Positions 1 to 64,000 of a DNA stretch of 64,000 bases are shown here, piece after piece. The stretch's first letter is position 1, and every line of letters begins with the position of its first letter. A program made the translations under genes and the position numbers. The stretch is from Clostridiales bacterium (lineage in GTDB: Bacteria; Bacillota; Clostridia; Oscillospirales; CAG-272): positions 24,678 through 88,677 of the forward strand of contig JAAWQR010000004.1 in NCBI GenBank assembly GCA_022800625.1, read 5' to 3'. Under the pieces are notes generated by a model, which ran no database searches, had not been told where the DNA came from, and saw only the letters and a program-made list of their open reading frames with translations.

Positions 1-1
1 G

Positions 2-286
2 ACTTTAGCATCTGCTGTTACAGGTCCGCTTGCAGTATGCGTATTCGATCTTAAAATGTACGGTGCGGCCATTAACTCGGGAATGGGCACATGCGGACTT
101 CTCGGTCCTGTCGGACTGCTTCTCGGCTGGCTGTCTCCCGAAAACGGATATAACGGAAACATAACGATTTTGAATTATGTCGGCGTTGCTCTGATATGCT
201 TTATTCTTCCGTCACTGCTGTCACTGTTATTTAATGAGATATTAAGAAAAATCGGTCTTGTAAAAGACGGTTATATGAAGCTGTAA
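2..286 (+). CDS. PTS EIIC-like membrane protein (PfoR/PTS_EIIC_2 type), C-terminal part, truncated by window start
   Basis: Frame open from base 2 (TLASAVTGPLAVCVFDLKMYGAAINSGMGTCGLLGPVG...GYMKL); the SGMGTCGLxGP motif and hydrophobic helices fit this family. Confidence 0.7.
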   Translation, partial: TLASAVTGPLAVCVFDLKMYGAAINSGMGTCGLLGPVGLLLGWLSPENGYNGNITILNYVGVALICFILPSLLSLLFNEILRKIGLVKDGYMKL

Positions 287-376
287 AACAAAATATATGA
301 GCCTTTTCAATAACTATTGATTATAGATTCCGAATAAGCTTCAAAAAATCCTATATGATAACCAACGCGATAGGTT

Positions 377-412
377 AAAAAATCCGTGCAGAAAAATTCT
401 GCACGGATTTTT
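377..412. terminator. Bidirectional intrinsic terminator
   Basis: aaaatccgtgcagaa/ttctgcacggatttt inverted repeat with A/T tracts between convergent genes. Confidence 0.85.
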
Positions 413-422
413 ACAAAGCATA

Positions 423-1406
423 TTATCTCTCCTCACGGAAATACGATTGACCGAGATGAGCCGGGGGCTGATGCTCCCGCTTTTTTCTCGCACTTATAAA
501 TACAAGCACAATTATTGTTACGACATATGGAAGCATTTTTATAAGCTCCCTTGTACTGTTAGTAAGATTCGGGATATAAGTACAAATGATATAAAGTCCT
601 CCGAAAATGAAGGAGCTGAAAATTGCCGATGCAGGCTTCCACAGTGCAAAGATTACGATTGCTATTGCAAGCCAGCCGCGGTCTCCGAATCCGTCGTTAG
701 TCCATGCTCCCGACGTATAGTCCATAACAAAGTAAAGACCGCCGAGACCTGCTACAGCTCCTCCGATCACCGTAGAAAGGTACTTATACTTCGTTACATT
801 TATGCCTGCCGCATCTGCCGTTGCAGGATTTTCTCCGACAGCACGCAGATTTAGTCCTGCTCGTGTGCGGTTTAAGAACCAAGAAGCGAGGATTGCTGTT
901 ATTACGGCAAGATATGTAAGAAAGCCGAACGAAAGGAATGTTTTTCCGAAAAGCCCAAGCTTATCTGCAAACGGAAGAGGAGTTTTATAAAAAGTTCCCG
1001 TAGTCAGGAGGGATATCGAACCGCCCTCTCCGAAAAAGCTGAGCAGAGAGCCGCCGTAAAAGTTTCCGATTCCGACACCGAAAGTAGTCAGTGCAAGACC
1101 TGTAACATTCTGATTTGCTCTGAGAGTAATTGTGAGAAAGCTGTATATCAAAGCCATAAGTCCCGCTCCGATAATCGTTGATAAAAACGGGATCAGGATA
1201 CATAGGATAGCTGCAGGATTTTCTGTAGAGCGCTCATAAAGATATCCGCCTATAATTCCCGAAATTCCACCGACATACATGATTCCGGGGATACCCAAAT
1301 TGAGGTTACCGCTTTTTTCCGTAATTATTTCACCGACCGCGCCGTAAAGCAGGGGAATTCCCTGAATGATCGCAGCCGTTATAAATGACGCTATAGTGCC
1401 TATCAT
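423..1406 (-). CDS. Nucleoside/purine ABC transporter permease (CUT2/BMP system, second permease)
   Basis: GEIITEKSGNLNLGIPG, ANQNVTGLAL, GLNLRAVGENP..ADAAGINV, GWLAIAIVIF motifs; operon context. Confidence 0.9.
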   Translation of the reverse strand: MIGTIASFITAAIIQGIPLLYGAVGEIITEKSGNLNLGIPGIMYVGGISGIIGGYLYERSTENPAAILCILIPFLSTIIGAGLMALIYSFLTITLRANQNVTGLALTTFGVGIGNFYGGSLLSFFGEGGSISLLTTGTFYKTPLPFADKLGLFGKTFLSFGFLTYLAVITAILASWFLNRTRAGLNLRAVGENPATADAAGINVTKYKYLSTVIGGAVAGLGGLYFVMDYTSGAWTNDGFGDRGWLAIAIVIFALWKPASAIFSSFIFGGLYIICTYIPNLTNSTRELIKMLPYVVTIIVLVFISARKKREHQPPAHLGQSYFREER

Positions 1407-2542
1407 TTTGCCGCCTCCTCAATTTTTTCAGCCTCTGTTATTTTTTTACCGAACGAAAAGTTTATTTTATAGTTTACAAAGAACTCACAGCCGATAATAA
1501 AGAATAAGATTATTCCCGTAAGAATATCGGAAATACTCTGATTGAGTCTCAGCGTTGTCGCAATCTGCCCTGCACCGCGCTGCAAAAATACGATGAGGAA
1601 CGACGTAAGCATCATTATTATTGGGTTGAATTTAGCAAGCCACGACACCATGATCGCCGTAAAGCCGTTTCCCCCGGCAGTCGACGTAGTTATGGTGTGA
1701 TTCGTTCCTGCCACCAGAAGAAGTCCGGCAACACCGCAAAGAGCGCCTGAAAACATCATTGTACGGATAATAACATGCTTAACATTTATTCCGATATAGC
1801 GAGCGGTATTTTCACTTTCACCTACGACTGCTATTTCATATCCGTGCTTGCTGAACTTCAAATATACAAACATTGCGACTGTCAGAAGGACTACAATAAT
1901 TATATTAAAAAGATATTTTTGACCGAAAATTTCGGGAAACCAACCGATTTTTGATGCGCGGTTTATGACTCCCATCGTCATTGAACCGTTCGGAACCCAA
2001 ACCATGATGGCAAACGATACAAACTGAATTGCAACATAGTTCATCATCAGAGTAAAAAGTGTTTCGTTTGTATTCCATTTTGCTTTAAAAAATGCGGGAA
2101 TCAGCGCCCATATCATTCCGCTTACAATGCTTGCAATCGCCATGATAAGAATGAGAATCGGCGTGGGGAATCTGTCGCCTGCATAAAACATACACGCAGC
2201 AGAAGCCAGCGCACCCATCAAAACCTGACCTTCAGCTCCGATATTCCAGAATTTCATCTTGAAAGCAGGTGTAACAGCAAGAGAAATGCAGAGCAGAATC
2301 GCAGTGCTTTGTAGTGTATTCCACACTTTTCTGGAGCTGCCGAATGTTCCGTCTATCATTGAAGCATAAACCTTGATCGGATTATATCCTGTAAGTGCAA
2401 CTACCACTATCGCACACACAAGGAGAGCAATTATAACAGCTGCAATACGTATGAGCCACGCTTTCCACCAAACAATCGCATCGCGCTTTGTAATATGTAT
2501 AAACGGTTCATGCTTTTTCTTATTCGCCGCCATTATCCTCAC
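1403..2542 (-). CDS. Nucleoside/purine ABC transporter permease (first permease)
   Basis: WNIGAEGQ, NETLFTLMMNYVA, GYEIAVVGES..ARYIGIN, GFTAIMVSWLA motifs. Confidence 0.9.
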   Translation of the reverse strand: MRIMAANKKKHEPFIHITKRDAIVWWKAWLIRIAAVIIALLVCAIVVVALTGYNPIKVYASMIDGTFGSSRKVWNTLQSTAILLCISLAVTPAFKMKFWNIGAEGQVLMGALASAACMFYAGDRFPTPILILIMAIASIVSGMIWALIPAFFKAKWNTNETLFTLMMNYVAIQFVSFAIMVWVPNGSMTMGVINRASKIGWFPEIFGQKYLFNIIIVVLLTVAMFVYLKFSKHGYEIAVVGESENTARYIGINVKHVIIRTMMFSGALCGVAGLLLVAGTNHTITTSTAGGNGFTAIMVSWLAKFNPIIMMLTSFLIVFLQRGAGQIATTLRLNQSISDILTGIILFFIIGCEFFVNYKINFSFGKKITEAEKIEEAAK

Positions 2543-4058
2543 TCCTTTCTTTTCCCGTCATCAGAAGACCGATCTCCTCTTTAGTCGTATTTCTTCCGTC
2601 AACGATTCCCGTAACCCGTCCTCCTCCGATCACAAGAATACGGTCGCACAGCTCGATGAGTACGTCAAGATCCTCGCCTACATATATAACAGAGGATCCG
2701 TTTTTCTTTTGAGCATTAAGAAGATTATATATAGTATAAGATGAATTTATATCAAGTCCGCGAACGGGATATGCCGCCATAAGAACTGTAGGAGAAGACG
2801 ATATCTCACGTCCTACCAGTACTTTTTGGACGTTTCCGCCGGAAAGCCGTCTGACAGGTGTTGTCACGCTCGGAGTCACTACCTCAAGCTGAGCAACTAT
2901 TTCATCAGCCAGATTTTTCGGTTTCCTTTTCTCAAGGAATGCAGATTTTCCCGATCTGTAGCTTCTGAGCATCATATTGTCAACTATATCCATATTGCCA
3001 ACAAGGCCCATACCGAGTCTGTCTTCCGGGACAAATGAAAGTCTGACTCCCATCTCACGTATCTGGAGCGGAGATTTATCGCGGAGATCCTCCGACGCGC
3101 CGCTTTTCGGATCATTATAGATTATCTCACCTGATTCAAGGTGCTGAAGTCCTGCAATAGCTTCAAGCAGTTCTCTCTGACCGCTGCCTGCGATTCCCGC
3201 GATTCCGAGAATCTCTCCCGAATATGCGGTAAACGATACGTCATCGAGAAGCTTTATTCCGTCGCGGCTCATGCAGTTTATGTGGCTGACAGCAAGTCTG
3301 GGCTGCGAATTGGCAGGCATATCCCGTTCAATATTCAGCTCGATTTTCTTACCGACCATCATCTCGGTAAGCTCGCTCTCCGTTGTGGACGCAGTATCTA
3401 CAGTACCAACGTATTCTCCTTTTCTAAGAACAGAAACACGGTCGGACAGCTCCAGCACCTCATGAAGTTTATGAGTGATTATTATAATAGCTTTCCCGTC
3501 ATCTCTCATACGTCTCAGAATATCAAACAGAGAAGTTGTCTCCTGCGGCGTGAGCACGGCTGTAGGTTCATCAAGGATAAGTATATCGGCGCCGCGGTAT
3601 AAGACCTTGATTATCTCAACTGTCTGCTTTTCCGACACAGACATCTCGTATATCTTTTTTGAAGGATCGATATTAAAGCCGTATTTCTCACATATTTCAG
3701 CAACTTTTTTTGTCGCTGTTTTTATATCAAATTTTGATTTTTCATCAAGACCGAGAATAACATTCTGCGCCGCCGTGAAAATATCTACAAGCTTAAAGTG
3801 CTGGTGTATCATTCCTATCTTATATTCAAACGCTTCATGAGGTGAGTTTATCCTTACCTCATTTCCGCCTATAAATATTTGTCCCTCATCAGGATGATAA
3901 ATGCCGGAAATTATATTCATCAGCGTTGTTTTTCCGCTTCCGTTTTCACCGAGCAGGGAAAGTATCTCTCCCCGATTTACACTCAGGCTTACATTACGAT
4001 TGGCAACAACGGCGCCGAACCTTTTTGTAATGCCTTTAAGCTCAATTGCAGAAGTCAT
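2520..4058 (-). CDS. ABC transporter ATP-binding protein with two NBDs
   Basis: Walker A GENGSGKTT, ILDEPTAVL, second-domain LSGGNVQK and VPEDR. Confidence 0.95.
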   Translation of the reverse strand: MTSAIELKGITKRFGAVVANRNVSLSVNRGEILSLLGENGSGKTTLMNIISGIYHPDEGQIFIGGNEVRINSPHEAFEYKIGMIHQHFKLVDIFTAAQNVILGLDEKSKFDIKTATKKVAEICEKYGFNIDPSKKIYEMSVSEKQTVEIIKVLYRGADILILDEPTAVLTPQETTSLFDILRRMRDDGKAIIIITHKLHEVLELSDRVSVLRKGEYVGTVDTASTTESELTEMMVGKKIELNIERDMPANSQPRLAVSHINCMSRDGIKLLDDVSFTAYSGEILGIAGIAGSGQRELLEAIAGLQHLESGEIIYNDPKSGASEDLRDKSPLQIREMGVRLSFVPEDRLGMGLVGNMDIVDNMMLRSYRSGKSAFLEKRKPKNLADEIVAQLEVVTPSVTTPVRRLSGGNVQKVLVGREISSSPTVLMAAYPVRGLDINSSYTIYNLLNAQKKNGSSVIYVGEDLDVLIELCDRILVIGGGRVTGIVDGRNTTKEEIGLLMTGKERSEDNGGE

Positions 4059-4173
4059 CGAGCAGTACCGTACCTTTCTGAATATTTGTTTTAAAATGCG
4101 ATATAATCCCCATCTTTGCTAATCAAAAAAAGAAAACGCAGCCTTCGCTTTCTTTCGCCCATAAGAACAGGCA

Positions 4174-4206
4174 AGGCGGAACGCCGTCAAAAACGGCGCT
4201 CCGCCT
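4174..4206. other. GC-rich stem-loop between binding-protein and ATPase genes (probable mRNA stabiliser)
   Basis: aggcggaacgccgt-caaaa-acggcgctccgcct, 13 bp with one mismatch, no U-tract on the transcribed strand. Confidence 0.6.
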
Positions 4207-4222
4207 CCGTAAGCATTTAAGA

Positions 4223-5485
4223 TTATTTTTCTGTAATACCGTCAATATACTTAATATCGAAGTAAGGAGCGCTTCTCTCCTCTGATTCACGGAAGCAACC
4301 GTCTGAAATAACATTTGTATCAGGTTCAAAGTTAGGATCTGAAACAACGTCAGCCATATACTCAGTCAAATGCTCACCGTTTACGGTAAATTTAGATGTA
4401 TCAAATACTTTTATTTCTCCCGAAAGAAGCTTAGCCTTTGCTTCTTCAAGAGCTTCAGCAGTACCCTCAGCAGCTACAGCTTCGTTAAGTCCGAGGATCT
4501 GAACTGCGTCTTCCTTCATTGTATAGCACGTATCTGCAGCAACCTTTTCTCCTTTAACAGCAGCTTCAATAATCATCTGCATGTAAGGAGCCCAGTTGAT
4601 CTTTGAAGAAATAAGCGCAGTTGTCGGAGCCATTGACATTGTACTGATATTGTAAGCTACGTTCGGTACGCCTCTCTCCTCGCAAGCCTTAGGAGCACCC
4701 TCTGAATCGGCATGCTGGCTTATAAGAACGCATTTGTCGTCCATAAGTTTGTTTGCAGCCTCTTTTTCAAGTGCTATATCAAACCATGAGTTTGTATAAA
4801 CTACTTCCATCGTTGCAGATTCACAAACAGATCTTGCACCGAGGAAGAATGAGGTAAATCCGGAAACAACCTCAGCATAATTGAATGCGCCGACATAACC
4901 GATCTTTGCTTCGTCTGCCGTGATATCTCCTTTTTCGATCATTTCATTGAGCTTCATTCCTGCTGCAATACCTGCAAGGTATCTGCCCTCATAAATAGAT
5001 GCGAATGCGTTGTGGAAATTCTCGATTCCGGCAGTGTGAGCATTAACGCCTGTTGCATGATAGAACTGAACATCCTCAAATTCTTCAGCAGCCTGCATTA
5101 TAAAAGGCTCATGACCGAACGAATCGGCGAAAACAAGATCACATCCTGCGTCGGCAAGCTCTGCCGCAGCTTCATAGCACTCGTTGCCCTCAGGAACGTT
5201 TGATTTGAAAAGAACCTGACTGTCGGAAAGACCTACAGCCTCCTGCGCAGCCTTTGCCGCGTCCATAAAGTTCTTATCGTAGGTTGAGTTTTCATCATGG
5301 AGGAAGATAAATCCAACCTTAAAATCAGGATCAACTGACAGCTTCTCGCCGCTGCCTGTATTCTCTCCCGCTGTCTGTGTGTCCCCTGTTGCTTTAGCAT
5401 TCTCATCTGTTCCGCATGAAGCAAGTACAAAGCATGTGCTGAGCACCATAGCAAGCATGAGAACCACTGAAAGAATCTTCTTCAT
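4223..5485 (-). CDS. BMP-family ABC substrate-binding lipoprotein (purine nucleoside type)
   Basis: Signal peptide with lipobox VLAS-C; FADSFG, YEGRYLAGIAAG, IGYVGA, SQHADS motifs. Confidence 0.9.
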   Translation of the reverse strand: MKKILSVVLMLAMVLSTCFVLASCGTDENAKATGDTQTAGENTGSGEKLSVDPDFKVGFIFLHDENSTYDKNFMDAAKAAQEAVGLSDSQVLFKSNVPEGNECYEAAAELADAGCDLVFADSFGHEPFIMQAAEEFEDVQFYHATGVNAHTAGIENFHNAFASIYEGRYLAGIAAGMKLNEMIEKGDITADEAKIGYVGAFNYAEVVSGFTSFFLGARSVCESATMEVVYTNSWFDIALEKEAANKLMDDKCVLISQHADSEGAPKACEERGVPNVAYNISTMSMAPTTALISSKINWAPYMQMIIEAAVKGEKVAADTCYTMKEDAVQILGLNEAVAAEGTAEALEEAKAKLLSGEIKVFDTSKFTVNGEHLTEYMADVVSDPNFEPDTNVISDGCFRESEERSAPYFDIKYIDGITEK

Positions 5486-5555
5486 TTTGCATCTCCTTGC
5501 CTTTCGGCTTAAAATTTTATGTAAATTTTAATTACATACAAAAAAGTGTGCGAAA

Positions 5556-6158
5556 TCAATTGCGGAATTTAAGTCCTTCTTCGTAAGACATTGAATCAAT
5601 CAGTGCCAATGCCTCAACTCTTATACCTTCTGCGCGAAGCTTGTCCCCGCCGTGCTGAAATCCTTTTTCAATCTGCACAACACAACCCGCTAAATCGGCG
5701 TCGGCTGAGCGGATTATTTTAATAAGTCCTCTCATAGCTTCACCGTTTGCAAGAAAGTCATCAACTATCAAAACCGTGTCATTTTCGTTTATATAATCAG
5801 CGGAAACCGTAGCCGTATAATCGGAGTTATGCGTGTAAGAATGAACGCTCGCTGTCAGCATTTTGCCGTCCTGATTCAAGGCTTTTCTCTTTTTTGCAAA
5901 GACAAGCGGCACATTAAATACTGCCGCAACAGCGAATCCTATGGCAATACCGCTTGATTCCATCGTAAGAATCTTGGTGACTCCTGATTTGGCGAAGAGG
6001 CGTTTTACTTCCTCAGCCATTTCTATGGTAAACGCAGGATCGATCAACTGATTCAAAAACCCGCCTACATCAAGAATATTTCCTTTAAGAACTCTTCCTT
6101 CAGCTTTTATTTTTTCTTCAAGAGCCTTCATCAGTTTCCTCACGATCATTTTTAACAT
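5556..6158 (-). CDS. xpt: Xanthine phosphoribosyltransferase
   Basis: FLNQLID, ESSGIA, PRPP loop VLIVDDFLANG, IEKGFQHG. Confidence 0.9.
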   Translation of the reverse strand: MLKMIVRKLMKALEEKIKAEGRVLKGNILDVGGFLNQLIDPAFTIEMAEEVKRLFAKSGVTKILTMESSGIAIGFAVAAVFNVPLVFAKKRKALNQDGKMLTASVHSYTHNSDYTATVSADYINENDTVLIVDDFLANGEAMRGLIKIIRSADADLAGCVVQIEKGFQHGGDKLRAEGIRVEALALIDSMSYEEGLKFRN

Positions 6159-6208
6159 GCTTAAAATATTTTCACAAAGAGAACACAGAAACAGTCCCTC
6201 ATGTTCAC

Positions 6209-6237
6209 ATTATAAACGTATTTGGATAAAAAATCAA
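6209..6237 (-). promoter_or_regulatory. Sigma-A promoter for the xpt/ABC operon
   Basis: Minus strand TTGATT-17 nt-TATAAT (coordinates approximate). Confidence 0.55.
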
Positions 6238-6367
6238 GATGGCATAATATCCTAATTATAGTCACTATATCTGTGACTTCCTTGTCGTTTTTGACGCTAT
6301 CTCAAAATATTACGTCACATTTTGGTTCAAAATGTATAAATATGAATTCACATATTGGATGATATAT

Positions 6368-7114
6368 TCAAACAAGATGGAAAAGTCTCTGTATGACAGC
6401 CCAAAAAACAGGGATAATCAGTGCAGGAAGCATGTTTCCGACTCTCAGTTTTTTACCGAACAGAAGATTCACACCCACTCCGAATATGAGAACCGAACCG
6501 ACGGAGGAAATGTTCGATACGAGATTTCCGTCTCCCAGACTGTAAAGGTAAGGCTCGACAAGTCCCGCGCAGAGAGTAAAAGCTCCCTGATACAGAAACA
6601 TGGGAACAGCGGAGCAAAGTACACCGATTCCGAGCGTAGACGCAAAAATCATTGTTGAAATGAAATCAAGAATCGATTTTGTATAAAGTATCGAAGGATC
6701 GCCGTCAAGCGCATCCTTCAGCGGACCGACTATGGACATTGCTCCGATACATATAACAAGAGTTGCGCTCACAAATCCCTCAGTAAAATCGCCTGAATTC
6801 CTGAATATTTTCATTTCCCTGATCTTGTCGCCGAGCCCCTCAAGTCTCTCTTCAATATGAAGCAATTCGCCGATTACAGAGCCAAGTGCAAGCGACACGC
6901 ACATCAGCAGAATTCCGTTTGAAGAAAGCTTTCCGTCTTCTATCTTCAGCATCTCGCTGAGAGCGCCGCTGATACCGATAAATATTGTAGCAGTACCGAC
7001 AGAGCGCATCAAGGTCTCACGAAGCCTGTCGCTGATACCGCGCTTCAAAAATACGCCGAGCAGACTGCCGAGCAGTACTGCACCCGTATTTACTATTGTT
7101 CCGATTCCTGTCAC
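6368..7114 (-). CDS. DUF554 (YdfK-like) membrane protein
   Basis: GTIVNTGAVLLGS, CIGAMSIVG, TKSILD, GIGVLCSA motifs; GTG start at 7114 behind a GGAGG RBS preferred over the ORF-track ATG at 7144. Confidence 0.85.
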   Translation of the reverse strand: MTGIGTIVNTGAVLLGSLLGVFLKRGISDRLRETLMRSVGTATIFIGISGALSEMLKIEDGKLSSNGILLMCVSLALGSVIGELLHIEERLEGLGDKIREMKIFRNSGDFTEGFVSATLVICIGAMSIVGPLKDALDGDPSILYTKSILDFISTMIFASTLGIGVLCSAVPMFLYQGAFTLCAGLVEPYLYSLGDGNLVSNISSVGSVLIFGVGVNLLFGKKLRVGNMLPALIIPVFWAVIQRLFHLV

Positions 7115-7156
7115 CGAAAAACCTCCCGATAAACTGTTCTTCAATTTCCGAAAATT

Positions 7157-10100
7157 TTAAAACATGGACAGTTGATTTGTCCTTGACATTCCTGCGAGCG
7201 CGTTGTTGCGCTCAAGGATCTCCTGAACGGATTTGGACATTCCGGATTCTCTTTTTAAGTCATCGATCGAAAAGATATCACAATTTTCACGAGCGTTTAC
7301 GATACTTTCAGCAGCCGCCGAGCCGACACCGGGCAGAGAATCAAACGGAAGTCTGATCTTACCGTCCTCCGGCACATATTTGTGCGCGTCGGAGCTTCTG
7401 AAGTCAACGGGAAGGAATGAAAATCCTCTTTGGTAATACTCGTTTACAAGATTGAGCGCATCAAGCATATCGGCTTCTTTCTGCGATATATCAGCTCCCG
7501 GCCGCGACAGATTTTTGATAGTTTCAGATACATACTCCTTCCCTTTCATTACGACTTCCGCGTCAAAACCCGACGGAGCCGCCGTAAAGTATGCAGCATA
7601 AAACACAACCGGATAATATACCTTATACCATGCAAGTCGCAGCGCATCCATAACATAAGCTGCAGCATGAGCCTTCGGGAACATGTATTTTATCTTCTTA
7701 CATGAATCAATATACCAATCGGGTACGCCGTGCTCACGCATTTCCGCCTCATATTCGGGCTTCAAGCCTTTACCCTTTCTTACATCCTCCATGATTTTGA
7801 AGGCAAGACTTTTTTCAAGATCATGATTCTGAATGAGATAAAGCATAATATCGTCACGGCACCCTATAACGTCTTTAATAGTACATGTGCCGCTTTTTAT
7901 AAGCTCATCAGCATTTCCGAGCCAAACTCCCGTACCGTGGGTGAGTCCAGATATCTGAAGAAGATCGGCAAAGTTTTCAGGTCTTGCGTCCATCAAAACG
8001 CCTCGGATGAACCTTGTACCCATCTCAGGCAGTCCGAGTGTTCCCGTTTCGCTGTTTATCTGCTGAGACGTAACCCCGAGCGGCTCTGTTGAAGTAAACA
8101 GCTTATATACCTTTGGATCAGACATAGGAACATCAAGTATATTAGTACCTGAGTATTCTTCAAGTCTCTTATACTTGGTCGGAATATCGTGTCCGAGTAT
8201 GTCAAGCTTAAGTATCGTATCATGAAGATACTTAAACTCAAAGTGAGTTGTTACAATATCGGAATTCGGGTCGTCAGCAGGGTGTTGAATGGGACAGAAA
8301 TCATAAACCTCATATTCCGCCGGTACAACAATGATTCCGCCGGGATGCTGCCCTGTAGTTCTCTTTACACCTACACAGCCTGCAATCAGTCTCTCCATCT
8401 CCGCACGGTTTACCGATATTCCCTTTTCTTCAAGGTAGTGCGCGGTAAATCCGTATGCTGTTTTTGAAGCAAGCGTGCCTATCGTACCCGCCTTAAAAGC
8501 TTTTCCCGAACCGAAGAGCACCTCGGTAAATTTATGAGCGTCACCCTGAACGTCACCCGAAAAGTTAAGGTCGATATCAGGCGTTTTGTCGCCGTAGAAG
8601 CCGAGAAATGTTTCAAACGGAATGTCATGTCCGTCGCGGTACATCGGCTCACCGCAGTGCGGACAATTTTTTTCTTTCAAATCGAAGCCTGATTTTACAC
8701 CGGGCTGTTCTTCTTTAAAGGAATCAAAATCCGAGTACTTGCACTTAAGACATCTGTAATGCGGCGGCAGGGGATTTACTTTAGTAATACCTGCCATCGT
8801 TGCGGCAAAGGACGATCCGACAGAGCCGCGGGAGCCCACCTGATATCCTTTTTCCTCACTGTTTTCAACAAGCTTGCGCGCTATGATATACATTATCGCA
8901 AATCCGTTTTTGATTATCGAGCCAAGCTCTCGCTCAAGTCTTGAGCTTACCTGCTCGGGGAGCGGATCGCCGTACATCTCGCGGGCAAGGGCATGGCATT
9001 TCTCGGTCAGTTCTTCCTCTGCACCGTCGATGTGCGGAGGATAGTTTCCCTCGGGTATCGGTCTTATGACTTCAACCATATCCGCAATCTTTTTCGGATT
9101 TTCAATTACCACCTCACGCGCCGTCTCTTCACCGAGATAATCAAATTCCGCAAGCATTTCTTCCGTCGTGCGGAAGTAAAGCTTTGTTTCATGATCCGCA
9201 TCCTTAAATTTCATTCCCGATAAAAGGATACGTCTGTATATCTCATCCTCAGGATCAAGATAATGCGCGTCGCACGTCGCAACAACAGGCTTGTCGATCT
9301 TGCGCCCGATTTCGATTATACGCCTGTTCATATCTTTAAGCGCTTCAATGTCGGCAGCCTTTCCTTGTGCCACAAGAAATTCATTATTTACTATCGGCTG
9401 TATCTCAAGATAATCATAGAATGAAGCAATTTCAAGTATTTCATCTTCAGGCTTGTTATCAAGTATCGCACGGAACAATTCTCCCGCCTCGCAGGCAGAT
9501 CCGATAATAAGTCCTTCCCTAAGCTCCGAAAGCCTCGTTTTCGGAATCCTCGGATGTCTTCTGTAATATTTGAGGTATGAATCGGAGACAAGCTTATAGA
9601 GATTCTTAAGTCCGGTCTGATTTTTTGCAATAATAATCTGGTGATATGTACGGAGCTTCAGCGGATCCGCCTTTTCGCTCATTACATAATTCATTCGCGA
9701 AATATCGTAGATTCCCTCTTCTTTCATACGCGAGGACATTTTATCAAATATGAGAGCAAGCATCTCGGCGTCGTCAGACGCTCTGTGGTGATTGAAGTCT
9801 CCGAGTCTGTATAGCTCTGCAAGCGTATCAAGCTTATGATTTTTAGCATTGGGATTCACGTAATGCGACATCGCGACAGTATCAAGATACGGATTTTCAA
9901 ACGGCAGTCCGCACGCTTCAGCGTTAAATCTGATAAATCCTATATCAAATGCCGCATTGTGCGCTACAAGCATACGCTTACCGCAAAACTCAAAGAATTT
10001 CGGGAGAACCTCAGATATATCAGGCGCATCTGCTACCATATCATCGGTAATGCCTGTAAGTCTCACTATTTTTTCAGGGATAGGAACGCCCGGATTTACA

Positions 10101-11587
10101 AAAGAATTAAACTTATCCAGAATTTCGCCGTTTTTCATAATAACAGCGCCGATTTCCGTGATTTTGTTATATGTGGCTGACAAGCCTGTAGTTTCAATAT
10201 CGAACACAACAAACTCATCGTCAAAGGTTACCTCTTCGCCTTTATAAGCCGCGCGCAAAGTATCGTCAACGAAATATGCTTCTACTCCGTAAAGAATCTT
10301 GATCTTACCGCCGAGCTTTTCAGCCGTCAGCATCGCCGTCGGAAAGCTCTGCAAGTTACCGTGGTCTGTTATCGCAATCGCTTCGTGTCCCCATCTTGCC
10401 GCAGTTTTGACAACTTCATCCGCCTTAGTTATTGCGTCCATTGCAGACATGCAGGTATGAAGATGAAGTTCTACGCGCTTTTCGGGAGCATTGTCTTCAC
10501 GCCTTATGCGCTTGATCTCTGAGACGTCAGTATACTGCATGAAAAGCTCGCCGTCAAAGTTATCTCTCTTGATATTTCCGCGCAAAACATATGATTTCCC
10601 GACAGAAAAAGCATCCATGATCTCAGATGCGCTCTCTGCCGCGACCGTAGTTTTTATAAAAAGCGACGCGTCCTTATCGGTAATGCCCACAGTAATGCTT
10701 ATTTTGTCACCGCGGCGAGTCTCACGCGAGCTTATCTCAAATACCTCGCCGATTATCGTAATATTTCTGACGGTATCGGATACGGCTCTCAGAGGAATTA
10801 TGTTTTCGGGAGCAAATTCACGTCCGAGAACTGCCGTCGGGGAGGAAATATCGAATTTCATCCTGCCCGAAGAAACGACAGTACCGCTCTCATCATACGA
10901 AGATTCATCAGAGCCTTCAAAAATCGAGCTGACGTGCCTGAGATTGGGATTCTGCGGCTCTGAGGGAGCAGATTCCTTTGAAGCCTCAGCGGCTCTCGTT
11001 GCAATTCTCCTCTCCTCTGCCTGTGCAATATCACGGCTTCTGCTGTTCAGCTCCGAAAGCTTTTCTCTCATGTATTCGGCGTCTCTTTCAAGCGCATCTT
11101 CGGTTTTTTCTATGTGAACGTCATATTTTTCCCCGAATTCGCTCATAAGAATGTTTGAGATCACAGCAGCGCTCTTTGCGGTATCGAGCAGGTCTATGCC
11201 GCCTTGGCAAAAAGGGATTGCGATCTCTATTCTGTGATCGCCGAAGGTCGTTTTCATATTGGTAAAAAATCCGTTGATAACAGTACCGACTCGCGCCGCC
11301 TCCGTCAATATTTCAGACAGATAATCGGGACTGAATTTATCAGACGGATATTTTGTAAGAATTCTGACGCACGACAGCTCATAAGTACGGCACAAAGCCT
11401 CCTCTAGAGAATAAATGTCGCGTTTCGGATAAAGCTGCGGCAAAGATATGTGAAGCTCAAGTATTTTATTTTCACGGTCAAGTCTCATAGAATCTATGAG
11501 AGCCTCATCGAATATTTTTTTATACACGCCGGTGGGTTCAAAACGCCCGAAGCGCTTATACATCGTATTTTTCGATTCCGAAGTCAT
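7157..11587 (-). CDS. polC: DNA polymerase III alpha, PolC type
   Basis: PHP ELHLHT..S.MDA, exonuclease VVFDIETTG, GSRGSVG, catalytic PDIDLNF, YMFPKAHAAAY. Confidence 0.98.
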   Translation of the reverse strand: MTSESKNTMYKRFGRFEPTGVYKKIFDEALIDSMRLDRENKILELHISLPQLYPKRDIYSLEEALCRTYELSCVRILTKYPSDKFSPDYLSEILTEAARVGTVINGFFTNMKTTFGDHRIEIAIPFCQGGIDLLDTAKSAAVISNILMSEFGEKYDVHIEKTEDALERDAEYMREKLSELNSRSRDIAQAEERRIATRAAEASKESAPSEPQNPNLRHVSSIFEGSDESSYDESGTVVSSGRMKFDISSPTAVLGREFAPENIIPLRAVSDTVRNITIIGEVFEISSRETRRGDKISITVGITDKDASLFIKTTVAAESASEIMDAFSVGKSYVLRGNIKRDNFDGELFMQYTDVSEIKRIRREDNAPEKRVELHLHTCMSAMDAITKADEVVKTAARWGHEAIAITDHGNLQSFPTAMLTAEKLGGKIKILYGVEAYFVDDTLRAAYKGEEVTFDDEFVVFDIETTGLSATYNKITEIGAVIMKNGEILDKFNSFVNPGVPIPEKIVRLTGITDDMVADAPDISEVLPKFFEFCGKRMLVAHNAAFDIGFIRFNAEACGLPFENPYLDTVAMSHYVNPNAKNHKLDTLAELYRLGDFNHHRASDDAEMLALIFDKMSSRMKEEGIYDISRMNYVMSEKADPLKLRTYHQIIIAKNQTGLKNLYKLVSDSYLKYYRRHPRIPKTRLSELREGLIIGSACEAGELFRAILDNKPEDEILEIASFYDYLEIQPIVNNEFLVAQGKAADIEALKDMNRRIIEIGRKIDKPVVATCDAHYLDPEDEIYRRILLSGMKFKDADHETKLYFRTTEEMLAEFDYLGEETAREVVIENPKKIADMVEVIRPIPEGNYPPHIDGAEEELTEKCHALAREMYGDPLPEQVSSRLERELGSIIKNGFAIMYIIARKLVENSEEKGYQVGSRGSVGSSFAATMAGITKVNPLPPHYRCLKCKYSDFDSFKEEQPGVKSGFDLKEKNCPHCGEPMYRDGHDIPFETFLGFYGDKTPDIDLNFSGDVQGDAHKFTEVLFGSGKAFKAGTIGTLASKTAYGFTAHYLEEKGISVNRAEMERLIAGCVGVKRTTGQHPGGIIVVPAEYEVYDFCPIQHPADDPNSDIVTTHFEFKYLHDTILKLDILGHDIPTKYKRLEEYSGTNILDVPMSDPKVYKLFTSTEPLGVTSQQINSETGTLGLPEMGTRFIRGVLMDARPENFADLLQISGLTHGTGVWLGNADELIKSGTCTIKDVIGCRDDIMLYLIQNHDLEKSLAFKIMEDVRKGKGLKPEYEAEMREHGVPDWYIDSCKKIKYMFPKAHAAAYVMDALRLAWYKVYYPVVFYAAYFTAAPSGFDAEVVMKGKEYVSETIKNLSRPGADISQKEADMLDALNLVNEYYQRGFSFLPVDFRSSDAHKYVPEDGKIRLPFDSLPGVGSAAAESIVNARENCDIFSIDDLKRESGMSKSVQEILERNNALAGMSRTNQLSMF

Positions 11588-11607
11588 AGTGATACTCTCG
11601 CTTCCCG

Positions 11608-12681
11608 TTATTGCTTTACAAATTCCTTAATATTTTCAACAAGCGTGTGAATTATATTATTTTCCTCAACTCTGCCGCACGGCTCGCCTTTTCTGAACAG
11701 CACGCCGAATCCGTCGCCGCCGGCTATTCCGAAATCGGCTTCTCTTGCCTCTCCCGGACCGTTTACAACACAGCCCATTACGGCAACATTTACATTTTTT
11801 CCGTGCGTGTCGATATTCGCCGCCGCATCTTTAAGCTGTGATACAAGCAAAATTATATTTACCTTTGTTCTGCCGCATGTCGGGCAGGAAATAATATTTA
11901 CCCCGCCGCGATTCCACATGCCTGCGCTTTTCAGTATCTCTTTTCCCGCCTTGACTTCCTCACACGGATCGGCAGTCAGTGAAACACGGATCGTGTCGCC
12001 GATACCACGCATCAAAAGCGATCCGATTCCGACAGAATTTTTGACAAGTCCGCTGTATGAATCTCCCGCTTCGGTAACGCCGAGATGAAGGGGATACGAA
12101 CTGTTTTCAGCTACCGACTCGCAAGCTGCGATCATTTTACCCACATCCGAAGATTTGATAGAGATAACGATATCGGAAAAACCGACGCTTTCAAGCACGT
12201 CAGCCTGGCGGAGAGCCGATTCGGCAATAGCTTCAGCACAAGGTGAGCCGTATTTTTCAAGAAGAGATTTTTCGAGAGAGCCGCCGTTTACGCCGATCCT
12301 TATCGGAATTCCTGCGGCGCGGCAGGCGTCTGCAACCTCACGTACACGCGCCTTATCTCCGATATTTCCGGGATTTATGCGAATTTTATCAGCTCCGTGC
12401 CTCACTGAGGCAAGCGCTATCTTATAATCAAAATGAATATCTGCAACAAGAGGCACTTCAGCTCCGTGCTCTCTTGCATATGTAAATATCTCAGCACAGT
12501 TTTCATTCGGAACAGCGACTCTTACAATATCGCAGCCGGCTTTCTCAAGCATTTTTATCTGATTTGTAACAGCCTCAAAATTTTCCGACGGAACATTCGT
12601 CATTGACTGTACGGATATAGGTGCTCCGCCGCCGATCATCACTCCGCCGACCGACACGGAGCGCGTCTTTCTTCTTTCCAT
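11608..12681 (-). CDS. ispG: HMBPP synthase (MEP pathway)
   Basis: ISVQSMTN, ADIHFDY, RINPGNIG, CPTCGRT and GCVVNGPGEA Fe-S motifs. Confidence 0.97.
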   Translation of the reverse strand: MERRKTRSVSVGGVMIGGGAPISVQSMTNVPSENFEAVTNQIKMLEKAGCDIVRVAVPNENCAEIFTYAREHGAEVPLVADIHFDYKIALASVRHGADKIRINPGNIGDKARVREVADACRAAGIPIRIGVNGGSLEKSLLEKYGSPCAEAIAESALRQADVLESVGFSDIVISIKSSDVGKMIAACESVAENSSYPLHLGVTEAGDSYSGLVKNSVGIGSLLMRGIGDTIRVSLTADPCEEVKAGKEILKSAGMWNRGGVNIISCPTCGRTKVNIILLVSQLKDAAANIDTHGKNVNVAVMGCVVNGPGEAREADFGIAGGDGFGVLFRKGEPCGRVEENNIIHTLVENIKEFVKQ

Positions 12682-12736
12682 TGTTGTGCTCCTGATTTGT
12701 GTTATTTGCTGCTTTTATGTGCTTGACTGATTTGTG

Positions 12737-13780
12737 TTATCCGAACAGGCTGAAAATATCTTTGAAAGTAACAAGCACCAATATTATCATAAGCGCGGCA
12801 AGTCCTGCAAAATGGATATAACCTTCTACCTTCACCGAAACAGGCTTCCGTCTGATAAGCTCGATTACTTGAAAAACTATCCTTCCTCCGTCAAGAGCCG
12901 GAAGCGGCAGAAGATTCATAACACCGAGATTTATGCTGATAAATACCGCAAGGTATAAAAATTGACCGAAATCCTGCCCTGCGGCTTCGCCGAGTGCCTG
13001 CGTAACTCCGACAGGCCCCGAAACACTGTCAACGCTGTAGCGTCCGCTTATCAAATCATAAACAGAATCATATATCATTTTTATGCTTGAAAAAGACCGT
13101 GTTACTGCATGCTTTGCAGTATTTCCGAAAGTTTTAGCTTCTTCTGCAAAGTAAAAATCGCGAAGTCCGAACTCTGCGCCTTCTTCACTGATCGTCCTGA
13201 ATGATACATTGTCAACTTTTATTTTTTCACCGTTTCTCACAAGAACAATATCAACAGGTTCAATTCCGCGTCGCATTATTTCATAATTCACATCGTTTGC
13301 CGTATAAACTCTCGCACCGTCGATTGAAATAATTCTGTCGCCTATCGCAAGTCCCTGCTCGCTTGACTGAACGTACTCGCCGTTTTTCGGAACAAATGCG
13401 GAGATCTCTGTTGAATACAGTTTATCGGAAGATGCAACGATGACAGCCATAGCAATAAGTCCGACTGTGATATTAACAAGCGCTCCTGCGGCTGTTATAA
13501 TTATCCTTTGCCAGACAGGCTTTTTATAGAATGCGTTTTCATCATCGCTTTCATCATTTTCTCCCGCCATAGAAACAAAACCGCCGAACGGCAGAAGCCT
13601 CAGCGAATATGCGATTCCTGTTTTTTTCGATGTATGCGACACAAGCTTCGGTCCCATACCGATCGCAAACTCATTTATCTTTACCGAAAATATCCGCGCA
13701 AAGATGTAGTGACCGCCTTCATGAATAAAAACAAGCAGTCCGAATATCAAAATTGCAAGAAGTATATAAAGTATTTTGAT
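12737..13780 (-). CDS. rseP: RIP/site-2 metalloprotease RseP (RasP); start probably a non-canonical ATC at 13780
   Basis: HEGGH zinc motif, PDZ region, NLLPLPALDGG; see finding for the start codon. Confidence 0.93.
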   Translation of the reverse strand: MKILYILLAILIFGLLVFIHEGGHYIFARIFSVKINEFAIGMGPKLVSHTSKKTGIAYSLRLLPFGGFVSMAGENDESDDENAFYKKPVWQRIIITAAGALVNITVGLIAMAVIVASSDKLYSTEISAFVPKNGEYVQSSEQGLAIGDRIISIDGARVYTANDVNYEIMRRGIEPVDIVLVRNGEKIKVDNVSFRTISEEGAEFGLRDFYFAEEAKTFGNTAKHAVTRSFSSIKMIYDSVYDLISGRYSVDSVSGPVGVTQALGEAAGQDFGQFLYLAVFISINLGVMNLLPLPALDGGRIVFQVIELIRRKPVSVKVEGYIHFAGLAALMIILVLVTFKDIFSLFG

Positions 13781-13810
13781 GGTGATCCCTTCTCTCTTAA
13801 AAGCTATCTG

Positions 13811-15016
13811 TCAGTTTCGGCGCCAGCCCGTGATCTCCCCGATAATTGTTTCAGCCTTTTCTCCGGCTTCCCTCACAGCTTCATATATCTGCTCTATGCT
13901 GTCAGAGTTTCGGCTCTGAATCCTGTCAAGAGCTGTCGAAACTACATAAGATATCTCACCGAAGCTGATTTTTCCGCTGAGATACGCCGCCACCGCCGCC
14001 TCGTCGGCTGAGATAAGCGCGGCAGGCGTTGTTCCGCCTTCCTTTATCGCATCATATGCTGCGCCAAGCAGAGGAAAGGCTTCAAAATCAGGCTTGCCGA
14101 AAGTCAGCGATGACAGAGACGTAAAATCAAGGCTTCCGTAACTGCATTCCGCTCTTTCGGGATATGACAGGGCATATCTGATGCAGGAGCGCATATCGGG
14201 AGATGCAAGCTGTGCAAGTACAGTATTATCAATATACTCAACCATAGAGTGAATTATGCTTTGTCTGTGAACAAGAACTTCAATTTTGTCGGGAGCCACA
14301 CAAAACAGCCGTACCGCTTCCATTACTTCAAAGCCTTTGTTCATAAGCGTTGCGCTGTCAACTGTAATCTTCACCCCCATCTTCCATGTCGGATGTGAAA
14401 GTGTCCGTGAGGGCGGCATATCCTTCATTTCATCAAAGGTCATACCGTAAAACGGTCCTCCCGACGCTGTAAGCAAAATCCGTCTGACACTGTCGGACGC
14501 CGCCGAGACGCCGCCCGCTCTCATACACTGAAAGATCGCGCTGTGCTCGCTGTCAACGGGAATCAGCATGCCTCCTGAGCGCTCCAGCCGTTCGCGAATC
14601 ATATCTCCCGCCGCAATTATAGCTTCTTTGTTTGCCATTGCAAGGCGCACTCCCGCATCGGCTGCGGCAAGCGCATATCTTGTTCCGTCAAGTCCTGCTA
14701 TCGAATGGACGACTGTATTTTGGCCGCTTTTATTTTTAAGCGAAATTATTGCTTTTTCCAGCGCGTCTGCACCGTATATTATATCAAATTTTCCATCGGT
14801 CAATCTTTGCAGCTCTGCCGCCGTATCAGAATCCGCAACAGACAGTACACGCGGATTCAGACGTTTTGCCTGCTTCGCAAGAAGCGCCGCATTACGTCCT
14901 GCCGCGAGTATGTCGATCTTTACCCCAAGCTCCTCGCACACACAAACAGCCTGCTCTCCGACAGAACCTGTACTTCCGAGTATTGACACATTTATTTTAC
15001 TGTAATCCATGCTCAT
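13811..15016 (-). CDS. dxr: 1-deoxy-D-xylulose 5-phosphate reductoisomerase
   Basis: GSTGSVG, ANKEA, PVDSEHSAIFQC, HPTWKMG.KITVDSATLMNKG.E. Confidence 0.97.
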   Translation of the reverse strand: MSMDYSKINVSILGSTGSVGEQAVCVCEELGVKIDILAAGRNAALLAKQAKRLNPRVLSVADSDTAAELQRLTDGKFDIIYGADALEKAIISLKNKSGQNTVVHSIAGLDGTRYALAAADAGVRLAMANKEAIIAAGDMIRERLERSGGMLIPVDSEHSAIFQCMRAGGVSAASDSVRRILLTASGGPFYGMTFDEMKDMPPSRTLSHPTWKMGVKITVDSATLMNKGFEVMEAVRLFCVAPDKIEVLVHRQSIIHSMVEYIDNTVLAQLASPDMRSCIRYALSYPERAECSYGSLDFTSLSSLTFGKPDFEAFPLLGAAYDAIKEGGTTPAALISADEAAVAAYLSGKISFGEISYVVSTALDRIQSRNSDSIEQIYEAVREAGEKAETIIGEITGWRRN

Positions 15017-15077
15017 AAATCAGTCTCAAATTTCTATAGTATAAAGTAATGTACCTTTTCCGTTACATTGAAATTTA

Positions 15078-15911
15078 TCAAAATAAGGAAATAAATTCAG
15101 ACAGCTCCGCTACAATGAGAAGCAGCGGCGCTGTAATCAGAACACTGTCAAAACGATCCATTACTCCGCCGTGTCCCGGGAATAGCTTTCCGTAATCCTT
15201 GATACTGTATTTTCTTTTTATCAGCGACGCGATGAGATCGCCGATCTGAGATATCGCCGACACGCACACACCGATAACAAACAGAATAAGATAAGACGGC
15301 TTCACGGAAGTTATAAAAAATCTTGAAATTATAAATCCGTACAGGGAAAATGCAATTCCGCAGAACACAACTCCTCCGAGCGCGCCTTCAACTGTCTTTT
15401 TGGGACTTACATCGGGTATGAGCTTATGTCTGCCGAAAGCTCTGCCGCAGAAATATGCCGCAGAATCGCTAATCCAAGGTCCGAGGAAAGCAAGAAGATA
15501 CAGGATATGCCCGTGAACAGTATCCCTTATCAGTACAAGCGAGGTAAACGCTGAAATTATGTAAAAAACCATCGTAAATGTCATAGCAGTATGAGAAACA
15601 TCAAGCTTTCCGTGTGAAAATACCGATAATGCAAGTAAAAATACAAGATAAAAGAATACTGCCGCACAAAACGGTGATAAAAATTCCGAAGTGCTGCCAG
15701 CAAAGCGAGCATAAACAGGCGAAAGTACCGCTAAAATCATCGAAACAGCTCTGACACTGAGCTTTTTTTCATCTATACAGCGAAGCATCTCGATGACTCC
15801 GACAAGTGAGAGAAACGCCACTGCTATCGGAAAAGCCCATGTGTTTGAGTATATAAGTATCGGAATAAACGCGACAAGCGCAACTATTGCCGTAATAATT
15901 CTTGTAAGCAT
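15078..15911 (-). CDS. cdsA: Phosphatidate cytidylyltransferase
   Basis: SDSAAYFCG, SPKKTVEG, GDL.AS.IKR...IKDYG..PGHGG.MDRFDS; exact start uncertain (15911/15920/15941). Confidence 0.95.
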   Translation of the reverse strand: MLTRIITAIVALVAFIPILIYSNTWAFPIAVAFLSLVGVIEMLRCIDEKKLSVRAVSMILAVLSPVYARFAGSTSEFLSPFCAAVFFYLVFLLALSVFSHGKLDVSHTAMTFTMVFYIISAFTSLVLIRDTVHGHILYLLAFLGPWISDSAAYFCGRAFGRHKLIPDVSPKKTVEGALGGVVFCGIAFSLYGFIISRFFITSVKPSYLILFVIGVCVSAISQIGDLIASLIKRKYSIKDYGKLFPGHGGVMDRFDSVLITAPLLLIVAELSEFISLF

Positions 15912-16003
15912 AAGGGACATTATCCTTTCAACTCTGCGCATATGCGCGTATTTTTATTATGCGCTGTCTATATCAGTCGATATTATCTGAAATCAGTCTT
16001 AAT

Positions 16004-16747
16004 TTACTTCTCCGCCTTTTCAGATTTATCAAGACCTCCGAAGCGGCGATGTCTTCCCGAAAAAGCAATAACCGCCTCATCTACGTCTCCTGTAGAGTAA
16101 GCCGGCCAAAGCTTCTCCGAAAAATAAAGCTCGGAATATGCCGACTGCCACATGAGGAAATTCGATATTCTGTATTCTCCGCCCGTCCGCACGATAAGGT
16201 CGGGTTCCGGGCAGTCATATGTATAAAGTCTGCTTGAAATATCCTCTTCGCAAAGCTCCCGCTTTCCGTTGGCTATCGCAGAGTTTGCCGCACTTATTAT
16301 TTCAGCGCGTCCGCCGTAGTTAAGTGCAATATTGAGCCTGTACTCCCGTCCGCGCGTATATTCTTCAAGTACGTCTATTTTCTGAGCTATCTCCTCGGGG
16401 ATCTTACCGATATCTCCTATAAAGCGGTATTCAACATTAGTTTCCTCGCGAGCTTCCTCCATGTATCCGTCGAGAAGATTCATGATAGCGTTTACTTCTC
16501 TTGCAGGACGTTTCCAATTCTCAGTCGAAAAAGCATAAACCGTCACATATTTTATACCGATTTTTTTGCAGTATCTTACTATGGTTTTGAAGTTAGAAGC
16601 CCCTGCGCTGTGCCCTGCTTCGCGCGGAAGAGAACGTTTTTTTGCCCATCTTCCGTTGCCGTCCATGATAAAAGCAATATGACGAAGTCCGCTTTCAGAT
16701 ACGAGAGAGGGTATATTAATATTTTGTTTTTTTCTTTTGCCAAACAT
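16004..16747 (-). CDS. uppS: Undecaprenyl pyrophosphate synthase
   Basis: HIAFIMDGNGRWA, YAFSTENWKRP, DLIVRTGGEYRISNFLMWQ; start taken as MFGKR at 16747. Confidence 0.96.
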   Translation of the reverse strand: MFGKRKKQNINIPSLVSESGLRHIAFIMDGNGRWAKKRSLPREAGHSAGASNFKTIVRYCKKIGIKYVTVYAFSTENWKRPAREVNAIMNLLDGYMEEAREETNVEYRFIGDIGKIPEEIAQKIDVLEEYTRGREYRLNIALNYGGRAEIISAANSAIANGKRELCEEDISSRLYTYDCPEPDLIVRTGGEYRISNFLMWQSAYSELYFSEKLWPAYSTGDVDEAVIAFSGRHRRFGGLDKSEKAEK

Positions 16748-16810
16748 AAAACAAGTACGGCGCCCGACTGCGCCAAAGGACGCTGTCGGACGCAATCTCC
16801 GTCGTTAAAT

Positions 16811-17371
16811 TTATATGGACATTATCTCGTCTTCTTTTGCTGTTGTTATCTTTTCAATTTTGTCAATATGCTTATCTGTAATATCCTGAATATTCTTTTC
16901 CGACTGCTTCAGCTCATCCTCTGTCATCTCGCCGTTCTTCTTCATATCCTTAGCCGCGTCAACAGCCTCGCGCCTGATGTTACGGATAGAAACCTTAGCG
17001 TCCTCGCCCATCTTGGACACCTGCTTTTTAAGTTCGCGGCGGCGCTCCTCGGTCAGCGGCGGGAAAGAAAGTCTGAGAGCTTTTCCGTCATTCTGAGGAT
17101 TTATACCGATATTTGATGTTAGTATAGCCTTTTCAATTCCCTTGAGGGTTGTAGCGTCCCACGGAAGAATCATAAGAGTTTTCGGATCAGTAACCTTGAT
17201 CTCAGCCATTTGATTGATTGGAGTTTCAACACCGTAGTAATCAACATTTATACCTGCAAGAACAGCGGCATTGGCTCTTCCGACCCTGATTGTCGCGAGA
17301 GATTCCTCATAAACATCTATGGATTTGCTCATTTTTCTTTCAAATTCTTTTGTATCAAGCTTCATTTTCAT
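16811..17371 (-). CDS. frr: Ribosome recycling factor
   Basis: IRVGRAN, DYYG..TP, NPQNDG, PPLTEERR, IRNIRR. Confidence 0.97.
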   Translation of the reverse strand: MKMKLDTKEFERKMSKSIDVYEESLATIRVGRANAAVLAGINVDYYGVETPINQMAEIKVTDPKTLMILPWDATTLKGIEKAILTSNIGINPQNDGKALRLSFPPLTEERRRELKKQVSKMGEDAKVSIRNIRREAVDAAKDMKKNGEMTEDELKQSEKNIQDITDKHIDKIEKITTAKEDEIMSI

Positions 17372-17454
17372 ACTCCGTTCCGCGGCTTCACCGCTGTTAT
17401 TTTATGTATTTAGATTTTGAAAACAGTCTCCGACTGTGTATTTACTTCTCTCTT

Positions 17455-18207
17455 TCAGTACGTCTCGCTCGGAATATCCTGAGCCGTTACAAGCGTACCT
17501 ATATTATTGCCTGTAATTGCAAGCTTTATCGAATTCTTTTCGCGAAGCGGAAATACAAGAGTATCTATCCCTCTCTCCATGGCAATGGCAGAGGCTGACG
17601 CATCGGTCGCCTTAAGTCCTGCGTCAAGGCATGACTTGTATGAGATTACCTTATATCTTACCGCCGATTTATCTACAGCGGGATCTGCCGAGTATACACC
17701 GTCTATATTCTTAGCCATAAGGATAATGTCTGCGTCGATCTCAAGAGCACGGACAACGCCTGCCGTATCTGTTGAAATATACGGTATTCCCGCACCGCAG
17801 GCAAAAATCACAGGTCTTCCCTCTTTTATGTAAGCGATCGCCTTTTCATAGTTAAAGCTTTCCGCAAAATCCGTCATGCTTACAGCACTCATAACAACTG
17901 CGTCTATTCCGCATTTTTGAAGAGCGTCCTGCATTCTGAGACAGTTGATCGTCGTTGCGAGCATTCCCATATGGTCGGCTTTAGCGCGATTTACTCCCTG
18001 TCCGAACTTTCCTCTCCAAATATTGCCAGCGCCGATCATAATTCCGAATCCGACGCCCATATCACAGCATTTCTTGATTGATGATGCAATATCCGATATC
18101 ATTTCGGGATCAAAGATTTCCTTGATTTCACCCGTTTGGGAATCTTTCTTCGCCAGCGCTTCACCGGAAAGCTTCAGAAATACTCTTTTATATTTTATAT
18201 CTTCCAT
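17455..18207 (-). CDS. pyrH: UMP kinase
   Basis: LKLSGEAL, GAGNIWRG, ADHMGMLAT.IN, STDTAG. Confidence 0.95.
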   Translation of the reverse strand: MEDIKYKRVFLKLSGEALAKKDSQTGEIKEIFDPEMISDIASSIKKCCDMGVGFGIMIGAGNIWRGKFGQGVNRAKADHMGMLATTINCLRMQDALQKCGIDAVVMSAVSMTDFAESFNYEKAIAYIKEGRPVIFACGAGIPYISTDTAGVVRALEIDADIILMAKNIDGVYSADPAVDKSAVRYKVISYKSCLDAGLKATDASASAIAMERGIDTLVFPLREKNSIKLAITGNNIGTLVTAQDIPSETY

Positions 18208-18297
18208 AACAAATATATGTTTCCTTTCAAGCCCGGATACTTTTATCCGCAGTTATATTTTACATGATAATCGAGTTTTTGTAAATACCGATTTTAC

Positions 18298-18723
18298 TTA
18301 ATCCTTTGTTTTACTGTCGAAGGCGGGAGTATATTCTTCTTCGGCATCGACTCTCTTAAGCTTTCCGTTAAGAGCAAAGCGAAGTGCCGTAAAGACGATA
18401 TAGAGCGCCATAAAAGCAACCGTCCCGATCAGTATTGAGGACGGATCGTTATAATACTGTCCTCCGAGCATAAATATCAGCAAAAATCCGGTAACGCATA
18501 CCGCAAAATGAACTGCAACGGTAAAAACATTCGGTCCCCTCTTATCAAACAGTCTTTCAGCAGCCGCAATCACAAAGGACATACCGAGCACGATCCACAT
18601 TATCCTGAAGCTGGGTATCCACTTCCCGTCTCCGACAATATATCCTATAATATAGAGCGCGGTTATTACCACAGTATATATCGCACACCCCTGAGCGAGT
18701 ATTTTTTTTATCAGTTTTTTCAT
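18298..18723 (-). CDS. Four-TM hypothetical membrane protein (DUF3021-like topology, uncertain)
   Basis: 141 aa, four hydrophobic segments, GGAG RBS; family assignment is tentative. Confidence 0.55.
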   Translation of the reverse strand: MKKLIKKILAQGCAIYTVVITALYIIGYIVGDGKWIPSFRIMWIVLGMSFVIAAAERLFDKRGPNVFTVAVHFAVCVTGFLLIFMLGGQYYNDPSSILIGTVAFMALYIVFTALRFALNGKLKRVDAEEEYTPAFDSKTKD

Positions 18724-18760
18724 ATGTAAGCTCCGATCATCTCACGCTGCAACTTAGCTT

Positions 18761-19659
18761 TTATAGTTTCAATAAATTTCTGTCAATATAGTCTAAAAAT
18801 GGTTTCTTATTTACCAACTCAGAATGAGTTAAATACCAATCTAATGACTCCCTCAGTCCTACTTTAAGTGACTCCGTTTTCGGCATAAGTTTCTTTTGGC
18901 AGCTAACATCAAGATAGTAATCATAGTTATAAAAACTAAAATAATTACGCTGCTCAATACCATCATATATATTTACAAAATCAACTGTTTTTCTACAACA
19001 TCATAGCACAGTTCAACCCATTCCCTTGCAGTAACAATTTCCTCATTACCTACGTTAAATACTTTTTGTTCAGGATGCTTTTCAATAAGTATGTCCATAA
19101 ATATGCAAAGATCATAAACATGAAAAACTGTAATTTTAATTTCCCATCTCTCGGAATACAAAACCTACGTTTCTGCATCGCACTTTCAAACACAAAGCTC
19201 TCACGATAAACGTTATTCATGGGACCATAAAAATACGGAGGGCGTAGAATATAGGCACTTGGAATTTTCTTTTGCAGTGCAAGCTCTGCATTAACTTTGC
19301 CAATTCCATAGCTACCCCATATTTTATTTTCACCAATAATAGATTTTTCTGTAAACGGCTGCACGCAATATCCCGGATACACAGAGCTGGAGCTTATCAT
19401 TATGTAATCGTCAAAATCTCCTAATCCGTCAACTTATATCATCTGCATTATATGCTGTAACGTCAAAAACAACATCAAAATGATGTGCCTTCAGTAGATC
19501 TCCTAAATTTCTTCTATTTGCTTCAATAAAAGTAACGCCCTCACTTTGAGGTCTTGTATTTCTGTTAAGTACATAAACATCATACCCCTTTTTAACGTAG
19601 TACTCAGCAACATATCTGCTGACAAAAACCGTACCGCCTGTAACAAGTACCTTTTTCAT
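18761..19659 (-). pseudogene. NAD-dependent epimerase/dehydratase, broken by three frameshifts, AT-rich
   Basis: Fragments join: MKKVLVTGGTVFVSRY.. / ..DDYIMISSSSVYP..YGIGKVNAE..LRPPYFYG.. / FHVYDLC..VFNVGN.. / VNIYDGIEQRNYFSFY..DRNLLKL-stop. Confidence 0.85.
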
Positions 19660-19932
19660 TTCTATCTCTCTATAAAACACATTTATTATAATGTGTTAAT
19701 AAAATACGATAAAACGAACTTTATTGGAATATGAGATACGCTACCATATTATTGATTATTTTAAATAATCAATAAGCCTGCATAACCAGAGCATACAGGC
19801 TTATAAAATTACATTTACTTACGTTATAATTTTTAAGTTACTCTCTGTTCCCTTTTATTTTATCATATAACGGAAGTTTTTGCAATACTGAGCCGAGAGG
19901 TAAACTGTAAATTTATAAAAATCCTCTGTACG

Positions 19933-20952
19933 TCAGTCCCACATATATTCCGGTATTTTTATTTTTTTGCTTTCCATACCGTTGTCCGTTCTGTAAACAC
20001 CTGATGTATATCCTGAAAGAAATGCAGTCAGAGCATACATATCGAGCCATATCTGACAGTATCCATCCTTCTGAGACGGATCGAATATCAGCTCCAGTCC
20101 GTAGTGAAGATGCGGAGTGTTGATTCCGTTGACATTTTCTTTATCGGAATATCCCGTCATGCCGAGGTATCCTATTACCTCACCCGCGGCAACGGTCTTT
20201 CCCTCATAAATATCCTCATACGGCTTATCTTTTCTTAAATGAGCATAATAATAGTACCTCTTGCCGTCAAAACTTCTGATGCCGATTCTCCAGCCGCCGT
20301 ATCTGTTCCAGCCGCATGCTTCAACATATCCGGCTTCAACAGCTGTTATCGGAGTTCCGACAGAGCCCATCAGATCATGGCCGAGATGATGCCTTTTATA
20401 GCCGTAGGAACGCGACGCGCCGAAATCGTCATAGTGATTATAATAATATCCGGCTGCGATGGGAGAAGAAAGACATACTCCGTACTTTTCTTCGCACACC
20501 GTCTCCCCGTTTTCATTCTCCGTATATTCCAGATACTTTCCGACAGCGCCGCCGAGAGCCGCTCCGTATGCTTCTCTGTAATAATTATACAGCTTTTCAT
20601 TTGAAGCAATTTCCGAATATTCTTCTCCTGCGGCATGCCGCTCTGTCACAGCATCAAGATCGGATTTCTTATAAAGAGAAAAGTTACCTCCGTATTTAAC
20701 CGCAAGACATGTCAAAAGTTCGATCATACTCTCATGACATTCGCCGCCGTTTGTATCAATGTCAACTTTTGCACAGTCACGCATCGCGTCTGCGCTGACC
20801 TTGAAATCCACCCATTTTATATATGATTTTTCACTTTCTTCGGTCTCTTTATTTTCCTGCGCATAAAACGTACCCGTACATGTAAAACACATTATAAAGG
20901 CAAGCGCCGCCGATATGATACACTGTATAATTTTAAATTTGTTTTTCTTCAT
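19933..20952 (-). CDS. Secreted M23-family metallopeptidase (LytH-like)
   Basis: Signal peptide; HLGHDLMG (HxxxD), YYYAHL, PHLHYG motifs. Confidence 0.85.
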   Translation of the reverse strand: MKKNKFKIIQCIISAALAFIMCFTCTGTFYAQENKETEESEKSYIKWVDFKVSADAMRDCAKVDIDTNGGECHESMIELLTCLAVKYGGNFSLYKKSDLDAVTERHAAGEEYSEIASNEKLYNYYREAYGAALGGAVGKYLEYTENENGETVCEEKYGVCLSSPIAAGYYYNHYDDFGASRSYGYKRHHLGHDLMGSVGTPITAVEAGYVEACGWNRYGGWRIGIRSFDGKRYYYYAHLRKDKPYEDIYEGKTVAAGEVIGYLGMTGYSDKENVNGINTPHLHYGLELIFDPSQKDGYCQIWLDMYALTAFLSGYTSGVYRTDNGMESKKIKIPEYMWD

Positions 20953-21122
20953 TTTGAAGCTATTCCCCGCAATTTTTCAGTTATTACACTATATTTTATC
21001 CCGTATAAAACGATATATTTGATGTACATTTAACCGCCGACGCCAAATTTATCTTGCGTATATATAAGTGAGGGCAAGGAAAAATAAATAATAAAATAAT
21101 ATAGAAAGGCAAACAAATAAAA

Positions 21123-22076
21123 ATGACTGATATTAAAAAAATCGGAATTGTAGGATGCGGATTTGTCGGCTCGACTATTGCTTATACAATGATGGAAAGC
21201 GGACTTTTTTCGGAAATGGTGCTCATTGACATAAATGAAGAAAAGGCGCGCGGCGAAGCGATGGATCTCAACCACTGCCTGCCGTTCCTGTCTCCCATGC
21301 AGATATATCAAGACTCATATGAGGGACTTGAAGGCGCGGCGGTAGTTGTTATTGCAGCAGGAGCCAATCAAAAACCGGGAGAGACGCGTACCGATCTGCT
21401 GCACAAAAATGTATCAATATTCAGAGATATAATAGGAAATATCACACGCGTAAATTCCGAATGTATACTTCTTGTCGTTACAAACCCCGTGGATGTGCTG
21501 ACATATTACACGCTTAAAATGTCAGGCTTTCCGAAGGAAAGAGTAATCGGAAGCGGCACTGTGCTCGACAGCGCAAGACTGAAGCATCTAATAGGAGAAA
21601 GACTTGAGGTAGACAGTCGAAATGTTCACACATTCATTCTCGGTGAACACGGAGACAGCGAATTTCCCGTTTGGAGCAGCGCCAATGTATCGGGAATCGA
21701 TATGGCGGATTACTGTCCGATATGCGAAAAATGCGGTGACATTTGCGAGCTTTACGGAATATTCGACTTCGTCCGCGACAGCGCGTATGAAATAATCGAA
21801 GCGAAAGGTGCAACCTATTATGCGATAGCGCAGGCGGCTAAGCGGATAATTACGTCTATTGTGAGGGATGAAAAAACAATCCTTCCCGTATCGACACTTG
21901 TAAGCGGTCACTACGGCGTAGACGGCATTTGTCTCGGCGTGCCGTCAGTTGTCGGCAGAGGCGGTGCCGAACACGTGCTTGACATTCCGCTGAATGAAGA
22001 TGAATCAAAAATGCTGAGTGATTCAGCCGAGAAAATGAAAGAGCTTATAGCCGAACTTGACGGAGCTATGGTATAA
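21123..22076 (+). CDS. ldh: L-lactate dehydrogenase
   Basis: GCGFVG, AGANQKPGETR.DL, TNPVDVLT, GSGTVLDSAR, LGEHGDS, KGATYY. Confidence 0.95.
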   Translation: MTDIKKIGIVGCGFVGSTIAYTMMESGLFSEMVLIDINEEKARGEAMDLNHCLPFLSPMQIYQDSYEGLEGAAVVVIAAGANQKPGETRTDLLHKNVSIFRDIIGNITRVNSECILLVVTNPVDVLTYYTLKMSGFPKERVIGSGTVLDSARLKHLIGERLEVDSRNVHTFILGEHGDSEFPVWSSANVSGIDMADYCPICEKCGDICELYGIFDFVRDSAYEIIEAKGATYYAIAQAAKRIITSIVRDEKTILPVSTLVSGHYGVDGICLGVPSVVGRGGAEHVLDIPLNEDESKMLSDSAEKMKELIAELDGAMV

Positions 22077-22081
22077 AAATA

Positions 22082-22116
22082 ACGGGCGTGCTTTACGACA
22101 CGTCCGTCATTTTTTT
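22082..22116. terminator. Terminator between convergent ldh and HD gene
   Basis: acgggcgtg/cacgtccgt stem followed by a T-tract. Confidence 0.7.
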
Positions 22117-22119
22117 GCA

Positions 22120-22728
22120 TTACTTTATCGAAAACACAACCCCGCCGTTTCCCTCAATCGCCAAACGTTCGGCAAATGAGCGGATATATGCTACTTTTTC
22201 TTCATATATTTCTCGGCTTATATCAAAATGAATAGATCTGTTGTCAACGGTGTCCCTCTCACACTCACGCAGCATATTTTCAGCAACATCTGCCATCGAC
22301 AAATGATCTCTCACTGCATTCTGGAAGCTGAACCATGCGCGAAACAGTCCGAAGTGGTCGAGAAGATCCGCGTCCTGCACGATCATTGTCGCCATATCAA
22401 GATTCTCCATATCACGTTGATCATGAACTGATATTATGCGGCATATAAGTTCAAGTTCTTCGTCACTGCAAAGACCTGTCAGCCGCTCACGCGCCAAATC
22501 CGATCCGAGCTTTTCATGATGCTCCATTCCGTTTCGCGCATCATGAAACCAGCCTGCAACAACCAGCGCTTCAACATTTTTGTCATAACCAAGCGCATCG
22601 CACAGACTTCTCACTATATTTCCGACTCGCTGCCCGTGGTAAAATTTATTTCCGCGCTCCTTAAACGGATGCGACGTTCTGTATTTCATCTCTTCTTCAG
22701 CTATTTTTAATATCTTCTCAGTTTGCAT
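22120..22728 (-). CDS. HD-domain metal-dependent phosphohydrolase, paralogue 1
   Basis: H(GQRV)...WFHD...H...VHD...QDADLLD metal-ligand pattern. Confidence 0.85.
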   Translation of the reverse strand: MQTEKILKIAEEEMKYRTSHPFKERGNKFYHGQRVGNIVRSLCDALGYDKNVEALVVAGWFHDARNGMEHHEKLGSDLARERLTGLCSDEELELICRIISVHDQRDMENLDMATMIVQDADLLDHFGLFRAWFSFQNAVRDHLSMADVAENMLRECERDTVDNRSIHFDISREIYEEKVAYIRSFAERLAIEGNGGVVFSIK

Positions 22729-22766
22729 ATGTTCCCCTTTTAAACAACTTGATAATACTGTCTATG

Positions 22767-23384
22767 TCAGTCAAAGTTTACAACTCCCCCGTCACCTTCG
22801 ATTGCAAGTCTCTCGGCAAATGAGCGGATAAATGCTACTTTTTCATTATAAATCTTACGGCTTATGTCAAAGTTAAGACCTTCACCTGCCGAATAATAAT
22901 CACAGTTGCACTCTTTTATCATAATTTCAGCCTGCTCTGTCATCGAGCGATCGTTTCTGAGCGCCTCCTGAAAATCCTGCCATACACGAAATGTCCCGAA
23001 GTGGTCGAGAAGATCCGCGTCCTGCAAGATCATGCTCGCCATGTCAAGACCTTCCATTCCTCGGTGATCGTGAACTAATATTACATTATATATAAAATCA
23101 AGCTCACAGTCGCTGCATAACCCCTGTAAAGCCTCTCTCGTCTTTTCAGCACCAAGCTTTTCATGCTTCTCATATTCTATCATTCCGTTACTGATGTCAT
23201 GAAACCAAGCCGCAACGACGAGAACATCAACGTCACCGTCATATTTCAGTTTCTCGCATAGATACCTTACCAAATTTCCGACTCGTTGTCCGTGATAAAA
23301 TTTATTTCCGCGCTCTCTGAACATCTGTGACGGTCTGTTTTTCAGTCTTTCTTCTGCAATTTTCAATATTTCATCGGTTTTCAT
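22767..23384 (-). CDS. HD-domain metal-dependent phosphohydrolase, paralogue 2
   Basis: Same ligand pattern; start MKTDEILK at 23384 behind GAAAGGA aligns with the start of paralogue 1. Confidence 0.85.
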   Translation of the reverse strand: MKTDEILKIAEERLKNRPSQMFRERGNKFYHGQRVGNLVRYLCEKLKYDGDVDVLVVAAWFHDISNGMIEYEKHEKLGAEKTREALQGLCSDCELDFIYNVILVHDHRGMEGLDMASMILQDADLLDHFGTFRVWQDFQEALRNDRSMTEQAEIMIKECNCDYYSAGEGLNFDISRKIYNEKVAFIRSFAERLAIEGDGGVVNFD

Positions 23385-23570
23385 GATATGACCGTTCCTT
23401 TCATCGTATCTGCTCCGAGTTTTCTCAGTAAAACAGGGAAAATTTTTTTGCACTCTGCTATGATATTTTTAATAATACCGTATAAGTTTATAAATTATAT
23501 CATGAGATATATTAAAAGTCAATGAAAATGCGGTACTTTTGCATAAATGAAAATTGCCGCAAATCAATTG

Positions 23571-23599
23571 TTGAAAAATTCTGACTTTTGTGATATTAT
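23571..23599 (+). promoter_or_regulatory. Sigma-A promoter for the deacetylase
   Basis: TTGAAA-17 nt-TATTAT. Confidence 0.5.
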
Positions 23600-23638
23600 T
23601 TTTTATATCTTCAGATAAAAATTAGAGAAAAGGAATCA

Positions 23639-24469
23639 ATGAAAATGATAACATTTGACAGATTCAAGGACGGCAAACAGTTTGCACTGACATTCAGTTA
23701 TGACGACGGATGTCCGCAGGACAGACGCATTGTCGAACTGTTTAATAAATACGGCATGAAGGCGACATTCAATCTGATTTCAAGCAGTGTCACGAATCCC
23801 GCTTCCCGCGGAGTTCATGCCGATGAGATAAAGTCTTTGTATGCAGATAACGGACACGAGATCGCATGTCATTCCGTAAATCATCCGAATCTTGAAAATA
23901 TGCGCCTGAAAGATCAGCTTGACGAGATATTCTGCGACCGAGAGGCGCTTGAAAAGATAACGGGAACAATCGTCCGCGGCTTTGCTTTTCCGTACGGAAC
24001 ATACAACAACGATACTCTGAAAGCCATGGAGACTGCCTCCATAGTATACGGAAGAACGGTAAAAAGCACAGGAAAATTCACCGTTCCCGAAGATTTCAGA
24101 CTTTGGAATCCTACAACTCACCATGAAGAATGCGAATCCCGCGTGAGATATTTTGCGCGGATTGCTAAGGAAGAACCATGGAACGCGGGAGGACTTCTTT
24201 ATATTTGGGGACATGCGTATGAGTTTGATGAAGACAACGCTCCTGTAGGGTGGGAAAAATTTGAAGATATGCTTAAAATACTTCACGGAAGCCTTGACAA
24301 CATCTGGAGCGCAACAAATATTGAAATATATGACTATGTACAGGCTCAGCGCAGTATACGAATCTCCGCCGACGGCAGTATTTTATATAATCCGACCGAC
24401 ACTGACGTATGGGTATCATGCGACGGAAAACCGCTGATGATAGGCGCGTGCGGTAAAATTGAACTTTAA
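23639..24469 (+). CDS. Polysaccharide deacetylase / CE4 esterase (cytoplasmic)
   Basis: TFSYDDG, HEIACHSVNHP (HxxxH), GFAFPYG, LYIWGHAYE; no signal peptide. Confidence 0.85.
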   Translation: MKMITFDRFKDGKQFALTFSYDDGCPQDRRIVELFNKYGMKATFNLISSSVTNPASRGVHADEIKSLYADNGHEIACHSVNHPNLENMRLKDQLDEIFCDREALEKITGTIVRGFAFPYGTYNNDTLKAMETASIVYGRTVKSTGKFTVPEDFRLWNPTTHHEECESRVRYFARIAKEEPWNAGGLLYIWGHAYEFDEDNAPVGWEKFEDMLKILHGSLDNIWSATNIEIYDYVQAQRSIRISADGSILYNPTDTDVWVSCDGKPLMIGACGKIEL

Positions 24470-24551
24470 CTGTAAAATGAATCGTGGACTGTTGCGTTAT
24501 GCAGCAGTCCACAAAATTATATATTCAGCTTTTACCCTACAGAACTTCTGC

Positions 24552-25889
24552 TTAATTTGGAGAAGATTTCTTTCCCCATTTACCACGGCGGTAGAAAAAA
24601 TATGACATAACCATTGCAACAGTCCACCCTATCGGCCAAGCGAGCCATATTCCCGTACTCCCCAACGAAACAGACAGAACCTTTGCAAGCGCCACGCGCA
24701 GCACAAGATCAGTAAGCGTAGACGCCATAAAACGTGCCATAAGTCCTGCCCCGCGGATCACTCCGTCGCACACAAGCTTTACCGAGATTATCAGATAAAA
24801 CGGTGCGACAATTTTCAAAAATTCCGTGCCCACTGCTATTGCAGTGCTGCCGGGATCATTCAGAAAAACGCGTACAAGATATTTTCCCGCAAACAAATAT
24901 GCCGCGACGAGAGGCAGACAAATTATCCATACAAGCTTTACGCCTGCTCTAAAGCCGCCGCTTATTCTTTCAGGCTTTCCCGCTCCCAAATTCTGAGCCG
25001 TATAATTTGATATTCCGTTTCCGAGCGTGTTCAGGGAGGTTATCACAAGATTGTTGAGCTTTACTGCCGCAGAATAGCCTGCCATGACAGGCGAGCCGAA
25101 GCCGTTGATTATTCCCTGAATTATAATATTTCCGACCGATACAAAGCTTTGCTGTAATGTGCTCGGAATAGCAACCTTTGCGATTCGTCCGAGAAGATTT
25201 ATCGAGAAAATTTCAGATTTTCCGTCTGTTTTAATTTTTAAAAGGCGGCGGAATACAAATATTACAGCAAGCACACAGCTAACACCCTGACATATAAAGG
25301 TTGCCCATGCAACTCCCGCAACTCCCATTTTAAATGCGGTGACAAAGAGTATATCCATTCCGATATTGGTTACAGACGATGCTGCAAGGAAAGCAAACGG
25401 AGTTTTTGAGTCTCCGAGAGCTGAAAAAATTCCCGTTGCTACATTATAATAAAATACAAACGGCAGGCTGAAGATGTATATATCGAGATACAGCTTTGAA
25501 TCAGCCATAACATTGTCAGGCGTGTTTATCAGATGAAGAAGATCGGTACAAAAAAGAACTCCCGCCGCCATAAGCAAAAGGCAAAGCACACCGCTGGCAA
25601 TAAGAGTTGTGTAGACTGCCGTCTTCATCTCTCGGAATTTTTTAGCCCCGAAAAGATTTGATACTATGATCGAGCATCCGATATTGCATCCGAATGCAAA
25701 TGCTATAAATATAAGAGTTACCTCATAGCTGTTTCCGACGGCTGCAAGCGCGTCTTCTCCGATAAATTTTCCTGCAACAAAGCTGTCTGCAAGATTATAA
25801 AGTTGCTGAAAAATTATGCTTCCGAAAAGCGGAAGACAAAATTTCCAAAGCACCGTTTCCGGTTTTCCGACTGTCAGATCTCGGTTCAT
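24552..25889 (-). CDS. MATE-family efflux transporter
   Basis: MNRDLTVG start, QQLYNLADS..GKFIG..ALAAVG, LGDSKTP, QNLGA; ~12 TM. Confidence 0.92.
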   Translation of the reverse strand: MNRDLTVGKPETVLWKFCLPLFGSIIFQQLYNLADSFVAGKFIGEDALAAVGNSYEVTLIFIAFAFGCNIGCSIIVSNLFGAKKFREMKTAVYTTLIASGVLCLLLMAAGVLFCTDLLHLINTPDNVMADSKLYLDIYIFSLPFVFYYNVATGIFSALGDSKTPFAFLAASSVTNIGMDILFVTAFKMGVAGVAWATFICQGVSCVLAVIFVFRRLLKIKTDGKSEIFSINLLGRIAKVAIPSTLQQSFVSVGNIIIQGIINGFGSPVMAGYSAAVKLNNLVITSLNTLGNGISNYTAQNLGAGKPERISGGFRAGVKLVWIICLPLVAAYLFAGKYLVRVFLNDPGSTAIAVGTEFLKIVAPFYLIISVKLVCDGVIRGAGLMARFMASTLTDLVLRVALAKVLSVSLGSTGIWLAWPIGWTVAMVMSYFFYRRGKWGKKSSPN

Positions 25890-25957
25890 GATTTGAAACA
25901 CCTTTCCGTGCATGGCTTCTTTCACGTCTGCACAAAAAAATCAAATATATGCTGCTA

Positions 25958-26044
25958 TTGACATCTTGCAACATTGATATTATAATTCTAAACAGAGGCA
26001 TATGTAAAATATATGTATAACATGCTGTTCATATCAAATTGATA
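25958..26044. promoter_or_regulatory. Overlapping divergent promoters with a LysR box
   Basis: Plus TTGACA(25958)-17-TATAAT(25981) toward lysR; minus TTACAT-17-TATAAT toward MATE; dyad T-N11-A TATCAAATTGATA at 26032-26044, about -65 from the MATE start site, the canonical LTTR position. Confidence 0.65.
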
Positions 26045-26095
26045 TTTTGAATTCAGTAACAACGTGCCTAAGCATATAATAGGGGCTGATGATTT

Positions 26096-27010
26096 ATGTA
26101 TGTAAATTGGGAGCATTACCGTATTTTTTATTATGCGGCAAAATATAAAAATCTGACACGTGCCGCAGCTGAGATGTTTAACAATCAGCCGAATGTGACA
26201 CGTGCTGTAAAAACACTTGAAAATGAGCTTGGCTGTACATTGCTTATCCGATCTAACAAGGGAGTAGAACTGACCGAGGAAGGCAAAATGCTGTACGAAC
26301 ACATCAGGATAGCTTTTGAACATATACAGAAGGCAGAATCAGGTATGCTGAAAAATCGCAGCATTGACGGCGGAGTTGTGACAATAGGAGCAACGGAAAT
26401 AGCACTCCACTGCCTGATTTTGCCTATACTTAAGGATTATCGGGTGCGATATCCGGGTGTTCGCATTCGCGTCTCAAGCCATTCTACCGCGCAGACGATG
26501 ACCGACCTTAAAAACGGAATCATTGATTTTGCTGTAGTTACTACGCCTGTCGAATGTCCGCCGTCTATACATGAGTTCAAGATAAAGCAATTTCATGAGG
26601 CAGCTGTCTGCGGATCTGCGTTTTCAGGCCTTTCAGCGCGAACTCTGAGCCTGGCCGAACTTGCGGAATATCCGATAATTTCACTCGGAACTCATACCAA
26701 TACATTTGAATTTTATTCTTCGCTTTTCAGGGATGGAGGACTTGAATTTACACCTGATATTGAAGCAGACAGTGCAAATCAAATCCTGCCTATGGTGAAA
26801 AATGATCTCGGTATCGGCTTTATTCCGGAAGAATTTGTACTTTCCGAACCTGATCAGCAAAGCATAGTTGTGCTCGATATGGAAAAGCCTATACCGCCGC
26901 GCTCGATCTGTCTTTTGAAATCTGTAGGTAAGTCACTGAGCAGCGCGGCATATGCGCTTGAATGTATGATAAAAGACAGAGCGGATGTGCAATCAGACGA
27001 TAAAAACTAA
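26096..27010 (+). CDS. LysR-family transcriptional regulator
   Basis: HTH NLTRAA..MFNNQPNVTRAVK.LE..LG..L..RS.KGV.LT.EG plus substrate-binding domain; divergent from MATE. Confidence 0.95.
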   Translation: MYVNWEHYRIFYYAAKYKNLTRAAAEMFNNQPNVTRAVKTLENELGCTLLIRSNKGVELTEEGKMLYEHIRIAFEHIQKAESGMLKNRSIDGGVVTIGATEIALHCLILPILKDYRVRYPGVRIRVSSHSTAQTMTDLKNGIIDFAVVTTPVECPPSIHEFKIKQFHEAAVCGSAFSGLSARTLSLAELAEYPIISLGTHTNTFEFYSSLFRDGGLEFTPDIEADSANQILPMVKNDLGIGFIPEEFVLSEPDQQSIVVLDMEKPIPPRSICLLKSVGKSLSSAAYALECMIKDRADVQSDDKN

Positions 27011-27042
27011 AAACAAAATTCTGAGAAAAAAGGATTACAATT

Positions 27043-27507
27043 ATGGAATATTTCGGCTTTTCATATATCGGTGCTTTGTGGCTTATTATGCTTTTTGTGC
27101 CAAATATTTTCTGGGCGCGCAACATACCTGACGGATATACGTCAGACGGGGAAAATAAGATTCTGAGACTTTTTGAGCGTATCGGTGAAGTAAGCGTTTC
27201 CTGCCTTGCTGTTTTAACAAGATCGTTTAATATCAGGGACGGAATTCTTCAAAATTTATGGCTGATACTTTCGGCTGTTTTGATGATCTTATATGAAATA
27301 TATTGGGTAAGATATTTTAAAAGCCCGAAGAAGCTGCTCGATTTTTATTCGTCTCTTTTGGGAATCCCGGTTGCAGGCGCAACTCTGCCCGTGGCGGCAT
27401 TTGCAGCTCTTGCGGCACACGGCAGAAGTATCCCGATGGCAGCAGCCGTTCTGATACTCGGAACAGGTCACATAGGAATACACTTGGAGCATAAATCAAA
27501 GCTTTAA
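27043..27507 (+). CDS. Hypothetical membrane protein (~4 TM)
   Basis: Hydrophobic 154-aa ORF in operon position with an RBS. Confidence 0.65.
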   Translation: MEYFGFSYIGALWLIMLFVPNIFWARNIPDGYTSDGENKILRLFERIGEVSVSCLAVLTRSFNIRDGILQNLWLILSAVLMILYEIYWVRYFKSPKKLLDFYSSLLGIPVAGATLPVAAFAALAAHGRSIPMAAAVLILGTGHIGIHLEHKSKL

Positions 27508-27549
27508 TTCTTATCAAATTATTTTATAATACCGATGGGGTGATTTCAG

Positions 27550-28215
27550 ATGACGGAAAGTGAATTTAACGGCAAACGGGTAAATTTTATAAAGCTTGAA
27601 GCCTTCGGATTTTTGAAAAGCGGCAAGGCTTATACATACCGCACCGATATAGCGGACGGTGAAATGAATCTCACCGTGAGCGTATCCTCAGACGGAAAAC
27701 TCAAAACTTCAGTAACAGACAGCGAAACGGATGACAAATATACGCTTTATCTGAATGACAAAGCGCAAGGGGAATTCGTAGGCACAGTCAGAGAAGCGGT
27801 TGATACGGTGACATCTGAAATTATTGCGGAATGCTTTGACACAGTTATGTTTTCGGAAGATTTATCCGGAGCTGTAAGCGCATATGCAAGAGAAAAATAT
27901 AGCTCGGAGCTTGAGTTTCTGTGGAAGAAAACACCCGACGCTGCAATCCTGAGACGCTCGGACAGCGGAAAGTGGTATGCTGTTTTTATGAAAATTTCAA
28001 AACGAAAGCTCGGTTTTAACACTGATGAGCTCGTTGAAGTTCTCGACCTTCATGCTGTACCTGACGAGATCGGGAAATATGTTGACGGGGAAAAATATTT
28101 TCCGGGATATCATATGAACAAAAAATACTGGTACACCGTATGTCTTGACGGCTCCGTAACGGCAGAAGAAATATTTGAGAAGCTTGACAGAAGCTATGAT
28201 CTTGCAAAAAAATAA
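27550..28215 (+). CDS. MmcQ/YjbR-family DNA-binding protein with N-terminal extension
   Basis: C-terminal KWYAVFM, PGYHMNKKYWYTV.LDGSV, SYDL motifs. Confidence 0.85.
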   Translation: MTESEFNGKRVNFIKLEAFGFLKSGKAYTYRTDIADGEMNLTVSVSSDGKLKTSVTDSETDDKYTLYLNDKAQGEFVGTVREAVDTVTSEIIAECFDTVMFSEDLSGAVSAYAREKYSSELEFLWKKTPDAAILRRSDSGKWYAVFMKISKRKLGFNTDELVEVLDLHAVPDEIGKYVDGEKYFPGYHMNKKYWYTVCLDGSVTAEEIFEKLDRSYDLAKK

Positions 28216-28239
28216 AAATAACTTTTTTTGCTTATCTAC

Positions 28240-28307
28240 TTGACATGCGGTACAATTGGCTTTAAAATTATTTAAGATTGCTGTAAAATGTACCGAATTG
28301 GTACATT
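28240..28307 (+). promoter_or_regulatory. Sigma-A promoter plus palindromic operator
   Basis: TTGACA(28240)-17-TAAAAT(28263); perfect 8-5-8 dyad AATGTACC-gaatt-GGTACATT at 28287-28307. Confidence 0.7.
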
Positions 28308-28360
28308 AAAGAAAGAATTTTATAATATCAGCCGTAAAAGACGGCGGACGGGAGATCAGA

Positions 28361-29431
28361 ATGAAAAAGATCAGAGTCGGAATAATCGGAACAGGTAATA
28401 TCAGCGAATTCCATATGAAGGGATATAGGAAACTTATCGACGCTGGCGTTGCGGAATTAGCCGCAGTATGCGATATCAATGAGGAAAAAGTAAAAAACTA
28501 TGCTGAAAAGCACAGCGCCGAAAAGTGGTACACTGATTATAATGAAATGATGGCAAAGGAAGAACTCGACTGCGTAAGCGTCTGCACATGGAATGCAGCA
28601 CACAAGGGCGCAACTATCGCGGCTCTTCGCGGCGGAGCAAACGTACTCTGCGAAAAACCGATGGCTATGAACGCAGCTGAGGCTGAGGAGATGATGGCTG
28701 TATCAAAGGAAACAGGAAAGCTTCTTCAGGTAGGCTTTGTAAGAAGATTCGGAAACGATGCGGACGTCATCTGTAAATTCAGAGATGCTGGAAACCTCGG
28801 AGACATTTATTTCGCAAAGGCAACATATCTCAGACGCGACGGATGCCCCGGCGGCTGGTTCGGTGACAAGGCTTATTCAGGCGGCGGACCGCTCATTGAC
28901 CTCGGAGTTCATGTAATCGACCTCGTTCGTTATCTCTCGGGAAATCCGAAGCCGACGACTGTATTCGGCGTTACATACAATAATATAGGCTGCCGCAGAG
29001 CCAAAGGAAGCGACTTTGCGTGGGAAGCTCCCGCCGACCAGAACACCTATGAGTATTCTGTTGAGGACTTTGCAACAGCAATGATCAAGTTTGAAAACGG
29101 TCTTACTCTCGACGTTGAAGCAAGCTTTAACCTGAATATTGAACACGATATGGGCAACATTGAGCTGTTCGGAACAAAATCAGGCGTAAAGGTTGACCCG
29201 AATGTTCAGCTCTTTACGGATATGGCAGGCAGATACGTGAATATTCAGCCTACAGGCGATACGGGACTTAACATGGATGAAATTTTTGATCATGAGATCG
29301 AGAATTTTGTAAATTCTGCAACAGGCAAGGCAGAATGCCGCGCAACAGCTGAGGACGGAGTTGTTCTCATGAAGATCCTTGACGCCGTATATGAGTCTGC
29401 AAAGACAGGCAAATCCGTAGATATCAAGTAA
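28361..29431 (+). CDS. Gfo/Idh/MocA-family oxidoreductase
   Basis: GIIGTGNIS, CEKPMA, GFVRRF, GGGPLIDLGVHVID. Confidence 0.92.
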   Translation: MKKIRVGIIGTGNISEFHMKGYRKLIDAGVAELAAVCDINEEKVKNYAEKHSAEKWYTDYNEMMAKEELDCVSVCTWNAAHKGATIAALRGGANVLCEKPMAMNAAEAEEMMAVSKETGKLLQVGFVRRFGNDADVICKFRDAGNLGDIYFAKATYLRRDGCPGGWFGDKAYSGGGPLIDLGVHVIDLVRYLSGNPKPTTVFGVTYNNIGCRRAKGSDFAWEAPADQNTYEYSVEDFATAMIKFENGLTLDVEASFNLNIEHDMGNIELFGTKSGVKVDPNVQLFTDMAGRYVNIQPTGDTGLNMDEIFDHEIENFVNSATGKAECRATAEDGVVLMKILDAVYESAKTGKSVDIK

Positions 29432-29455
29432 TTTAAACTTAATACGTGTTAAAGT

Positions 29456-29518
29456 GCCGCAGGAGATAAACTCTTCTGCGGCTTTTTATTTCCGTGAAAT
29501 TTGCTTCACGGATTTTTT
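29456..29518 (+). terminator. Two tandem intrinsic terminators
   Basis: gccgcagg/tctgcggc+T-tract, then tccgtgaa/ttcacgga+T-tract. Confidence 0.75.
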
Positions 29519-29519
29519 G

Positions 29520-29548
29520 TTCTAAACAGTCCGTCACACTAATATAAT
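29520..29548 (+). promoter_or_regulatory. Putative sigma-E promoter for spoIIIA
   Basis: TTCTAAA-14 nt-AATATATA, sigma-E-like spacing; matches the internal promoter at 33934. Confidence 0.5.
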
Positions 29549-29631
29549 AAAACAACAGTAAAAAACGCGCGGAGTTAACAATAAGACACAGCGCGGACGG
29601 ATAAAAACAAAGAAAGGTACGGTCAATAAAA

Positions 29632-30561
29632 ATGGACAAACATATTTCAGCTCTTGATGAAGCACTGTCATGTCTCCCATACAGACTTACAGCTGCAGTT
29701 TTGAAGCGCGCCGAGCATATACGCACAGGGATTTGCGAAATAAGGCTTCGCGTCGGACGAGAGTTATATATAACCTGCGGAGGCTTCAATATCCCGTGCG
29801 GAGTTATGTGTACAGCGGAAGATATGGATCATACAGTCAGGAGACTCTGCGGAAATTCACTCTATTCTCACAGCGAAACCATAAGAGAGGGATATATAAC
29901 AACACCCGGAGGAGTCAGGGCGGGAATTTGCGGCAGGGCGGTCGTTGACCGCGGAGAAATAGCGACCGTCACCGATATAGCATCACTGAATATAAGAATA
30001 CCGACACGGGTACGCGGTGCCGCAGACGCTGCATATGCTCTTTTGGAGGAAGATTCATTCTCTTCGGGACTGCTCGTGTATTCTGCCCCGGGAGTAGGAA
30101 AGACGACTCTGCTGCGCGAGCTTGCAGTAAAGCTTGCAAGCGGAGAGAAAGCAATGCGCGTAGCTATCGTTGATTCCAGATGCGAAATAGCGGCAGGAAT
30201 TAACGAGGCAATAACCGCGGACGTGCTGTCCGGATATCCGCGTGGTAAAGGAATCGAGATTGCAATACGCACTCTTTCTCCTCAATATATCATATGTGAT
30301 GAAATATCTTCAGCTCAGGACGCCGAAGCTGTCTTGGAGGCAGGAGCGTCCGGAGTTCGCATAATAGCATCGGCTCATGCAGGCTCATACGCTGAGCTTT
30401 GCCGTTCCGAATTTATGAAAAATCTTAACCGTGAAGCAGTCTTCGGTACATATCTCGGTCTGCTTGGACGAGACAGACGCGGAAAATACAAAACAGAGAT
30501 TTCAAAAACCGTAAATCTTGAAGAAGAAATACTTCAAGCGACGGCGGATACAATAAAATGA
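29632..30561 (+). CDS. spoIIIAA: Stage III sporulation protein AA (ATPase)
   Basis: EIRLR.GR, EGYIT..GG.RAGICG, SAPGVGKTTLLRE, VDSR.EIA, SPQYIICDEI. Confidence 0.93.
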   Translation: MDKHISALDEALSCLPYRLTAAVLKRAEHIRTGICEIRLRVGRELYITCGGFNIPCGVMCTAEDMDHTVRRLCGNSLYSHSETIREGYITTPGGVRAGICGRAVVDRGEIATVTDIASLNIRIPTRVRGAADAAYALLEEDSFSSGLLVYSAPGVGKTTLLRELAVKLASGEKAMRVAIVDSRCEIAAGINEAITADVLSGYPRGKGIEIAIRTLSPQYIICDEISSAQDAEAVLEAGASGVRIIASAHAGSYAELCRSEFMKNLNREAVFGTYLGLLGRDRRGKYKTEISKTVNLEEEILQATADTIK

Positions 30562-31037
30562 CGCATGAAATCGTGGGAGCTTTATTCGTATTAACGGCTT
30601 CTGTACTTGTAGGACTGGATATTTGTTCCCTTGAATCTGAAAAAATAAAGCAGGGCGAAGAATTATGCGCTCTTTTAAGACACATAAGAAGTAACATTGA
30701 TTTCTTTCTTACCCCTGTTAATGAGATACTGCATGACTATTCGTCTCCGGCTCTCGACAGATGCGGCTTTATATCGGTAATGAAGGAAAAAGGACTGAAA
30801 ACCGCGCTTCAGGACGGCGGCTTGACGGTTCGAGGTAAGACTATTGAGCTTCTGTCAGCATTTTCGGATGAACTTGGGGCAGGATACCGTGAGGACGAGC
30901 TGAAAAGATGTGATTATTACATAGAAAAACTGAATGACGAAAACAGAGCGGCGGCAGAAAAATTTTTGAAGAATAAAAAAATGTATAAATATTTGCCCCC
31001 TCTCTGCGTCATTTCTATAATAATACTTTTTATCTGA
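30558..31037 (+). CDS. spoIIIAB: Stage III sporulation protein AB
   Basis: Operon position, N- and C-terminal TM, LG....DE pattern. Confidence 0.8.
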   Translation: MTHEIVGALFVLTASVLVGLDICSLESEKIKQGEELCALLRHIRSNIDFFLTPVNEILHDYSSPALDRCGFISVMKEKGLKTALQDGGLTVRGKTIELLSAFSDELGAGYREDELKRCDYYIEKLNDENRAAAEKFLKNKKMYKYLPPLCVISIIILFI

Positions 31038-31070
31038 CGGCGTCACTTACAGAAAGGCAAGGATATAAAA

Positions 31071-31265
31071 TTGGATTCAGCTCTTTTAATTAAGGTAGCA
31101 GGCATCGGACTGCTTGTAGCGGTTGCTCATCAAATACTGACAAGAGCGGGCAGAGAGGAGCAGGCAATGCTGCTTTCCGTCACAGGAACGGTTGTAGTAC
31201 TTCTGATGCTGACGGAAAAGATCGGTGATCTATTTAATTCCATCAGGAGCATTTTCGGCATATGA
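31071..31265 (+). CDS. spoIIIAC: Stage III sporulation protein AC
   Basis: KVAGIGLLVAVAHQIL..AGREEQA motif; TTG start. Confidence 0.92.
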   Translation: MDSALLIKVAGIGLLVAVAHQILTRAGREEQAMLLSVTGTVVVLLMLTEKIGDLFNSIRSIFGI

Positions 31266-31648
31266 CTGAACTTATAAAAATATGCGCCGCAGCGCTTATT
31301 GCTTTGATTGCAGCAGTTATTCTGAAAGCCGCAAAAATGCCGAATGCCGAAATAATAGCTTTAGTTTTTATAGGTATTGTCAGCACAAGACTTATATTTA
31401 ACTTGGAGCAAACAGTCGCGCTTATAAAGAATATGTCGGAAGAAACTGCCGTTCTGCCGTATTTGGAGATTTTATTTAAAGCACTCGGTATAGCCCTAAT
31501 AACCGATTTTACATCGGATCTGTGCAAAAATGCGGGAGAAGGCATGATTGCGGAATACGTAGGTCTTGCGGGGAGAAGCGAGATCATGCTGCTGTCTCTC
31601 CCGCTGATACGCGAGCTGATGAGCATTTCCACAGGACTTGTCGGCTGA
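31262..31648 (+). CDS. spoIIIAD: Stage III sporulation protein AD
   Basis: YLEILFKALGIA.IT.F..DLCK.AGE motif. Confidence 0.9.
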   Translation: MTELIKICAAALIALIAAVILKAAKMPNAEIIALVFIGIVSTRLIFNLEQTVALIKNMSEETAVLPYLEILFKALGIALITDFTSDLCKNAGEGMIAEYVGLAGRSEIMLLSLPLIRELMSISTGLVG

Positions 31649-31688
31649 AATAGAACGGAAAAATAAAAACGATCGGAAAACTAAGGAC

Positions 31689-32852
31689 ATGAAAAAAATC
31701 ATTCTGCGTATTATTCTCGCTGTCATATGTATTTGCTTTCTTTCGCTTCCTGTTTTTTCGAGCGAATATGAATTTGGCGCGGGAGAAGAATATACGGATA
31801 TGTATCCCGAAGATGAGATGGACGCTCTTATATCAAACCTCCCCGAAGAAGTCAAGAATGAAATTTCTGACTTCATAAAGGCTCGCGATGACAGCGACAG
31901 ATATGATGCGCTTTCCGATAAGCTGAGCTTTTCATATTGGGTAAAGTATGCGGCACGGGAAGTAAAAGAGCTTTTTATGCCAAAGCTGTGTGACTTTGCG
32001 GGAATGCTCTGTCTCATATTATCGTGTGCGGCTGTATCCCATATCTCAGCCTTGCACAGCGGCGGCGGGGGTGCCGGAGAGATCTGCTCGCTTGTCGTAA
32101 CTCTGGTGAGCGCCTTATCGGTGACGGGAGCCGCCTCATCTGCGGCAAATCTTGTTGAAAGCTATATTTCAAGGATATGCGCTATGATGAACGCTATGCT
32201 TCCCGTCATGAATGCGGTTATGATAAGCTCGGGTACGCTCACTCAGATGTCGGTAAATTCGTCGGCTTTAATGCTGTATATCACGGTCACGGAAAATATC
32301 TTCAGAATGATACTGATCCCCGCATCCGGAGCGCTTCTTGCGCTCAGTACTGTATCGGGAGTATTCAAAAAAATCAATATCGGCAGCTTTATATCTTCCA
32401 TTAAAAATATAGTAACAAAAGCGCTCATGTTTTCGATGCTTATATTCTCGTTTATTTTAGGAGTGCAAAGCTCGCTTGCCAGAAGCGCTGACGGACTAGC
32501 TTCAAGAACTGTGAAATTTGTGCTAGGAAGCTCTGTTCCGATCGTCGGCGGCGCGGTATCGGAAGCTATAACAACAGTAAGCTCAGCACTCTCGCTTATA
32601 AGAAAAATGACAGGCAGTATCGGAATTATAATAATACTGCTGATAGTCTTGCCGACACTGATAAATCTTACTTTGAACCGAGCGCTTTTTTCACTTTGCC
32701 GAAGTGTCTCTGAGCTTCTCGGCTGTGATGAAATGAGCCGCATAATATCGGATGCTGATTCGGTTCTTGCAATTTTTGCGGGAGCGGCGGCTGTCACAGC
32801 CGTGCTGTTTGTATTTGCCGTAACTCTGTTTATGAATTCGGGACTTACATAA
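31689..32852 (+). CDS. spoIIIAE: Stage III sporulation protein AE
   Basis: Polytopic; VP.VGGAVSEA..TV motif; start MKKIILR at 31689 behind an AAGGA RBS. Confidence 0.9.
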   Translation: MKKIILRIILAVICICFLSLPVFSSEYEFGAGEEYTDMYPEDEMDALISNLPEEVKNEISDFIKARDDSDRYDALSDKLSFSYWVKYAAREVKELFMPKLCDFAGMLCLILSCAAVSHISALHSGGGGAGEICSLVVTLVSALSVTGAASSAANLVESYISRICAMMNAMLPVMNAVMISSGTLTQMSVNSSALMLYITVTENIFRMILIPASGALLALSTVSGVFKKINIGSFISSIKNIVTKALMFSMLIFSFILGVQSSLARSADGLASRTVKFVLGSSVPIVGGAVSEAITTVSSALSLIRKMTGSIGIIIILLIVLPTLINLTLNRALFSLCRSVSELLGCDEMSRIISDADSVLAIFAGAAAVTAVLFVFAVTLFMNSGLT

Positions 32853-32894
32853 TCACAAAAGCTGATAAGTTTTCAAAAGAGAGGTAAGACAACT

Positions 32895-33377
32895 ATGTCG
32901 GAATATATAAAAAACGTGATGACAGCGGGAGCGGTATGCACTCTCGTAATGATGCTCCTTCCGCACGGCGACGGACAAAACGGTAAATATGTCAAATACA
33001 TATGCAGCGCTGTGGTTCTGCTAATCATAATTTCTCCGATTCGCTCTGCCGCCTCTTTCTTTACGGATATAAAAGAGACCGTGACTGAGATAGAAGAAAC
33101 AATACCCGCCGAAACAGAGGAAGCGGAAGCGGCGGCTGTCATTGGATTGACTGCGGAAAATATTTCTGAATATATTATAAGCGTCTGCGGAGAAAAATTT
33201 GGATTTGATACCGAAAAAATACGCGTCAAGCTTGTGATTGACGACAGCGATTCAGAGAATGTCATAATAGAAGAGATACAGCTTTTTACCGATGAAAACG
33301 ACAGAAGCCGCAGAGACGATTTAAAAAAATATCTTGAAGAACTGCTCTTGACGGATGTCCGAGTTTTCGGAAGATAG
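32895..33377 (+). CDS. spoIIIAF: Stage III sporulation protein AF
   Basis: LLP....GKYVK.IC...LLIIISP motif; operon position. Confidence 0.85.
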   Translation: MSEYIKNVMTAGAVCTLVMMLLPHGDGQNGKYVKYICSAVVLLIIISPIRSAASFFTDIKETVTEIEETIPAETEEAEAAAVIGLTAENISEYIISVCGEKFGFDTEKIRVKLVIDDSDSENVIIEEIQLFTDENDRSRRDDLKKYLEELLLTDVRVFGR

Positions 33378-33416
33378 GAATGTTTTCAAAATTACAGAGA
33401 AAGACGGTGAAAAAAT

Positions 33417-33920
33417 TTGAAAATTAAATTCTCAGAAATATTTAAGAAAAAGAGCGCTGTTATCACAGCAGTCTGCCTTGTGCTCGGCGTGCTGTTGATA
33501 TTATTCCCTTCCAAAACGGATAAGGACACTAATAATAAAAAAACGCCCTCTGCGGAAGCGTCGGCGGAAAGCTATACGGAAAAGCTGGAGAAGCGAATAC
33601 TGGAACTGTGCTCCGCTGTAAAAGGAGCGGGAAATGTGCGCGTGCTTATAACACTTGAATCAGGCAGCGAATACGTATATGCAGACAACATTGACGAAGA
33701 AAAAAGAGCCGACGGAAGCTCAGCCGGCGCTTCAGATTACATTATAATAAACAGCGGAGAGGGAGAAGCTCCTGTTCTTGTACGCGAAATTTATCCTAAG
33801 GTGCGCGGAGTAGCCGTTGTGTGCGACGGCGGTGCATCAGCCGATATATGTGAAAAAATAACGTCTCTGCTGTCGGCATCCCTCGGAATCTCCGCAAACA
33901 GAGTAAAAGTTACATCATAA
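33417..33920 (+). CDS. spoIIIAG: Stage III sporulation protein AG
   Basis: Y...LE.R....CS.V.GAG.V.VLITLE; P.VRGVAVVC.GG; N-terminal TM. Confidence 0.9.
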   Translation: MKIKFSEIFKKKSAVITAVCLVLGVLLILFPSKTDKDTNNKKTPSAEASAESYTEKLEKRILELCSAVKGAGNVRVLITLESGSEYVYADNIDEEKRADGSSAGASDYIIINSGEGEAPVLVREIYPKVRGVAVVCDGGASADICEKITSLLSASLGISANRVKVTS

Positions 33921-33933
33921 TTTTTAAAATCGG

Positions 33934-33962
33934 TTCTAATTCTACGCGGCATAACATATAAT
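33934..33962 (+). promoter_or_regulatory. Putative internal sigma-E promoter for spoIIIAH
   Basis: TTCTAAT-14 nt-CATATAAT in the AG-AH intergenic space. Confidence 0.6.
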
Positions 33963-34007
33963 CATAGTGCAAATAAAAATCTATAATCATATTCAGGAGA
34001 GAAAGAT

Positions 34008-34613
34008 ATGAAAAAAGAAAAGCTTGAACGGGTAGTCGGAAAAATCAAAGAGCTTATAAGCAAAATGGGGCGAAGGTCAATAGCGGCGGTTTGTGCGGTA
34101 TTTCTTATCGGATGTGCAGTAGCCTTAAATTTTGTTTTATTCAAAAATGACGGTCAGCAACTCGAAGATGAAAACAAACCGGCTATAAATCTTGAAGGAC
34201 TGACTGACGGCGACTCATTTGAAATTCCAGCAAACGCTGACGGAGAAAATGAAAACATTGACGATTATTTCTCTAAAGCTTCACTTGAAAGAAAGCAGAC
34301 GCGCGATCAGGCGATGGAAGTTCTGCTTGAGGTAACCGAAAGCAATGAAGCCCTCGACGAAGCAAAGCAGGCGGCAATGGCTGACATAAACAAACTTGCT
34401 CTCGACATTGAGAGAGAAGGAAACATAGAAACTATGATAACCGCAAAGGGTTTTGAGAAATGCGTAGCTGTTGTAAACGGAGACAGCGCAAGCGTAATCG
34501 TTGCAAAGGATACGCTGACTCCCGGAGAAACTGCTCAGATCAGTGAGATCGTGTACGAGGCTGCCGGAATCGTTCCCGCTAATCTTACAATAATCGAAAA
34601 ATCAGCCGGCTGA
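34008..34613 (+). CDS. spoIIIAH: Stage III sporulation protein AH
   Basis: TM anchor; YF....LER.Q.R; E..IE..I.AKGF..CV; V.V....LT....AQI..IV. Confidence 0.92.
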   Translation: MKKEKLERVVGKIKELISKMGRRSIAAVCAVFLIGCAVALNFVLFKNDGQQLEDENKPAINLEGLTDGDSFEIPANADGENENIDDYFSKASLERKQTRDQAMEVLLEVTESNEALDEAKQAAMADINKLALDIEREGNIETMITAKGFEKCVAVVNGDSASVIVAKDTLTPGETAQISEIVYEAAGIVPANLTIIEKSAG

Positions 34614-34640
34614 AAAAACAAAATTCCCGCTTTTTAAAAA

Positions 34641-34710
34641 AAAGCTGCCCGCCTTTCCGTAATTCATTATCCGTTTTGCCGGATTTGTTCACGGAAGGCA
34701 GGGCAGCTTT
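34641..34710. terminator. Long stem-loop between convergent spoIIIAH and ferritin
   Basis: aaagctgcccgcctttccgt / acggaaggcagggcagcttt arms. Confidence 0.7.
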
Positions 34711-34718
34711 ACTTTTGA

Positions 34719-35231
34719 TTAAAGAACAAGGCTCGGCGCGGAATATACGCGTCCCGCAAGCTCCTGATTCAGAAGATAAAGACTCTTCGGATCATCTCCG
34801 AACAACTCGAATTTCTTAACCATAGCGTCTGCGTTTGTTTCTTCCTCTCCCTGCTCTTTAACAAACCAGTCAAGGAACTGCATCGTTCTGAAATCCTTAA
34901 TGCTGTATGCAGCGTCGTATATGTTATGAATCAGACTTGTCACATAACGCTCATGCTCAGCTCCTGCAAGAAGCGGATCAATAGGATTAACGAACACCTT
35001 ATCAGGCTTTGCTACAGCTTCAAGCGTTATCTTGACGCCGTTGTTCTGTAAGTACTTCATAATGAGCATAGCATGATCTCGTTCTTCCTGAGCCTGAATA
35101 TTATACCAATTTCCAAAACCGTCAAGGTCGTTTTCAATATAATAATTTGCCATATCAAGATAAAGATATGCGCTGTACAGTTCCTTATTTATCTGATCGT
35201 TTAAAAGATCGGTTACTTTCTTATCCAACAT
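34719..35231 (-). CDS. ftnA: Non-haem ferritin
   Basis: LNDQINKELYSAYLY, QAQEERDHA, HERYVT..I, FL.WFVKEQ.EEE ferroxidase residues; start MLDKK at 35231. Confidence 0.93.
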   Translation of the reverse strand: MLDKKVTDLLNDQINKELYSAYLYLDMANYYIENDLDGFGNWYNIQAQEERDHAMLIMKYLQNNGVKITLEAVAKPDKVFVNPIDPLLAGAEHERYVTSLIHNIYDAAYSIKDFRTMQFLDWFVKEQGEEETNADAMVKKFELFGDDPKSLYLLNQELAGRVYSAPSLVL

Positions 35232-35281
35232 TATTTTTTCTTTGCCTTTCTTTAAAATTATAAATCGTTCCTGATATACAA

Positions 35282-35317
35282 AAAGCGGGAACAGCATTGA
35301 CCTGTCCCCGCCTTTTT
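35282..35317 (-). terminator. Terminator after rubredoxin
   Basis: aagcgggaacag/ctgtccccgcctt stem with flanking A/T tracts. Confidence 0.7.
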
Positions 35318-35347
35318 TGTTATGCTTAACAAGTTTCGGGGAAAGAT

Positions 35348-35503
35348 TTATTCCTTCTCAAAAACTTCTTTTCCGAGTCCGCATGTGGGGCAAACCCAAT
35401 CTTCCGGAACATCTTCCCACGGAGTACCCGGAGCTACTCCGTTATCGGGATCGCCTACGGCAGGATCGTATTCATATCCGCAGGGGCAAACATATTTTTC
35501 CAT
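35348..35503 (-). CDS. rub: Rubredoxin (51 aa, not in the ORF track)
   Basis: Hand translation [51 protein letters not shown]-stop; AATGGAG RBS. Confidence 0.95.
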
Positions 35504-35696
35504 AATTAATCTCCATTCAGCCGTTTCAGAGGCTGCACAAATCTAAATTAAACTTACTGTGTATGCGTAGCAGACAAAAATGGGTTGGGTCCCCATTTTC
35601 AACTTCACAGATGAATCTGTGAAGTCGGTAAATTGGGCGTGAAACCGGTTTACTCTATTCCTGCAGTATCGTATCTTTCACGCTAATCTCCCGTTA

Positions 35697-36236
35697 TTAC
35701 TTAAAATATCTGTTGAGAAGTCCTTCAAATGCCTTACCGTGTCTAGCCTCGTCACGAGCCATTTCATGAACGGTATCGTGGATAGCGTCAAGACCTGCTG
35801 CCTTTGCACGCTTTGCGAGATCAGTCTTTCCGGCAGTTGCGCCGTTCTCAGCCTCAACTCTCATCTCAAGATTTTTCTTTGTGGAATCCGTTACGACTTC
35901 ACCGAGAAGCTCTGCAAACTTTGCGGCATGCTCAGCTTCTTCATAAGCTGCTTTTTCCCAGTAAAGACCGATCTCGGGATAGCCTTCTCTGTGAGCAACT
36001 CTTGCCATAGCAAGATACATACCGACTTCTGTGCACTCTCCGTTGAAGTTAGCGCGGAGATCTTCAATAATATCCTCAGAAACGCCGTTTGCTACTCCTA
36101 CAACGTGCTCGGCAGCCCATGACATAGAGCCGTCCTGTGCCGTAAACTTTGAAGCGGGAGCCTTGCACTGAGGGCAGAATTCCGGAGCAGAATCTCCTTC
36201 ATGAACATAACCGCATACCTGACATACAAATTTCAT
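35697..36236 (-). CDS. rbr: Reverse rubrerythrin (NADH peroxidase)
   Basis: N-terminal CQVCGY..CPQC rubredoxin-like domain before a di-iron bundle (E..E, EEAEH, EARH). Confidence 0.93.
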
Positions 36237-36283
36237 AACCTTAAATTCCTTTCGTTAAAAAGATTTTTTGTTTTTATAACTTT

Positions 36284-36312
36284 ATTATAAAGCATATTTT
36301 TCCTCTTGTCAA
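36284..36312 (-). promoter_or_regulatory. Consensus sigma-A promoter for rbr-rub
   Basis: Minus strand TTGACA(36312-36307)-17-TATAAT(36289-36284). Confidence 0.85.
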
Positions 36313-36541
36313 TAGATTTTCGCAAAATTCCCACTGTAAAGATATGATTTTTTATTTTTCTTCATTCTTGAAATTTCCGAATGCGAAAAATATCTTATAA
36401 TAAGGCGAAGTATCTTTGATTTTTCGGATTTTTGACAGGTCAGCCGACAATATTTCGGAAGTAAAAATCAAATTTCCCTCATCTTATCAGCTTTTACATA
36501 CATTTTCATGAAAAAAACAGCGTCTTTTGTCTGAATAGATA

Positions 36542-36570
36542 TTTACAATCAAGCAGAATTGAGTTATAAT
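36542..36570 (+). promoter_or_regulatory. Sigma-A promoter for nifJ
   Basis: TTTACA-17-TATAAT. Confidence 0.7.
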
Positions 36571-36645
36571 AATCTGTGTGTGATGAAAACCAACTTGTCC
36601 ACATACAATCTTATATGCTAATAATTTTATTGGAGGAATATATTT

Positions 36646-39600
36646 ATGGCAAGAAAAAAGATTTCCATGGATGGTAACACCGCCGCGGCTCACGCTTCCT
36701 ATGCGTTTACCGAAGTTGCTGCTATCTATCCGATCACGCCCTCTTCACCGATGGCTGACGTGACAGACACATGGTCTGCCGGCGGTCTCAAAAACATTAT
36801 GGGCGACACCGTAAAGGTTGTGGAGATGCAGTCTGAAGCAGGTGCGGCAGGTGCCGTTCACGGTTCTCTCGCAGCAGGCGCTCTGACTACTACATACACG
36901 GCTTCTCAGGGTCTTCTTCTTATGATCCCTAACATGTACAAGATCGCAGGCGAGCTTCTTCCTTGTGTTATCCATGTATCTGCCCGCTGCGTTGCAAGCC
37001 ATGCGCTCAATATCTTCGGAGATCACTCTGATATTTACGCTTGCCGTCAGACAGGCTTTGCTATGCTTGCTGAGACAAACCCGCAGGAGATCATGGACCT
37101 CGGCGCTGTAGCTCACCTCGCAGCTATCAAGGGACGTGTTCCTGTGCTCAACTTCTTCGACGGATTCAGAACCTCTCACGAGATTCAGAAAATTGAAGCT
37201 TGGGACTATGAAGATCTCGCTTCCATGGTTGACCGCGACGCTATCGCTGATTTCCGTGCACGCGCTATCAATCCGGAGCATCCTGTTCTCCGCGGCTCTG
37301 CAGAAAACGGAGATATCTTCTTCCAGCACAGAGAAGCTTGCAACAAGTATTATGATGCTTTCCCGGCTATCGTTGAGGATTACATGAATCAGGTCAACGA
37401 GAAGATCGGTACAGACTATAAGCTCTTCAACTACTACGGCGCACCCGACGCTGAGCGCGTTATCGTCGCTATGGGTTCAATCTGCGACGTTGCGGAAGAA
37501 GTTATCGATTATCTTCTCGCAGCAGGCGAGAAGGTAGGTCTTGTAAAGGTTCGCCTTTACCGTCCGTTCGTTGCGGAAAAGCTTGCTGAGGCTATCCCTG
37601 CAACATGTAAGAAGATCGCTGTTCTTGACAGAACAAAAGAGCCGGGTGCTCTCGGCGAGCCTCTCTATCTTGACGTTGTTGCAGCTCTCGCCGTTACAGG
37701 CAGAAGCGATATTAAAGTTGTCGGCGGACGCTACGGTCTCGGCTCAAAGGATACTCCTCCGCAGTCCGTATTCGCAGTATACAACAACCTCGCTCAGGAC
37801 GAGCCTAAGAACGGTTTCACCATTGGTATCGTTGACGACGTTACGGGACGTTCTCTCGTTGAAGTTCCCGCTCCCGATACAGCTGCTCCCGGTACAATAT
37901 CATGCAAGTTCTGGGGTCTTGGCGGAGACGGTACTGTCGGCGCTAACAAGAACTCAATTAAGATCATCGGCGACCACACCGACAAGTATATTCAGGCATA
38001 CTTCCAGTACGACTCAAAGAAAACAGGCGGCGTAACTATTTCACACCTCCGCTTCGGCGACAGCCCGATAAAGAGCCCGTACTACATCTCAAAGGCTGAC
38101 TTTGTTGCATGCCATAACCCGTCATATATCGTTAAGGGTTACAAGATAGTCAACGACGTAAAGCCGGGCGGTAAGTTCCTTCTTAACTGTCAGTGGACAC
38201 CCGCTGAGGTTGAAGAGCACCTCCCTGCTGAGGCTAAGAAATACATCGCTGACAATAACATCGAATTCTATATCGTAAACGCTATCGACAAGGCGCGCGA
38301 AATCGGAATGGGCAAGAGAACAAACACCATTCTCCAGTCCGCATTCTTCGCACTTGCAAACATCATGCCGATAGCCGAAGCTGTCGACTACATGAAGTAC
38401 ATGGCTAAGAAGTCATACTCCAAGAAGGGTGACGCTGTAGTCGAGATGAACTACAAAGCTATCGACGCAGGCGTTGATGCAATCGTTAAGGTTGAGATTC
38501 CCGAAACATGGAAGAGTCTCGATCCTGCAGCTCCTGCAAAAACCGCCGAGGGAGAGAGAGCTGACCTTGTTAAATTCGTAAACGAGATCGTAACTCCCGT
38601 AGGAATGATGCAGGGAGACGCACTTCCCGTATCTGCATTCACAGATCATGCAGACGGTACGTTCCCGCAGGGTTCCGCTGCATATGAGAAGCGCGGCGTT
38701 GCCGTTGACGTTCCTGTATGGCATCCGGAAAATTGTATCCAGTGTAACCAGTGTGCGTTCGTCTGCCCGCATGCCGCTATCCGTCCTGTTGCTATGACTG
38801 CTGACGAGGCTGCCGCAGCTCCTGAGTCAACTAAGTTTGCACCGAAGCCGGTAGTAAAGACCGATTACAAGTTTACAATGGCTATCTCTCCGCTGGACTG
38901 CATGGGATGCACACTCTGCGTCAAGGCATGTCCGACGAAGGAAGGCAAGAGAGCGCTTGAGATGACTTCTCAGGAATCTCAGCTCGATCAGGCTTCCGCT
39001 TGGGATTACGCTGTAAACAAGGTTTCCGAGAAATCCGATATCATCGGAAAGACTGTTAAAGCAAGCCAGTTCAAGCAGCCTCTGCTTGAGTTCTCAGGCT
39101 CTTGCGCAGGATGTGCAGAGACTTCATACGCACGTCTTATTACACAGCTCTTCGGTGAAAGAATGTACATCTCCAACGCTACGGGATGCTCTTCAATTTG
39201 GGGAGGCAGCGCACCTGCAACTCCGTACACCGTAAACAATACATCCGGTCACGGTCCTGCATGGGCTAACTCACTCTTTGAGGACAACGCAGAGCACGGT
39301 CTCGGTATGTTCCTCGGACAGAAGGTTATCCGTGAGAGATATATCGAAAAGGTTAAGGCTCTTGCAGCTCTTTATGAAGAGATCGGAGCTACACAGGAAT
39401 ACAAGGATGCGGTCTCTGATTACCTTGCAACAGTAGACGATGCTGAAGCTAACGAAAAGGCTACAAGAACATTGGTTAAGCTCCTTGAAGAGGATGTTGC
39501 ACGCGGAACATGCCAAAGCGTACCCGCTGAGCGCGAGATTCTCGAAGGTAAGGATTACCTCAACAAGAAGTCTGTATGGATCTTCGGCGGAGACGGATGG

Positions 39601-40221
39601 GCATATGACATCGGCTTCGGCGGTCTCGACCATGTAATCGCTTCAGGCGAGAACGTAAACATCATGGTATTTGATACCGAGGTATACTCTAACACAGGCG
39701 GTCAGGCTTCCAAGTCCTCAAACATCGGTCAGGTTGCTCAGTTCGCAGCAGCAGGTAAGGCTATCGGTAAGAAGAATCTCGCTGAAATCGCTATGTCCTA
39801 CGGCTACGTATACGTTGCACAGATCGCTATGGGTGCTGATATGAATCAGACAATGAAGGCTCTCATCGAAGCTGAGGCTTACAACGGACCTTCAATCATC
39901 ATCGGCTATGCTCCCTGCGAAATGCACGGAGTTAAGGGCGGCATGACAAACTGCCAGCTCGAAATGAAGCGCGCCGTTGAGGCAGGCTACTGGCAGATGT
40001 TCAGATACAATCCTGCGGCTAAGGCTGAAGGAAAGAATCCGTTCACTCTGGACTCAAAAGAGCCGACAGGCAACTACATCGACTTCATTAAGAGCGAAAA
40101 CCGTTACAGCAGACTTGCAGCTTCCAATCCCGAGAGAGCTGAAAAACTCTTTAAGATGGCTGAGGAAAACGCTAAGGCTAAGTACGACAGACTCACAAAG
40201 TTCGGAAAGCTGTACGAGTAA
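36646..40221 (+). CDS. nifJ: Pyruvate:ferredoxin (flavodoxin) oxidoreductase
   Basis: YPITPSS, EMQSEAGAAGA, CIQCNQCAFVCPH and CMGCTLCVKACP ferredoxin motifs, GSCAGCAET, GGDGWAYDIG TPP motif. Confidence 0.98.
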   Translation: MARKKISMDGNTAAAHASYAFTEVAAIYPITPSSPMADVTDTWSAGGLKNIMGDTVKVVEMQSEAGAAGAVHGSLAAGALTTTYTASQGLLLMIPNMYKIAGELLPCVIHVSARCVASHALNIFGDHSDIYACRQTGFAMLAETNPQEIMDLGAVAHLAAIKGRVPVLNFFDGFRTSHEIQKIEAWDYEDLASMVDRDAIADFRARAINPEHPVLRGSAENGDIFFQHREACNKYYDAFPAIVEDYMNQVNEKIGTDYKLFNYYGAPDAERVIVAMGSICDVAEEVIDYLLAAGEKVGLVKVRLYRPFVAEKLAEAIPATCKKIAVLDRTKEPGALGEPLYLDVVAALAVTGRSDIKVVGGRYGLGSKDTPPQSVFAVYNNLAQDEPKNGFTIGIVDDVTGRSLVEVPAPDTAAPGTISCKFWGLGGDGTVGANKNSIKIIGDHTDKYIQAYFQYDSKKTGGVTISHLRFGDSPIKSPYYISKADFVACHNPSYIVKGYKIVNDVKPGGKFLLNCQWTPAEVEEHLPAEAKKYIADNNIEFYIVNAIDKAREIGMGKRTNTILQSAFFALANIMPIAEAVDYMKYMAKKSYSKKGDAVVEMNYKAIDAGVDAIVKVEIPETWKSLDPAAPAKTAEGERADLVKFVNEIVTPVGMMQGDALPVSAFTDHADGTFPQGSAAYEKRGVAVDVPVWHPENCIQCNQCAFVCPHAAIRPVAMTADEAAAAPESTKFAPKPVVKTDYKFTMAISPLDCMGCTLCVKACPTKEGKRALEMTSQESQLDQASAWDYAVNKVSEKSDIIGKTVKASQFKQPLLEFSGSCAGCAETSYARLITQLFGERMYISNATGCSSIWGGSAPATPYTVNNTSGHGPAWANSLFEDNAEHGLGMFLGQKVIRERYIEKVKALAALYEEIGATQEYKDAVSDYLATVDDAEANEKATRTLVKLLEEDVARGTCQSVPAEREILEGKDYLNKKSVWIFGGDGWAYDIGFGGLDHVIASGENVNIMVFDTEVYSNTGGQASKSSNIGQVAQFAAAGKAIGKKNLAEIAMSYGYVYVAQIAMGADMNQTMKALIEAEAYNGPSIIIGYAPCEMHGVKGGMTNCQLEMKRAVEAGYWQMFRYNPAAKAEGKNPFTLDSKEPTGNYIDFIKSENRYSRLAASNPERAEKLFKMAEENAKAKYDRLTKFGKLYE

Positions 40222-40233
40222 TATAACTGATAC

Positions 40234-40261
40234 AAAGGGAGATGCGTTTGCATCTCCCTTT
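40234..40261 (+). terminator. Intrinsic terminator of nifJ (left copy of a duplicated hairpin)
   Basis: aaagggagatgc-gttt-gcatctcccttt. Confidence 0.85.
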
Positions 40262-40861
40262 ATTGTAAATAAAGCCACTTCCGCGTAGGATTTTATCGAA
40301 GTGGCTCCGCAGTGCCTGCGTAATCTATGTCGCACTTTCTTTCGTGAAAGAAAGTTGCGCAAAGAAAGCCTTCCGGGAGAATGTATTCCCCCGGAAGCTC
40401 CTCCCTTCTCTGATCTCCGCGATAACATCCGCGCGATTCGTGAACGAACCGCTTCGATATCCTCCTGAAATGAAGTTTGTGGGGACATGGGCGGCTAATA
40501 CCGAAGCAGTCCATACTACATCATCCGCTACGCGGAATTAGGGACAGCTCGGATGTTTTGCGGAGCATAGTACGGGGTAAGCTTCAAGGGTGCGTAGCCC
40601 TTGAAGGTTTTTTGTGAACCTCTCTTTTATAAAAGAAAGTGCATAGTAGCGGCTCTGCAAGCAGCGTGGAGTTAGCTTAACTAAAGAAGCTAATGTATGG
40701 AAAAAGAACATGCGCTTACGAGAGTTCCTGCATTCTGCTTCACGGAAGTAGGCAGATTCAGTTAAACTAAAAAATAACGCGTCAGTTTTTTAGTTTGGCT
40801 TATGCCGCTCTGCGTGAATAGGCGCTGTTTTACACTTTGCGATTGTCAGTCTGCACTCTGT
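40262..40861. mobile_element. Putative non-autonomous palindromic element (REPIN/MITE-like) or structured ncRNA, no transposase
   Basis: ~100-bp imperfect inverted arms 40332-40431 / 40550-40642, dense hairpins, flanked by near-duplicate terminators; no credible ORF. Confidence 0.55.
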
Positions 40862-40888
40862 GGGAGATGCTTCTACATCTCCCTTTTT
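40862..40888. terminator. Right copy of the duplicated terminator hairpin
   Basis: gggagatgc-ttct-acatctccc-ttttt. Confidence 0.75.
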
Positions 40889-40910
40889 ATTATAATAATC
40901 GCAGTACATT

Positions 40911-41243
40911 TTATGCTCCGCAATTATTTTTTATTTTATTTTGAAGTCTTCCTATAAGTTCAAGCAGCATAATTAAATCATCTGTTTCAAGATCTTTCAT
41001 TCCGTCCACTGCTCTTGCTATAAGCTCAGGGGTATCGGTTCCCTCATCAAAAAACTGCCCTGGCGTCATTTCAAAATAATCGCATATCGCAAAAAATTCC
41101 TTCATAGGAGGAAGAGCTTTACCTGACGATATGTTATACACATAACCTCTGCTGTGTCCGAGGTCATAACTCATTTGATACTCAGATACACCCTTTTTCA
41201 ACCTGAGATATGTTATTCGGTCTACTACAAATTTCTCATACAT
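40911..41243 (-). CDS. XRE-family HTH transcriptional regulator
   Basis: RITYLRLKKGVSEYQMSYDLGHSRGYVYNISSGKALP..EFFAICDYF HTH; GGGAGG RBS. Confidence 0.9.
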   Translation of the reverse strand: MYEKFVVDRITYLRLKKGVSEYQMSYDLGHSRGYVYNISSGKALPPMKEFFAICDYFEMTPGQFFDEGTDTPELIARAVDGMKDLETDDLIMLLELIGRLQNKIKNNCGA

Positions 41244-41315
41244 ATAAATCCCTCCCATTACATAATTATAATAGTAATATAAGAGAGATTAGTCATATAT
41301 TCTTTGTTGTAGACA

Positions 41316-41344
41316 TTGACAAATCCAAGTATATATGTTATAAT
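41316..41344 (+). promoter_or_regulatory. Consensus extended sigma-A promoter for DUF2752-DUF4234
   Basis: TTGACA(41316)-17-TATAAT(41339) with TG at the extended -10 position. Confidence 0.85.
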
Positions 41345-41486
41345 TCTAAATGTTCCAGATAATTCGATCAATTTCTTTATCGATATTCACCAACAACATA
41401 GTATATTACTGTAATTTGTTCATCATCGTACTTTATTGAGCATGTTTTTTGTAACACTATACAAATCCACTGTGTCGGAGAACAAA

Positions 41487-41888
41487 TTGAACACTTTTTT
41501 CAAAAAATACAGCGTTTTGATCTCTGCGATCATAGCGGTTTTAGGCGTATATATAATTATGAACGCAGTCGGTATTACCTGTCCCATAAAATACATTACA
41601 GGTATTTCGTGTGCAGGATGCGGAATGACAAGAGCATGGTTATGTGTTCTGAGATTTGATTTTGCCACAGCTCTGTCTTATCATCCGCTTTTCCTGCTGG
41701 TTCCTCCTGCCGTTGTCTTTCTGTTTTTAAGAAAACGACATCCCCGTGTTTCAAAAATTGCTTTAATCATAATTGCAGTTATCTTCATTATTGTATATAT
41801 CATTCGTATGTTAGACGATGGGTGCAATATAGTCGTTTTTGAACCGAAAAACAGTTTGATTTACCGCATTATTCACAGAGTAATATAA
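41487..41888 (+). CDS. DUF2752-family membrane protein
   Basis: CPIKYITGISCAGCGMTRA..A..YHPL signature; TTG start behind GGAG (ORF-track ATG is 41436). Confidence 0.85.
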   Translation: MNTFFKKYSVLISAIIAVLGVYIIMNAVGITCPIKYITGISCAGCGMTRAWLCVLRFDFATALSYHPLFLLVPPAVVFLFLRKRHPRVSKIALIIIAVIFIIVYIIRMLDDGCNIVVFEPKNSLIYRIIHRVI

Positions 41889-41937
41889 AACTGTGTAAAT
41901 GCTGTAAATATAGAAATCTTACGAAAGGAGCTAAATT

Positions 41938-42339
41938 ATGAGAAGAATTCAGACAGATCGCAATATTGTAATGTATGTCCTTCTTAATATTATTACCTGC
42001 GGAATTTACGGATACTACTTTATCTATAAGCTTGCAGAAGACGTTAATATTATGTGTAAGGATGACGGACAGAGCACAGCAGGTCTCGGCATGTTCATTC
42101 TGCTCTCATTCATTACATGCGGTTTTTATGCTTACTACTGGTACTATCAGATCGGAAACCGTCTTCAGGCTAATGCGCCTAAGTACGGCATTTCTATTCC
42201 TGAATCCGGTACAACAATCCTTCTGTGGTGTGTTGTAGGTATGATCGTATGCGGACTCGGTCAATACGTTGCTATGCACTTGATTATCAAAAATACAAAT
42301 GCAATGGCTACAGCATACAACATGGCTAACGGACTTTGA
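41938..42339 (+). CDS. DUF4234-family membrane protein
   Basis: Repeated LL..ITCG(I/F)Y..YW.Y helices and final ..Q..N segment; AAGGAG RBS. Confidence 0.8.
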   Translation: MRRIQTDRNIVMYVLLNIITCGIYGYYFIYKLAEDVNIMCKDDGQSTAGLGMFILLSFITCGFYAYYWYYQIGNRLQANAPKYGISIPESGTTILLWCVVGMIVCGLGQYVAMHLIIKNTNAMATAYNMANGL

Positions 42340-42362
42340 TTCTCAGTATGAGAACAATACTA

Positions 42363-42460
42363 AAAAACAAGACATGATCTTGGCTCACTTCAAATCATGT
42401 CTTGTTTTTAATATTAAAGAGCAGTATAAAAATCTGTAGAGATTCTTATACTGCTCTTTT
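42363..42460. terminator. Two adjacent terminators between DUF4234 and ftsH
   Basis: aaaaacaagacatgat/atcatgtcttgttttt and aaagagcagtataa/ttatactgctcttt. Confidence 0.8.
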
Positions 42461-42484
42461 TTAGATTGTTAATTTCAACGTGAA

Positions 42485-44566
42485 TTATTTATTATCTTCA
42501 TTATCGCCGTTTCCGCTGTGATCTTCAGGGTCTTCAGAAAAAGGCATGCCGTAATGCGGCGGCATATTATTTCCGTGTGGATAAGCATTTTTTTCGGCAG
42601 CTGCACGCTCAGCCTCTCGCTTCTCTTCCTCACGTTTAATTCGTTCTGCTCGCGCCTTATTCTCTTCTTCACTCTGACGGCGTTTTTCCGCTACCATTTC
42701 TTCAAGCTCTTCTATGGTTACGTCAGAATCCATAGCTCTCTCAAACTGAGCCTGTTCCATGATCTCGTTCTTAACAAGAAATTCGGCAATGAAATTTAGT
42801 TTATCTATATTATCGCGAAGAATTTTTTCTGCTCTTGTATATTCTTCATCAATAATTCGCTTAATTTCAGAATCAATTTTTGAAGCCGTCTCTTCTGAAT
42901 AATTCTTGGTATTATTGAAATCGCGTCCGAGAAATACCTCGTCATCGGAATGCTCCGAACCGTAAAGCACAGGTCCGAGTTCATCGCTCATTCCGTACTT
43001 CATTACCATGTTCTTTGCAATTGCTGTAGCGCGCTCAATATCATTGGATGCTCCGCCCGAGATATCATCAAAAATGATCTTTTCCGCAACACGTCCGCCG
43101 AGCAGTTCACATATTTTTTCTTTAAGTCCGTTTTTATACACGCTGTATTTATCCTCAAGCGGAGAAGTAAGCGTATATCCGAGTGCGCGTCCGCTCGGAA
43201 TAATGGATATCTGTCTGACGGGATCAAGAGACGGAAGCATGTGTGAGATAATCGCATGACCTGCTTCATGGAAGGCAGTCTTTCTCTTCTCTTCGGGTTT
43301 GATTCGATTATTTTTCTTAGGCATTCCTACAATAATCTTTGTAGACGCTTCTTCGATATCGTTCATACCGATAAGAGATTTGCCTTTACGTGCCGCAAGG
43401 AGCGCCGCTTCATTCAAAAGATTTGCAAGGTCAGCGCCCGTAAAACCTACCGTAGTCTGAGCAATGCGTGAAAGATCAACATCTTTTTCAAACGGCTTGT
43501 TTTTTCCGTGAACCTTCAGAATCTCTTCTCTGCCCTTCAGATCGGGATAATTTACCGTGATCTGTCTGTCAAATCGTCCCGGACGCAGAAGCGCAGGGTC
43601 AAGTATATCTGGGCGGTTTGTAGCTGCCATGACAATCACGCCTTCGTTTGTACCGAATCCGTCCATTTCAACAAGAAGCTGATTAAGCGTCTGTTCACGC
43701 TCGTCATGTCCGCCGCCGAGACCCGCGCCTCTGTGACGGCCGACAGCATCGATTTCGTCAATAAATATGATAGCCGCAGGATTTTTTCTTGCGGTGTCGA
43801 ACAGATCGCGAACACGTGATGCACCGACTCCGACATACATTTCAACAAAATCAGAACCCGAAATTGAATAGAACGGAACTCCGGCTTCACCGGCCACCGC
43901 TTTTGCAAGAAGAGTCTTACCTGTTCCGGGAGGTCCCATCAAAAGCACACCGTGCGGAATTTTAGCTCCGAGTTTTGTGAAAAATGCGGGATTTCTGAGA
44001 AATTCAACAATTTCTTCAAGCTCTGCTTTTTCTTCGTCCGCGCCTGCAACATCTTTAAAATATACTTTAGTTTTATCAGCACTCACAAGCTTAGCCTTAG
44101 CACGTCCTACTCCGTTTATCTTTCCGCCCTTGCCGCCTGCCGCTTGATTCATAAAGTAGATCCATATTCCGATAAGCGCCGCCGCAACCAAAATATACGG
44201 AATAAACGCAACCCATGCAGGGATTTCGTGCGGAGCGGGATAGTCATAGCTTTCAATAATTCCGTCATTGTACTGCTCAGCTATAAGCTCTCCGAGATCG
44301 CCTCTGAAAATATCAAGACTGCGGAGCTTATACGTCACAAATTTTTCCGTCTCATTGCCTTTTGCGTCCGTAGCACGCAGCACAAGTTCAAGATTGTTGT
44401 TTTTATCCACTTCAAAGCTCTTTACCTTTTCAGATGTAAAGTAGCCCTGAATATCGCTGTATACAACCTCATCGCCTGGAATCTGATTCCACAGAGCAGC
44501 TGTTGCAAAAACGATTATCGCAATAAATATCACATAAATTATGGCATTCTTAAAGCTTTTTTTCAT
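42485..44566 (-). CDS. ftsH: ATP-dependent zinc metalloprotease FtsH
   Basis: Two [50 protein letters not shown]. Confidence 0.98.
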
Positions 44567-44634
44567 TTATATAGCTCCATTCCGCCGCACGCCGCGCGGC
44601 ATGATTGTCTGAGAAATTTGTCAGCAGATTTCAA

Positions 44635-45207
44635 TCAGTCTGAATATACCTCAGGTTTCAGCACTCCGATATACGGAAGCGCCCTGTATTGTTCATCATA
44701 GTCAAGTCCGTATCCGACAACGAATTCATCGGGAATTTCATATCCGCTGTAGTCCGGTACAAAATCTACAACTCTGCGAGACGGTTTATCAAGAAGGGTG
44801 CAAGTTTTAACCGAGTGCGCTCCGTTGAGCTTTAAATAATCAACGAGATATGAAAGAGTTCTTCCGCTGTCTATTATGTCTTCAACAATTATTATGTCCT
44901 TTTCCGAGAGATCGCTTCTGTGAAGATCGAGAATTATATTTATTCTTCCTCCTGACACGGTGCCCGAACCGTATGAGGAAACCTTCATAAAATCTATCTC
45001 AAGCGGAGTTTTGATTTTCTTCATCAAATCTCCCATAAAAACAACGCTTCCTTTAAGTATACCCAAAAGGAGAAGACTTTTTTCGCTTTCCGAATAATCT
45101 CTGTCTATTTCAGCAGCTATTCTCATTACAGCCGCATCAATTGCAGGCTCGGACACAAGTATCTTAGCTATACCCTGCTCATACAGATCTTTTTTTATCC
45201 GCTCCAT
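44635..45207 (-). CDS. hpt: Hypoxanthine phosphoribosyltransferase
   Basis: ILKGSVVF..DL, VSSYG, IVEDIIDSG.TL, FVVGYGLDY; start at 45207 behind AGGAGAGG. Confidence 0.96.
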   Translation of the reverse strand: MERIKKDLYEQGIAKILVSEPAIDAAVMRIAAEIDRDYSESEKSLLLLGILKGSVVFMGDLMKKIKTPLEIDFMKVSSYGSGTVSGGRINIILDLHRSDLSEKDIIIVEDIIDSGRTLSYLVDYLKLNGAHSVKTCTLLDKPSRRVVDFVPDYSGYEIPDEFVVGYGLDYDEQYRALPYIGVLKPEVYSD

Positions 45208-45229
45208 CGATACCTCTCCTTTATAAAAC

Positions 45230-46666
45230 TTAAGACCCGCATTTTTTATCAAGAACAAAAATATGAATCCCACGCTCACCGTGCTGTGCGGAAATGCCGT
45301 CTCTCATAGGAAAGCCGTATATCCATAAGATTCCCCTGTCATCAGACAGCATCGGAATAAGTCCGCGTTTTTCAGGAGGTATCTTACGCTCTGAAAAAAG
45401 CTTTTTAACACGCCTTGACATGCCGCCGAAAACGATAATATCGCCGTCTCTGCGAGTTCTTAATATCAGCTTACCCTTAATTTTATCAAAACTGACAACC
45501 TTGTGTATAGATAAATTGTAAATATTTTCATTATATTCGGGAATGGAATCATCCGTTCCGTCATTTAATGTCAGTATTATCTTGCCGAGGGCAGTATCAG
45601 TCTCACATATTCTCTCGGTTTCAAGCTTCTCTATATCAAAAACGTATTCTGACTGAAAGACTTCTGTTTGTACGGTTTTGTTAATGTGCTTAAAGCCTAC
45701 CGTATCTCCGCGCGCATAAAATCTAACTCCCCCCGGGACACTGATTTCAAAATTTCCGCTCCGCCGCCTGAGACACTTTTCAATGTCCTTGACATGAACA
45801 GCTTCAAGAGATGGACGTCCCGCATTGTTCTTTGTTGCCGCGCCGTACATTTTTTGAAGCACCCGAAACAAGATCGCCGTATGAAGTCTTTCTGCATTCT
45901 CACGCTTTGTCGAGCACATATCCGCAGACAACGGAACTTCTTCAACAGCACAGTCTATGTATTCGCAGTCAAGCCTCAGCGATGACGTCATGCGCCTGAC
46001 GGACAGCTGAGGAGACGGGGTAATTTTTTCAAGCTCCGGTACAATATTTCGTCTTATATGATTTCTTGTGTAATCGGTCTCAAAATTCGTGAGATCGGTA
46101 ACATATTTAATACCGTGCTCATCACAGATTTTCCGTATTTCCTTACCCGAAAATGTGAGCAGAGGCCTTATATATCTTCCGTCGCGTATCGGCGGTATTC
46201 CGCACATTCCTCGAGCTCCCGCACCGCGCACAAGATTAAAAATTACCGTTTCAAGGTTATCGTCCGCGTTATGAGCAGTAGCTGTAAGGGTTCTGCCGCC
46301 TTGAGCGCATAATTCATCAAAAAAAGCATACCGCTCTCGCCTTGCAACTTCTTCGACCGAGCCGCCCGATTTTGCAAGTAACGGAATATCAACGCGCCTT
46401 ACATGAAGCTTGATTCCGAGCGCATCGGCACTCTCCCTGCAAAATTTCTCATCCCTGTCAGCGTCCGCACCGCGTATCATATGATTCAGATGAGCCGCTT
46501 CAAGCGTCTGAGGACGGTCTTTCAGATATCTGCTCATCAGATAAAGCAGGAGGCTTGAATCCGCGCCTCCCGAATATGCAATAATAATACGCTCAGCGCT
46601 GTCAATTGTCCTCCTGAGCCCGAGCGCTTCTGTTTCCGACAAAAAGCGTTTGTCAAGTTCGTCCAT
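45230..46666 (-). CDS. tilS: tRNA(Ile)-lysidine synthetase
   Basis: PP-loop SGGADS, HLNHMIR, AR..RY, TAHNADD..ET, RN.IR; tilS-hpt-ftsH synteny. Confidence 0.96.
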   Translation of the reverse strand: MDELDKRFLSETEALGLRRTIDSAERIIIAYSGGADSSLLLYLMSRYLKDRPQTLEAAHLNHMIRGADADRDEKFCRESADALGIKLHVRRVDIPLLAKSGGSVEEVARRERYAFFDELCAQGGRTLTATAHNADDNLETVIFNLVRGAGARGMCGIPPIRDGRYIRPLLTFSGKEIRKICDEHGIKYVTDLTNFETDYTRNHIRRNIVPELEKITPSPQLSVRRMTSSLRLDCEYIDCAVEEVPLSADMCSTKRENAERLHTAILFRVLQKMYGAATKNNAGRPSLEAVHVKDIEKCLRRRSGNFEISVPGGVRFYARGDTVGFKHINKTVQTEVFQSEYVFDIEKLETERICETDTALGKIILTLNDGTDDSIPEYNENIYNLSIHKVVSFDKIKGKLILRTRRDGDIIVFGGMSRRVKKLFSERKIPPEKRGLIPMLSDDRGILWIYGFPMRDGISAQHGERGIHIFVLDKKCGS

Positions 46667-46700
46667 TCATATCTCCCGTCCGACACTGCAAAAGGCGCTC

Positions 46701-46934
46701 TTATCCGGCTAAATATTCGGATATTGCACCGTACCCGAGAACTACTGCGCATCCGGCGCAAAGGTGCTCCGTCATTCGCGGTATCATTCTGTACACTCCG
46801 AGCGCAAGACCGGCGTCATTCTGCATTGAAAACACAAGATAAAGTATGTATATTGCCATTATACACAGCAAAAACCACATCGGTCTTGTTGTTTTCCAGA
46901 TATATTTATCAGCATCGTGTTTTGATCTGTTCAT
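46701..46934 (-). CDS. Small two-TM hypothetical protein
   Basis: 77 aa, GGAGG RBS, stop shortly before the tilS start. Confidence 0.55.
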   Translation of the reverse strand: MNRSKHDADKYIWKTTRPMWFLLCIMAIYILYLVFSMQNDAGLALGVYRMIPRMTEHLCAGCAVVLGYGAISEYLAG

Positions 46935-47093
46935 TTCCGCATCCTCCGATAAATCAATTATAATTTTAACAATTTCACATTACGCAAATTTCAGAACGGT
47001 ATCTTCATATAAATTATATCATTTTATCTGTTTGGACTCAAGCGGAAAATACTGCACTGTTATTATACTATTTCCTCCGCTGCTTTTCAATAT

Positions 47094-48668
47094 TTATACT
47101 TTAAATTTCAATTTCTTTTTTGCATCCGGTATGAAGCAAACGGCAAGAAACAAATATATGACAGCGCACATTGCGATCGAAATCGGGACGCAGACGATAC
47201 CGCGGCCGCATATCCGAGGAAGCGCGCTTGTGAAAAATACGGCAACAGCGGCGCAAAACAGCGATGGTATTATAGTTCCTCTTATATTCGGGAATACTCC
47301 GGTAACGCGCTTCAACCTCATAAGGCTGAGAGTGCAGTTGAGAATTTCGCAAAAATAAACGGACACAATATATCCCGAAATTCCGAAGATGGGAACAAGG
47401 ATCAGAACAAGCAAAAGGCTTGATGCGGAATCTATTATATTTATACGCATTGACTGTACCTGTTCGCCGAGTCCTTTAAGCATACAGTCCACCGCCATAT
47501 CAAAGTACATAACGGGAATAAGCGGAGCACACTGCATGATGCGCTCGCCTGCTTCGGCGCTTCCGTACACGCTCATTCCAAGCTCAGGCGCAAATGCAAA
47601 AAACACCGCCGCACAGCCGAGAGAAAACAAGAGTGATAGAGAATAAACTTCCGACACCGTAAATTTTATTTTTTTCTCGGCGGACAAAGCTTTATATTCC
47701 GCAAGCTCAGGCACAAGCAGTCCTGCCGCTGAAACAAGAACTGCGCTTGGAAAAAGTATCAGCGGAAAAACCATTCCGTGAAGTACACCGTATGAAGCAA
47801 GTGCGCCTGCGGCTCCGAGACCGCTTTTTTTCATTCCCCACGGGATTGCAAGATGTTCTGCGCTCGAAAGTCCCTGTCTCGCATACGCTCCGAGCGCTAC
47901 GGGCAGAGAGACCACGGCAATGCTGCGCACCGTAAAATGTTCTGTGAGCGCGCCGCCTCGTCCGGGAGATGTTCCCTGAGGACGCTTATTATCAAACATA
48001 TACATAATCACGGATATTATAAGAGAAAGTCCTTCGGACACCGCCGAACCGCCGACAACCGCAAGGCAGGCGTATTCAACGGAATCGGTAAGATGCGGAA
48101 CACTGAGTGCAAGAGCGGTAGATGTGAAGATAATCTTCATTCCCTGCTCAGTTACGGCGGAAAGTGCATTTTTATATACCTTTCTGACCCCCGAAAAATA
48201 TCCTGAGAGCGCACTTGTAAGAGATATTGCAGGAAGAGCTAAAGAAAGCACCTTAAGAGACATTACCGTTCTCACATCTCCCAAAAGTCTGCTGCCTATG
48301 GCAGGAGAAAGCAAATACAGCAGTGAGCCTGTCGGTAGTGAAAAGATAAGACTGTAAATCGCGCAGCGGCTCATGATCTTTCGTGCGGATCGCCTGTATT
48401 CATGAGCGCTTGCGTCTCCGCTTTGCAAACGGGCGCAGCTTTCTGCCGTAAGTCTTACCGATGCGAGATTTACGCCGGAGGTTGCAAGAGTTACGGCAAA
48501 TCCGTATACGCTCATAACAAGCGTAAAAAGTCCCATGCTCTCAGCTCCGATCTTAGCCGAAACATAAGCATTAAAGCTTACGGCAACACATCGCATCAAT
48601 ATGCTTACTGCTGCAAGATACGCCGCATTAAAGAGAAACCGTCCGTGTTTTTTCAAAGCTATTATCAC
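47094..48668 (-). CDS. SpoVB/MurJ-like polysaccharide flippase (MOP superfamily)
   Basis: IGAESMGLF.LVMSVY.F..TLA.SG, L.GYFSG, LP.ALG, ~14 TM; start may be TTG at 48656. Confidence 0.8.
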   Translation of the reverse strand: MIIALKKHGRFLFNAAYLAAVSILMRCVAVSFNAYVSAKIGAESMGLFTLVMSVYGFAVTLATSGVNLASVRLTAESCARLQSGDASAHEYRRSARKIMSRCAIYSLIFSLPTGSLLYLLSPAIGSRLLGDVRTVMSLKVLSLALPAISLTSALSGYFSGVRKVYKNALSAVTEQGMKIIFTSTALALSVPHLTDSVEYACLAVVGGSAVSEGLSLIISVIMYMFDNKRPQGTSPGRGGALTEHFTVRSIAVVSLPVALGAYARQGLSSAEHLAIPWGMKKSGLGAAGALASYGVLHGMVFPLILFPSAVLVSAAGLLVPELAEYKALSAEKKIKFTVSEVYSLSLLFSLGCAAVFFAFAPELGMSVYGSAEAGERIMQCAPLIPVMYFDMAVDCMLKGLGEQVQSMRINIIDSASSLLLVLILVPIFGISGYIVSVYFCEILNCTLSLMRLKRVTGVFPNIRGTIIPSLFCAAVAVFFTSALPRICGRGIVCVPISIAMCAVIYLFLAVCFIPDAKKKLKFKV

Positions 48669-48956
48669 ATCCTTCTTTAAAATTTATTTTGCTTTTTTCT
48701 TTTGATCTGAAGCGAAAGAAAATTTCAAACATCGTTAAATTTTTTTATGCAGGCATAAAAAGAAATAATCCCGGTTTGAAAGCAAATGGTTTATGTTCCG
48801 ATTTGAAGTTTAAGTTCAGAGTTTTGCTCCTCCTTCGTTTTTGTAATCGAATATAATAATTGATATGACGGAAAGTTAATTTTAAGAAGTCGCCGTCATT
48901 TAAAATATAAAAATCCGAAAAAGTGAAAATTTAATCTTGTGTACATGATATCACCT

Positions 48957-48985
48957 TTGACATAACGGGAAATATATATTATAAT
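48957..48985 (+). promoter_or_regulatory. Consensus sigma-A promoter for fbp
   Basis: TTGACA-17-TATAAT. Confidence 0.85.
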
Positions 48986-49075
48986 TATCTTGCAGAAAAC
49001 AAACTGTCGCACAGGCGATAATCTTTAGTTTGCTGTTATATTTTATAACTGTTGTGAGCCGCCGCCGGCGGCGGA

Positions 49076-51022
49076 ATGGAGATTGCTATGAAAGACGAAA
49101 AATATCTGTCCCTCCTGTCCTCGGAATACCCCACGGTCAGCTCGGCGGCAGCGGAGATCATAGGAATTAACGCCAGACGCAGCCTTCCGAAAACCACAGA
49201 ATATTTTTTCAGCGATCTTCACGGAGAACATGAATCATTTCTGTACCAGCTCCGCAGTGCTTCGGGTACTATAAAATTTAAAATCGACGACATATTTTCA
49301 AAAAGCGTATCGGCAAGCGAGCGCGAAAGTCTTGCAGATCTTATCTATTACCCTGAGGATTATATCAAAAATCTCAGCCGAGCCGACAGACTTGACGATG
49401 AATGGCGCAAGATCACAATATACCGCATGATTCTTGTATGCAAGACTGTTTCGGCTAAATATACACGCGCCGAGGTAAGAAGCAAAATGCCCGAAAGCTT
49501 CGGATATGTGCTCGACGAGCTACTCAATGTTACCGACGACATAAACCGCGATTTTTATTATGAAGAAATAATAAGAACGGTTATAGAAACCGGAATTGCA
49601 GATGATTTTATCATTGAAATGGCTTCTCTCATACGTGCGCTGACAGTCGGAAGGCTTCACATAATCGGAGACGTATTCGACCGCGGTCCGAGAGCAGACA
49701 AAATAATGAACGAGCTTTCCTCCTTTAAGCATATTGATTTTCAGTGGGGAAATCACGATGTATCTTGGATGGGTGCGGCGTCCGGAAATACCGCTCTTAT
49801 TGCAAATGTTATAAGGATCGCCCTGAGTTATAACAGCCTTGATGTGCTTGAGGACGGATACGGACTAAACCTTCGTCCGCTGTCGGTATTTGCCGCCGAA
49901 ACATATGCGGATGACAGGTGCGGTCTGTTTATGCCGAAAACGCTTGACGACGTAAAATTTGATTTTATTGACTCAAGTCTCACTGCAAAAATGCACAAAG
50001 CGATCGCCGTCATTCAGTTAAAGCTTGAATGCGATATGATCCGTCGTCATCCGGAATACGGAATGGATGATCGGGCAATCTTTGAAAAAATAGATTTTAA
50101 GAGCGGAACTCTGACTCTCGGACAGAAAACATACAAACTGCTTGATAATAATTTTCCGACGGTCGATCCCGCAGATCCCGCAAAACTCACGGAAAAGGAA
50201 GCAGAGCTTATGCGTGTTCTCCTTAGTTCTTTTCATCACAGCAGACTTCTGAATGAGCATATACGTTTCCTTTATTCTCACGGATCAATGTACAAACTGT
50301 GCAACGGAAATGTGCTCTACCACGGCTGTATACCCATGAACGACGACGGCACGTTCAGATACGGAAAAACTCCCGAAGGAGAATTTTTCGGACGCGAGCT
50401 GCTTGACCGTACAGAACGCATAATAAGGCGTGCTTATTTTTCCAAGTATGGCTCAGATGAGCAAAGGGAAGCATGCGACTATATGTGGTATTTGTGGTGC
50501 GGTAAGGATTCTCCTCTCTTCGGAAAAGACAAGCTTGCATTTGCCGAGAGAACCTTCCTTGAAAAGAATATTCCCGAATCTGTTGAAAACTACGATCCGT
50601 ATTATACCGTCAGCCATTCGGAAGACACATGCAGACTTATCCTTTCAGAGTTCGGACTTGATCCCGAACGCGGTCACATTATAAATGGTCATGTTCCCGT
50701 TCATCACAGCGAAGGAGAAAGTCCCGTAAAAGCCGGAGGCAGACTTTTTGTCATCGACGGCGGAATTTCAAAAGCATACAGATCTAAAACAGGAATTGCA
50801 GGCTATACTCTGATATTTGACTCTCACAGCTTACAGCTTGCCGAGCATCGCCCTGCGGAAAACGGAATTTTCAAAACGCCTAAAATCCGTGTAGTCGAAA
50901 AATTAGAACGCAGATTTAACGTATCGGACACCGACAATGGAGCAGAACTTTACGAGAAATCACGCGATCTGTCAAGGCTTATCGAAGCTTACCGCAGCGG
51001 AGAGGTGCCCGAAAAAGCATAA
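49076..51022 (+). CDS. fbp: Class 3 (Firmicute-type) fructose-1,6-bisphosphatase
   Basis: FFSDLHGE, HIIGDVFDRG, QWGNHD, LYHGCIP, IINGHVPV, IDGG.SKAY; start may be 49088. Confidence 0.95.
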   Translation: MEIAMKDEKYLSLLSSEYPTVSSAAAEIIGINARRSLPKTTEYFFSDLHGEHESFLYQLRSASGTIKFKIDDIFSKSVSASERESLADLIYYPEDYIKNLSRADRLDDEWRKITIYRMILVCKTVSAKYTRAEVRSKMPESFGYVLDELLNVTDDINRDFYYEEIIRTVIETGIADDFIIEMASLIRALTVGRLHIIGDVFDRGPRADKIMNELSSFKHIDFQWGNHDVSWMGAASGNTALIANVIRIALSYNSLDVLEDGYGLNLRPLSVFAAETYADDRCGLFMPKTLDDVKFDFIDSSLTAKMHKAIAVIQLKLECDMIRRHPEYGMDDRAIFEKIDFKSGTLTLGQKTYKLLDNNFPTVDPADPAKLTEKEAELMRVLLSSFHHSRLLNEHIRFLYSHGSMYKLCNGNVLYHGCIPMNDDGTFRYGKTPEGEFFGRELLDRTERIIRRAYFSKYGSDEQREACDYMWYLWCGKDSPLFGKDKLAFAERTFLEKNIPESVENYDPYYTVSHSEDTCRLILSEFGLDPERGHIINGHVPVHHSEGESPVKAGGRLFVIDGGISKAYRSKTGIAGYTLIFDSHSLQLAEHRPAENGIFKTPKIRVVEKLERRFNVSDTDNGAELYEKSRDLSRLIEAYRSGEVPEKA

Positions 51023-51062
51023 TATTTAAAATCGTCATGACAGCTTATATCATCTCACTCTA

Positions 51063-51091
51063 TTGACGGGCGGCAGAAATACTGATATAAT
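51063..51091 (+). promoter_or_regulatory. Extended sigma-A promoter for the hlyIII-JAB-tsaE-tsaB-rpiB run
   Basis: TTGACG-17-TATAAT with TG extension. Confidence 0.75.
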
Positions 51092-51125
51092 AAATGTATT
51101 AAAACATTGAAAGGCGCTCATTTTT

Positions 51126-51797
51126 ATGAAACGCACAAAGCTTGCCGACAGAATTCTCCCGAATTATTCAAAGGGAGAAGAAATATTCAATATGACATCG
51201 CACATCGTAGGAGGTGCGCTTGGAATCGCGTATCTTACGCTTTGCGTAATAATAGCGGCGCTCAGAGAAAATGTATGGGGCGTTGTGTCATCTGCAATAT
51301 ACGGCGCATCGGTAGTCGCTCTTTTTACAATGTCAAGCGTATATCACGGGGTAAAACCCGAAGGCGCTAAAAAAGTGCTTCAAGTCATAGATCACTGCAC
51401 GATCTATTTTATGATAGCAGGTACATATACTCCGTTTACGCTGTGTACCCTGCGCAGTATATCACAGCCGCTCGGCTGGACCGTCTTCGGATTTATTTGG
51501 GGAATGACAGCACTTGCCGTAACCTTTACCGCGATAGATCTGAAAAAATATAAGAAGTTTTCCATGGCATGTTACATCGGCATGGGCTGGTGTATAATAC
51601 TTACGGCAGGAAAGCTCTTCCGTGAGCTAGGAACTGCGGGAACGGTGTTTCTGCTCGGCGGCGGCATAATGTACACGATAGGCGCTGTGCTCTACGCACT
51701 CGGAAAGAAAAAGAAATACATACACTCGCTCTTTCACATATTTGTAGTGCTTGCAAGTCTGATGCACTTTTTCTGCATAATTTTCTATGTACTCTGA
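51126..51797 (+). CDS. Haemolysin III / PAQR-family membrane protein
   Basis: EE.FN..SH, SSVYHG, DHCTIYFMIAGTYTP, HSLFHIFV. Confidence 0.93.
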   Translation: MKRTKLADRILPNYSKGEEIFNMTSHIVGGALGIAYLTLCVIIAALRENVWGVVSSAIYGASVVALFTMSSVYHGVKPEGAKKVLQVIDHCTIYFMIAGTYTPFTLCTLRSISQPLGWTVFGFIWGMTALAVTFTAIDLKKYKKFSMACYIGMGWCIILTAGKLFRELGTAGTVFLLGGGIMYTIGAVLYALGKKKKYIHSLFHIFVVLASLMHFFCIIFYVL

Positions 51798-52272
51798 TTA
51801 TATGTTAATCGGCAGAACCATCACCGAAGATAATGCGGCACCGTTCAGAATCGCGTCTTTAGCCGCAGCGCATATAAAAGACGGAACAATTTTTAAATCG
51901 CGCGAAGCTGTCGGATATGCCGTTACTTTTATGATGCTTCATGAAAGAGCAGGCACGGCATACATGCTTTTATTCGACAAGTCTCACAGAATAATTAAAA
52001 TCGTGCGCTTAAAATCAGGGCACGGTAAAGCAAAAACCGATATAACCGCGGCAATAGACAGAGAAGTGTCGAATACCGCAGCGTCATACTTTGTACTCGT
52101 ACACAATCATAAAAATTCGCCGCTTGTACCGTCAAATGAAGATATGCTTCTTACCGAAAAGCTTTACGAAAAATACAGCGGCGGGAAAATAAAATTTTCC
52201 GAACACTATATAGTATCCGGACTCAGTTATATCACGCTTGTTGGCGGAAAAAGGCAAAAGTCATATATGTAA
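51787..52272 (+). CDS. Stand-alone RadC-like JAB/MPN-domain protein
   Basis: HNHKNSPLVPSNED = HxH-x7-S-x2-D; LLFD and EHYIV strands in RadC positions. Confidence 0.7.
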   Translation: MYSDYMLIGRTITEDNAAPFRIASLAAAHIKDGTIFKSREAVGYAVTFMMLHERAGTAYMLLFDKSHRIIKIVRLKSGHGKAKTDITAAIDREVSNTAASYFVLVHNHKNSPLVPSNEDMLLTEKLYEKYSGGKIKFSEHYIVSGLSYITLVGGKRQKSYM

Positions 52273-52323
52273 TTGCCGCCGTTTCAGGCTGCACAATTTG
52301 ACAGAAAGGCTTCATAAACAAAA

Positions 52324-52794
52324 ATGTTTTCCTATAAAACTTCCGCTCCGGAAGAAACCTCCTCGCTCGGTAAAGCATTGGCTTGTCGTATTGAACATAC
52401 GATAAAATCAAATGATGCAATGCCGTTCGTGGCTATGTACGGAGACCTCGGAGTCGGAAAAACCGAATTCACACGCGGCTTTGTTTCTCATCTATCCCCC
52501 GGAAGCCGCGTTAAAAGTCCCACTTATACAATTGTAAACGAATATTTGAAGGGAAAGATTCCCGTATATCATTTTGATTTTTACAGAATCGAAAATCCCG
52601 CAGAGCTTGACGGAATCGGATTTGAGGACTACACCGAAAGAGGAATATGTATTGCCGAATGGTGCGAAAGGCTTAAAGACTCCGATCTTCCGAAAGATAT
52701 TATAGAAGTACACATTGCAAGACTTGATGATGGCTCACGCCGAATTAAAATTCACGGTGCGGCTGATTTTGAGCTATGTGTGCAGAATACATAA
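52324..52794 (+). CDS. tsaE: t6A biosynthesis ATPase
   Basis: GDLGVGKTEF, VKSPTYTIVNEY, YHFDFYRI, EWCE. Confidence 0.96.
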   Translation: MFSYKTSAPEETSSLGKALACRIEHTIKSNDAMPFVAMYGDLGVGKTEFTRGFVSHLSPGSRVKSPTYTIVNEYLKGKIPVYHFDFYRIENPAELDGIGFEDYTERGICIAEWCERLKDSDLPKDIIEVHIARLDDGSRRIKIHGAADFELCVQNT

Positions 52795-52807
52795 GGACAC
52801 GGTAAAA

Positions 52808-53587
52808 ATGCGGACTTTAGGATTTGATTCAACATCAGCCGTAGTAACGGCTGCGCTGATACATGACGGAGAGATTGAATCTGTTTTCTCGGCGCATTCA
52901 AATAACATGCACAGTACAACACTTCTTCCGACAATCGAAGGACTGCTGAAGCTCGCGGGAATTAAAGTCTCAGAACTCTCGCTTATCTCATGTACTACAG
53001 GTCCCGGCTCATTTACGGGAGTCAGGATCGGCACGTCTACAGCCAAAGGGCTTGCAGCGCCTCACAACATCCCATGTATCGGAGTATCTTCTCTTGCAGC
53101 TATGGCTGAAATATTTGCTGAAATTAGAGGACTTATATGTCCTATGATCGATGCAAGACGCGGAAATGTATACAGCGCAGTATTTTATTCTGACGGAAAC
53201 GGAATTCCCGTCAGATTAAAAGAGGATTCACTTGTAGCGCGGGATGAACTTCCGAGCCTTATTGAAGAGGTGGCAACGTTTAGTGGTATTTCAGGTGAGA
53301 CGCTGTATTTTACAGGTGACGGAGCAGATGCTGCATACATTTCGGCACATAAGCGCGGCTCTGAAATATTTACTCCGTCACAAGCTCCGATGCTGCTAAA
53401 AATGCAGAACGGATACGGCGCGGCAAAGCTCGGCGAACGGATATATAAAGATGCTGAAAAATCAAGTGCAGACATGTCAATATTTGACAGTGCAAAGCTT
53501 GTTCCCGTGTATCTCAGAAAATCTCAGGCTGAGCGCGAACGTGATGAAAAAACTGCCGGTAATAATCTACAGGCAGAAATCAGATAA
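52808..53587 (+). CDS. tsaB: t6A biosynthesis protein TsaB
   Basis: GFDSTS, HSTTLLPTIE, GPGSFTGVRIG, IDARRGNVY, PVYLRKSQAERE. Confidence 0.95.
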   Translation: MRTLGFDSTSAVVTAALIHDGEIESVFSAHSNNMHSTTLLPTIEGLLKLAGIKVSELSLISCTTGPGSFTGVRIGTSTAKGLAAPHNIPCIGVSSLAAMAEIFAEIRGLICPMIDARRGNVYSAVFYSDGNGIPVRLKEDSLVARDELPSLIEEVATFSGISGETLYFTGDGADAAYISAHKRGSEIFTPSQAPMLLKMQNGYGAAKLGERIYKDAEKSSADMSIFDSAKLVPVYLRKSQAERERDEKTAGNNLQAEIR

Positions 53588-53611
53588 ATATTATTAAAAG
53601 GGTGGAATGTT

Positions 53612-54064
53612 ATGGATAACAACAAAATCACAATAGCGCTTGCAGCAGATCATGCGGGATTTCCGCTGAAGGAAGCAATCGCGGCTCATCTTGCAGAGCG
53701 CGGAATTGATTACATCGACTGCGGTACTGACAGCTCGGAAAGCTGTGATTACCCCGATTATGCGGTGTCGGGATGCAGCAAGGTTCTCGACGGATCGGCT
53801 GATCTTACAATTCTGTGCTGCGGAACGGGAATCGGCATGAGCATGGCGGCAAATAAGATGCGCGGAATACGCGCGGCTTGCTGTTCCGATGTTTTCAGCG
53901 CAAAATATACAAGACTTCATAACAACGCAAATGTTCTTTGTCTCGGCGCGCGCGTTGTCGGCACAGGTCTTGCATGTGAGCTTGTAGATGTGTTTATCGA
54001 CTCGGATTTTGAAGGCGGTAAGCATCTTCGCCGTATCAATATGATATCCGAACTTGAGGGATAA
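53612..54064 (+). CDS. rpiB: Ribose-5-phosphate isomerase B
   Basis: ADHAGF, DYPD, CGTGIG, ANK..GIRAA, HNNANVLCLGAR, GGKH.RR. Confidence 0.96.
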   Translation: MDNNKITIALAADHAGFPLKEAIAAHLAERGIDYIDCGTDSSESCDYPDYAVSGCSKVLDGSADLTILCCGTGIGMSMAANKMRGIRAACCSDVFSAKYTRLHNNANVLCLGARVVGTGLACELVDVFIDSDFEGGKHLRRINMISELEG

Positions 54065-54076
54065 TATAAGAAACAA

Positions 54077-54112
54077 AAGGCTATGCAGTATATGTAATCT
54101 CTGCATAGCCTT
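54077..54112. terminator. Bidirectional terminator
   Basis: aaggctatgcag/ctgcatagcctt between convergent rpiB and miaA. Confidence 0.8.
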
Positions 54113-54115
54113 ATT

Positions 54116-55135
54116 TTATTCTTTTATAAAGCGTTCAAGATTCGGCTCAATAGAACCACACAGCTCTTCACATGACATAACTCTTCCGTCTTTATCGGGA
54201 ATCAATCTCAGTGAATCGTACCTTTTAAACCACGTAATCTGCCTTTTGGCGTAATTTCGTGAGTTCTTTTTTATAAGCTCCGCTGCCGCATCGACTGATA
54301 TCTCCCCTCTCAGGCATGATAGTATTTCTTTGTATCCGATTGCCTGAGCCGCTGTAGTACCGGCAATAAGCTTTTCTCTTGCATACAAAGATTTTACCTC
54401 GTTATAAAGTCCTGAATTCATCATAATATCAACTCTGCGGTCTATGCGGGAATAAAGCATTTTTCTGTCGGCATAATCGAGATTTATAATCAGCGCATCA
54501 TACGGAGAGCTTCCCTCTCGCGTCATTCTGTCCGTCTCGGTTTTTGTAAGTCCTGTTGTCAGGTAAATTTCAATTGCGCGTGCGACACGTTTGATGTTAT
54601 TCGGGTGGATATTCTCTGCCGAATAGGGATCAATCTCGCGCAGTCTTGCATGAAGCGCCTCTGCGCCGTTTTGCTCCGCGAATTCCAGCAAAGACCGACG
54701 GATCTTGTACATATCCTCATCAGACGTGGAATTTTCCGAAAATGAGGTTGGGCGAAGGAGCGAATCAAGGTACATTCCCGTACCTCCGCAGATAATGGGA
54801 ACATGTCCGCGCGAGGTGATCTCTGATATTTTAATACTTGCCTCGTCGGAAAAATCAGCCGCCGAGTAATTATCCGTAGGCTCGCACACATTTATCATAT
54901 GATGCGGAACTTTGCGCATTTCTTCTTTTGTCGGCTTTGCCGTACCGATATCCATTCCGCGGTATATCTGCATGGAATCGCAGGACACTATCTCTCCGCT
55001 CAGTTTTTCTGCAATTTCCACAGCTAATGCAGATTTCCCCGATGCGGTTGCGCCTGTTACAGCTATAATTTTTGGCTTATCTTTTTGACTGTCTCCCGTA
55101 ACGCCCGTTACGGCTATCATTTTTGGTTTATCCAT
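54116..55135 (-). CDS. miaA: tRNA dimethylallyltransferase, with duplicated N-terminus
   Basis: GATASGKS, DSMQIYRGMDIGTAKP, GGTGMY, HPNN..RV.RA.E, AIGYKE, YAKRQ.TWF. Confidence 0.97.
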   Translation of the reverse strand: MDKPKMIAVTGVTGDSQKDKPKIIAVTGATASGKSALAVEIAEKLSGEIVSCDSMQIYRGMDIGTAKPTKEEMRKVPHHMINVCEPTDNYSAADFSDEASIKISEITSRGHVPIICGGTGMYLDSLLRPTSFSENSTSDEDMYKIRRSLLEFAEQNGAEALHARLREIDPYSAENIHPNNIKRVARAIEIYLTTGLTKTETDRMTREGSSPYDALIINLDYADRKMLYSRIDRRVDIMMNSGLYNEVKSLYAREKLIAGTTAAQAIGYKEILSCLRGEISVDAAAELIKKNSRNYAKRQITWFKRYDSLRLIPDKDGRVMSCEELCGSIEPNLERFIKE

Positions 55136-55817
55136 CTACTTTCTCCGCAAAGTCTATCAGTTGTTTTAAATTATTTATACTCCATTTGTCGGAAGATTCG
55201 CCGCTCCTATCTATCAGAAAAGAGGTAAATCCCTGCTCTCTTGCACCATCTGCTTCAGGCTTATAATCATCAACGTATAAGCTTTCATTCGCTGAAACAC
55301 CCTGCGCGCTCAACGCCGCATTAAATATAATAGGACTCGGCTTTCCCGCACCCACAAGCGAGCTTGCAGTAAATGAAGTAAAATATTCCGCAATGCCGAG
55401 CCTCTCTAAAGTAAGCTTCAAGGAGGGAGAAGTATCGCTTATAACTCCCATTTTGTATCCGTGACTTTTGAAATATTCTAACACCTCAACAGTTTCAGAG
55501 AACAAAGCACGATCATTATTGCACCAAAGCTCACTGAACAGTTTCTCAGCTCTTTCGGATATGCTTTCCGTTACTCCTTCACCGATCAGCAAATGTCTGT
55601 AAAATCGTCTGAAGAAATCACGCTCATCGTCAACTGTTTTATACCACGGACTTCTGCCCTCGCTTGCAAGATCAAACAGCCTCGTCATTTTTTCATACGG
55701 CAATTCAAACTGTTTGCCGCTCCATTCACTGATAATATTGTCTCGCCATGCTTCTTTTTCAGGGTTAAAATATGTTAAAGTTCCGTCTCGGTCAAAAAAT
55801 ATTGCTTTATATTTCAT
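55128..55817 (-). CDS. HAD-superfamily hydrolase
   Basis: DRDGTL, ISDT, GKPSP.IF, YVDD motifs. Confidence 0.88.
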   Translation of the reverse strand: MKYKAIFFDRDGTLTYFNPEKEAWRDNIISEWSGKQFELPYEKMTRLFDLASEGRSPWYKTVDDERDFFRRFYRHLLIGEGVTESISERAEKLFSELWCNNDRALFSETVEVLEYFKSHGYKMGVISDTSPSLKLTLERLGIAEYFTSFTASSLVGAGKPSPIIFNAALSAQGVSANESLYVDDYKPEADGAREQGFTSFLIDRSGESSDKWSINNLKQLIDFAEKVDG

Positions 55818-55833
55818 GATAAGCTCTCTCTTT

Positions 55834-56289
55834 TCACTTCACACATTCTTTCCATTCACCGTTTTCCCTGTATAAATATATCTCGCTGAGCTTGTCTTCC
55901 ATAAAAAACTTAGGATAACTTTCCATCCCGTCGGCAAGGTCAAGTTCATAAAACTTATTCATCGGAACCCACATGATCTCTCCTTCATCGGAAGATCTAA
56001 GCTCTCCTTCAAACTTATTCGTTTTATATAAATGAACTATGTATCTTATGCCGTCCTCGCGCACCCAGTCCTTGATTCCGCACATTTGAAGCTCTGACAC
56101 GGTAAGTCCCGTTTCCTCATACACTTCTCTGATTACAGCGTCAGTAAAGCTCTCGCCGCGCTCTACATGACCGCCCGGAAACGCGAATCCGTGCCAGTTT
56201 TTATCTACACGATTCTGCACTACAACATTGCCGCAATCGTCGTATATCATACACATGTTTGTTAGAATAACTTTTTCTGTGTTCTCCAT
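55834..56289 (-). CDS. NUDIX hydrolase (MutT-like)
   Basis: Nudix box GGHVERGESFTDAVIREVYEETGL. Confidence 0.92.
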   Translation of the reverse strand: MENTEKVILTNMCMIYDDCGNVVVQNRVDKNWHGFAFPGGHVERGESFTDAVIREVYEETGLTVSELQMCGIKDWVREDGIRYIVHLYKTNKFEGELRSSDEGEIMWVPMNKFYELDLADGMESYPKFFMEDKLSEIYLYRENGEWKECVK

Positions 56290-56329
56290 AATATCTCCAA
56301 TATTTCACAAAATCATCACATCAAAAAAT

Positions 56330-57667
56330 CTATAGTCCCATTTCCCTAAGCTCCGACACAAGACCCACATAAAATTCTCTCACGTCAAAGCCTGAAATGT
56401 TTTCTCTGTTGAGGTCTATCATATCTCCGTGAGAAATACCCCTCACCCCATTCGTTTCGCAGAAGATATGTCTGTCTCCCCAACGCATGGCAGATTCACT
56501 TACAAGTCCGTCGTTTGAACCGTCAAAATATTTGACAAGAGGATATGTAAAATTTAGAGGAAACTTACCTCCGCCGGCTTTGTTCAGCTTTGAACCGACG
56601 CTTTGACAGAAAAATCCGACTTGTTTCGGCATTTCTGCTGTAAGCTCGGCACAGCGTGAGGCGGTAAGGTCTTTAACCGCAGCCTCAAAATCCGGCTCAC
56701 TTTCTCCCAATTTTTTAAGCGTTCCGTTATATGCTTCGGCTATGGCTTTTAAGGATTTATCCGGAACTTTGGCAAGAAGATAATCCGCAAACTCACAACC
56801 GCTGTGAGGTGTGTTTACGGTTGTAAGCGAAGCAATATACTTGTCTGCTCCCAAAAATGCAGCGGCATAACGGCAATCTAAGCCCCCTTTTGAATGGGCA
56901 ATTATATTCACCTTTCGGCATCCGCTCTCCTTTACGATGCTTTCAATTCTCTGCGTCAATTCCTGTGCGCTGTCCGCCACGGACGCTGCTGATCTGTGTT
57001 CCCCATAATATACCTCAGCTCCGTTTTTTATCAGCTCATCCGGAATCCTACCCCAATAATTAAAGAAGCGAAAATCACGGAAAAACACTCCGTGTACCAT
57101 CAGCAAAGGATATTTTGTACAGCATATCATCTCTTTCTCACGGCTTTGGTTCAGCACCACTTTTTTTATCTCAAAATCGACCTCAGCTTCGGTTACTTTT
57201 ACTATTCTTCTCAAAACGATCAGATTCAACACAGGTACCATGCCGCACAAAAGTCCCACCAAACGATGGTGCACTCCCAGCTGCAACGAGGCGGCATACA
57301 CGCTTATCATTCCGTTCCAAAACACCACTGCCTCGGCTGCCGTACACACCGCAGCACTTAATAACCACAGCTGCCATTTTTGCGGCATCAGCCAAAATCC
57401 TGCGACAGCATGATATATCACCGATATAATCAAAGAGCGCACAAAGATCCTGAGACAGTTCGCTCCGTGACCGCATAATCTCAGCCTTTTGCCGGGGTAG
57501 TACCGCCTTGAAAAGGAAGGAATTATATTGACTGCTGCAAACAATATCAGCATGATAGGTATAAAAATATGGTGCCTGTATGCAAGGATAAAGCTATTGG
57601 CGCACAGACATAGTACGACAGTATTTATAATGTCTATAGACGTTCTTTTTTCGTTTGCCGTATTCAT
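56330..57667 (-). CDS. Membrane-anchored lipase/esterase (alpha/beta hydrolase with N-terminal TM bundle)
   Basis: LVHG-type HGVF, AHSKGG nucleophile elbow, NTPH.G, NDGLV, C-terminal H. Confidence 0.85.
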   Translation of the reverse strand: MNTANEKRTSIDIINTVVLCLCANSFILAYRHHIFIPIMLILFAAVNIIPSFSRRYYPGKRLRLCGHGANCLRIFVRSLIISVIYHAVAGFWLMPQKWQLWLLSAAVCTAAEAVVFWNGMISVYAASLQLGVHHRLVGLLCGMVPVLNLIVLRRIVKVTEAEVDFEIKKVVLNQSREKEMICCTKYPLLMVHGVFFRDFRFFNYWGRIPDELIKNGAEVYYGEHRSAASVADSAQELTQRIESIVKESGCRKVNIIAHSKGGLDCRYAAAFLGADKYIASLTTVNTPHSGCEFADYLLAKVPDKSLKAIAEAYNGTLKKLGESEPDFEAAVKDLTASRCAELTAEMPKQVGFFCQSVGSKLNKAGGGKFPLNFTYPLVKYFDGSNDGLVSESAMRWGDRHIFCETNGVRGISHGDMIDLNRENISGFDVREFYVGLVSELREMGL

Positions 57668-57921
57668 TCTTATGACCATGCCTTTCTACACTTTAGCGCA
57701 TATGGCACTAAAGTGGTTATTTGTGTCGGTTTCGCCGCATGCGAAATTCGCCCAGCATCTCCTGCGAAAGGTACAAATCGTGTCTGAAAACAGCTAACAT
57801 CGCTGCCCACGCATTATATTTTCAGACTTCTCTCGCCTCGGAAATCAATATAAAACAGTAATATTTATTTTATTGTCTCCATAAAAGTGCATCTCGTAAA
57901 TTATAGGTTCGCAAAAATCTT

Positions 57922-59025
57922 TTAATTTATAAACATCGCATCCCCAAAACTGAAGAACCTATACTCCATATCAACCGCCGTCTTATATGCTGCAAGCATT
58001 TTATCACGGTCGGCAAATGCCGAAACAAGCATCAGAAGCGTGCTCTCAGGCAGGTGGAAATTCGTGATGAGCGAGTCTGTCGCCTTAAACCTATATCCCG
58101 GATATATAAATATTCCCGTCTCTCCTGTGTAAGGACGAACAAGACCGTCATCTCCCGCAACGCTTTCAAGCACGCGGCATGAGGTCGTGCCGACAGCGAT
58201 CGTTCTGCCGCCTGCAGCCCTTCTCTCATTTATTATTTTTGCCGCATCATCCGTCATACTGATATACTCTGCGTGCATTACGTGATCTGCGATATGTTCC
58301 TCCTTCACGGGACGGAATGTGCCGAGACCTACATGAAGCAAAACTCGTACAACGGCACAGCCTATTTCTTCAATTTTCTTCAGCAGCTCTTCGGTAAAAT
58401 GAAGTCCCGCCGTCGGCGCGGCTGCTGAGCCTGCGGTTTTGGAGTATACCGTCTGATACCTCTCGGGATTGTCAAGCTTCTCGGTAATATACGGCGGAAG
58501 CGGCATGCTTCCGAGATCGTCGAGCGCATCGTAAAGGCTCTGATATGAGCTGTCAGGTACAAGCCTTACTATTCTGCAACCGCCGTCAGATATTCCCTCA
58601 ACGTGTGCGGACAGCTTACCGCCGCCGAATTCTATTACATCTCCGATTTTCGCACGCTTTCCGGGACCTGCAAGCGCTTCCCAACAGTCATTCTCAAGCT
58701 GACGGAGAAGCAAAAGCTCCACAGGAGACGTGCTTCCTGTCGGCACAGCAGCTTCTGCATCTTTATCAAATCTGTATGACCTGTGACCGATAATCCTTGC
58801 AGGAATAACCCGCGTCTCGTTTATCACAAGAGTGTCGCCCGGATTCAGGTAATCTATAATATCATAAAAATGCTTGTGGCTTATCTCTCCGCTTTCTCTG
58901 TCAATGACCATCAGTTTTGACGAGTCGCGCGGCTCGATCGGAGTCTGCGCTATTCTCTCCTGTGGGAGATCATAGTAAAAGTCCGACAGCGTAAGTTTTG
59001 TTTCAGGTAATTCGTTTTTTATCAT
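57922..59025 (-). CDS. queA: S-adenosylmethionine:tRNA ribosyltransferase-isomerase
   Basis: FYYDLP...[58 protein letters not shown]. Confidence 0.98.
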
Positions 59026-59442
59026 TTATTTTTCCGTTCCGCGAGTATGTTTCGCTTAAAAAATCGTGAATTTAAAGGTTAAAAAATATATTTTCGCCAT
59101 GCTTTGCCGCGCCGCAATGCAGCGCTTTGGCATATGCTGTTTTTATTATACCATGAAGCAAAAATGCTTGCTTACAATGGCATTTTTGCGAAGCCGTCAA
59201 TAATGCAGGCGTGCAAAGCACGCGGAGACGCAAGTCTCCATAGCTTGTGAAGCAAGCTTTCCTGCGTATATTATACCATGATTTCTTCCTTACAGCCGCC
59301 TTTGGCGGCATCAGATTGAAAAATCAACCGTCAATAAAAATTTTCGAATCAATTGTCGCACGGCAAAGCCGTCCTTTGGCATTTAACATTTTTATTATAT
59401 CATAAAAATATGATGAAATGTTGAGAAAAGCCGATATTTGCC

Positions 59443-59471
59443 TTGACAAAGCACAAATTTTGTGATAATAT
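59443..59471 (+). promoter_or_regulatory. Extended sigma-A promoter for the dapA leader
   Basis: TTGACA-17-TAATAT with TG extension. Confidence 0.75.
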
Positions 59472-59509
59472 AGGCTTAGCGATAGCAAACAACGCTATGC
59501 AAAAATATA

Positions 59510-59682
59510 CTGATAGAGGAGCACCTCCGATGAGTACCCGAAAACAAGGCAATCCGCATTGCCGCATGAGATTTCGGTGAAGGGCGAGTGGTGCCGAAGG
59601 TTGACCGCTGCGGAGCGGTAAATCTGGGACGCTGTGCGAAAGCCTGCGTACTGTCACCGTGAAACGGTGGAGGGCTATCTGT
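59510..59682 (+). ncRNA. Lysine riboswitch (L-box) aptamer
   Basis: P1 gatag/ctatc, AGAGG.GC, ATGAGTA, AAGGG...GCCGAA, CTGTCACCGTGAAACGGTGGAG.GC; upstream of dapA-dapB. Confidence 0.92.
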
Positions 59683-59723
59683 GTTTTGATTCTCAGCATA
59701 TGAGTATGTTATATTACACAGAG

Positions 59724-59750
59724 AGCCGGTTTTCAACCGGTTTTTATTTT
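59724..59750 (+). terminator. Riboswitch expression-platform terminator
   Basis: agccggtt-ttc-aaccggtt followed by a T-tract. Confidence 0.75.
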
Positions 59751-59808
59751 TAGCACGGCATTTTAAGCTTTGAGGCAAAAAGAAACTTAATTTTTCGGAG
59801 GTACCGTT

Positions 59809-60705
59809 ATGGGAACATTCAACAAAGAAATCATATTTAACGGAGCGGCTACCGCTCTTATCACGCCTATGAGAAACGGAGCTGTCGATTACGACGATTT
59901 CAGCAGATTGATCGATGCACAGATAGCATGCGGAATCGACGCGCTTGTAGTCTGCGGAACAACCGGTGAAGCTGCTGCTCTTACAGACGAGGAGCACAAG
60001 GAGTGTATTCGTTTTACGGTTGAAAAGACGGCAGGCAGAGTACCTGTTATCGCCGGCACAGGTTCAAACGACACTGACTACGCAAACGAGCTGTCCAAGT
60101 ACGCATGCGAGGTCGGAGCAGACGCTCTTCTTCTCGTCACACCGTATTACAATAAGACTTCTCCCAAGGGACTTGTAAAGCATTTTCTTTCAACAGCGGA
60201 AGTATCAACAAAACCGATAATCCTTTATAATGTTCCGTCACGCACAGGAATGAATATGACGCTCCCCACGCTGCGCGAGCTTGCAAAGCACGAACGTATC
60301 GTTGCTGTTAAAGAGGCTTCGGGAAACATCAGCGCTGTAGCTGAAATCGCCTCTGAGCTCTCAGACAGCCTCACAATTTACAGCGGAAACGACGATCAGA
60401 TCGTACCGCTCCTTTCTCTCGGCGGACGCGGGGTTATATCAGTTCTTTCCAATATAATGCCAAAGGAAACGCACGATATATGCGCGATGTATGCCGAAGG
60501 CAATGTTACGGGCGCGAGAGACTTGCAGCTCCGTCTCTTGAAGCTTATCAACAATCTCTTTATTGAAGTAAATCCGATACCCGTTAAGGCGGCTTGTGCT
60601 ATGATGGGAATTTGCTCTGAAGAGATCAGGCTTCCGCTTTGCGAAATAGAAGATGCTCACAGAGAAGTTCTTATTGAATCAATGAAAGCGGCAGAGCTTC
60701 TCTGA
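59809..60705 (+). CDS. dapA: 4-hydroxy-tetrahydrodipicolinate synthase
   Basis: GTTGE, VIAGTGSN, VTPYYNK, ILYNVPSRT, VKEAS, YSGND, NPIPVK. Confidence 0.97.
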   Translation: MGTFNKEIIFNGAATALITPMRNGAVDYDDFSRLIDAQIACGIDALVVCGTTGEAAALTDEEHKECIRFTVEKTAGRVPVIAGTGSNDTDYANELSKYACEVGADALLLVTPYYNKTSPKGLVKHFLSTAEVSTKPIILYNVPSRTGMNMTLPTLRELAKHERIVAVKEASGNISAVAEIASELSDSLTIYSGNDDQIVPLLSLGGRGVISVLSNIMPKETHDICAMYAEGNVTGARDLQLRLLKLINNLFIEVNPIPVKAACAMMGICSEEIRLPLCEIEDAHREVLIESMKAAELL

Positions 60706-60761
60706 GTCGGCAATTTGAGGAAGTAAAAAGTAAAAGATACCTGCGTGAAGCGCAGAAAGGC

Positions 60762-61535
60762 ATGGAAAATTTAAAGATGAAAACTTGCAGAATTATACTT
60801 TCAGGCTGTTCGGGCAGACTCGGATCAGCGATCGCGCGCCTAATAGAAGCACGCACGGATTGCAATGTCGTTTGCGGAATAGACAGATGCGGCAAGGCTG
60901 ACTTTCCGATATATGACAGTTTTGATAAGATAACCGAAGATGCAGATGTAATAATCGATACTTCGCATCATTCGCTCACAAGCGTGCTTCTCGCTTTCGC
61001 TGAGTCTAAAAACACACCTGCCGTTATTTGTACTACAGGACATACCGAAGAAGAGGACGCGATGATAAAAACAGTTTCAGAACGTGTGCCAATTTTGAAA
61101 TCCCGTAATATGTCGCTGGGAATCAATCTTCTGATGGATCTTGTACGGCGTTCCGCTGCTGTTCTCGGAGACGATTTTGATATTGAAGTCGTCGAGGCTC
61201 ATCATTCAAAGAAGCTTGACGCGCCGAGCGGCACCGCTCTTATGCTTGCCGACGCGGCAAAGGAAGCAAGAGAAGATCTCGAATACGTATACGACAGGCA
61301 CTCTGTCAGACAGGAGCGAGGTCATAATGAGATTGGTATACATAGTGTAAGGGGCGGCACGATCGTCGGCGAACACAGTGTAATTTTCGCCGGCTGTGAT
61401 GAAGTTATAACGCTGTCACACAGCGCAGGCAGCCGTGACTTATTTGCAGCGGGAGCTATCAAAGCGGCGCTTTATCTTGCCAAAGCAGAGCATGGCTTCT
61501 ACACAATGAACGACGTAGTCAACTCAATAATCTGA
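60762..61535 (+). CDS. dapB: 4-hydroxy-tetrahydrodipicolinate reductase
   Basis: GCSGRLG, CTTGH, NMSLG.N, E.HHSKKLDAPSGTA, VRGGTIVGEHSV. Confidence 0.97.
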   Translation: MENLKMKTCRIILSGCSGRLGSAIARLIEARTDCNVVCGIDRCGKADFPIYDSFDKITEDADVIIDTSHHSLTSVLLAFAESKNTPAVICTTGHTEEEDAMIKTVSERVPILKSRNMSLGINLLMDLVRRSAAVLGDDFDIEVVEAHHSKKLDAPSGTALMLADAAKEAREDLEYVYDRHSVRQERGHNEIGIHSVRGGTIVGEHSVIFAGCDEVITLSHSAGSRDLFAAGAIKAALYLAKAEHGFYTMNDVVNSII

Positions 61536-61585
61536 TATTTAACTTTTCGGCGGGAACACTATTTTCAATATTTTTTATCAATCCC

Positions 61586-61681
61586 TCACATCAAGATAAT
61601 AAAATTATAAAGAGCAATCAAAATTGATTGCTCTTTAAGTTCTTTTCGGATAAAATCGTGAGTGTCTTTATATGTGATCAA
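61586..61681 (-). pseudogene. 31-codon ORF, possible 5' remnant of a GNAT acetyltransferase
   Basis: AGGAGG RBS, 7 nt, TTG; MITYKDTHDFIRKELKEQSILIALYNFIILM; runs into the dapB terminator. Confidence 0.4.
61609..61636. terminator. Bidirectional terminator after dapB
   Basis: aaagagcaatc-aaaatt-gattgctcttt. Confidence 0.8.
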
Positions 61682-61788
61682 TTTTATTCCTCCTCAAAAT
61701 CCAATTTGCTTATAAAAATATCATTCAGTAAATTTTAGTCGCGATACAATAAATGATATTTCAGGAGGATTTTTTCACTATTCAGAGG

Positions 61789-62406
61789 TTATTCTGCATC
61801 GGCGATGAAAGCTTTAATCACTCTGACCGCGCCATCAACACTTGTTTTAGCAGAATTGATTACTAGATCATAGTTATCAATCTTTCCCCATTTTTTACCC
61901 GTGTAATAATTATAATAATTTGCACGTCTCTTGTCTGTCTTTATAACAATGTCCTTAGCTTTTGATTCGTTAAGTTCGCTTCGACGCGCAACTACTGACA
62001 CTCTTGAATCAAAATCAGCTGAAATAAACACGCGAACAACATCATCTTTGTCTGCGAGAATATAATCCGCACATCTTCCGACGATAACCGCGCCCTCTCC
62101 CTCTTGATAAATATCTTTAATTATGTTAGACTGTACTATATAAAGTTTATCATTCAAAGGGATATTTATATGATCTACTCCGTGAGCGTATACGGACGAT
62201 CCGAGAGCTAATGTATATAAAAGGCTGTTCGCCGCTTTCTCATCGGCAGCGCGCAGGACATCTTTATTATAACCGCTCTTTTCGGCAGCCATTGATATAA
62301 GGTCTCTGTCATAATATTTATATCCGAGAGCATCTGCGAGCTTCTGCCCGATCTCGCGTCCGCGGCTTCCGTACTGTCGTGCAATTGTAATAACATGTTT
62401 TTTCAT
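61789..62406 (-). CDS. Cytidylate-kinase-like family protein
   Basis: VITIARQYGSRGREIG, IVGRCADYIL, D..RANYY.YYT...WG...NYDL.INS. Confidence 0.9.
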   Translation of the reverse strand: MKKHVITIARQYGSRGREIGQKLADALGYKYYDRDLISMAAEKSGYNKDVLRAADEKAANSLLYTLALGSSVYAHGVDHINIPLNDKLYIVQSNIIKDIYQEGEGAVIVGRCADYILADKDDVVRVFISADFDSRVSVVARRSELNESKAKDIVIKTDKRRANYYNYYTGKKWGKIDNYDLVINSAKTSVDGAVRVIKAFIADAE

Positions 62407-62602
62407 TGATATCCGAACCTTCCCCGGCATGTTTTGTATGCCGTGCTTTATATTACATATATATTATATCATATTTTGTTCTGTTTGTACATAAGTTTTT
62501 ACAATATTTTTATTTTGCACTCATATATACTGTAATTTGTTATGATTTTATCATCCAAGCATACAAAAATCGTTTTTATACAGCTCAGGAGATATTATTT
62601 CT

Positions 62603-63214
62603 ATGATTATACTAAGATTTTGCTTTACCGAAACACAGCTTACCCATGCAGAGCAGCATTTATTCGGACTTTCAATTCGAGACAGCTTGATAAGAGATTT
62701 TTTACCTGAGCTTACCTCACCTGAATTTGCCGCATCAAAAAGCGGAAAGCCATATTTGTTAAATTCGGATGCCGCATATTCAATTTCTCACACAGACGGG
62801 TGTGTTATGTGCGCACTCAAATGTCACACTTACACATGTGAACTTCCGCCGCCGCTGACGGATATTATCAGATCCGACGGCACATACCTTGCAAAATCGT
62901 GCGACAGTCACGGAGAAATAGGGTGCGACGTGGAAATTTGGTCTCAAGACAGAAGCGAGTCAAGGCTTATATCCATCTCAGACAGATATTTCACCGAGGA
63001 TGAGACCGCACTTTTAAAGTCAAGCAATAATATAAAGCGGAATTTTTATAAGCTGTGGACAGAAAAAGAAAGCGTGTTGAAATGCTGCGGAGCGGGACTT
63101 TCGGGGTTGAGCCGCGCCGATACATCGGAATTTAGTACAAAATACAAAATATATTCTTTTGAAATCGAACAAGGAGAGCGAAAATATTCCGCTTCTATTT
63201 GTTCCGAACTGTAA
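62603..63214 (+). CDS. Sfp-type 4'-phosphopantetheinyl transferase
   Basis: GKPY, SISHT, GCDVE, WTEKESVLK..G.GL. Confidence 0.85.
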   Translation: MIILRFCFTETQLTHAEQHLFGLSIRDSLIRDFLPELTSPEFAASKSGKPYLLNSDAAYSISHTDGCVMCALKCHTYTCELPPPLTDIIRSDGTYLAKSCDSHGEIGCDVEIWSQDRSESRLISISDRYFTEDETALLKSSNNIKRNFYKLWTEKESVLKCCGAGLSGLSRADTSEFSTKYKIYSFEIEQGERKYSASICSEL

Positions 63215-63311
63215 AAATAAATAAAAAATTACAACCGCAGGTGAATTAAATCATCTACGGCTGTAGTTTTTACTCTAACCGATTTTGCCGCATCGGCATA
63301 ATTACGTAAAT

Positions 63312-64000
63312 TTATTCGGGAATTTTTGATATGATCTTTTTATAAATATTCAAAAACATAATGATACAAAGCGAAACAGACAAAACCTCCGCAAGCGGGA
63401 AAGCAAACCATACTCTGTCGATATTTCCGCTGAGAGAAAACAGATATGCGGCAGGTATCAGAACGATGAGCTGTCTTGCCATAGAAATAAGCATTGCATT
63501 TATTCCGTGCCCGAGCGCCTGAAACGATGAAACAATTATAATACTGAACGCTGCAAATATAAAGCTGAGACTTATTGTACGAAGCGCGGGAATGCCGATC
63601 TTCAGCATTTCATCATTTGCATTAAACAGCATAAGAAGCTTGTCCGGTATTATCTGCATAAGGAAAAGTCCTACTAACATAAAACCTACGGCTATAATAC
63701 AGGCAAATCTGAGTGTCTTCATCATTCTGCGCCTTTTTCCCGCTCCGTAATTGTAGGCAATTATCGGAATAACTCCGTTGTTCATGCCGAAGATCGGCAT
63801 AAATACAAAGCTTTGAAGCTTGAAGTATGCTCCGAAAACCGACACCGCAACATCTGAAAAACCGTTAAGTATCTTATTCATTGCCGTTTGCATGACAGAA
63901 CCGATTCCGACCATAATAACGGACGGGATTCCCACAGCGCATATTTTGCCGATGATCTCCCCGTTCGGCTTAAAGGTGCGGAAATTAAGCCTTACTTCCT
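63312..64000 (-). CDS. MATE-family efflux transporter, C-terminal half (truncated by window end)
   Basis: Frame open to the edge; KLQSFVFMP.FG...G..PIIAYNYGA, FQALG, RQL..LIP. Confidence 0.9.
   Translation of the reverse strand, partial: EVRLNFRTFKPNGEIIGKICAVGIPSVIMVGIGSVMQTAMNKILNGFSDVAVSVFGAYFKLQSFVFMPIFGMNNGVIPIIAYNYGAGKRRRMMKTLRFACIIAVGFMLVGLFLMQIIPDKLLMLFNANDEMLKIGIPALRTISLSFIFAAFSIIIVSSFQALGHGINAMLISMARQLIVLIPAAYLFSLSGNIDRVWFAFPLAEVLSVSLCIIMFLNIYKKIISKIPE

Follow-up and report, generated by a model that had tools for sequence, protein, structure and literature searches.

A hairpin-rich palindromic repeat confined to one genus of uncultured ruminant-gut Clostridia, with an end pattern that fits a three-stranded fold

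The intergenic module found downstream of nifJ in the window (the whole 64,000-nt stretch of contig JAAWQR010000004.1 analysed here) is probably a decayed copy, with internal deletions, of a palindromic non-coding repeat that is confined to one genus of uncultured ruminant-gut Clostridia and, as a non-autonomous mosaic behaving at the DNA level, is of the REP/BIME/MITE kind. The repeat is multi-copy, lies between genes and varies in copy number between species. As selfish or structural DNA it is of an ordinary kind, save for a pattern at its ends that fits a three-stranded fold.

The source assembly consists of 2.14 Mb in 55 contigs and represents an uncultured member of Clostridia whose closest named relatives are gut MAGs of sheep, water buffalo and roe deer. 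The insert sits in a gap of 690 nt that separates the stop codon of nifJ from an HTH/XRE-like ORF, and is bracketed by two copies of the nifJ terminator, which are 88% identical over 25 nt (40237-40261 versus 40862-40886) and extend into TTTATTGTAA and TTTATTATAA, respectively. This arrangement looks like a local duplication upon arrival of the insert. The features of the locus are as follows.

36646-40221, + strand: nifJ, pyruvate:ferredoxin oxidoreductase (PFOR), 1191 aa
40234-40266, + strand: nifJ intrinsic terminator AAAGGGAGATGC-gttt-GCATCTCCCTTT with a T-rich tail, first copy of the bracketing direct duplication of about 25-40 nt
40275-40304: outer flanking hairpin CCACTTC...GAAGTGG, occupying the place of a REP-like palindrome (P0) in other copies
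40305-40331: outer spacer ccgcagtgcctgcgtaatctatgtc, common to other copies and mirrored by 40643-40668
40332-40358, + strand: left P1, GCA-CTTTCTTT-[CGTG]-AAAGAAAG-t-TGC, an 11-bp pyrimidine/purine hairpin with one bulge
40361-40368, + strand: left purine run AAAGAAAG, mirroring the pyrimidine arm and the first loop base exactly (8/8)
40370-40397, + strand: left P2, a GC hairpin, terminator-like, with the pyrimidine run coming next on the - strand
40398-40489, + strand: left inner blocks CTCC(T)CCC, GATAACATCCGCGC, hairpin P3 (gattcgtgaacgaacc), CTGAAATGAAGT and GGGGACATGG
40516-40541: REP-like mini-palindrome CTAC atca TCCGC tac GCGGA attAG, 26 nt, at the junction of the truncated halves
40550-40581, - strand: right inner remnant, reverse complement of GTACTATGCTCCGCAAAACATCCGA
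40582-40606, + strand: right P2, CTTCAAGGG-tgcgtag-CCCTTGAAG, terminator-like on the + strand
40608-40613, + strand: right pyrimidine run TTTTTT, decayed, the middle C expected from the mirror being gone
40616-40642, - strand: right P1, TATA-loop allele, decayed: one A·C/G·T mispair, and GCA changed to GAA at the stem foot
40643-40861: right outer modules, comprising the mirror spacer, agcta/tagct hairpins and a degenerate P0/REP-like palindrome at about 40725-40755
40862-40890, + strand: second, diverged copy of the nifJ terminator, a + strand terminator that does not serve the XRE gene
40911-41258, - strand: HTH/XRE-like ORF, 115 aa

The preliminary description of this locus had reported long inverted arms, each with two hairpins, and both observations were borne out. 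The arms, 40332-40366 and 40608-40642, are 35 nt long and 77% complementary, and a covariance model of the end module P1-run-P2, designated R1, recognised the left one at 40332-40405 on the + strand with 85 bits and the right one at 40574-40642 on the - strand with 64.6 bits. From the outside inward, an arm carries P1 (GCA-CTTTCTTT-[CGTG]-AAAGAAAG-n-TGC), a 2-nt linker, the purine run AAAGAAAG and the GC hairpin P2, local hairpins being found at 40334-40355, 40370-40397 and 40579-40609. The compensatory change described for P2 (CG/CG versus AA/TT) is real, and the central stems gcttcg/cgaagc and tccgc-tac-gcgga are present as well. The limits given earlier, 40332-40642, enclose the core only: in a profile search of the genome, homology with other copies spans positions ~40311 to ~40690, and according to a BLAST search against the own assembly, most of 40262-40861 is filled by repeat modules. 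The two halves match positions 28-217 (left, continuing to ~40500) and 4-179 (right) of a unit profile of ~350 positions, and the right outer pieces (query positions 464-577) recur beside other copies on contigs C4, C18, C20, C40, C43 and C17. The window copy is one back-to-back pair in which both inner halves have been deleted, with a small REP-like palindrome at the junction.

The module had been regarded as an orphan, which is incorrect. The BLAST search of the interval against its own assembly yielded 115 matches, and an nhmmer profile built from nine full elements gave 57 matches in the genome, including about 25 near-full units of ~330 nt; the number of end modules detected with R1 was 39. 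Several copies run into contig ends, and it is the repeat family that accounts both for the positions of the assembly breaks and for the wide gap between nifJ and the next gene. Ten inverted pairs, placed back to back around an AT-rich centre and 600-700 bp long, were identified at the following positions (contig:coordinates).

C48:16108-16818
C41:869-1569
C18:19091-19817
C10:2631-3369
C10:9589-10283
C1:3855-4548
C11:2-614
C4:10333-11099
C2:13776-14419
C3:56278-56964

An A-type and a B-type inner end are combined in all ten of these pairs; therefore, a pair with built-in polarity is the repeated entity in this species. An additional pair on C25, 1.3 kb long, encloses a GNAT acetyltransferase gene. 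Since the copies are only 70-85% identical to each other, they are old and stem from no recent burst; many of them are truncated. The genes next to the copies are housekeeping ones, coding for RnfB, RnfC, MatE, FolD, an ABC ATPase, a histidine kinase, thymidylate kinase and a Na/Ca exchanger. A second, smaller family accompanies the repeat, a mini-palindrome CTAC-n-TTCCGC-nnn-GCGGAA-GTAG with about 30 strict copies, which lies just outside P1 in most copies and inside the P1 or P3 loops of others.

The basic unit of ~330 nt begins at one end with the 11-bp pyrimidine/purine hairpin P1, followed by a linker of 2-3 nt, a purine run of 6-8 nt and the GC-rich hairpin P2; past P2 there are a third hairpin, P3, and several conserved sequence blocks, and the inner ~200 nt consist mostly of the conserved blocks CTGAAATGAAGT, GGGGACATGGTGTCGG, GAGATTGCTCCGCAG, CTGTTCAAAGAGC and GTTAGGC. 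Among 27 aligned copies, 88.7% of the P1/P2 cells were paired, as compared to 51-61% when the partner was slid by 1-2 columns, and 11 of the 23 P1/P2 pairs have changed on both sides, versus 7.0 +/- 1.4 in shuffled data, a value reached in 0 of 500 shuffles. The two halves of one element resemble each other no more than do halves taken from different elements, and the variants of P1, P2 and P3 are shuffled. It is the local stems that are kept and not the long duplex, in agreement with the earlier suggestion that the hairpins rather than the duplex are selected; no specific complementarity exists between the halves of an element. Template switching can also give rise to compensatory changes in DNA palindromes, and covariation in them may not mean selection. 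For the inner ~200 nt, RNAalifold, mapped per-sequence folds and a strict covariation scan returned only P0-P3 and a weak P5, with no consistent fold; single-sequence folds of different species, among which the alignment is unreliable, hint at a closing helix.

The end module was detected by R1 in 13 of the 20 genomes of the genus, with copy numbers of 39, 30, 28, 20, 13, 9, 8, 7, 3, 2, 1, 1 and 1, followed by seven zeros. When 151 genomes from 97 genera of the taxonomic family were searched with the same model, good scores were obtained in this genome only; the three matches outside it were weak (E 1e-4 to 8e-4) and came from one congener, G006, and two other genera. The repeat family is essentially absent from the other 96 genera. 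The exact core motif CTGAAATGAAGT-N4-GGGGACATGG had no match outside this genome among 185,579 species genomes and the JGI metagenome contigs, and no match to the element was found in the phage and plasmid collections. The only Rfam match in the window at the gathering score is a lysine riboswitch at 59506-59685, and no Rfam family overlaps 40267-40843 even at E <= 10. The arrangement of the modules differs between species, with inner-to-inner pairs in this genome, P1-to-P1 pairs surrounding a conserved centre of ~215 nt in G011, and solo or tandem modules in G008; the units of the other species are diverged, and the context of the inner end differs between species as well. With no match in Rfam, in phages, in plasmids or in the literature, the family is apparently undescribed, and the earlier view of the module as a non-coding, non-autonomous palindromic element of such a family is supported.

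Traces of transposition at the insertion sites were sought in several ways. In 13 congeners, nifJ is followed by a plain terminator and then by different genes, synteny downstream being lost; no empty site and no strain-level presence or absence was found in these 13 genomes without synteny and the one other assembly of the locus. This sole other contig with nifJ is identical and ends inside the element, and no record of the XRE protein of the locus was found when other assemblies were sought. Eight pair boundaries shared no word of consistent length or position that could represent a target-site duplication, and no recombinase adjoining the copies was found. A search of this genome, 20 congeners and the collections of phages and plasmids revealed no autonomous copy with a transposase, although several copies end at contig breaks. 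The 1.3-kb pair on C25 was considered as an autonomous copy and discarded, its cargo being the acetyltransferase gene and not a transposase; an inverted pair in G008, with 2.7 kb between its members, encloses genes for ZapA, a C_GCAxxG protein and a CAAX protease. An element that is mobile or duplicative but non-autonomous would agree with the spread of copy numbers, the location between genes, the breaks in the assembly, the fixed A/B pair and the occurrence of truncated copies.

The sequence of the purine run beside P1 turned out to follow that of the hairpin according to a definite rule. We parsed 40 distinct alleles from 13 genomes and compared two readings. In the mirror reading, the pyrimidine arm together with the first loop base (L1) has the run as its parallel complement, L1 facing the 3' end of the run; in the direct-repeat reading, the run copies part of the purine arm, which amounts to an alternative Watson-Crick pairing. 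The mirror reading was perfect in 33 of the 40 alleles, all in one fixed register, compared with 19 for the direct-repeat reading; head to head, the former was better in 17 alleles and the latter in four, with 19 ties. The model of Watson-Crick pairing between the pyrimidine arm and the run was rejected on this perfect fit in only 19 of 40. The observed mirror match of 95.9% was reached in none of 5000 shuffles of the runs among alleles, either globally or within species. The alleles share descent and lie only a few bases from the run, so that these shuffle tests overstate independence, and about half of the alleles are symmetric and hence uninformative as to the mirror or direct reading. The mirrored changes, roughly 6-8 separate ones, concern the C/T in the middle of the arm, the tract length (5, 6 and 7) and the first loop base (C with G, T with A), and include asymmetric arms such as CTTCTTT with AAGAAAG and CTTCTTC with AAGAAGA. 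The loop-base rule holds in the non-self-complementary loops TGTG, TTAT, TTGT and TGCG, and between two near-identical copies in G015 the sole differences are C to T at the first loop base and G to A at the last base of the run.

A mirror relation of this type cannot be yielded by templated copying, and is predicted by a third strand in the major groove. Read on the strand that bears the pyrimidine run, the pattern corresponds to T·A-T and C+·G-C triples, and the loop rule follows L1 and not L4 because the run would lie parallel both to the purine arm and to the loop purine that comes after this arm. Its validity for non-complementary loops fits a Hoogsteen reading of the purine strand on the T-run strand, and the mirror pattern, as a feature of the nucleotide sequence, is suggestive of the geometry of an intrastrand triple helix. 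H-DNA folding back on the adjacent half of the duplex was rejected, since, by the rule as read here, it predicts the wrong first base for alleles with the TGTG loop. For a third strand that folds back on an 11-bp stem, the 2-nt linker is short unless the 3-bp foot of the stem opens. We tentatively suggest, as a possibility to be taken seriously, that selection keeps the mirror, the end of the unit folding as ssDNA or RNA into a T(U)·A-T(U) / C+·G-C triplex next to P2 that would serve as a signal for copying, processing or binding machinery.

The preliminary description had offered a structured RNA as one interpretation, and we consider it unlikely that each unit is a structured RNA or RNA 3' module read from the inner end outward and ending at P2 and the U-run, whether as a small RNA gene or as a terminator or stabiliser of the upstream gene; on read-through, the U-run and P1 would form a U·A-U triple helix protecting the 3' end, as in elements of the ENE/MALAT1 type. 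P2 and the pyrimidine run are indeed terminator-like and outward-facing in every copy scanned, including both P2 copies of the window, conserved blocks are interspersed with covarying stems, the strand favoured by the polarity of the mirror rule is the terminator strand with its T/U-run, and the single-sequence minimum-energy folds predicted for G012 and G003 set a long-range helix around the inner domain. However, the units are not oriented with respect to the flanking genes: a first sample gave 13 modules in the 'terminator' sense versus 14, and a cleaner one of 25 solo modules in 339 kb gave 10 versus 9 for the inner neighbour and 11 versus 12 for the outer one. Thus, in spite of the GC hairpin and T-run, the random orientation is not that of an intrinsic terminator of the upstream gene, and the two counts led us to reject a terminator or 3'-UTR role, which had been an early impression from G008. 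The helices contain 13 G·T and 18 A·C mispairs, with no excess of G·U; since G·T is no commoner than A·C, both strands look equally constrained, and inferring the functional strand from wobble pairs was given up for lack of asymmetry. No sigma-70-like site recurring at a fixed place was found, the AT-rich centre included, on which ground divergent promoters in this centre were rejected. If termination works at the U-run, P1 would never be transcribed; the inner-end context that varies by species, the many truncated copies and the failure to match Rfam also count against a structured RNA. A role at the transcript level is disfavoured by the tests of orientation, wobble pairs and promoters.

It is quite improbable that the repeat is a REPIN or a miniature element of the IS200/IS605 type, the hairpins being ssDNA substrates of a Y1 HUH transposase (RAYT/TnpA) encoded elsewhere, a link that had been proposed earlier and that our data leave unsupported. 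This genome (G000) does contain one intact Y1_Tnp (IS200-like) gene, the only strong Y1 there, and within the genus such genes are confined to carriers of the module (found in 4 of the 13 carriers and in 0 of the 7 non-carriers); the lack of target duplications is what HUH enzymes would predict, and small palindromes tagged with GTAG/CTAC accompany the units. On the other hand, the IS200-like gene lies on another contig, and its flanks, read directly, are unrelated to the repeat; no R1 match (E <= 1) was found within ~1.5 kb on each side of 11 Y1_Tnp loci of the genus, and these two results led to rejection of the Y1 transposase link. Y1_Tnp genes are absent from the module-rich genomes G011 (28 copies) and G010 (13 copies), although these two assemblies are incomplete. 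The ends, moreover, are inverted repeats and not left and right ends on the same strand, and the unit exceeds a REP tenfold in size. It is very improbable that the copies are relics of old duplications with neither function nor mobility, made palindromic by template-switch 'correction', with the mirror run as a linked A/T-rich low-complexity hitch-hiker. Such an origin would agree with the age of the copies (70-85% identity, often truncated), with the absence of a G·U signal, and with the many symmetric run/arm alleles (AAAGAAA) that fit the mirror and direct readings alike (19/40). Against it stand a copy number that spans 0 to 39 among congeners, a pair architecture fixed in 10 of 10 cases, and a mirror that templated copying does not produce, yet which is perfect in 33/40 alleles, beats the direct reading in 17 and includes the asymmetric arms.

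The repeat was compared with the established classes. Like REP, BIME and REPIN sequences, it is a non-coding, hairpin-forming mosaic of intergenic repeats in inverted pairs, with structure conserved above sequence and no target duplications. However, REP sequences are short (20-40 nt), tagged with GTAG and inverted, while the unit described here is ~330 nt long and lacks the tag, which is found only in the small accompanying palindromes (the separate CTAC-TTCCGC-nnn-GCGGAA-GTAG family fits the REP definition), and no RAYT gene flanked by the repeat was found here, unlike in REPINs. Miniature derivatives of IS200/IS605 (PATEs) have left- and right-end hairpins on one strand that are not inverted repeats of each other, with TnpA encoded in the genome; the ends here are inverted repeats, and the flanks of the IS200 gene of this genome do not resemble the repeat. 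Bacterial MITEs are represented by Correia/NEMIS, RUP and bcr1. The repeat resembles MITEs in being non-autonomous, in having terminal inverted repeats and in its fixed left/right asymmetry, as if internally deleted from a longer parent; it differs from them in that neither a fixed-length target-site duplication nor a parent insertion sequence was found, and in its inverted 'ends', which reach a length of about 300 nt and are no more than 70-80% alike.

At the RNA level, triple helices that protect 3' ends are formed by the ENE of PAN RNA, by MALAT1 and by ENE-like elements in plant and fungal transposon RNAs; elements of the ENE type clamp an A-rich 3' tail within an internal loop, and we know of no bacterial example. 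The end module shares with them a U-rich strand parallel to the purine strand of a U-A stem, interrupted by C+·G-C, but here the U-run is located 5' of a simple hairpin, and a function at the RNA level is disfavoured.

The closest counterparts of the end module are the PIT/TMECO/BoxC sequences, intrastrand-triplex repeats of E. coli and other Proteobacteria with no known function or mobiliser (Holder et al. 2015, PMC4666352). These, too, are dispersed in intergenic regions and consist of a pyrimidine arm, a loop, a purine arm, a short loop and a second run that mirrors the arm, are often arranged as inverted pairs of two types, and vary strongly in copy number among close relatives. The same layout, with a mirroring third run, is what the 33 perfect alleles display in their single register. 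The TMECO consensus, CCCTCNCCC-N3-6-GGGNGAGGG-N3-GGGNGAGGG (PMC4666352), is not matched, the corresponding sequence here being CTTTCTTT-CGTG-AAAGAAAG-n5-6-AAAGAAAG. TMECO is G/C-rich (CCCTCNCCC / GGGNGAGGG), about 35 nt long, free-standing and proteobacterial, while the module studied here is A/T-rich, lies beside a GC hairpin at the end of a ~330-nt unit, and occurs in Clostridia, which are Gram-positive. TMECO adopts a purine-form triplex in vitro (PMC4666352), whereas the polarity found here, as read from sequence, favours the pyrimidine (T·A-T) form.

Taken as a DNA-level mosaic of the REP/BIME/MITE kind, the repeat may be copied by a mechanism supplied in trans that reads folded ssDNA rather than plain sequence. 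The purine arm of the end hairpin would then also be read by the neighbouring pyrimidine run, giving a putative T·A-T / C+·G-C intrastrand triplex stacked beside P2.

As a repeat family, the element is ordinary, one more undescribed hairpin-rich mosaic among many from uncultured gut Clostridia. Its greater value lies in the end module, owing to the mirror rule: natural variation over 13 genomes alters the arm, the loop base and the tract length, and the neighbouring run mirrors almost every case. To our knowledge, bacterial intrastrand triplex motifs have so far been recognised by pattern search, with folding shown in vitro only. If selection does keep the mirror, this would be, as far as we could find, the first comparative evidence, in the form of three-way covariation, of a selected triple helix in a bacterial repeat. 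The unexplained PIT/BoxC class would gain a tractable, A/T-rich counterpart in Gram-positive bacteria, and the alleles of this genus would provide a natural series for the study of triple helices in the cell.

The terminator of nifJ, the pyruvate:ferredoxin oxidoreductase gene upstream of the repeat-filled insert in the window, is present twice together with its T-rich tail, as a diverged direct repeat, the copies lying 625 bp apart. The entire insert is bracketed by the two copies, the second being a + strand terminator at which no + strand gene ends.

Features located in the window and in its genome, G000 (C-numbers are G000 contigs)
Window 40237-40268 and 40862-40895: nifJ terminator copies
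Window 59506-59685: lysine riboswitch, scoring 82.4 bits for RF00168
Window 40516-40541, C1:3855, C18:19091 and C11:659: REP-like palindrome, example sites
C20, C30 and C31, - strand, offsets 31065, 16372 and 3263, respectively, from the reverse-complement end: five-copy pyrimidine/purine (Y/R) hairpin family
C37:~5263 and C53:~5748, + strand: the same five-copy family
C25:17437-18000: GNAT acetyltransferase gene

The palindromes listed belong to a separate, genome-wide family of ~26 nt, CTAC-(n)-TTCCGC-nnn-GCGGAA-(n)-GTAG, with ~30 strict copies in G000; most adjoin the large palindromic units, and some interrupt the loops of their P1 or P3 hairpins (C10:9646, the right half of C18, C53 and C3). 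The five-copy family, CTTCTTTCTTT-gta-AAAGAAAGAAG-C-AAAGAAAC-TTTgagaag, is a second, unrelated one that combines a Y/R hairpin with a purine run; it may represent a leader or else a small RNA.

Among other genomes of the genus, units of G011 (L053-L057) are joined P1 to P1 around a conserved ~215-nt centre, and their far ends bear two or three tandem ~70-nt sub-repeats (ttgtcgcc...aaactccacgcg). On the 50.7-kb contig C7 of G010 (L217-L219), all seven modules point in the same (+) direction. Of all 25 solo modules, only 8 had the T-run on the strand that carries most of the genes nearby, which is not significant.

In G000, the minimal element at C31:38793-38895 (~100 nt) has the order P1-run-P2-run'-P1', a single P2 being common to two end modules of different alleles; on each side the run agrees with its own P1 and not with the run beyond P2. 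At C53:8424-8707, a truncated solo unit has on either side a long + strand ORF; from inspection by eye, the two are putatively gyrB and gyrA. The copies at C10 and C41 share an identical left flank of ~200 bp (C10:2431-2630 and C41:670-870), which suggests that they belong to a larger duplicated segment; on its - strand, this flank contains a promoter with perfect elements, TTGACA-18-TATAAT. Finally, at C25:17004-18380 (L009) two inverted half units enclose the 187-aa GNAT acetyltransferase gene, and this copy looks like a version of the pair carrying a passenger gene.
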